35,618 nucleotides of DNA, from the NCBI GenBank assembly GCA_002269645.1, contig NIVC01004764.1:1-35618 (forward strand). The letters run 5' to 3'. A model generated the notes under the pieces. The model was not told the origin of the DNA. It worked only from the letters and a program-made list of their open reading frames with translations, and did no database searches. Shown one piece after another: positions 1-35,618 of this stretch. Each line of letters begins with the position of its first letter. Position 1 is the first letter of the stretch. The translations under genes and the position numbers were made by a program. The stretch is from Macrostomum lignano (Eukaryota).

Positions 1-1
1 G

Positions 2-802
2 TTGCTATGCGACTTTGTCAAGGTTAGCAACAGCTCGGAGGCGGCTCTGTACGCCGATCAGGACATCCAGAGCTCCATGGAGGCGCATTGAGACCATCGA
101 CTTTTCACAGGAGCTGGAGGTGAACGGCATCAAATTCACGGCCTATCACGCTGGTCACGTGCTCGGCGCCGCAATGTTTCTAATTGAGATAGCCGGAGTT
201 CGAATCCTGTACACGGGCGATTTCAGCCGGCAGGAGGACCGGCACCTGATGTCCGCCGAGCTGCCGCCCTGCCGACCAGACGTGCTCATCACCGAGTCCA
301 CCTACGGCACGCACATTCACGATAGGCGCGAGGAACGCGAAGCCCGATTCGTTGGTTTAGTGCACGATATTGTTGCTAGGGGCGGTCGGTGCCTGATACC
401 GGCGTTCGCCCTGGGCCGAGCCCAGGAGCTCATGCTCATCCTAGACGAATACTGGAGCCTGCACCCCGAGCTGCACCGCATCCCAATCTATTACGCGTCC
501 CAGCTGGCTAAGAAATGCATGGCAGTCTATCAGACTTATATTCACGCTATGAACGAATCTGTGCGCAATAAAATTGTCAATAACAATCCATTCGTGTTCA
601 AGCACATCAGCAACTTGCGCAATGTGGACATCTATGTTGACAGCGGGCCGTGCGTTATCATGGCCTCGCCTGGCATGATGCAGAACGGCCTGTCTCGCGA
701 ACTATTCGAGAACTGGTGCACAGACAAGCGCAATGGCGTCATCATTGCCGGTACTGCGTTGAAGGCACCCTAGCCAAGCAGATTCTCAGCCATCCGCAGG
801 AG
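2..802 (+). CDS. CPSF3: CPSF73 endonuclease, internal exon (metallo-beta-lactamase and beta-CASP region). 5' part lies outside the window. Two 1-nt frameshifts at about 83 and about 751.
   Basis: Frame from base 2 reads [17 protein letters not shown]. The frame from 84 reads [72 protein letters not shown]. The frame from 752 reads [17 protein letters not shown]. All match CPSF73 as I recall it. Donor GAG|GTGGCA at 803. Confidence 0.95.
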
Positions 803-844
803 GTGGCAACGTTCTCCCAACTATTTCATAGAAACTGACCAGCT

Positions 845-1515
845 ACTGAACAGAATTCCCCCACATTCCCCGCCGAGCTATTGAACAGATTTCTCCCATA
901 TTCCCCAGAGATATTGAGCATAATTTCCCCACATTCCCCACAGAGATACTTAACAGAATTCTCCCACATTCCCCACAGAGATATTAAACAGAATTCTCCC
1001 ACATTCCCCACAGAGATATTAAACAGAATTCTCCCACATTCCCACAGAGATATTGGATAGCACTCCCCCACATTCCCACAGAGACACTGGACGGAATTCC
1101 AACACATTCCCCACAGAGGTATTGGACGGAATCTCCCCACATTCCCCACAGAGGTATTGAACGGAATTCCCCCACATTCCCCACAGAGGTATTGGACGGA
1201 ATCCCCCACATTCCCACAGAGATATTGGATAGCACTCCCCACATTCCCCACAGAGACACTGGACGGAATCCCCCCACATTCCCCACAGAGGTATTGGACG
1301 GAATCTCCCCCCATTCCCCACAGAGGTATTAAACGGAATTCCCCCACATTCCCCACAGAGGTATTGGACGGAATCCCCCCACATTCCCCACAGAGGTATT
1401 GGACGGAATCTCCCCCCATTCCCCACAGAGGTATTGAACGGAATTCCCCCACATTCCTAACAGAGGTATTGAACGGAATTCCCCACATTCCTCACAGAGG
1501 TATTGAACGGAATTT
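845..1515. repeat. Minisatellite, 34-36 bp unit (ATTCCCCACAGAGGTATTGGACGGAATCCCCCCAC), filling CPSF3 intron 803-1604
   Basis: Tandem copies, e.g. at 1106, 1141 and 1176. Confidence 0.95.
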
Positions 1516-1604
1516 CTTCGTATCACAAGATGTTGAACGGAATGGCCTCCACATTTACTAGCTAGCTAATTCCACACTGATCTAACCAATCAACCAACCC
1601 ACAG

Positions 1605-2186
1605 GTGACCACAATGTCCGGCCAGACGCTGCCGCTAAAGTGCTCAGTAGACTACGTATCTTTCTCGGCTCACACGGACTACCAGCAGACGTCTGAGTTT
1701 ATTCGCGACCTGCGTCCGGCGCACATCGTGCTGGTGCACGGCGAGCAGAACGAGATGCTGCGGCTTCGCTCCGCCCTGCTGCGCCAGTACGAGGACGAGC
1801 CCGACTACCGCCTGGACATTTTCACGCCCAAGAACTGCGAATCCGTCTCGTTGCATTTCCGCGGCGAGAAAACTGCCAAAGTGGTTGGCAGTTTGGCTAA
1901 ATCAGCCCCTACTGAGGGCCAGCCTCTGTCCGGCATCTTAATGAAGAAGAATTTCAGCTATCATCTGGTGCACGAGACTGATTTGCCTACGTATACGGAC
2001 CTGGCTACTAGCGAGGTTACTCAGCGAATGGCTGTGCATTTCAGCATGCCGCCTAGCCTATTGTACTTTCATCTGGCTGTGGTGGCCGGCTCAGTTGAAA
2101 CTGTCAGGCAGAAGGGTGATTGTCACGTCTACCGCGTGTTCCAGTGCGTCACCGTTACCTGGGAGCCGCGCCAGGTTCTAATTGAG
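1605..2186 (+). CDS. CPSF3: CPSF73 internal exon
   Basis: Acceptor CCACAG at 1604. Reads VTTMSGQTLPLKCSVDYVSFSAHTDYQQTSEF..LVHGEQNEM..FRGEKTAKV. Donor GAG|GTGAGT at 2187. Confidence 0.95.
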
Positions 2187-2237
2187 GTGAGTTAATATTG
2201 GCTTATTAATTGTCTGAATGCTTTGTGTTTTTGTGGT

Positions 2238-2765
2238 GTTGCTATGCTGTTAAGATGCTTCCTTACTTTGTTGCTATGCTGTTAAGATGCTTCCTTACTT
2301 TGTTGCTATGCTGTTGGGATGCTTCCTTACTTTGTTGCTATGCTGTTAAGATGCTTCCTTACTTTGTTGCTATGCTGTTAAGATGCTTCCTTACTTTGTT
2401 GCTATGCTGTTGGGATGCTTCCTTACTTTGTTGCTATGCTGTTGGGATGCTTCCTTACTTTGTTGCTATGCTGTTAAGATGCTTCCTTACTTTGTTGCTA
2501 TGCTGTTAAGATGCTTCCTTACTTTGTTGCTATGCTGTTAAGATGCTTCCTTACTTTGTTGCTATGCTGTTGGGATGCTTCCTTACTTTGTTGCTATGCT
2601 GTTGGGATGCTTCCTTACTTTGTTGCTATGCTGTTGGGATGCTTCCTTACTTTGTTGCTATGCTGTTAAGATTCTTCCTTACTTTGTTGCTATGCTGTTA
2701 AGATGCTTCCTTACTTTGTTGCTATGCTGTTGGGATGCTTCCGTACTTTGTTGCTATGCTGTTGC
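2238..2765. repeat. Minisatellite, 32 bp unit (GTTGCTATGCTGTTAAGATGCTTCCTTACTTT), in CPSF3 intron 2187-2911
   Basis: About 16 near-identical copies; TAA/TGG variants. Confidence 0.97.
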
Positions 2766-2911
2766 GCTGTTGCTATGCTCTCAAAATTCGTTTCTATACT
2801 GATTGATAAAAAGACGGTCTCCGTTGCTATGGGTTGGAAAACGGCAATTATTATACTATACACTGATAACGCCCCTACCCCAGCTAAGCACTCCACTCTG
2901 CCCATCTCCAG

Positions 2912-3295
2912 TGGCAGTCCAACCCGGTCAGCGACATGTTCGCCGACGCCGTGCAGACGGTGATCCTGAAGGCCGAGCTGGAGGGCATGCCCTGGCAGAG
3001 CGTGCCAGCCCCGGCCAGGCAAGACAGCACCGCGTTTCGCACCGCCCTGTTGGAAACTCTGTCCGAGATGTTCGGCCCGGACAGCGTGCAGGGCCGGCCG
3101 GATCCCAGGAAGAGCGGCCTGACCTTTCAGCTGGTGGTGCGCAACCGTCAGGTTGAGGTGGACACCGGACGGCTGACGGCCACCTGCGAAGAGGACGCCC
3201 CGCTGCAGCAGCTGGTGCGCACCGTCATTAATAGACTGCGCCAGGTGCTCCTGCCGCCGCTGCGTCAGCTGGAAGAGGCTCAGGCAGCATCCTGA
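2912..3295 (+). CDS. CPSF3: CPSF73 last exon (C-terminal CPSF73-100_C region)
   Basis: Acceptor CTCCAG at 2911, phase 0. WQSNPVSDMFADAVQTVIL matches WLANPSNDMYADTVTTVIL of the human protein (recalled). Stop TGA at 3293-3295. Confidence 0.92.
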   Translation, partial: WQSNPVSDMFADAVQTVILKAELEGMPWQSVPAPARQDSTAFRTALLETLSEMFGPDSVQGRPDPRKSGLTFQLVVRNRQVEVDTGRLTATCEEDAPLQQLVRTVINRLRQVLLPPLRQLEEAQAAS

Positions 3296-3556
3296 CTTTG
3301 AAGTGAACCTTTTTTATTTGTGCTGTATTTCTAGTATCGTGAATATGACGCAGCTGGCTTCAATTTTCCACTAGAATTTGTTGCGATTTCCCGTCTCCAA
3401 TTGTGCACGCTTATGCCGTAATAGTTCATGTTGTTAATGTAAGCATTTATAGACTGTTCCAGTTCTATTTAATGCTGCTAATCTTAATGTCGACTCTACC
3501 TAGACAGGTATTTTTCCAATCAGTCAGCACATTCGCTTAAGTTCTTGTTGCGTTTA

Positions 3557-3562
3557 AATAAA
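3557..3562 (+). terminator. Candidate polyadenylation signal of CPSF3
   Basis: AATAAA about 260 nt after the stop, in AT-rich sequence. Confidence 0.45.
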
Positions 3563-3769
3563 CTAAGACCCGGTTGCTAAAACGTCGCACAAAAATCGAA
3601 CTTCAAGTTATTTTAAACAATACGCTCGTATGTATTATAAACTTCCTACACCAAATTTACACACTTTCTATATCAGACCCTTAATCCTAATGTTGTACAA
3701 TCACTCTCGACCAGCTGCCTAAACTTAATGTGCGAGCGTAAGCTTCGTTTCCTATTAGCTTCCTAACCC

Positions 3770-4105
3770 CACTGTACACTCCCTGCTAACATCCTACCCC
3801 CTGTACAATCCCTCCCTGCCAAATTCCTACCCCTAATGTACACTCTCTCCCTGCCACTTCCTACCCCCAATGTACACTCTCTCCCTGCCACTTCCTACCC
3901 CCAATGTACACTCTCTCCCTGCCACTTCCTACCCCTAATGTACACTCTCTCCCTGCCACTTCCTACCCCTAATGTACACTCTCCCTGCCAAATTCCTACC
4001 CCCAATGTACACTCTCTCCCTGCCACTTCCTACCCCTAATGTACACTCTCTCCCTGCCACTTCCTACCCCAATGTACACTCTCTCCCTGCCAAATTCCTA
4101 CCCCG
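3770..4105. repeat. Minisatellite, 34 bp unit (AATGTACACTCTCTCCCTGCCACTTCCTACCCCC)
   Basis: Copies at 3835, 3869 and onward; degenerate left edge. Confidence 0.95.
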
Positions 4106-4277
4106 ATGAAAACTCCAGACTAGCTTCTTACCTGACCCCATTGTAACAGCAAACTTTTTCTCATATTATTACTCAGAAACGTACTAAACTGTCAACTTTT
4201 AATGAATCATCTAATTTGCTTAAATAAACTTTTCTGTACAACAACCTTGATACGCGCACACCACAATCCTTTGCAGC

Positions 4278-4391
4278 ATGCTGCAAAATATAGTGGAAAA
4301 GCTGAAGAAGCTGGGCAGCCGGGATGGAGCTGAAGGAACTTCCATGACCTTTGACATTAATGAGCCCGTTATTGTCAACGTTTACGATATG
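4278..4391 (+). CDS. DESI2: PPPDE-family deSUMOylase/deubiquitinase, exon 1
   Basis: ATG..EPVIVNVYDM, then donor ATG|GTAAGT at 4392. VxVNVYDM is the family N-terminal motif. Confidence 0.88.
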
Positions 4392-4502
4392 GTAAGTTCC
4401 TCAATCTCCAGAGAGTTGCCCTTCCATGCAGCACCCCAATCAGTGTATAAATGTACACAAATTTAAGTTTAACTGATTTATATCCAAAAACCGAACTCGC
4501 AG

Positions 4503-4949
4503 TACTGGACAAACGGCTATACCAACAACCTCGGAGTAGGCATCTATCACTCAGGCGTACAGGTGTACAATCGAGAGTACACCTACGGCGGGCACCCGTC
4601 GGAAACCTCCGGCATATTCACCATCGCGCCGCAGAACGCCGAAGAGCTTGGCGAGAATTTCAAATTGAAAACCAGCATACCGCTGGGCTGCACCCACCTG
4701 TCGCAGGAGGAAATCGACGAGGTCATGGTTAATCTCGGGCAGAAATTCACCGGCAAGGATTATCACCTGACTAGACAGAATTGCAATCACTTCTCCAATA
4801 ACATGCTGGCTATTATCTGCAATTCCTCGCTGCCCAAGTGGGTTAACAGGTTGGCCACGGTCAGCACTACTGTGCCATTCATTGAACGGGCCATTCCCAA
4901 GGAGTGGCTGCGACCGCAGGACGGCTCCGAGCTCGATGACGAGTTCTAG
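4503..4949 (+). CDS. DESI2: PPPDE-family deSUMOylase/deubiquitinase, exon 2. Spliced protein is 186 aa.
   Basis: Acceptor TCGCAG at 4502. Reads YWTNGYTNNLGVGIYHSGVQVYNREYTYGGHP (catalytic His) and YHLTRQNCNHFS (catalytic Cys), then PKWVNRLA..PKEWL. Stop TAG. Confidence 0.93.
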   Translation, partial: YWTNGYTNNLGVGIYHSGVQVYNREYTYGGHPSETSGIFTIAPQNAEELGENFKLKTSIPLGCTHLSQEEIDEVMVNLGQKFTGKDYHLTRQNCNHFSNNMLAIICNSSLPKWVNRLATVSTTVPFIERAIPKEWLRPQDGSELDDEF

Positions 4950-5059
4950 CGACTGACATAGCGACTTGGAGGGGGGCACCGCGTGGTTCTGTGTTTTGCT
5001 TTTCTTGCTGCGGTTAATGTGGAGTTGGCAACAGTTGCTTCACTTGCTGTCATAGCATT

Positions 5060-5725
5060 CCCTCTCCTCCCCTCTCCTTACCTTTCCTCTCTCTCTCCCC
5101 TCTCCTCCCTCTCCTCCTCCCCCTCCCTCTCCTTACCTTTCCTCTCTTTCTCTCCCCTCTCCTCCCCTCTCCTCCTCCCCTTCCCCTCTCCTTACCTTTC
5201 CTCTCTTTCTCTCCCCTCTCCTCCCCTCTCCTCCTCCCCCTCCCCTCTCCTTACCTTTCCTCTCTTTCTCTCCCCTCTCCTCCCCTCTCCTCCTCCCCTT
5301 CCCCTCTCCTTACCTTTCCTCTCTTTCTCTCCCCTCCCTCTCCTCCTCCCCTTCCCCTCTCCTTACCTTTCCTCTCTTTCTCTCCCCTCTCCTCCCCTCT
5401 CCTCCTCCCCCTCCCCTCTCCTTACCTTTCCTCTCTTTCTCTCCCCTCTCCTCCCCTCTCCTCCTCCCCCTCCCCTCTCCTTACCTTTCCTCTCTTTCTC
5501 TCCCCTCTCCTCCCCTCTCCTCCTCCCCTTCCCCTCTCCTTACCTTTCCTCTCTTTCTCTCCCCTCTCCTCCCCTCTCCTCCTCCCCCCCCTCTCCTTAC
5601 CTTTCCTCTCTTTCTCTCCCCTCCCCTCCCCTCTCCTCCTCCCTCCCTCTCCTTACCTTTCCTCTCTTCCTCTACCCTCTCCTCCCCTCCTTCCTCTCTC
5701 TTCTCTCTCCCTCCATCTCCTTCCG
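5060..5725. repeat. Polypyrimidine minisatellite, about 59 bp unit
   Basis: TTACCTTTCC recurs at 5133, 5192, 5251 and 5310; almost only C/T. Confidence 0.95.
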
Positions 5726-5812
5726 TCCTTTATCTAGGAGATCAGTATCTCTCATTCAGTCTTACATGTATATTAGCTGATTTAATTTGTAGAAGAATGA
5801 AATATTTAGTAG

Positions 5813-5921
<109 letters not shown>

Positions 5922-6999
5922 TCTCCTTTGTTGCGCAGTGGTGTTTTGGTCTGTTATTAGTGGCCGATGCGTTTACAGATAGCCGCTAGACGAATGAATG
6001 AATTACAGAATGATGGCAGTGTTCACTTATTAATTGCTAAAGCTTCTTACATATAATAATGTTTTGTTTTCAGTCCAGGAATTCATTCCTTTGTCTTAAT
6101 ACGGCTGGATTAGCCCCGGATTTCTGTTAAAATTGTTTCCACTACTTTTCCAAAAAAAGCGTAGATAACTATTTCTGTTTCATACTACTTATACATGCAG
6201 TATAGTAGAATATATTATAATCGTTGTCAAAAATGTAGATTTTTCTGCTTTCTCCACGCCACTGGTCCTTGCAATTTGTTTTGTTATCCAGATAAATAAA
6301 CAATTTCACTTATACCTAATCAGTATTGATATCTGAACTGTTTCCTGAGATGTATTGCGATATGGATAACCCTAACCACTAAATTAATGGCCAGTGCTTC
6401 TTCTATTGAAATACATTACTCGATACTTTATATAAACTCAGTTCCATGCGCAACAAGCTACTTAAAGTAGGCGTTACTACAACTTGCCTCACCTATGCAC
6501 AAGTGTACAATCAACCCATCAATCTCCGTGCGCGTATGCGACACCTGTTCCGTGCTTTCCTAGTTGTGCTCCCCCTATATATTGCCCCATATTCCAGTCT
6601 GTCATGACTAATTTGTGTGTATTGTTACTTCTGGCTGACTTATGTCTGTACTTTTCTGTTTAAACAGATTTCGGTTAATATTATTTAAGATCTCTGACAA
6701 CTATGCAAAAATTATCTATGCCACTTATTTTTTTAATTAGATTGTACTTTCTTGTTCTTGTATATTAGTTTTGTGCAAGACCAGTCTTTTTCAATATGTA
6801 TGCATTGCTTTTAAAAGTATTAAATTGCATGTTACGTTTTTTATTTAGGTCGTATTCCAAATTGGTTATTTTATATATTTTTTAATTTCATCAATGCCCA
6901 GTTGGCCGGGTTCTTTTTAAATAATATATTTATACTAATGCGTGCAGTTGCAATGCAATGCAGCCTGTAGTGTTACCGATCAAGTGGGTGGCAAGGCTG

Positions 7000-7460
7000 T
7001 CAGATGATCATTGGGACTCTTTCAGATGATCCTTGGGACTGTCAGATGATCCTTGGGACTGTCAGATTATCCTTGGGACTGTTAGATGATCCTTGGGACT
7101 GTCAGATGATCCTTGGGACTGTTAGATGATCCTTGGGACTGTCAGATGATCCTTGGGACTGTTAGATGATCCTTGGGACTGTCAGATGATCCTTGGGACT
7201 GTCAGATGATCCTTGGGACTGTCAGATGATCCTTGGGACTTTCAGATGATCATTGGGACTCTTTCAGATGATCCTTGGGACTTTCAGATGATCATTGGGA
7301 CTCTTTCAGATGATCCTTGGGACTTTCAGATGATCCTTGGGACTGTCAGATGATTTTTGGGACTGTCAGATGATCATTGGGAGTGTCAGATGATCATTGG
7401 GATTGTCAGATGATCATTGGGACTGTCAGATGATCCTTGGGACTGTCAGATGATCATTGA
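7000..7460. repeat. Minisatellite, 20 bp unit (TCAGATGATCCTTGGGACTG)
   Basis: About 22 copies. Confidence 0.97.
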
Positions 7461-7973
7461 GACAGATCCTATAAGTGTCAGTAAAATCTTAATGTCGCCA
7501 GAAGATCTTTGAAGTGCCAGCAGGTCCCAAGTACGCTAGCAGTCAGCAGATGGCACTTAAATTATGCACATTTACAGTCTGAGGCTTATCCATTGCGCTT
7601 TGCTTACTATACTACTGAACTGCTTCTTAGCTAAAAATATTCAGTGATGTATATTTCGTGTAATCTCTTATGCTTACATTATGCAGAATGTCTAGTAGTA
7701 GCGTCCATCTTGTCTATTACAGTTAGTTATTGTCTTTTACAAACCTATCTCCCCTTGCCCAGCAGCCCCGCGCCCCGCCTTTCTGCAATAATACTAAATA
7801 ATAATAATGCCACACACCGTCAGCTGAATCTTGTCGGCTGCCTGCTCTCAACACGAGACTAACGCAGCTCACGTTCTTGTTTTAGACCAGCTAATTATAC
7901 TATTACATCTGCATCGGCTTCATTTCGATACTTTGGAAACAAAATTTTGTTGTTATTTTTTTGCTAATTTAGC

Positions 7974-8365
7974 GTCTGCAGCCTGGCCACCAGTGACCCC
8001 ACTGTGTCTGCAGCCTGGCCACCAGGGACCCACAGTGTGTCTGCAGCCTGGCCACCAGTGACCCACAGTGTGTCTGCAGCCTGGCAACCAGTGACCCACA
8101 GTGTGTCTGCAGCCTGGCCACCAGTGACCCCACAGTGTGTCTGCAGCCTGGCCACCAGTGACCCACAGTGTGTTTGCAGCCTGGACACCAGTGACCCCAC
8201 AGTGTGTCTGCAGCCTGGCCACCAGTGACCCACAGTGTGTTTGCAGCCTGGACACCAGTGACCCCACAGTGTGTCTGCAGCCTGGCCACCAGTGACCCAC
8301 AGTGTGTTTGCAGCCTGGACACCAGTGACCCCACAGTGTGTCTGCAGCCTGGCCACCAGTGACCC
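7974..8365. repeat. Minisatellite, 33-34 bp unit (GTGTCTGCAGCCTGGCCACCAGTGACCCACAGT)
   Basis: About 11 copies; ends about 25 nt before the DUF1294-like ATG. Confidence 0.97.
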
Positions 8366-8389
8366 TATTCTATTCCTCATCTACCTCTG

Positions 8390-8932
8390 ATGTCGTCGCA
8401 ATCGACTCAGCAGTTGCTAAGCAACGGCAGCGACGCGGTAACCCAACAGCAGACAGACGTTGGCACGCTGATCGTGGGTCGCAACGGCCGGCTGCAATGG
8501 CCAGATGAAACTGAGCAGGATGAAGATTCGCACCGATGTTTCCCCAAATTCTGGCAGCTGTGCTCCCTGCTAGCCCTGTGCCTGTTGAGTTTCACGTCGG
8601 CAGCTCTGGTGTACAAGACTGCGTGGCTGAGCCAGCACGGCAAGGCCTGTGTATTGCTGGGCTACTTCGGTGGCCACTCCGCCGCCAGCCTGGCCGCTGT
8701 TGCCATCGATCGCTGCTTGAAATTCGCCGCTCAGCCTCGGCGACGTTCTTCCTATCGAGTTGGCGACGCCTCGCTGCATCTGCTGTCATTTTTTGGCGGC
8801 GCGATTGGCACTTTGATTGGCATGCTGCTGTGCTGTCACCGGGTTAAACGGCTGACCTTCATTGTCATTACGCTTCTTCTGGTGCCATGCAATGCCTTCT
8901 GGCTGCTACTGGCTCTGCTTGTCCTCACGTGA
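8390..8932 (+). CDS. DUF1294/YsdA-like multi-pass membrane protein, apparently intronless
   Basis: GC-rich 180-aa non-repetitive ORF with several hydrophobic helices. AIDR..YRVGDASLHLLSFFGGAIGTLIGMLLCCHRVKRLTF resembles the DUF1294 pattern DK..WRIxExxLHLLxLLGGxxGAxxxxxxxRHKxxKxxF, matched by eye. Confidence 0.7.
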   Translation: MSSQSTQQLLSNGSDAVTQQQTDVGTLIVGRNGRLQWPDETEQDEDSHRCFPKFWQLCSLLALCLLSFTSAALVYKTAWLSQHGKACVLLGYFGGHSAASLAAVAIDRCLKFAAQPRRRSSYRVGDASLHLLSFFGGAIGTLIGMLLCCHRVKRLTFIVITLLLVPCNAFWLLLALLVLT

Positions 8933-8959
8933 AGCACTTGAAGCTTGCCAGACTGTTTC

Positions 8960-9885
8960 ATCTAAAGGAATGTTGGTCATTCCTTGATTGGTCATAAAGG
9001 GTGTCTGTCGGTCATTCTTCAATTGTTCATAAAAGGACAAATGTCGGTCATTCTTCAATTGGTCATAAAGGGAGTGTTGGTCCTTCTTCAATTGGTCATA
9101 AAGGGAGTGTCGGTCCTTCAATTAATCATAAAAGGACAGTGTTGGTCATTCTTCAATTAATCATAAAGTGACAGTGTTGGTCATTCTTCAATTAATCATA
9201 AAGGGACAGTGTTGGTCATTCTTCAATTAATCATAAAGGGACAGTGTTGGTCATTCTTCAATTAATCATAAAGGGACAGTGTTGGTCATTCTTCAATTAA
9301 TCATAAATGGACAGTGTCGGTCATTCTTCATTTGGTCATAAAGGGAGTGTTGGTCCTTCTTCAATTGGTCATAAAGGGAGTGTCGGTCCTTCAATTAATC
9401 ATAAAAGGACAGTGTTGGTCATTCTTCAATTAATCATAAAAGAACAGTGTTGGTCATTCTTCAATTAATCATAAAGATACAGTGTCGGTCATTCTTCAAT
9501 TAATCATAAAAGAACAGTGTTGGTTATTCTTCAATTAATCATAAATGGACAGTGTCGGTCGTTCTTCAATTAATCATAAAGGGACAGTGTCGGTCATTCT
9601 TCATTTGGTCATAAAGGGAGTGTTGGTCCTTCTTCAATTGGTCATAAAGGGAGTGTCGGTCCTTCAATTAATCATAAAGGGACAGTGTCGGTCATTCTTC
9701 ATTTGGTCATAAAAGCGGTGTGTCGGTCATTCTTCAATCAATCATAAAAGGAGTGTTGGTCATTCTTCAATTAATCATAAAGGGACAATGTCTGCCATTC
9801 TTCAATTGGTCATAAAGAGACAGTGTCGGTCATTCTTCAATTGGTCACAAAGGGATATTGTCGGTCATTCTTCGATTGATCATAC
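8960..9885. repeat. Minisatellite, 35 bp unit (GGTCATTCTTCAATTAATCATAAAGGGACAGTGTT), with a 273 bp higher-order repeat
   Basis: The 33+30 bp variant pair recurs at 9061, 9334 and 9607. Confidence 0.95.
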
Positions 9886-10549
9886 AAAGGGAGGGTTTAG
9901 CTCTAATAGAAATGTTTTATACGAGCTTGCGACTCGGACTGTAAGTACATTAAGTACGTTTTGTACATTAGCATTAAACAGCTTCGATGACATTCCAGTG
10001 CACTGTTTCTTGACTGAAATGTATTATTCAAATTGTGACTACTTGAAGATTTGTACACAATTTTATTTTCAGTAGCGTAATATATAGTATTCATAGATTT
10101 TATTCTAGAATTCTCATTTAAATATATGTTTGTTTTTGTGTGTATGATTCTGTCTACTAGTAGTCTGTTTGGCGTATCTTTTTTCTTTCTATCTATGCTT
10201 TTGCCGAGTGAAAAATGATTTTCGATTGTTGGCTCTAATTGCTTTCTATTCATTTTCTAATGAAATATAAATACCTACCAGCTCATTTACGTGGTTTCCA
10301 CACCTTATAGTGGGGGTATCAAGTTGTGTGCCTCATTGACTAGCAAAACAATGAATTGTTTGATCTGTATTTATTTTGCTTGGTGAATAAAATATTTTTA
10401 CTACGTTTAGTCTATTATTATAGATGTATTTTACTCAGAACGTTTTAAATAAGATAAGTGCAAGGTTTGTCAAGGAATCTGGCCATTGGTTAGTTTATTT
10501 ATCATTCAAGGGATTCCCTTGATTAGGCAATTGAGCAGTTAACTAGTAT

Positions 10550-11297
10550 CGATTGATTGATTGATCGACTGATTAACGAGATTCTTGATTGATTGATTGA
10601 TTGATTGATTGATGTGTGGGCTCTGCCCCAACACCCCAGTGTGGGCTCTGCCCCAACACCCCAGTGTGGGTTCTGCCCCAACACCCCAGTGTGGGCTCTG
10701 CCCCAACACCCCAGTGTGGGCTCTGCCCCAACACCCCCAGTGTGGGCTCTGCCCCAACACCCCAGTGTGGGCTCTGCCCCAACACCCCCAGTGTGGGCTC
10801 TGCCCCAACACCCCAGTGTGGGCTCTGCCCCAACACCCCAGTGTGGGCTCTGCCCCAACACCCCCAGTGTGGGCTCTGCCCCAACACCCCAGTGTGGGCT
10901 CTGTCCCAACACCCCAGTGTGGGCTCTCTGCCCTAACACCCCAGTGTGGGCTCTGTCCCAACAGCCCAGTGTGGGCTCTGCCCCAACACCCCCAGTGTGG
11001 GCTCTGCCCCAACACCCCAGTGTGGGCTCTGTCCCAACACCCCAGTGTGGGCTCTCTGCCCTAACACCCCAGTGTGGGCTCTGTCCCAACAGCCCAGTGT
11101 GGGCTCTGCCCCAACACCCCCAGTGTGGGCTCTGCCCCAACACCCCAGTGTGGGCTCTGCCCGAACACCCCCAGTGTGGGCTCTGCCCCAACACCCCCAG
11201 TGTGGGCTCTGCCCCAACACCCCAGTGTGGGCTCTGCCCTAACACCCCAGAGTGGGCTCTGCCCCAACACCCCAGTGTGGGCTCTGCCCCAACACCC
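10550..11297. repeat. (GATT)n tract (10550-10612) followed by a 25-27 bp minisatellite (GTGTGGGCTCTGCCCCAACACCCCA)
   Basis: About 27 copies. Confidence 0.97.
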
Positions 11298-12334
11298 GAA
11301 CCCGTCCATACCACAAATTGTACACATATTCGAGTTATTTTAATCAGAACCTGACTTCCAATTTTCTGACAGTCACAGTCGGCACGAGTTCCCAATCCAA
11401 TTATTATTAATATTAATAGCAGCAGGACTTAAGGGAACCGCGGAATGCACAACTCTGCCTATGCAGTATAAATATATAGGCTGAGCCAGCCTGACTGCTG
11501 GATTTTATGCATATTATTTAATCGAACTTCCCAGCCCTGCTGGGCTAAAGATTTGGGGTCAGTTAGAATTATATCCCCCCTCCCCTTCGCCCGGGATTAG
11601 GATTCGTGTCCGCGCATCTGCGTGCAGCGCTGCTCCTCTTTGACGGAGAGCCGGAATATTCTATCCTCGTTCGATTTCTGCCCCTTTATCTCTAATATAA
11701 TATTAGATATACTAATCGATGCCGCTATGCCACTTTAATTGGGATGCTGGCCGGGGGGGGGGGCGCTCGGGATAGGGGATCAATTTTCAATTATCCCCGG
11801 CCGGCGCTGGTGGAGGCAAGTGCTGGAGTTGCGTAAAAATAGCTGATGCATATAGCTGAGAGGGGATGAAAATGAACGCTGGGCTTGGGCTGGGATTCTG
11901 GACAGGTTTCTGCGCTCCATCGCTCCTTGCATGCCAGCCTGGGGATCCATCTAGAGAAATCATTAAAGAGACCGCCTAGTCGTGTTTGCGCCCCAGCGCC
12001 GCGATCCCGCTGTGTTTGCCCTTCGCCCTTCCCAATACCCTTCAGCCTGTTTTCTATTATTGATTCTGTGGGGGAATTCTCCCCGCCCTCTCACCCGCCT
12101 GTCCTGCCAGTCTCCTCTCCGATGATGTAGCTTATAATCTGCTGCTGGGAGGCCTCGTAATCCACTCCCGAGTTGAGCTCTGCAGATGCAGTCTGGAGGG
12201 GCTTTGAGTGCGAAGTAACCGAGTGGAGATTCTTTTGTTTGCACAGCGTCAGCCTTGCGTGCTGGCGCTGTTTCCTGTGTCTGCTTGGCTGCGATAGCAT
12301 GTAGCATACGTGTAATCCATTGGTGCCATAAACC

Positions 12335-13075
12335 CAGTTTAAAATGGTTTGTGAAATCCACTTTATAGTGGTTTGTGAAATCCAGTTTATAGCGGTTTGT
12401 GAAATCCAGTTTATAGCGGTTTGTGAAATCCAGTTTATAGTGGCTTGTGAAATCCACTTTATAGTGGTTTGTGAAATCCAGTTTATAGCGGTTTGTGAAA
12501 TCCTGTTTATAGCGGTTTGTGAAATCCTGTTTATAGTGGCTTGTGAGTTCCAGTTTATAGCGGTTTGTGAAATCCTGTTTATAGTGGCTTGTGAGTTCCA
12601 GTTTATAGCGGTTTGTGAAATCCTGTTTATAGTGGCTTGTGAGTTCCAGTTTATAGCGGTTTGTGAAATCCTGTTTATAGTGGCTTGTGAGTTCCAGTTT
12701 ATAGCGGTTTGTGAAATCCTGTTTATAGTGGCTTGTGAAATCCACTTTATAGTGGTTTGTGAAATCCAGTTTATAGCGGTTTGTGAAATCCTGTTTATAG
12801 CGGTTTGTGAAATCCTGTTTATAGTGGCTTGTGAGTTCCAGTTTATAGCGGTTTGTGAAATCCTGTTTATAGTGGCTTGTGAGTTCCAGTTTATAGCGGT
12901 TTGTGAAATCCTGTTTATAGTGGCTTGTGAGTTCCAGTTTATAGCGGTTTGTGAAATCCTGTTTATAGTGGCTTGTGAGTTCCAGTTTATAGCGGTTTTT
13001 GAAATCCTGTTTATAGTGGCTTGTGAGTTCCAGTTTATAGCGGTTTTTGAAATCCAGTTTATAAAAGCTTGTGAA
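12335..13075. repeat. Minisatellite, 24 bp unit (TTTATAGCGGTTTGTGAAATCCAG) with an alternating 48 bp dimer
   Basis: About 30 copies; the CCACTT variant recurs at 12451 and 12739. Confidence 0.97.
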
Positions 13076-13617
13076 ATCGCCCCGCGTGAAAGAGTACATG
13101 TAGACGAAGCGTGAGCAGTGTGCTCCAGACTCTCACTCTGTCCAGGACTCTATGCCCGAAGGCTTTACACATGTAGCTACACTGGAAGTCCCTCGCCAAA
13201 ATTCTCCAACTCTCTCTCTGCAATGTCTCTGCCAGCTGCTGCTACAAGCGCTGCTGATTCGCTTGTTGTAAAAAAACACATTCAGTCTCGCGTGGCGCTG
13301 GGAAAACACTCCCCACACACCCCAACCCCCTTTTAACTCCCCTAAACAGCCGTGCGGAAGAGGCAGCTTAGCGGCGGCATCCCGCCAGACCTGCTGCAAC
13401 TGCTGGGCAGGTAGCATAAGTTGGTGAAGCCTCCTCTACCCTATCGCCCGCTGGATCCCGCTCTTAATCCCCTCGGCTTCTCCCAGCCCCTCCCCTCCCC
13501 CCTCTCTCCTCTTCCCCGTTTCTCCCACTCCGCTATAAAGCTAAAGAGTATCGAAAATGGCCCGCCTGCCCAAACCGCAGTCGCACTTGCAAGTCGAGAC
13601 AATAAAAACTTCTCCGC

Positions 13618-13842
13618 ATGGCTGGCAGGCAGATCTGCTGGTTCCTTTTCGGCATTTCAATATTGCTGACAGCCACCTCAATGGCCATGTTCCTTTACCT
13701 GCTGTGGGCCGGCTCCAGCCTCGGCGGCGACAGCGGCGGCGACGGCTTACTGACGGCACGAGAAGTCGACAGGCTGCGACTGCTGAGCGAGATTCGGGCA
13801 CTTCAGCGGGATGACGGAGTGCTGGATCGGGCTAAGATTTGA
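13618..13842 (+). CDS. Short ORF with one predicted signal-anchor helix; function unknown
   Basis: GC-rich, codon-like. ICWFLFGISILLTATSMAMFLYLLWA is hydrophobic and is followed by a possible amphipathic helix. No family recognised. Confidence 0.35.
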   Translation: MAGRQICWFLFGISILLTATSMAMFLYLLWAGSSLGGDSGGDGLLTAREVDRLRLLSEIRALQRDDGVLDRAKI

Positions 13843-13859
13843 TTGTGGCCAACAGAGCG

Positions 13860-14965
13860 CGGGATTCAGTGCCAGTCTGTGGCTGTTAGAGTGCGGAGTC
13901 AGTGCCAGTCTGTGGCTGTTAGAGTGCGGATTCAGTGCCAGTCTGTGGCTGTTAGAGTGCGGAGTCTGTGCCAGTCTGTGGCTGTTAGAGTGCAGATTCA
14001 GTGCCAGTCTGTGGCTGTTAGAGTGCGGAGTCAGTGCCAGTCTGTGGCTGTCAAAGTGCGGAGTCAGTGCCAGTCTGTGGCTGTTAGAGTGCGGAGTCTG
14101 TGTCAGTCTGTGGCTGTTAGAGTGCGGATTCAGTGCCAGTCTGTGGCTGTTAGAGTGCGGAGTCAGTGCCAGTCTGTGGCTGTTAGAGTGCGGAGTCAGT
14201 GCCAGTCTGTGGCTGTTAGAGTGCGGAGTCAGTGCCAGTCTGTGGCTGTTAGAGTGCGGAATCTGTGCCAGTCTGTGGCTGTTAGAGTGCGGAGTCAGTG
14301 CCAGTCTGTGGCTGTTAGAGTGCGGAGTCAGTGCCAGTCTGTGGCTGTTAGAGTGCGGAGTCTGTGCCAGTCTGTGGCTGTTAGATTGCGGAGTCAGTGC
14401 CACTCTGTGGCTGTTAGAGTGCGGAGTCAGCGCCAGTCTGTGGCTGTTAGAGTGCGGAGTCAGTGCCAGTCTGTGGCTGTTAGAGTGCGGAGTCTGTGCC
14501 AGTCTGTGGCTATTAGAGTGCGGAGTCAGTGCCAGTCTGTGGCTGTTAGAGTGCGGAATCTGTGCCAGTCTGTGGCTGTTAGAGTGCGGAGTCAGTGCCA
14601 GTCTGTGGCTGTTAGAGTGCGGAGTCAGTGCCAGTCTGGCTGTTAGAGTGCGGATTCAGTGCCAGTCTGTGGCTGTTAGAGTGCGGAGTCAGTGCCACTC
14701 TGTGGCTGTTAGAGTGCGGAGTCAGTGCCAGTCTGTGGCTGTTAGAGTGCGGAGTCAGTGCCAGTCTGTGGCTGTTAGAGTGCGGAGTCAGTGCCAGTCT
14801 GTGGCTGTTAGAGTGCGGAGTCAGTGCCAGTCTGTGGCTGTTAGAGTGCGGAGTCAGTGCCAGTCTGTGGCTGTCAGAGTGCGGAGTCAGTGCCAGTCTG
14901 TGGCTATTAGAGTGCGGAGTCAGTGCCAGTCTGTGGCTGTCAAAGTGCGGAGTCAGTGCCAGTCT
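13860..14965. repeat. Minisatellite, 33 bp unit (GAGTCAGTGCCAGTCTGTGGCTGTTAGAGTGCG)
   Basis: About 33 copies; one 2-nt deletion near 14637. Confidence 0.98.
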
Positions 14966-15334
14966 ACTTGTACGAAAATCTACTTGTGAATGTAGTTTAA
15001 CCAAAAATCTTCGATCATGTCTTTCACATCTCGGATCAGAAGAAGTGACCTGTGCTGAAGCATTTTATAAATTATATTAATTATTTGAGTCCATTTTATT
15101 TGTTAATACCAGCTACAATACTGGATTCTTTGTGTCTAAAATATACCTATCAGTACAAAAATGTATTTTAATTATGCCGCATTGCCTACTTTAAGTAGTT
15201 TAAATCTAATACGGATTTTGTTCGCTAAAGACGAGCGTTAAGCAGGCGGTCCATTCTGCCTTCACAGCTCCATGGAGGGAATGCGGGCTAAGAAAGTTTG
15301 AGTGAGTGGAAATGGAGTGTGAATGAACCATTCA

Positions 15335-15880
15335 TGAGTGAGTAATGGATGGAATAGGGAGTGAATGAGGAGTAGGGGAGAGAGTGAATGAGGGATGGGA
15401 GAGGGAGTGAATGAGGAGTAGGAGAGAGAGTGAATGAGGGATGGGAGAGGGAGTGAATGAGGGATGGGAGAGGGAGAGGGAGTGAATGAAGGATGGGAGA
15501 GGAAGTGAATGAGGGGTGGGAGAGGGAGAGGGAGTGAATGAAGGATGGGAGAGGGAGTGAATGAGGAGTAGGAGAGAGAGTGAATGAGGGATGGGAGAGG
15601 GAGTGAATGAGGGATGGGAGAGGGAGAGGGAGTGAATGAAGGATGGGAGAGGGAGTGAATGAGGGATGGGAGAGGGAGTGAATGAGGGATGGGAGAGGGA
15701 GAGGGAGTGAATGAGGGATGGGAGAGGGAGTGAATGAGGGGTGGGAGAGGGAGTGAATGAGGGATGGGAGAGGGAGTGAATGAGGGATGGGAGAGGGAGT
15801 GAATGAGGGGTGGGAGAGGGAGTGAATGAGGGATGGGAGAGGGAGTGAATGAGGGGTACGAGAGGGAGTGAATGAGGGGT
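15335..15880. repeat. Purine-rich minisatellite (GGGAGTGAATGAGGGATGGGAGA, with variants)
   Basis: About 22-29 bp units with many G3 tracts. Confidence 0.95.
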
Positions 15881-16167
15881 ATAAAAGAAGAGAAGTTCAA
15901 GAGTGAAATGCATTGAGTTTGAGCTAGGCAAAGGGCATGATTGTTCTCATAGAACTCGCGAACGGTCTGTTAGAAGACTTGATGCAATTGCACTGTAAGA
16001 GGTTGAATAAATGAAAAGTGAGGGAAAAGGATTGAAAACACTCAATGAGGAAGCTGTCCAAATGTACTCTCTGAGTAGGAGCAACATGTGCATTTATATG
16101 TCAGACAAAACCTTCAGAATATTCAATCGTACATAAATTAAATTATAATCACGGGTCTCACCGTGAC

Positions 16168-16940
<773 letters not shown>

Positions 16941-18049
16941 TCTTCTGTCTATCCCTGTGAGGTCTCTTTTGGATTATTGCCTATCCGTAATTAAATTTTC
17001 AGTTTGACTAAAAATTAAAAGAAAAAGCAACAAAAGAGTTAAATGCAAAAAGCCAAAAAATGTCACGAAAGGAAATTCAAAACCGGTTTATTAAAGCCTG
17101 GGAACTCGAGAATAATGGAGACTGGAGGTGAGTGTGAGGTTAGTCGCTCAGGGACAGTTAGCAACAAATGACAGTCCCACCGACCCAACAGTCATGGCTT
17201 GGACTGGCGGGAAACTATCATTCGATACCAACATGGTGTCCGAGTTGCATTGGCCACGCGGAGTTTCAGCCATAGACAACAACTTACTGATCGCTGCGCG
17301 TTCCGGTCCCTCTGTCTCTGTCTTTGTCCGCCGAGTGTTTCTTGCCAGCAAACTGTTGCCGCAGCCCGGAGGAGCCAGGCGCGGGGGCTCGCGGTTTTAA
17401 GCTGATCCGCGGCTCGGGGTGGGGGCGGGAGCACAGCACAGTAACAGCTGCTGCCAGCCCCCTCCACGCGAAAGTGGAGTCAGCAGTCATTTGTGGCAGG
17501 GGTAGTGGGTGGGGCTTACTTGAGCTGCTCACCTCCAACTCACCGTGGCTTCCCCCCTGTTTTAACTCAAGAGATATCCGCCTCTCTCGTATGGGCGCTA
17601 TCGAGCTTCATAGCCAACCCCCCCCCCCAAAAAGGGGGACAATGCCACAGCCCCACAGCACTGCTGCTGCACCGCCTGCTTCCACTAAACAACCCCCCCC
17701 CCGCACAAAGCACCACGACGACGTCTGCTTTGCCTGGCAAGCGGGGAGAGAGAGGCCGGCTGTTAAAAAGTTACGGGCGAGAACCAGATGGCGGAGTCCG
17801 AGGTGATCGCGGGACCCCGGCCCGATTAAGCTTCCCTATTCCTCCGAAGCCCGAAAATTCCAATGCGAGACGCTCAGACAGCTTTAGCGTTCCATTCTTC
17901 TCCCACCCAGTGAATTAGGGAGCTCTAAACTTACAGATTCTGGAAAGGAAACTCATTGCCATTCCCTTCCTTGGTTAACTATAAGGCTTCGAAAAGTTTC
18001 TAGGTGTCTTTTGAAGCAAGCTAAAAACTTCTCGCTTTCAATTGCGGTT

Positions 18050-18480
18050 TCGAGCTTCGAGATTTGAAAGTTTTGAGTTGGTAAAGTTTCGAGCTTGAGA
18101 AGTGGGAAGTTTCGAGCTTGGGAAGTGGCAAGTTTTGAGCTTGGGAAGTGGGAAGTTTCGAGCTTGGGAAGTGGCAAGTTTCGAGCTTGGGAAGTGGCAA
18201 GTTTTGAGCTTGGGAAGTGGGAAGTTTCGAGCTTGGGAAGTGGGAAGTTTCGAGCTTGGGAAGTGGCAAGTTTTGAGCTTGGGAAGTGGGAAGTTTCGAG
18301 CTTGGGAAGTGGGAAGTTTCGAGCTTGGGAAGTGGCAAGTTTTGAGCTTGGGAAGTGGGAAGTTTCGAGCTTGGGAAGTGGCAAGTTTTGAGCTTGGGAA
18401 GTGGGAAGTTTCGAGCTTGGGAAGTGGCAAGTTTCGAGCTTGGGAAGTGGGAAGTTTCGATCTTTGAAGTTTCGAGCTTG
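18050..18480. repeat. Minisatellite, 23 bp unit (GGGAAGTTTCGAGCTTGGGAAGT)
   Basis: Copies at 18104, 18127 and onward. Confidence 0.97.
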
Positions 18481-19229
18481 TAAATTTTTTAGTTTAAGCC
18501 TATACATTTTTAGTTTCTCTAAGATCAGATATGAATTTTCAGCTGATGAAGCTTCAAGTTTCAGTCTTCAGCTTCTTGAAAAAAGAATTGCAGTCGAACA
18601 CGAGTGAAGCTTAACCAAATCAACATTCCACCCCAGATGCCTGAGCAGTTCCAGAACTCCATGCCCCCCCCCAATTCTATATATGAGTATAATAGTTTTG
18701 AGCCGAGGCGCATTATTTGTCAAGGAGGGAAGCGGGAGTGCTGCTTGCTGCTGTATTTGCTCCCCTCCCGGTTTGGAGGGCCGGTGTTAGGGAGCGGGGT
18801 GACGGGGGTATAAGGGGAGACAGCTAAGCTAAGCCTCTATCTTATTCCTTTCTTAATTCTTACACAACTTTTTTTCACAGAACTGCCTGCCCCCCGCTGC
18901 TGCCGCTGGGCCGGCGCCGCTACAAGGGTGAATAAGTGGCAGGGGGACCCCCCAGTCACGCTGCCGGCTCTCCAACTCCAATGAGCAGCCAGCCGTTCTC
19001 AGTGTCGCTATCTACTCGAGCAATTGTTCAGATCCCGTGTGCTACTCGCCACTTCAACTGTTTGAGTTTCAGCGGGGAATTTGTGTCCCTCGATCCCTTC
19101 CTTTCGCGCTCACCGCGCGAGCTCGCCGGCTTATGACTCATTGGCTTGCGGTTGCTATGTCGAATGTGAGATGACCTGTGACTGGGAAGCTGCGTTAAAC
19201 ACTTAGTTGCTGGGGGAAAATGACTCGGT

Positions 19230-19905
19230 TCGTGAAATCAGGGGACTCGGTTTGTGGGGTCAGGGGACTCGGTTTGTGGGGTCAGAGGACTCTGGATCTG
19301 TGGGGGTCAGGGGACTCATTTAAATTGTAGGGATCAGAGACAGCGGGTGTCATAACAGGAGTCAGGGGTGTCATAAGGGAATCAGGGGTGTCATAAGGGA
19401 GTCAGGGGTGTCATAAAAGGGAGTCAGGGGTGTCATAAAGGGGAGTCAGGGGTGTCATAAGGGGGTCAGCGGGTGTCATAAAGGGGAGTCAGGGGTGTCA
19501 TAAAGGGGAGTCAGGGGTGTCATAATGGGGAGTCAGGGGTGTCATAAAGGGGAGTCAGGGGTGTCATAATTGGGTCAGGGGTGTCATAAAGGGGAGTCAG
19601 GGGTGTCATAATGGGGAGTCAGGGCGTGCCATAAAAGGGAGTCAAAGGGTGTCATAATGGGGTCAAGGGTGCCATAAAGGGGAGTCAGGGGTGTCATAAA
19701 AGGGAGTCAGGGGTGTCATAGTGGGGAGTCAGGGGTGTCATAGTGGGGAGTCAGGGGTGTCATAAATATGAGTCAGGGGTGTCATAAATATGAGTCAGGG
19801 GTGTCATCATGGGGAGTCAGGGGTGTCATAAAGGGGAGTCAGGGGTGTCATAGTGGGGAGTCAGGGGTGTCATAAATATGAGTCAGGGGTGCCATCAAGG
19901 GGAGT
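19230..19905. repeat. Minisatellite, about 21-24 bp unit (GAGTCAGGGGTGTCATAAAGGG)
   Basis: Degenerate left edge; G4 tracts. Confidence 0.95.
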
Positions 19906-20408
19906 CACGATTAACCCCATGATGAACTTCAAGGAAGTAACCAAATAAAAAATGAGTGAAAAACATTTACATGATTGACTGATTGACTAATTTATAATGT
20001 AACTGCATGCACGCTCAGTTGCTATGCAGGTAGTTACAGCACATACAGCTAAAGCATTTTTGATTGAGACCACAAGTATACTACTGTTCAGTTTAACAAA
20101 CGTACATACGCAAATTTAGCGAAAATGAATTGCATCAAGAGAATAACAAATTTTTTTTCTTTAAAATTAATCAATACAATACTACAGCAACAGCAATATC
20201 GATGACAATGACGCTAAAGTGCATTTTGTTTCCAAGAAACTACGAGTACAAATATTCCGACTAAAAATACGGGGCGCATTTCAGTTCTAAACTTCAGAAA
20301 CTAAACTACACGTGTAAACTATGTACATCAGTACTAAATTATTAAATAATAATAGCACAGGTGATTGCATTGAGAAATATTTTATTTTTTCTGAAAAAAA
20401 CCGACAGT

Positions 20409-20896
20409 GCGGGTTAATCACGTGACTGAGTACCTACGGGCTAATTTAGGCTAAAAGGCCGCGGGTTGATCACGTGACTGAGTACCTACGGGCTAATTTA
20501 ATTTAGGCTAAAAGGCCGCGGGTTGATCACGTGACTGAGTACCTACGGGCTAATTTAATTTAGGCTAAAAGGCCGCGGGTTGATCACGTGACTGAGTCAC
20601 CTACGGGCTAATTTAGGCTAAAAGGCCGCGGGTTGATCACGTGACTGAGTCACCTGCAGGCTAATTTAGGCTAAAAGGCCGCGGGTTGATCACGTGACTG
20701 AGTACCTACGGGCTAATTTAATTTAGGCTAAAAGGCCGCGGGTTGATCACGTGACTGAGTCACCTACGGGCTAATTTAGGCTAAAAGGCCGCGGGTTGAT
20801 CACGTGACTGAGTCACCTACGGGCTAATTTAGGCTAAAAGGCCGCGGGTTGATCACGTGACTGAGTCACCTACGGGCTAATTTAGGCTAAAAGGCC
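20409..20896. repeat. Minisatellite, 52-57 bp unit, nine copies, each containing TCACGTGA
   Basis: GCGGGTTGATCACGTGACTGAGT(C)ACCTACGGGCTAATTTA(ATTTA)GGCTAAAAGGCC. Confidence 0.97.
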
Positions 20897-20947
20897 CTTG
20901 TTGAGCTGCGAAAACTAAGTTAATTTGATAAACAAATGTAGTCTACT

Positions 20948-20953
20948 TTTATT
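20948..20953 (-). terminator. Candidate polyadenylation signal of the p75NTR-like gene
   Basis: TTTATT on + (AATAAA on -) about 47 nt after the stop. Confidence 0.45.
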
Positions 20954-20999
20954 AAACAGTTATAATATTTTTGTTATAACTGTTTGTTACAACATAGGA

Positions 21000-21040
21000 T
21001 TACACCTGGCACATCTCTTGCAGGCTGGGCTCCTCTGCCA

Positions 21041-21096
<56 letters not shown>

Positions 21097-21352
21097 CCAG
21101 TTTGTCTTGGCTGCGCGCTCTGCCGCCTGCCTGCGCCATGCTGCTGCTGATGCTGCTGCTGATGCTGCCTTTCGGCCAGCTCCTTGAATAGGATCAGCGC
21201 GTCCTTTCGACCGGCCTTCTGTAAGCAGCGACCAAACAGGCCGATGGTGGCGCCGGGACGCTGCGACCAGGTGCGCAGCATCAGCCGGATGGGGCTCTGG
21301 CGAAGGGCGTCGGCTTGGGCCTCGAACTCCTGCACCTCATCGGCTGAGAAGC
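21000..21352 (-). CDS. NGFR: p75NTR-like receptor: death-domain exon with polyQ tail
   Basis: Acceptor TTTCGCAG at 21353, phase 1. FSADEVQEFE..SPIRLMLRTWSQRPGATIGLFGRCLQKAGRKDALILF fits death-domain helices 2-6. Stop TAA at 21000-21002. Confidence 0.88.
21042..21095 (-). repeat. Coding (CAG)18, polyglutamine
   Basis: 18 CTG on +, in frame in the death-domain exon. Confidence 0.93.
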
Positions 21353-21575
21353 CTGCGAAAAAAAATTTTTTTGGTTTTCAGAAATATTTTACTACTTATA
21401 GCCGACTCTACTGATAGTAGCAAGCTGGTAGTTTTCTTTCGGTATAACGGTTTTTATTTTGGTAAGCCATTGTGTCCATTCACAAATCTTTTTCAGTAAT
21501 CTGCTTCTATCCTTCCAGATCCTTTCAGTAATCCGGTTCTACAGTACCCTCCCAGATGAAGGATCCCAGTCTCAC

Positions 21576-21974
21576 CCAGTTCCGTTGCCAGCTCCTTCCA
21601 AGCGGCCGGGTCAGGGTTGTTGCTCAGGATATTCTCCAAGCGCTGGAACCGGGAGTCCGAGATCTCCTTCAACGGCCGGGTGCTGCTGCTGACCGAAGCG
21701 GCCAGAGCTTCGCTGCCGCCGAATCCGCTATCGACGCTGCGTCGTTTTAGCAGCGCCGCAGGCTGGCAGCTGCGCGGCGGCGGGTACATCGGGCTCTGCG
21801 GCGGGATGAGCGCGTTGCTGGCAGGCAGATGCTGCTGGGTCTTGCGGCTGTACGTTCTGCTCCGGAAGTATTTGAACACGATCCAGACGATCAGGCTGAC
21901 GATAATGGCGCCCAGCACGGCGCAGTACACTGGGATCATGTCGTTGCGGCTGCCGGAGTGCCGGCTGACTGGCT
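21576..21974 (-). CDS. NGFR: p75NTR-like receptor: transmembrane, juxtamembrane and start of death domain
   Basis: Acceptor TTTTCCAG at 21975. DMIPVYCAVLGAIIVSLIVWIVFKYF aligns without gaps to human NLIPVYCSILAAVVVGLVAYIAFKRW (recalled). Also SVDSGFG and ..AAWKELATELG. Donor G|GTGAGA at 21575. Confidence 0.9.
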
Positions 21975-22114
21975 CTGGAAAAGTGGCAAAAGAAGAAAAC
22001 TTGCATATTTCAGTATATTTCAGTCAGTATAACTGCTTTTAGTGCCGGGAATGAAAGGCAATGGGAAATTTGCCTATAGATGGCATACATATGGCACTTG
22101 TAGTGTCACTATCA

Positions 22115-22460
22115 GTGGCACAAAATGGCACCGGGAATGACAATATCGGTGGCACAAAATGGCACCGGGAATAGCAATAAGTGGCACAAAATGGCACCGG
22201 GAATGGCAATATCAGCGGCACAAAATGGCACCGGGAATGGCAATATCGGTGGCACAAAATGGCACCGGGAATGGCAATATCGGTGGCACAAAATGGCAAT
22301 GGCAATTTTAATGGCAATTTTAATGGCAATATCAGTGGCGCAAAATGGCACCGGGAATGGCAATATCGGTGGCGCAAAATGGCAACAGGACTGACACATC
22401 GGTGGCGCGAAATGGCACCAGGATTGACACTATCGGGTGTCACAATATGGCATAGGGAAT
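22115..22460. repeat. Minisatellite, 34 bp unit (GGCACAAAATGGCACCGGGAATGGCAATATCGGT)
   Basis: Copies at 22117, 22151 and onward; intronic. Confidence 0.93.
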
Positions 22461-22959
22461 GGCAACATCGGCGGCATGCATAAAAATGACATTTTAATTG
22501 GCCCTAAACGAATGAAATTTAACCTGGCTCTGGCGTTAGGAATAACACAAAAAATGACACTAGTAAATCTTCATTTTACTACTCAGTTTAGTCTGTTTAG
22601 TAGAGTAGTATGTGTCTGACAGTTCCTTTTGTATTCCAAAAGAACAAGAGATCAAGTGGGGCTTTCAAATGTATGTTTACATGTTACAAAAAGTGTTATC
22701 AGTTAAAGATTTTATTGCGCAGCTGAAGTGGTGTGTGAGAAAAACAGAAAGCGAAGTCGTTAGTCAAGTGTTAGTCAAGGGCGCCTTTGAGCACTTTGAT
22801 ATTCTAATTTTGTCTATTGATGTCTGCTCGATTTTTATGAATTAATTGTACAATTTTAACTGAAAAACTTACTGCAATGTACCTGCAAATGCTGTTGAAG
22901 TTAAATTTTGGCATGATTAAATTAAGAAAACGCCGACTTGCAGAATCCAATTTTTTCAA

Positions 22960-23565
22960 TTCCAATTTTGGTGTCCCAATTTTAAAATCCCAATTTTAGA
23001 ATATCAACTTTCGGATCCCAATTTTAGAATCCCAATTTTAGAATCCCAATTGTAGAATCCCAATTGTAGAATCCCAATTTTAGAATCCCAATTGTAGAAT
23101 CCTAAGTTTAGAATCCCAATTGTAGAATCCCAATTGTAGAATCCTAAGTTTAGAATCCCAATTTTAGAATCCCAATTGTAGAATCCTAAGTTTAGAATCC
23201 CAATTGTAGAATCCCAATTTTAGAATCCCAATTGTAGAATCCTAAGTTTAGAATCCCAATTGTAGAATCCCAATTTTAGGATCGTAAGTTTAGAATCCTA
23301 ACTTTAGAATCCCAATTTTAGAATATCAACTTTCGGATCCCAATTTTAGAATCCCAATTTTAGAATCCAAAGTTTAGAATCCCAATTTTAGAATCCCAAT
23401 TGTAGAATCCTAAGTTTAGAATCCCAATTGTAGAATCCCAATTTTAGAATCCCAATTGTAGAATCCCAATTTTAGAATCCCAATTGTAGAATCCTAAGTT
23501 TAGAATCCCAATTGTAGAATCCCAATTGTAGAATCCTAATTGTAGAATCCCAATTTTGAATCCCA
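22960..23565. repeat. Minisatellite, 14 bp unit (GAATCCCAATT[G/T]TA)
   Basis: About 40 copies; intronic. Confidence 0.97.
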
Positions 23566-24035
23566 AATCTCAAATTGCGATTTCAAATGCAGCTTCAATA
23601 GCAGGAACTGCAATCAGCATCTCGGAGCGGAGGCCGGATACTCGCACTCAGTCAGTTTGCAAATCGCGCACAACTTTATCAGCTGCGCGGCTCTGATAGG
23701 CAGATGCGCGCACTACAAGAGAGCCATAAATTCTATCAGGTCGTCCGGCTCCCGTGTGGGGGGGGAGCTGCAGACGCGGAGGCACGAGAGACAATCGCAA
23801 GCCTCCCCTTTTATAAGCGCTCTGACTTTCTTTTTACGACTCTCCGGTCGGACGCAGTCTGCGCGCCTTCGCTATGAAGGCCAAAGCGAAAAGAGGGCCC
23901 CGCGTCTCTGCGCTGTATCTGCCCTCTCTGTGCGCAGTTTTATTGTCGGCCTTCCAGCTGCGGCCTTGTGAATTGTGGAGAGAATGCAGTGAGATAGGGA
24001 CTGAGGGCTGGGCCTTTCATGGCACCGCTGCTGCG

Positions 24036-24071
<36 letters not shown>

Positions 24072-24072
24072 C

Positions 24073-24131
<59 letters not shown>

Positions 24132-24132
24132 C

Positions 24133-24163
<31 letters not shown>

Positions 24164-24164
24164 C

Positions 24165-24211
<47 letters not shown>

Positions 24212-24212
24212 C

Positions 24213-24243
<31 letters not shown>

Positions 24244-24244
24244 C

Positions 24245-24299
<55 letters not shown>

Positions 24300-24300
24300 C

Positions 24301-24343
<43 letters not shown>

Positions 24344-24344
24344 C

Positions 24345-24383
<39 letters not shown>

Positions 24384-24384
24384 C

Positions 24385-24423
<39 letters not shown>

Positions 24424-24424
24424 C

Positions 24425-24463
<39 letters not shown>

Positions 24464-24496
24464 CACAGACAGACAGACAGACAGACAGACACACAC

Positions 24497-24567
<71 letters not shown>

Positions 24568-24586
24568 CACAGACAGACACACAGAT

Positions 24587-24619
<33 letters not shown>

Positions 24620-24665
24620 CACAGACAGACACACAGACAGACACAGACAGACAGACAGACAGACA
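24036..24665. repeat. (GACA)n microsatellite with CACA interruptions
   Basis: Direct reading. Confidence 0.98.
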
Positions 24666-25294
24666 AATAGACACATTACTGATGGCACCGAAACAAACTG
24701 TCTTCAGGGAAAGTGAGAAGTTGAGGACATGGAGCGGAGATTCAGGGTGAGAGACTTAGAGGGAGCTGAGCACAAGCCCCATCTCTGAGGTCTGAAACGA
24801 GCAGCGAATTCCAATCTCGCCTCTGCCAAGTGCCAGTGTGCCAGCAACGCAATTCCAAATTGGCTGAGCCTGGGCGAATCCCCGAGCATCGCCGTCCAGT
24901 TTGAATGATGACGGGGGGAGTCTGCGTGGGAAGCGAGTTCCGCACGCATTCAGCGATGCCGCGCGTACGAAGAAGGTCGTTTATCTTCGAAGCCAGCCGC
25001 GGAAGCGATCGGGAGTCTGGAAATGCCGCCGCCGGTGCCTCGCTGGGGTGGAGGGCGACGGCGAAATCGGATTAGTCTCAAATCCGGCCACCTCCGAGCT
25101 GAGGAACGCAAATCGAATATTTTGGCCGGCAGCCAAAAATCTTGCTGCTGCTGCTGCTGCTGGCGCGGATCGGAGTCCAGGATTGTTGCGGAATCGGGGA
25201 AGCTGATGACATCGTCGGCTGGCCTATGCGGCTCGGTCACATATTTGAGCTCGAGAGTTCAGGACTGTCGCAACCATCTCAATTGCCATATTTC

Positions 25295-26095
25295 CCCCCA
25301 CTTCCCCTCTCTCCCCTCTCACTTGCCCTCTCTCCCCTCTCACTTGCCCTCTCTCCCCTCTCACTTCCCCTCTCTCCCCTCTCTCCCCCCACTTCCCCTC
25401 TCTCCCCTCTCACTTCCCCTCTCTCCCCTCTCACTCCCCCTTTCTCCCCTCTCACTTCCCCTCTCTCCACTCTCACTTGCCCTCTCTCCCCTCTCTCCCC
25501 CCACTTCCCCTCTCTCCCCTCTCACTTCCCCTCTCTCCCCTCTCTCCCCCCACTTCCCCTCTCTCCCCTCTCTCCCCCACTTCCCCTCTCTCCCCTCTCA
25601 CTTCCCCTTTCTCCCCTCTCACTTCCCCTCTCTCCACTCTCACTTGCCCTCTCTCCCCTCTCTCCTCCCCCACTTCCCCTCTCTCCCCTCTCACTTGCCC
25701 TCTCTCCCCTCTCACTTCCCCTCTCTCCCCTCTCTCCCCCACTTCCCCTCTCTCCCTCTCACTTCCCCTCTCTCCCCTCTCACTTCCCTTTTCTCCCCTC
25801 TCACTTGCCCTCTCTCCCCTCTCACTTGTCCTCTCTCTCATCTCACTTGCCCTCTCTCCCCTCTCACTTGCCCTCTCTCCCCTCTCGCTTTCCCTCTCTC
25901 CCCTCTCGCTTTCCCTCTCTCCCCTCTCGCTACCCCTCTCTCCCCTCTCGCTTCCCCTATCTCCCCTCTCGCTTTCCCTCTCTCCCCTCTCGCTTTCCCT
26001 CTCTCCCCTCTCGCTACCCCTCTCTCCCCTCTCGCTTCCCCTATCTCCCCTCTCGCTTTCCCTCTCTCCCCTCTCGCTACCCCTCTCTCCCTCGC
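25295..26095. repeat. Polypyrimidine minisatellite, 21 bp unit (TCACTTCCCCTCTCTCCCCTC)
   Basis: Variant gradient from TCACTT on the left to TCGCTT/TCGCTA on the right. Confidence 0.95.
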
Positions 26096-26769
26096 CCCCA
26101 CTCCAAAGAGCACCCAGCACAGCACCACCCAGCAGCATGATCGCTAGTTGTCCAAGGATTTGCATCTCCCAGCAGCAGCAGCTGCCTCAACCGCAGAAAA
26201 ATTCCCATATCCTTAACCGGGCTTTCCGCGTAAGATACGGGCCGCTTGGGATATAAAGCTGTAAAGCAAGAAAGTTTTATGGGTTTTTTTGGTGCTATAT
26301 ACGCGCGCGGCGGCGTATTATATGGTGTTGTCAAAGCCGCAACTGCCCCAAGAACAAGACTGCATGCCCGGTTTTATTGCACCAGCTTATACGAGAGCTC
26401 GCAGTCAGTTTTTTCAGACCGCCCGCCCCGCCGTTCCGAAGTTGTAAAAAATCTCTTCTCGCTAACGATCAAAGGAAAACTAGCGACACTATTGACTGGG
26501 TGAGGGCGGGGGCGCTATAATTTTTTGGGGGGAGTTTCTCGCTATAAAACTTTGGGTCTGGCATTGTGCTTATGCCTTTTTAAAACCATTTTTACTGGCC
26601 CAAAGCCACTCAAAACCTGAGGTAGATCATTTTATTACTAAAGTGTGCGTATCTCCGTGTTTATACTTTGTGTTTCAGAGTTTTTACTTGGAATGAATTG
26701 ATAAAAATATCTCATTCGCATTGATAAGTCTATCCGCTCCATGAACTGGTGGTCTCAATATCCTTAATG

Positions 26770-27165
26770 ATTGGACTGGCGGCCTCAAAATCCGTGATGA
26801 ATTTGACTGCATGGTGGCCTCAGAAACCGCCATCCTGGCGGCCTCAAAGACAGTCATGGATGGACTGGCGGCCTCAAAGACAGTTATCGATGGACTAGCG
26901 GCCTCAGAAACCACCATGAACGGACTAGCGGCCTCAGAAACCACCAGGAATGGACTGGCGGCCTCAGAAACCACCATGAATGGACTGGCGGCCTCAGAAA
27001 CCACCATGAATGGGCTGGCGGCCTCAGAAACCACCATGAATGGGCTGGCGGCCTCAGAAACCACCATGAATGGACTGGCGGCCTCAGAAACCACCATGAA
27101 TGGGCTGGCGGCCTCAGAAACCACCATGAATGGACTGGCGGCCTCAGAAACCACCATGAATGAAC
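26770..27165. repeat. Minisatellite, 30 bp unit (ATGGACTGGCGGCCTCAGAAACCACCATGA)
   Basis: About 9 homogeneous copies plus degenerate left copies. Confidence 0.95.
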
Positions 27166-27497
27166 GGCCCGAAACCGCCCGGGATGAATCACTGGAAAGT
27201 TTGCTAAAGCAGAAAATGCGCAAAAAGAATCGAGCTAAAAATGGGATAATCTAAAAAAACCAGCCGGAAAACTTTTCTCCCAAGCACGGAGGGGATTTTC
27301 CTCCTTCTGTTGCGACAAGATTCGGCGCTATAGAAGACCCAGATAGTGGACTGACAGCGGCGCAGTTCCCCCCTTATCCCTTTCCCCGTGTTTGCGTCCT
27401 TTGCATACGGCGGAACTCCACACTACAGCAGAATCGACCGAGTGTTATTTAGAATGAAGCGCATAATTTTCTGTCGGTTCCGGTTTCCAGACAAGTA

Positions 27498-27500
<3 letters not shown>

Positions 27501-27568
<68 letters not shown>
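27501..27568. repeat. (CT)n microsatellite
   Basis: Direct reading. Confidence 0.99.
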
Positions 27569-27571
<3 letters not shown>

Positions 27572-27924
27572 TTAATTAGAACGCAACTGGAGGGGGCGCG
27601 CAGCCGCTTTAAAATAAAGTGGGAAATGCGGAGTTTCCACGAAAACGCAGTTCGGCTTTGCACCCCCCCCCCCTAGGTTTCGCGATATAATAAACTAACA
27701 ATGCCGGGGGTATATCGTCTTCTTCTTGCGGTTCGGCTTGGACTGTGCGAATAAAATATAAAATTCTATTTTTTAAGGTGTGACTTATAATGATTTTCTA
27801 GCAGCACAGAGTTTATGCATAGTATTCGATTACTAACTAAGGACTGATGGCGATTTTTGGGGAAACTGAAGAAGGTAATCCTGAAGCCGCAATATCCGCT
27901 TAATATCCACTGACCAAAGTGCGA

Positions 27925-28850
27925 ATCTGAGGACAGTGCCCCCTGAGAACAGTATCCCATGAGGACAGTGACCCCTGAGAACAGTATCCCATGAGGACAG
28001 TGCCCCCTGAGAACAGTATCCCATGAGGACAGTGCCCCATGAGGACAGTATCCCATGAGGACAGTATCCCATGAGGACAGTGCCCCATGAGGACAGTATC
28101 CCATGAGGACAGTATCCCATGAGGACAGTATCCCATGAGGACAGTGCCCCATGAGGACAGTATCCCATGAGGACAGTATCCCATGAGGACAGTATCCCAT
28201 GAGGACAGTGCCCCCTGAGAACAGTATCCCATGAGGACAGTGACCCCTGAGAACAGTATCCCATGAGGACAGTGCCCCCTGAGAACAGTATCCCATGAGG
28301 ACAGTGCCCCATGAGGACAGTATCCCATGAGGACAGTATCCCATGAGGACAGTATCCCATGAGGACAGTGCCCCATGAGAACAGTATCCCATGAGGACAG
28401 TATCCCATGAGGACAGTGCCCCCTGAGGACAGTGCCCCATGAGGACAGTGCCCCATGAGGACAGTATCCCATGAGGACAGTGCCCCATGAGGACAGTATC
28501 CCATGAGGACAGTATCCCATGAGGACAGTATCCCATGAGGACAGTATCCCATGAGGACAGTATCCCATGAGGACAGTATCCCATGAGGACAGTATCCCAT
28601 GAGGACAGTATCCCATGAGGACAGTGCCCCATGAGGACAGTATCCCATGAGGACAGTATCCCATGAGGACAGTATCCCATGAGGACAGTATCCCATGAGG
28701 ACAGTATCCCATGAGGACAGTAGCCCATGAGGACAGTATCCCATGAGGACAGTATCCCATGAGGACAGTAACCCATGAGGACAGTATCCCATGAGGACAG
28801 TAACCCATGAGGACAGTAGCCCATGAGGACAGTATCCCATGAGGACAGTA
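27925..28850. repeat. Minisatellite, 16 bp unit (CATGAGGACAGTATCC)
   Basis: About 57 copies; starts about 75 nt inside the intron after the stalk-exon donor. Confidence 0.98.
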
Positions 28851-28924
28851 AGAACACAAAATCATTGAGAAATTGGCAAAGTCACAGAAGAGGCAAGAGC
28901 CACAAACACCAGTCGCTCCCTCAC

Positions 28925-29218
28925 CTTCAGTCCGGGCCACCTGGGTGAGGTTGAAGCGAGCCAAGTTAATGGGTGGCCTAGGGTTGCCATTGTCGATGAG
29001 CTCTTTCCAGTCGGACAGCGGCCTGCTCTGCGGCTGCTTTTGCTGCTTGCGAAGAAATGAACCTTCTTCAGCCGGCTGCTGCTGCTGCTGTTGCAGGTCC
29101 CGAAATACAGAGTCAGCAGTGACGGCACCCGGCGACAGCTCTGTGGCATCTGGAGAAGTGGTCGGCGCCATGCTTAGCAGCCTGGATCCAAACGGCAACA
29201 GGCTTTTTCCCACCCTGG
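28925..29218 (-). CDS. NGFR: p75NTR-like receptor: Ser/Thr/Pro/Gln-rich stalk exon (acceptor uncertain: 29218 or 29246)
   Basis: GC-rich open frame SMAPTTSPDATELSPGAVTADSVF..FNLTQVARTE. Phase-1 donor G|GTGAGG at 28924 matches the phase-1 acceptor of the TM exon. Confidence 0.6.
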
Positions 29219-29832
29219 CTACACTCCCAATGTTCGAATGAATTCGCTGCAGCTAGTCTGCGTTCAAAGCCGAGCTGCGCCGGTTTTTTTAACGCCGAAA
29301 AGAAGGTAATTTTGAATTCGAACTTATAAAAGGCGGCCCCCAGCGCAGTGCAGTTGCTTTTGGATGAAACCGAGCCAGCCAATGAGCTGGGGCCGGTGCA
29401 AAAACGGCTGAACGGGCTGGAAATCTCTTCTCTTCATAGATAGCTTCCTGCTATCTACGATTTATCTGGTTTAACGATGTCCTTAGCATGCTACTGACTT
29501 CAGTAGTGTGAGAAGAATAGAATTTTGCTTATTTATCGATCTGGATGTATTTCTGCTTTAAACGTATCAATCTCTAAGAAACTAAGTAGTAGTCTAAGTA
29601 GTGACTATGCCAGGCGTTTTGCATTTAGATTTATTTTTCAAAAAAAATTCAATCCTTTTTTCCTCCCCTGTTGAGGGCTACGATTACTTGCTACGATAGT
29701 TTACTAAGGGAGGCTCTCTTTCTATCCCCCATCAGCCAATCAAAAAGCTCAGATAGCTTACTATGTAGCGAGGAGGCTCTCTTTCTACCCCCAACAGTCC
29801 CATCAGCCAATCAAAAAGCTCCGATAGCTTAC

Positions 29833-30379
29833 TAGCGAGGAGACCGCTGGCTTCAGAGCGGCAGACAGGTCCGGATGGTCGCTGGCAGGTTTCGGGCAGT
29901 AGCTGGTAACCGGGTGGACAGGCGGTAGCGCAGAGCCGGCAGATTCTGTTACGCAGGCCGGCTAGGGGCGCCGAGAAGCTCCCAGCTGGGCAGGGCGCGC
30001 AGTCGGCCACCCGAGTGCCGTTGCAGCTCGCTGGGTCCGCGAGGCCCTGGCCAATCGGGCAGCTGGCGCAAGGCGCGCAGTCACCGCCGCGCAACCGGTA
30101 ATAGCCGTCGGCGCATGGGCAGATGGTGTCCCGCTCGGCGGTGCACTCGGACACCAGCCTCTCGGACGGCCGGTTGCACGGTCGGCATTTTTCGCAGTTG
30201 TACAGCGCGCTAACTGCGGCGCTGAATGTGCGCATCTGACCGGAGCTGCACGGAACGCATTCGGTGTCGTGGAATTTGCCCGTAGCCTCATCCCTGTAGC
30301 ACTTGGTGATCATGCCGTAGCCTTTGGAACACGGCCTGCAGCACAGCGAGCCAACGCTCTCCGTTCCTGGCCGACATTT
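29833..30379 (-). CDS. NGFR: p75NTR/TNFRSF-like receptor: exon encoding four cysteine-rich domains
   Basis: Acceptor TTTAACCCACAG|AAA at 30380. 24 Cys in TNFR spacing (LCCRPC..TECVPC..TFS..CEKCRPC..ECTAERDTICPCADGYY..CAPCASC..DCAPCPAGSFS..CRLC..C..C). Donor A|GTAAGC at 29832; an alternative donor follows 29762. Confidence 0.88.
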
Positions 30380-31026
30380 CTGTGGGTTAAACCAGTTTTG
30401 ATACGTGAAAGTCTCTCCCTCGCTGGTTTCATGTAGCTCACGCATTTGATTGGCTGCTGAGGGTAGAAAGTAGCATCTAGCCTCTAATAAGGGGGAAGAG
30501 GGGTAGGGTGGTGTCTGGCCTCTGATTGGCTGCTGGGTGAGGGGTAGGGTAGTGTCCGGCCTCTGCTTGGCTGCGGGAATAAAATACTACTTAATAATCT
30601 CTACGTTAATGATAGTACTTTTTAGCTGCCTGTTTAAACTTTTCTCGTGCAAAAATCGTAGCAACAGATTCTTACAGTAGAAAGACAAGGATATGATATG
30701 ATTTTTATCAAACAAAGATACGCGCATTAGACAAAGAACGAGCTGATTCGATTTTAATGACTGAACTCATTGAAAATCTAGGAATTTTTATTTAAAAGTT
30801 TTGAGTGAATCTGATGCTAGGTACTAACCTACATGCTCAGATATAATCAGATATCTGTGTTGAGGGACCCGATTGTCTATGTACGGCACTTCGTAGGCCC
30901 CCACGTTTGATGTGGGCACAGATTAATGAAACTTGGAGAGGGAGCAGCCCGCCCCTATTTCACTACCGCATACATGTAGGTGCAATGTGTGCGGTTCGGA
31001 TATATTGCTTGAATAAAACCGTTTAC

Positions 31027-31180
31027 TGCCCTGCTACAGACAGACCAACGTGCGCTGGCACATTTTACAGCAGCGGCAGCAGCAAACAACAACAGAGGGG
31101 CAGAGGCAATACTGACTTGCTGTATCAACTTTAGACACACCCAGGGTCAGGGGAATCCGGGCCCCCGCCGCCGCTGCCAT
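31027..31180 (-). CDS. NGFR: Candidate signal-peptide exon of the p75NTR-like receptor (needs one 1-nt frameshift near 31141)
   Basis: ATG at 31180 gives MAAAAGARIPLTL. The adjacent frame gives VCLKLIQQVSIASAPLLLFAAAAAVKCASARWSVCSRA, then phase-0 donor GCA|GTAAAC, which fits the phase-0 acceptor of the CRD exon. Confidence 0.45.
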
Positions 31181-31334
31181 CGTAAACTTTTTTATGACGA
31201 CCTCGGCCACCCCCCCCTAACTATATGGCAGCGCCTGGCTGCATGGCTGGCTCAAAAAGTTGCCCTAAAACACTTCTTACTGACTATAATATGCTCAGCC
31301 GTATTAATTAGTGGTAGTGCCTTAGTGTGTTGGC

Positions 31335-32920
31335 AGAATGGCACTGAGACATGCAGAATGGCACTGAGACATGCAGAATGGCACTGAGACATGCAGAATG
31401 GCACTGAGACATACAGAATGGCACTGAGACATTCAAAATGGCACTGAGACATGCAGAATGGCACTGAGACATGCAGAATGGCACTGAGACATGCAGAATG
31501 GCACTGAGATATGCAGAATGGCACTGCAGAATTCAGAAGGGCACTGAGACATGCAGAATGGCACTGAGACATGCAGAATGGCACTGAGACATACAGAAGG
31601 GCACTGAGACATGCAGAATGGCACTGAGACATGCAGAATGGCACTGAGACATACAGAATGGCACTGAGACATTCAAAATGGCACTGAGACATGCAGAATG
31701 GCACTGAGACATGCAGAATGGCACTGAGACATGCAGAATGGCACTGAGATATGCAGAATGGCACTGCAGAATTCAGAAGGGCACTGAGACATGCAGAATG
31801 GCACTGAGACATGCAGAATGGCACTGAGACATACAGAAGGGCACTGAGACATTCAGAATGGCACTGAGACATGCAGAATGGCACTGAGACATGCAGAATG
31901 GCACTGAGATATGCAGAATGGCACTGAGACATACAGAAGGGCACTGAGACATTCAGAATGGCACTGAGACATGCAGAATGGCATTGAGACATACAGAAGG
32001 GCACTGAGACATTCAAAATGGCACTGAGACATGCAGAATGGCACTGAGACATGCAGAATGGCACTGAGACATTCAGAATGGCACTGAGACATGCAGAATG
32101 GCACTGCAGAATTCAGAAGGGCACTGAGACATTCAGAATGGCACTGAGACATGCAGAATGGCACTGAGACATGCAGAATGGCACTGCAGATTTCAGAAGG
32201 GCACTGAGACATACAGAAGGGCACTGAGACATGCAGAATGGCACTGAGACATGCAGAATGGCACTGAGACATGCAGAATGGCACTGAGACATACAGAATG
32301 GCACTGAGACATTCAAAATGGCACTGAGACATGCAGAATGGCACTGAGACATTCAGAATGGCACTGAGACATGCAGAATGGCACTAAGACATGCAGAATG
32401 GCACTGAGACATACAGATGAGTTCTGAGACATTCAGAATTGCAATGAGAAATGCAGAATGGCACTAAAACATTCAGAATGGCACTAAGACATTCAGAATG
32501 GCACTGAGACATTCAGATGGGTACTGAGACATTCAGTATGGCAATGAGACATTTAGAATGGCACTGAGACATTTAGAATGGCACTGAGACATGCAGAATG
32601 GCACTAAAACATTCAGAATGGCACTAAGACATTCAGAATGGCACTGAGACATTCAGATGGGTACTGAGACATTCAGTATGGCACTGAGACATGCAGAATG
32701 GCACTGAGACATTTAGAATGGCACTGAGACATGCAGAATGGCACTAAAACATTCAGAATGGCACTGAGACATGCAGAATGGCACTGCAGATTTCAGAATG
32801 GCACTGAGACATGCAGAAGGGCACTGAGACATGCAGAATGGCACTGAGACATGCAGAATGGCACTGAGACATGCAGAATGGCACTGAGATATGCAGAATG
32901 GCACTGCAGAATTCAGAAGG
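31335..32920. repeat. Minisatellite, 20 bp unit (GCAGAATGGCACTGAGACAT), with a 240 bp higher-order repeat
   Basis: About 79 copies; rows 31381-31560 equal rows 31621-31800. Confidence 0.98.
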
Positions 32921-33599
32921 GCAACAAGTCGCCCGGGCTGACACAGATGTCTCAACACCTTCCCAGATCTTACCTGCGCCTGTCCATCGGCAGGCTTCAC
33001 CAGTGCAGCTCTAACTCTTGGCATTATTAATAATTGTCTCTAAATCCGACTAACTCTTAGCTTGCTTGTGGCTATCAAATCTAAGGTGAGAAGCTATGAG
33101 AATGCCCGCTGATTCGCCCTGCTAGAGAGTCTGAGGGTTTATATAACACTAAGTCCTGTAATTGCTCCAAACAAAAGCCGCCGGGTCGCCGCGGTCGGGC
33201 CAATGGTGAGCGGCCATTAATTCGCCTTTACAATTTTTAATTGCAGGTAGGGGGAGGGGTGGAAAGTGTGCGGGGCGGCCCAAGAATGGCATCAAACGCG
33301 GCCGCGTGGATTTCTGACCCGCCGTTTTGCTCCGCAGACTGGCAGTGAAAGCAGGCGCAGCTCCCACTGCCAATACGGCCAGACCGCTCTGGGCCATAAA
33401 CCAAAAAAGTGGGGCAGAGAAGAGTCGACCGAAAGGCGCGCAGCCAAGGACACCCAGTACGAGAACCTGGAGTGACAACTGTAGGGCTCTCTTGGTAGTT
33501 TTCACACAATTTACGCGGCATATTTCTTATTATATTAAGATATCATAAATTCCGCTTGTTTTTGTAAATTTGGTCTCAATTCAGACCCGAATATATACA

Positions 33600-33670
33600 T
33601 CACAATCAATACATAAATCATACATAAATTAAACATAAATAAATACAAATACATAAATACATAAATCCAC
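33600..33670. repeat. Low-complexity (ATACATAA)-like tract
   Basis: Degenerate repeats of ATACATAAAT. Confidence 0.7.
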
Positions 33671-33764
33671 ATTTGAAAACACCAGAATTTAAGAGCACCC
33701 CTTCCGGAGGGCCTCTACTACACCTGCACTACATTTGTACTGCAGCATCTGGACGTTAAACCGT

Positions 33765-34358
33765 GGGTCTAACCATTAGACAGGCAGGTTTAACCATTAG
33801 ACAGGCAGGTTTAACCATTAGAAAGGCAAGTTTAACCATTAGACAGGCAGGTTTAACCATTAGACAGGCAGGTTTAACCATTAGACAGGCAGGTTTAACC
33901 ATTAGAAAAGCAAGTTTAACCATTAGACAGGCAGGTTTAACCATTAGACAGGGAGGTTTAACCATTAGACAGGGAGGTTTAACCATTAGAAAGGCAAGTT
34001 TAACCATTAGACAGGCAGGTTTAACCATTAGACAGGCAGGTTTAACCATTAGACAGGCAGGTTTAACCATTAGAAAAGCAAGTTTAACCATTAGACAGGC
34101 AGGTTTAACCATTAGACAGGGAGGTTTAACCATTAGACAGGCAGGTTTAACCATTAGACAGGCAGGTTTAACCATTAGACAGGCAGGTTTAACCATTAGA
34201 CAGGCAGGTTTAACCATTAGACAGGCAGGTTTAACCATTAGACAGGCAGGTTTAACCATTAGACAGGCAGGTTTAACCATTAGACAGGCAGGTTTAACCA
34301 TTAGACAGGCATGTTTAACCATTAGACAGGCAGGTTTAACCATTAGACAGGCAGGTTT
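33765..34358. repeat. Minisatellite, 21 bp unit (AGGCAGGTTTAACCATTAGAC)
   Basis: About 28 copies. Confidence 0.98.
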
Positions 34359-35009
34359 AGCACTAGTTAATAAACACTAACAGACACTATACACTAGTAA
34401 ATGCCTGTAATGCAGTCGCTTGTAAACCAGCTTCTGGCTCCAGGCCTCCTTGGCACAACAGAAATATTATTATGGGAAGGCCACAAGGAACATAAACGTT
34501 GGTGCCTTGCATAGAAGAGGCAGGCCGCGGTCTGCTAGAGAGGGGGGAATAAAAATCTGCTTCGAAATCCCCCCGACAGACTGCATAATAAAACCCGGGC
34601 GAGCTGGTGATGCAGGCCATTGCGGCTCCGCTGCCCACTCTGTCAGCCTCTCGCGGTTAGAAGCTCAGAGGTTTGATGAGGGACCTTGATGGGAGAAATT
34701 CATGGTAAGCTGAGGCGGATATAGACAGCCATATAAGTCGCATTTTATGTCCGCACGGAGCGGCGGCTTTCTTTTCGGGCGTTTCGGCAAAAGCAGAAGA
34801 CACACAGACAGAAGAAAGCAACGCTGAAGGATTCGTGCGCGCTGCTTTCAGACTGCAGGGGGTATTAAAAACTCTCAATCTGAAAGGCAACCAAATTTGA
34901 TTGCTTGAATTGCTGCATATTCATAAATGAGTAATGATCTCAACCGCTGCCAATTCGGTGTGTTGGTGAATTAAGGAACCGCGGTGAATGCAAAAAAGGA
35001 CCAGTGAAT

Positions 35010-35520
35010 GCTTGATCTTGATCAGTGAATCTTAAGAAGAGATCAGTGAATCCTGAGTGAATCCTGAGCAAAGATAAGTGAATCCTGAGAAAAGATCAGT
35101 GAGTCCTGAGCAAAGATCAGTGAGTCCTGAGCAAAGATCAGTGAATCCTGAACGAAGATCAGTGAGTCCTGAGCAAATATCAGTGAGTCTGAGCAAAGAT
35201 CAGTGAGTCTGAGCAAAGATCAGTGAGTCCTGAGCAAGATCAGTGAGTCCTGAGCAAAGATCAGTGAGTCCTGAGAAAAGATCAGTGAATCCTGAGAAAA
35301 GATCAGTGAATCCTGAGCAAAGACCAGTGAGTCCTGAACGAAGATCAGTGAATCCTGAACGAAGATCAGTGAATCCTGAGCAAAGATCAGTGATCCTGAA
35401 CGAAGATCAGTGAGTCCTGAGCAAATATCAGTGAGTCCTGAGCAAAGATCAGTGAGCCTGAGCAAAGATCAGTGAGTCCTGAGCAAAGATCAGTGAGTCC
35501 TGAACGAAGATCAGTGAATC
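35010..35520. repeat. Minisatellite, about 21 bp unit (GATCAGTGAGTCCTGAGCAAA)
   Basis: About 24 copies. Confidence 0.97.
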
Positions 35521-35618
35521 TTAAACATGCACGCCTCAATAAACAGTATAGTATTAAATTCCTGCATTTGTGAATTTGAAGCAAAGGTAAGGTAAGTGCG
35601 CAGTGAGTTAGAAGGAGA

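Follow-up and report, generated by a model that had tools for sequence, protein, structure and literature searches.

The window analysed here, a 35,618-nucleotide stretch of the Macrostomum lignano contig NIVC01004764.1, carries a five-exon gene on the minus strand. Because we used the first exon and acceptors of the curated published model, the gene spans 21000-33024 (~12.0 kb) and its product is 524 amino acids long. Every junction in the curated model is GT-AG, with compatible phases. A preliminary description of the same DNA had proposed five minus-strand exons of compatible phase, and was right in the number of exons and their phasing; its first exon (31180-31141) and two of its acceptors (30456 and 29218) gave way to those of the curated model (33024-32974, 30379 and 29149). 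The ~580 residues proposed there are likewise too many, and that splicing, reconstructed, yields 569.

Exon 1 (32974..33024, minus strand) encodes MPRVRAALVKPADGQAQ, is not hydrophobic and ends at a phase-0 GTAAGA donor; it matches the scaf4765 exon in Table S1 of Bertevello et al. 2020 (Parasit Vectors 13:491; PMC7519573). A possible TATA box, TATATAAA, can be read directly at 33138..33145 on the same strand, 114-121 nt ahead of the ATG in exon 1. Exon 2 (29833..30379, minus strand) holds four TNFR cysteine-rich domains (CRDs) and closes at a phase-1 donor 11 residues past the last cysteine. The extracellular stalk follows in exon 3 (28925..29149, minus strand), with a DWKELIDNGN motif common to CRD-less paralogues. 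The exon 3 acceptor ttctccag/AT yields ..SGLLA/NATELSPG.. (slashes mark junctions), as in P0001 (UniProt A0A1I8HNW7) and in the published protein. Once the intronic part of the exon 3 first proposed is removed, the stalk, previously described as rich in S, T and P, is not markedly so. Exon 4 (21576..21974, minus strand) supplies the juxtamembrane segment, the transmembrane (TM) helix, a linker with a RRSVDSGFGGSE motif and the start of the death domain as far as ..WKELATEL/G, where it ends at a phase-1 donor. Exon 5 (21000..21352, minus strand) contributes the remaining death domain (to ~21189), a His/Gln-rich tail with (CAG)18—a tandem array detected by TRF at 21041-21095—and the C-terminus ..EMCQV before a TAA stop.

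Tandem repeats account for ~5.4 kb of the 12.0-kb gene (TRF), and the introns are ~45% minisatellite. In intron 1, ~80 copies of a 20-bp unit occupy 31333..32923 (TRF), and the same array lies at the same place in a second copy of the gene, L007. Intron 3 (21975..28924; 6.95 kb), collinear with that copy, contains seven arrays by TRF: a 16-bp unit (27928-28850), TC (27501-27568), a 30-bp unit (26745-27162), a 21-bp unit (25299-26091), 160 copies of GACA (24036-24673), a 14-bp unit (22942-23566) and a 34-bp unit (22110-22475). The preliminary description does show that the domain architecture of a multi-exon gene can be pieced together correctly from the bare sequence, even with 10 kb of satellites in between.

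The domain claims of the preliminary description held up. Exon 2 encodes exactly the 24 cysteines ascribed to the four CRDs, and Pfam TNFR_c6 matches above its cut-off (E=8e-8). The TM helix MIPVYCAVLGAIIVSLIVWIVFK (21871..21939, minus strand), described as p75/NRADD-type, scores 29.8 bits against Pfam PF18422 (TNFR_16_TM; cut-off 25.6), and the region matches the PDB entries of NRADD (6hj7) and of p75 TM structures (2mic, 5zgg and 2mjo). Read directly, it contains the p75-type cysteine followed by A(+5)xxxS(+9), a small-xxx-small variant in the register of human A262xxxG266. The death domain, split across the last two exons, is recognized by Pfam Death (E=1e-12, 48.4 bits) and aligns over W-K-E-L-A-T-E-L-G-F and a downstream LL..W..ATxxxL...GR.D pattern common to p75 orthologues. 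The predicted product is a 524-residue single-pass receptor in which four CRDs are followed by a short stalk, a p75-type TM helix with the conserved cysteine, a DSG-bearing linker and a death domain; the chain ends in ..QV.

The signal peptide tentatively proposed earlier did not survive scrutiny: no candidate N-terminus, from the curated or the earlier first exon, looks like one. Their best nine-residue Kyte-Doolittle means are 0.91 and 1.19, respectively, where two orthologues reach 2.96 and 3.42, and the published table likewise records no signal peptide for the M. lignano gene (PMC7519573). By sequence alone, 2,237 combinatorial alternatives are indistinguishable from one another. The missing cleavable signal peptide of a type I topology probably reflects a 5′-end annotation problem and not a real difference from the family.

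The gene is a known one, correctly read: it is the scaffold scaf4765 copy, in assembly GCA_002269645.1, of an M. lignano receptor gene, which also settles the flatworm host that had been considered only conditionally. The protein encoded in the window shows 98% identity to the 513-aa sequence published for BOX15_Mlig018038g1 (PAA89918.1 / A0A267GV70), named "TNFRSF16" in UniProt, and is identical to P0001 across the exons in common. Bertevello et al. described BOX15_Mlig018038g1 as an NGFR-like TNFR, with a death domain conserved in M. lignano, and called platyhelminth TNFRs 'remarkably similar to NGFR'; the scaf4765 exon coordinates in their Table S1 are those of the window (PMC7519573). A search for Mlig018038 in the main text of searchable papers found no mention. 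Since the gene had been annotated earlier and was described in the 2020 paper, scaf4765 copy included, the novelty initially suggested for the receptor falls away. The window locus is not a new gene but a second copy of BOX15_Mlig018038g1, be it a homeologue or an allele. The two have the same exon structure and are collinear down to every intronic satellite; the window copy differs by 9 amino-acid substitutions and in polyQ length (C-terminal tract, 18 Q against 6; stalk, 6 Q against 7). S34, T139 and R160 are among the variants peculiar to the window copy. Compared with L007, it shows 8 synonymous and 6 non-synonymous differences over 331 codons (dN/dS ~0.24): the two copies are under purifying selection.

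Several lines of evidence bear out the proposal that the receptor is p75NTR/TNFRSF16-like rather than Fas/TNFR1-like. Besides the Pfam and PDB results above, a filter-free global search of 1.84 billion representatives returned best non-flatworm matches that extend over the ectodomain as well as the segment from TM helix to death domain. We looked up nine of the best non-Macrostomum matches, and all nine are named TNFRSF16, NGFR or p75; they include Patella, Mytilus, Crassostrea, Pinctada, Tubulanus, Saccoglossus p75 and Anneissia, as well as P0013, with cluster members named in Limulus and Tachypleus. Further matches were of the vertebrate p75/NRH type or nematode TNFRSF16. Against the PDB, a flatworm ectodomain profile placed p75NTR (3ij2, 3buk and 1sg1) on top with 100-96 bits over positions 16-169, followed by CD40 with 84 bits and TNFR1 with 49 bits. 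EDAR, TROY and XEDAR were absent from the ~30 matches whose names were retrieved and from the 55 PDB entries that the ectodomain profile matched. We rejected a TNFR1/Fas-type death receptor on the p75-type TM helix, the ectodomain scores (49 bits for TNFR1, 100 for p75) and the reported lack of FADD in platyhelminths (PMC11463336), and a CRD-less NRADD/NRH2 on the four CRDs of the gene.

Taking the evidence together, we consider it very probable that scaf4765 carries a copy of BOX15_Mlig018038g1 encoding a p75NTR/TNFRSF16-family receptor. By analogy with the family, the four CRDs would bind a secreted or shed ligand, and the TM cysteine would hold a disulfide-linked dimer whose paired death domains would shift on ligand binding so as to recruit cytoplasmic adaptors. 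M. lignano has several endogenous TNF-family ligands (Bertevello et al. 2020, PMC7519573), and these, which the literature also favours, would be the most likely partners. As platyhelminths reportedly lack FADD, TRAF/JNK-type adaptors appear likelier than a FADD-caspase-8 complex.

Alternatively, the CRDs might bind a flatworm neurotrophin, perhaps assisted by Trk or sortilin in the manner of vertebrates, Aplysia or Platynereis. The ectodomain profile is indeed nearest the neurotrophin-binding p75NTR ectodomain, the p75 hallmarks of TM helix and death domain are present, and other spiralians combine neurotrophin, Trk and p75 (Wilson 2009; Lauri 2016). However, the literature searched contained no flatworm neurotrophin or Trk, the several TNF-family ligands of M. 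lignano need a receptor, and Echinococcus cultures expressing the parasite orthologue respond to human TNF-alpha; a true neurotrophin receptor is therefore unlikely.

It is quite unlikely, too, that the gene is a lineage-specific flatworm TNFR that merely resembles p75NTR, through ancestral TNFR features or convergence, rather than an orthologue. The branch is long and tree support weak: in a neighbour-joining tree with 200 bootstraps, the flatworm clade received 15% and a bilaterian p75 clade against cnidarian, TNFR1A and amphioxus outgroups 13%, while a first BLOSUM-distance tree grouped the receptor and its flatworm counterparts within p75—both trees being distance-based. The published Bayesian tree also gives this placement a low posterior probability (PMC7519573). 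In addition, for the death domain taken by itself p75 is no nearer in the PDB than MyD88 or TNFR1, and the TM helix of TROY is p75-like as well (Wilson 2009). Against this stand the TNFRSF16/p75 names of the top matches over both extracellular and intracellular halves, a PF18422 score above cut-off, the 16-bit lead of p75 ectodomains, and a DSG linker motif and hydrophobic C-terminal end common to invertebrate p75s. Gene structure agrees in part. The phase-1 death-domain intron (..A-x-E-L/G) recurs at the same position and phase in a Patella p75-like gene, in Opisthorchis TNFR and in an M. lignano paralogue, and is probably present in Tubulanus; as it is absent from Saccoglossus and vertebrate p75 genes, it supports orthology only within Spiralia. 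All p75 genes compared also have a phase-1 intron after CRD4, which in M. lignano lies ~10 codons further downstream. The common death-domain intron and the ranking by ectodomain profile strengthen the case for p75NTR orthology beyond what the published tree offers.

That the window copy is a decaying duplicate in a polyploid, repeat-rich genome is highly improbable: despite matches on 15 scaffolds in the published table (PMC7519573), frame shifts in P0002 and P0004, earlier gene models for related copies, and introns swollen by satellites, its five exons are all open with canonical splice sites, dN/dS against L007 is ~0.24 and indels in the coding sequence are confined to in-frame changes of polyQ length.

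Two CRD-less, NRADD-like relatives in M. lignano, Mlig025712 and Mlig015487, cluster with the window gene and not with NRADD. The paralogues P0003 and P0014 have a p75-like TM helix and a death domain without cysteine-rich domains. A tentative extension of the p75NTR reading, possible but doubtful as it stands, is that a genuine p75NTR orthologue uses endogenous TNF-superfamily ligands and is modulated by the lineage-specific duplicates Mlig025712 and Mlig015487 through the shared TM cysteine and death domain. If true, either flatworms would have lost the neurotrophin specificity of p75 or that specificity would have evolved from a TNF-binding ancestor, and ectodomain-less 'p75 helpers' would have arisen independently in flatworms and vertebrates. 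With the gene in GenBank, UniProt and a paper devoted to TNF signalling in platyhelminths, its recognition carries little weight as a discovery.

Relative to p75NTR/NGFR/TNFRSF16 of vertebrates, Saccoglossus, Patella/Lottia, Mytilus, Platynereis, Capitella and Daphnia, the M. lignano receptor shares the four CRDs with 24 cysteines, the IP[VLI]YC helix with its small-xxx-small motif (PF18422), the linker DSG, the death-domain signature W-x-x-L-A-x-E-L-G-[FY], a C-terminal hydrophobic residue and a phase-1 intron shortly after CRD4. It differs in lacking both a recognisable signal peptide and a known neurotrophin partner, in having AxxxS for AxxxG, a stalk that is longer and has its own exon, and a polyQ tail, and in the position of the post-CRD4 intron, 11 residues after the last cysteine as opposed to 1 in Saccoglossus, Patella and a vertebrate p75. 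Vertebrate NRADD, the best single PDB match (6hj7) by virtue of its TM helix and death domain, lacks CRDs, whereas the window gene has four. Experimentally studied counterparts are SmTNFR of Schistosoma mansoni and EmTNFR of Echinococcus multilocularis, parasite orthologues examined as receptors for host TNF-alpha, which also have four CRDs, one TM helix and, inside the cell, a death domain or a region resembling one. Ectodomain identity to them is 29-35%, with all 24 cysteines aligned, and Opisthorchis TNFR has its death-domain intron at the same place. The M. lignano death domain is, however, far better conserved (Pfam E=1e-12) than that of SmTNFR or EmTNFR, and whereas the parasite proteins are studied as sensors of host TNF-alpha in species devoid of TNF ligands of their own, the free-living M. 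lignano does possess TNF homologues.

Open stretches with recognisable receptor domains were read on the minus strand of the window between positions 21000 and 33024. Joined at the splice sites proposed in the preliminary description, they gave an in-frame, five-exon coding sequence of 569 aa, whose product scored above the curated Pfam cut-offs for TNFR_c6 (E=8e-8), TNFR_16_TM (PF18422; 29.8 bits against a cut-off of 25.6) and Death (E=1e-12). The top single PDB match of this product was NRADD (6hj7), through the transmembrane (TM) helix and the death domain; further matches included p75NTR TM peptides (2mic, 5zgg, 2mjo) as well as the p75, TNFR1 and CD40 ectodomains. Together, the Pfam domains and structural matches argue that the claimed domain content is genuine and far beyond chance: domain analysis delineates a single-pass receptor with four cysteine-rich domains (CRDs), a p75-type TM helix containing a cysteine, and a death domain. 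A word-indexed homology search with the gene product returned only four proteins, all from Macrostomum lignano; the guess of a flatworm host was correct. We suspect that the candidate list of this search may have been swamped by the polyQ and polyA words of the query.

The receptor gene is not new. Bertevello et al. (2020, Parasit Vectors 13:491; PMC7519573) reported a conserved death domain in seven species, M. lignano included, and human NGFR as the top human match (4.8e-20). Their Table S1 lists, for 'scaf4765', exons at 29831–30385, 21574–21975, 21171–21353, 28926–29075, 29094–29195 and 32974–33024; since these are the coordinates of the window exons, the window corresponds to scaf4765. 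The curated-model product and the published 513-aa protein share 98% identity; nine residues are substituted, and two polyQ tracts differ in length. UniProt A0A1I8HNW7 likewise consists of the window exons, identical except for the acceptor of the stalk exon, and its 90% cluster includes PAA89918.1 (BOX15_Mlig018038g1), with the UniProt name 'Tumor necrosis factor receptor superfamily member 16'. A literature search with the gene identifier found no relevant paper. With gene, NGFR-likeness and death domain already published and annotated, the novelty initially suggested for this receptor falls away.

In the curated model, five minus-strand exons (33024–32974, 30379–29833, 29149–28925, 21974–21576 and 21352–21000) total 1,575 nt and encode 524 aa, with every junction conforming to GT-AG. 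The alternative splicing of the preliminary description (exon 1 at 31180–31141; acceptors at 30456 and 29218) is in frame, yet it is neither the curated nor the published structure and provides no signal peptide; in the curated model, its first exon is intronic, as are the 5′ parts that it adds to exons 2 and 3. The initial reading of the sequence was largely right, but its first exon is not supported (33024–32974 in the curated model), its product of about 580 aa is matched neither by the curated model nor by its own splicing (569 aa), and its tentative signal peptide finds no support: neither N-terminus is signal-peptide-like, in line with the published table, which lists no signal peptide. 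When a better signal-peptide exon was sought upstream, 2,237 in-frame hydrophobic combinations emerged and hence offered no discrimination. In orthologues, the first exon is short, clearly hydrophobic, and located at the same phase-0 position, and we therefore treat the modelled 5′ end as provisional rather than taking the missing signal peptide as a real loss. By direct reading, TATATAAA is found 114–121 nt upstream of the exon-1 ATG and may represent a candidate TATA-like box. An ATG-initiated, signal-peptide-like stretch, MAQSGLAVLAVGAAPAFTASL.., is also present on the minus strand (~33398–33320), beyond the TATA-like box and ~370 nt upstream of the start codon in the curated model; it may belong to an alternative 5′ exon or be due to chance.

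Minisatellites are extremely abundant in the window, which is eukaryotic DNA. Tandem Repeats Finder (TRF) delineated 28 distinct mini- or microsatellite arrays, amounting to ~16 kb of the 35.6 kb (~45%), with units of 2–59 bp and lengths of mostly 0.3–1.6 kb, roughly one every 1.2 kb, located in introns and between genes. The plus strand carries the 3′ part of a gene for a CPSF73-type pre-mRNA 3′-end endonuclease (15–3295; Beta-Casp, RMMBL and CPSF73-100_C domains), which comprises at least three exons and runs off the window start, followed by two neighbour genes unrelated to the receptor, namely an exon with a PPPDE/DeSI-type peptidase C97 domain (4563–4949; E=1e-30) and, at 8390–8932, an ORF encoding a DUF1294 membrane domain (E=1e-7).

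A second genomic copy of the receptor gene, on scaf131, is collinear with the window over the whole locus at 92–98% identity, and all arrays inside the receptor locus keep their position. Unique intron sequence is conserved to the same extent as exons (about 97–100%), and comparison of the two copies consequently cannot pick the correct first exon. Over 331 ungapped codons, the copies show eight synonymous and six non-synonymous differences; the resulting dN/dS of ~0.24 is consistent with both being functional. The two copies also have coding CAG/polyQ tracts of unequal length, through in-frame microsatellite changes within the receptor: a C-terminal tract (21041–21095) has 18 Q in the window versus 6 Q in scaf131, and a stalk tract (~29075–29094) has 6 versus 7.

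A filter-free HMMER search over 1.84 billion representatives yielded 154 matches. The best non-Macrostomum matches cover both the ectodomain and the part from TM helix to death domain, and all nine whose names we retrieved are called TNFRSF16, NGFR or p75—among them proteins of Patella, Mytilus, Crassostrea, Pinctada, Tubulanus, Saccoglossus ('p75 neurotrophin receptor-like') and Anneissia, while one (P0013) takes its name from cluster members in Limulus and Tachypleus. Lower-ranked matches comprised vertebrate p75 and NRH-type proteins, nematode TNFRSF16, other flatworm TNFRs, cnidarian 'TNFRSF16-like' proteins and a fish TNFR1A. The window gene and the p75-type matches have in common the TM motif IP[VLI]YC, the linker DSG, a hydrophobic C-terminal residue and the death-domain motif W-x-x-L-A-x-E-L-G-[FY]. 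The ectodomains of four flatworm receptors, whose 24 Cys all align, were combined into a profile and run against the PDB; three p75NTR ectodomain structures headed the ranking (100–96 bits), ahead of CD40 (84), OPG (68), DR6 (63) and TNFR1 (49), and no EDAR-group receptor appeared among the matches listed.

Gene structure adds a partial link. The death domain is interrupted by a phase-1 intron at ..A-x-E-L|G, and its codon and phase agree between the window gene (21576/21352, minus strand), a Patella p75-like gene (locus L003, 34913/36519), an Opisthorchis TNFR (locus L006, 76299/77363) and an M. lignano paralogue (locus L001, 18802/20250); the same probably holds for the Tubulanus gene. Neither Saccoglossus p75 nor a vertebrate p75 gene has this intron, which may mark the p75-like family at the level of gene structure across Spiralia. 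Neighbour-joining distance trees, whether built from the full-length protein or from the death domain, left the M. lignano branch unstable, with moderate support solely for the cluster of M. lignano paralogues (54–75%); the published Bayesian analysis likewise leaves this branch unfixed (PMC7519573). On the basis of sequence, we file the window gene as a putative p75NTR/TNFRSF16-family receptor, with a modelled N-terminus that is not signal-peptide-like and a branch position that distance trees do not fix.

In p75NTR, the dimer is held by a TM cysteine, and ligand on the CRDs rearranges the death domains, leading to adaptor binding. By analogy, the TM cysteine of the window receptor would hold a dimer, ligand binding to its CRDs would shift the death-domain arrangement, and the shifted domains might then permit adaptors to bind. 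FADD has been reported missing from platyhelminths (PMC11463336), which counts against a classical FADD/caspase-8 route. A neurotrophin is a possible ligand; however, M. lignano has endogenous TNF-ligand homologues (PMC7519573) and a literature search for a flatworm neurotrophin or Trk found no relevant report, making a TNF-type ligand the more economical guess. Parasite orthologues have been studied experimentally in the case of SmTNFR, and EmTNFR has been cloned and possesses a signal peptide, four TNFR domains, a TM helix and a death domain; in the same work, human TNF-alpha stimulated metacestode formation (PMC10850878).

Two more M. lignano p75-like gene types, Mlig025712 (NIVC01000667.1; L001 10001–21406) and Mlig015487 (NIVC01002132.1; locus L008 10001–14887), encode a TM helix (PF18422) and a death domain and are devoid of CRDs. 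Neither is reported in the published survey, which searched by TNFR domain and described a single receptor type (PMC7519573). Upstream of both genes, we found no Cys-rich ORF or tblastn match, and no CRD-like ORF within 10 kb; in L008, the end of a POU-homeobox gene lies a mere ~2 kb upstream of Mlig015487. The first coding exon of Mlig025712 (..ASWKELIDNGN..) occurs twice, 5.1 kb apart (L001 4886–5017 and 10001–10132), pointing either to a tandem duplication at this locus or to an artefact of assembly. Both paralogues retain the stalk motif DWK[EV]LIDNG and the death-domain intron. Rather than clustering with vertebrate NRADD/NRH, their death domains group with that of the window gene (54–75% bootstrap), and Mlig025712 and Mlig015487 thus look like lineage-specific NRADD-like derivatives.
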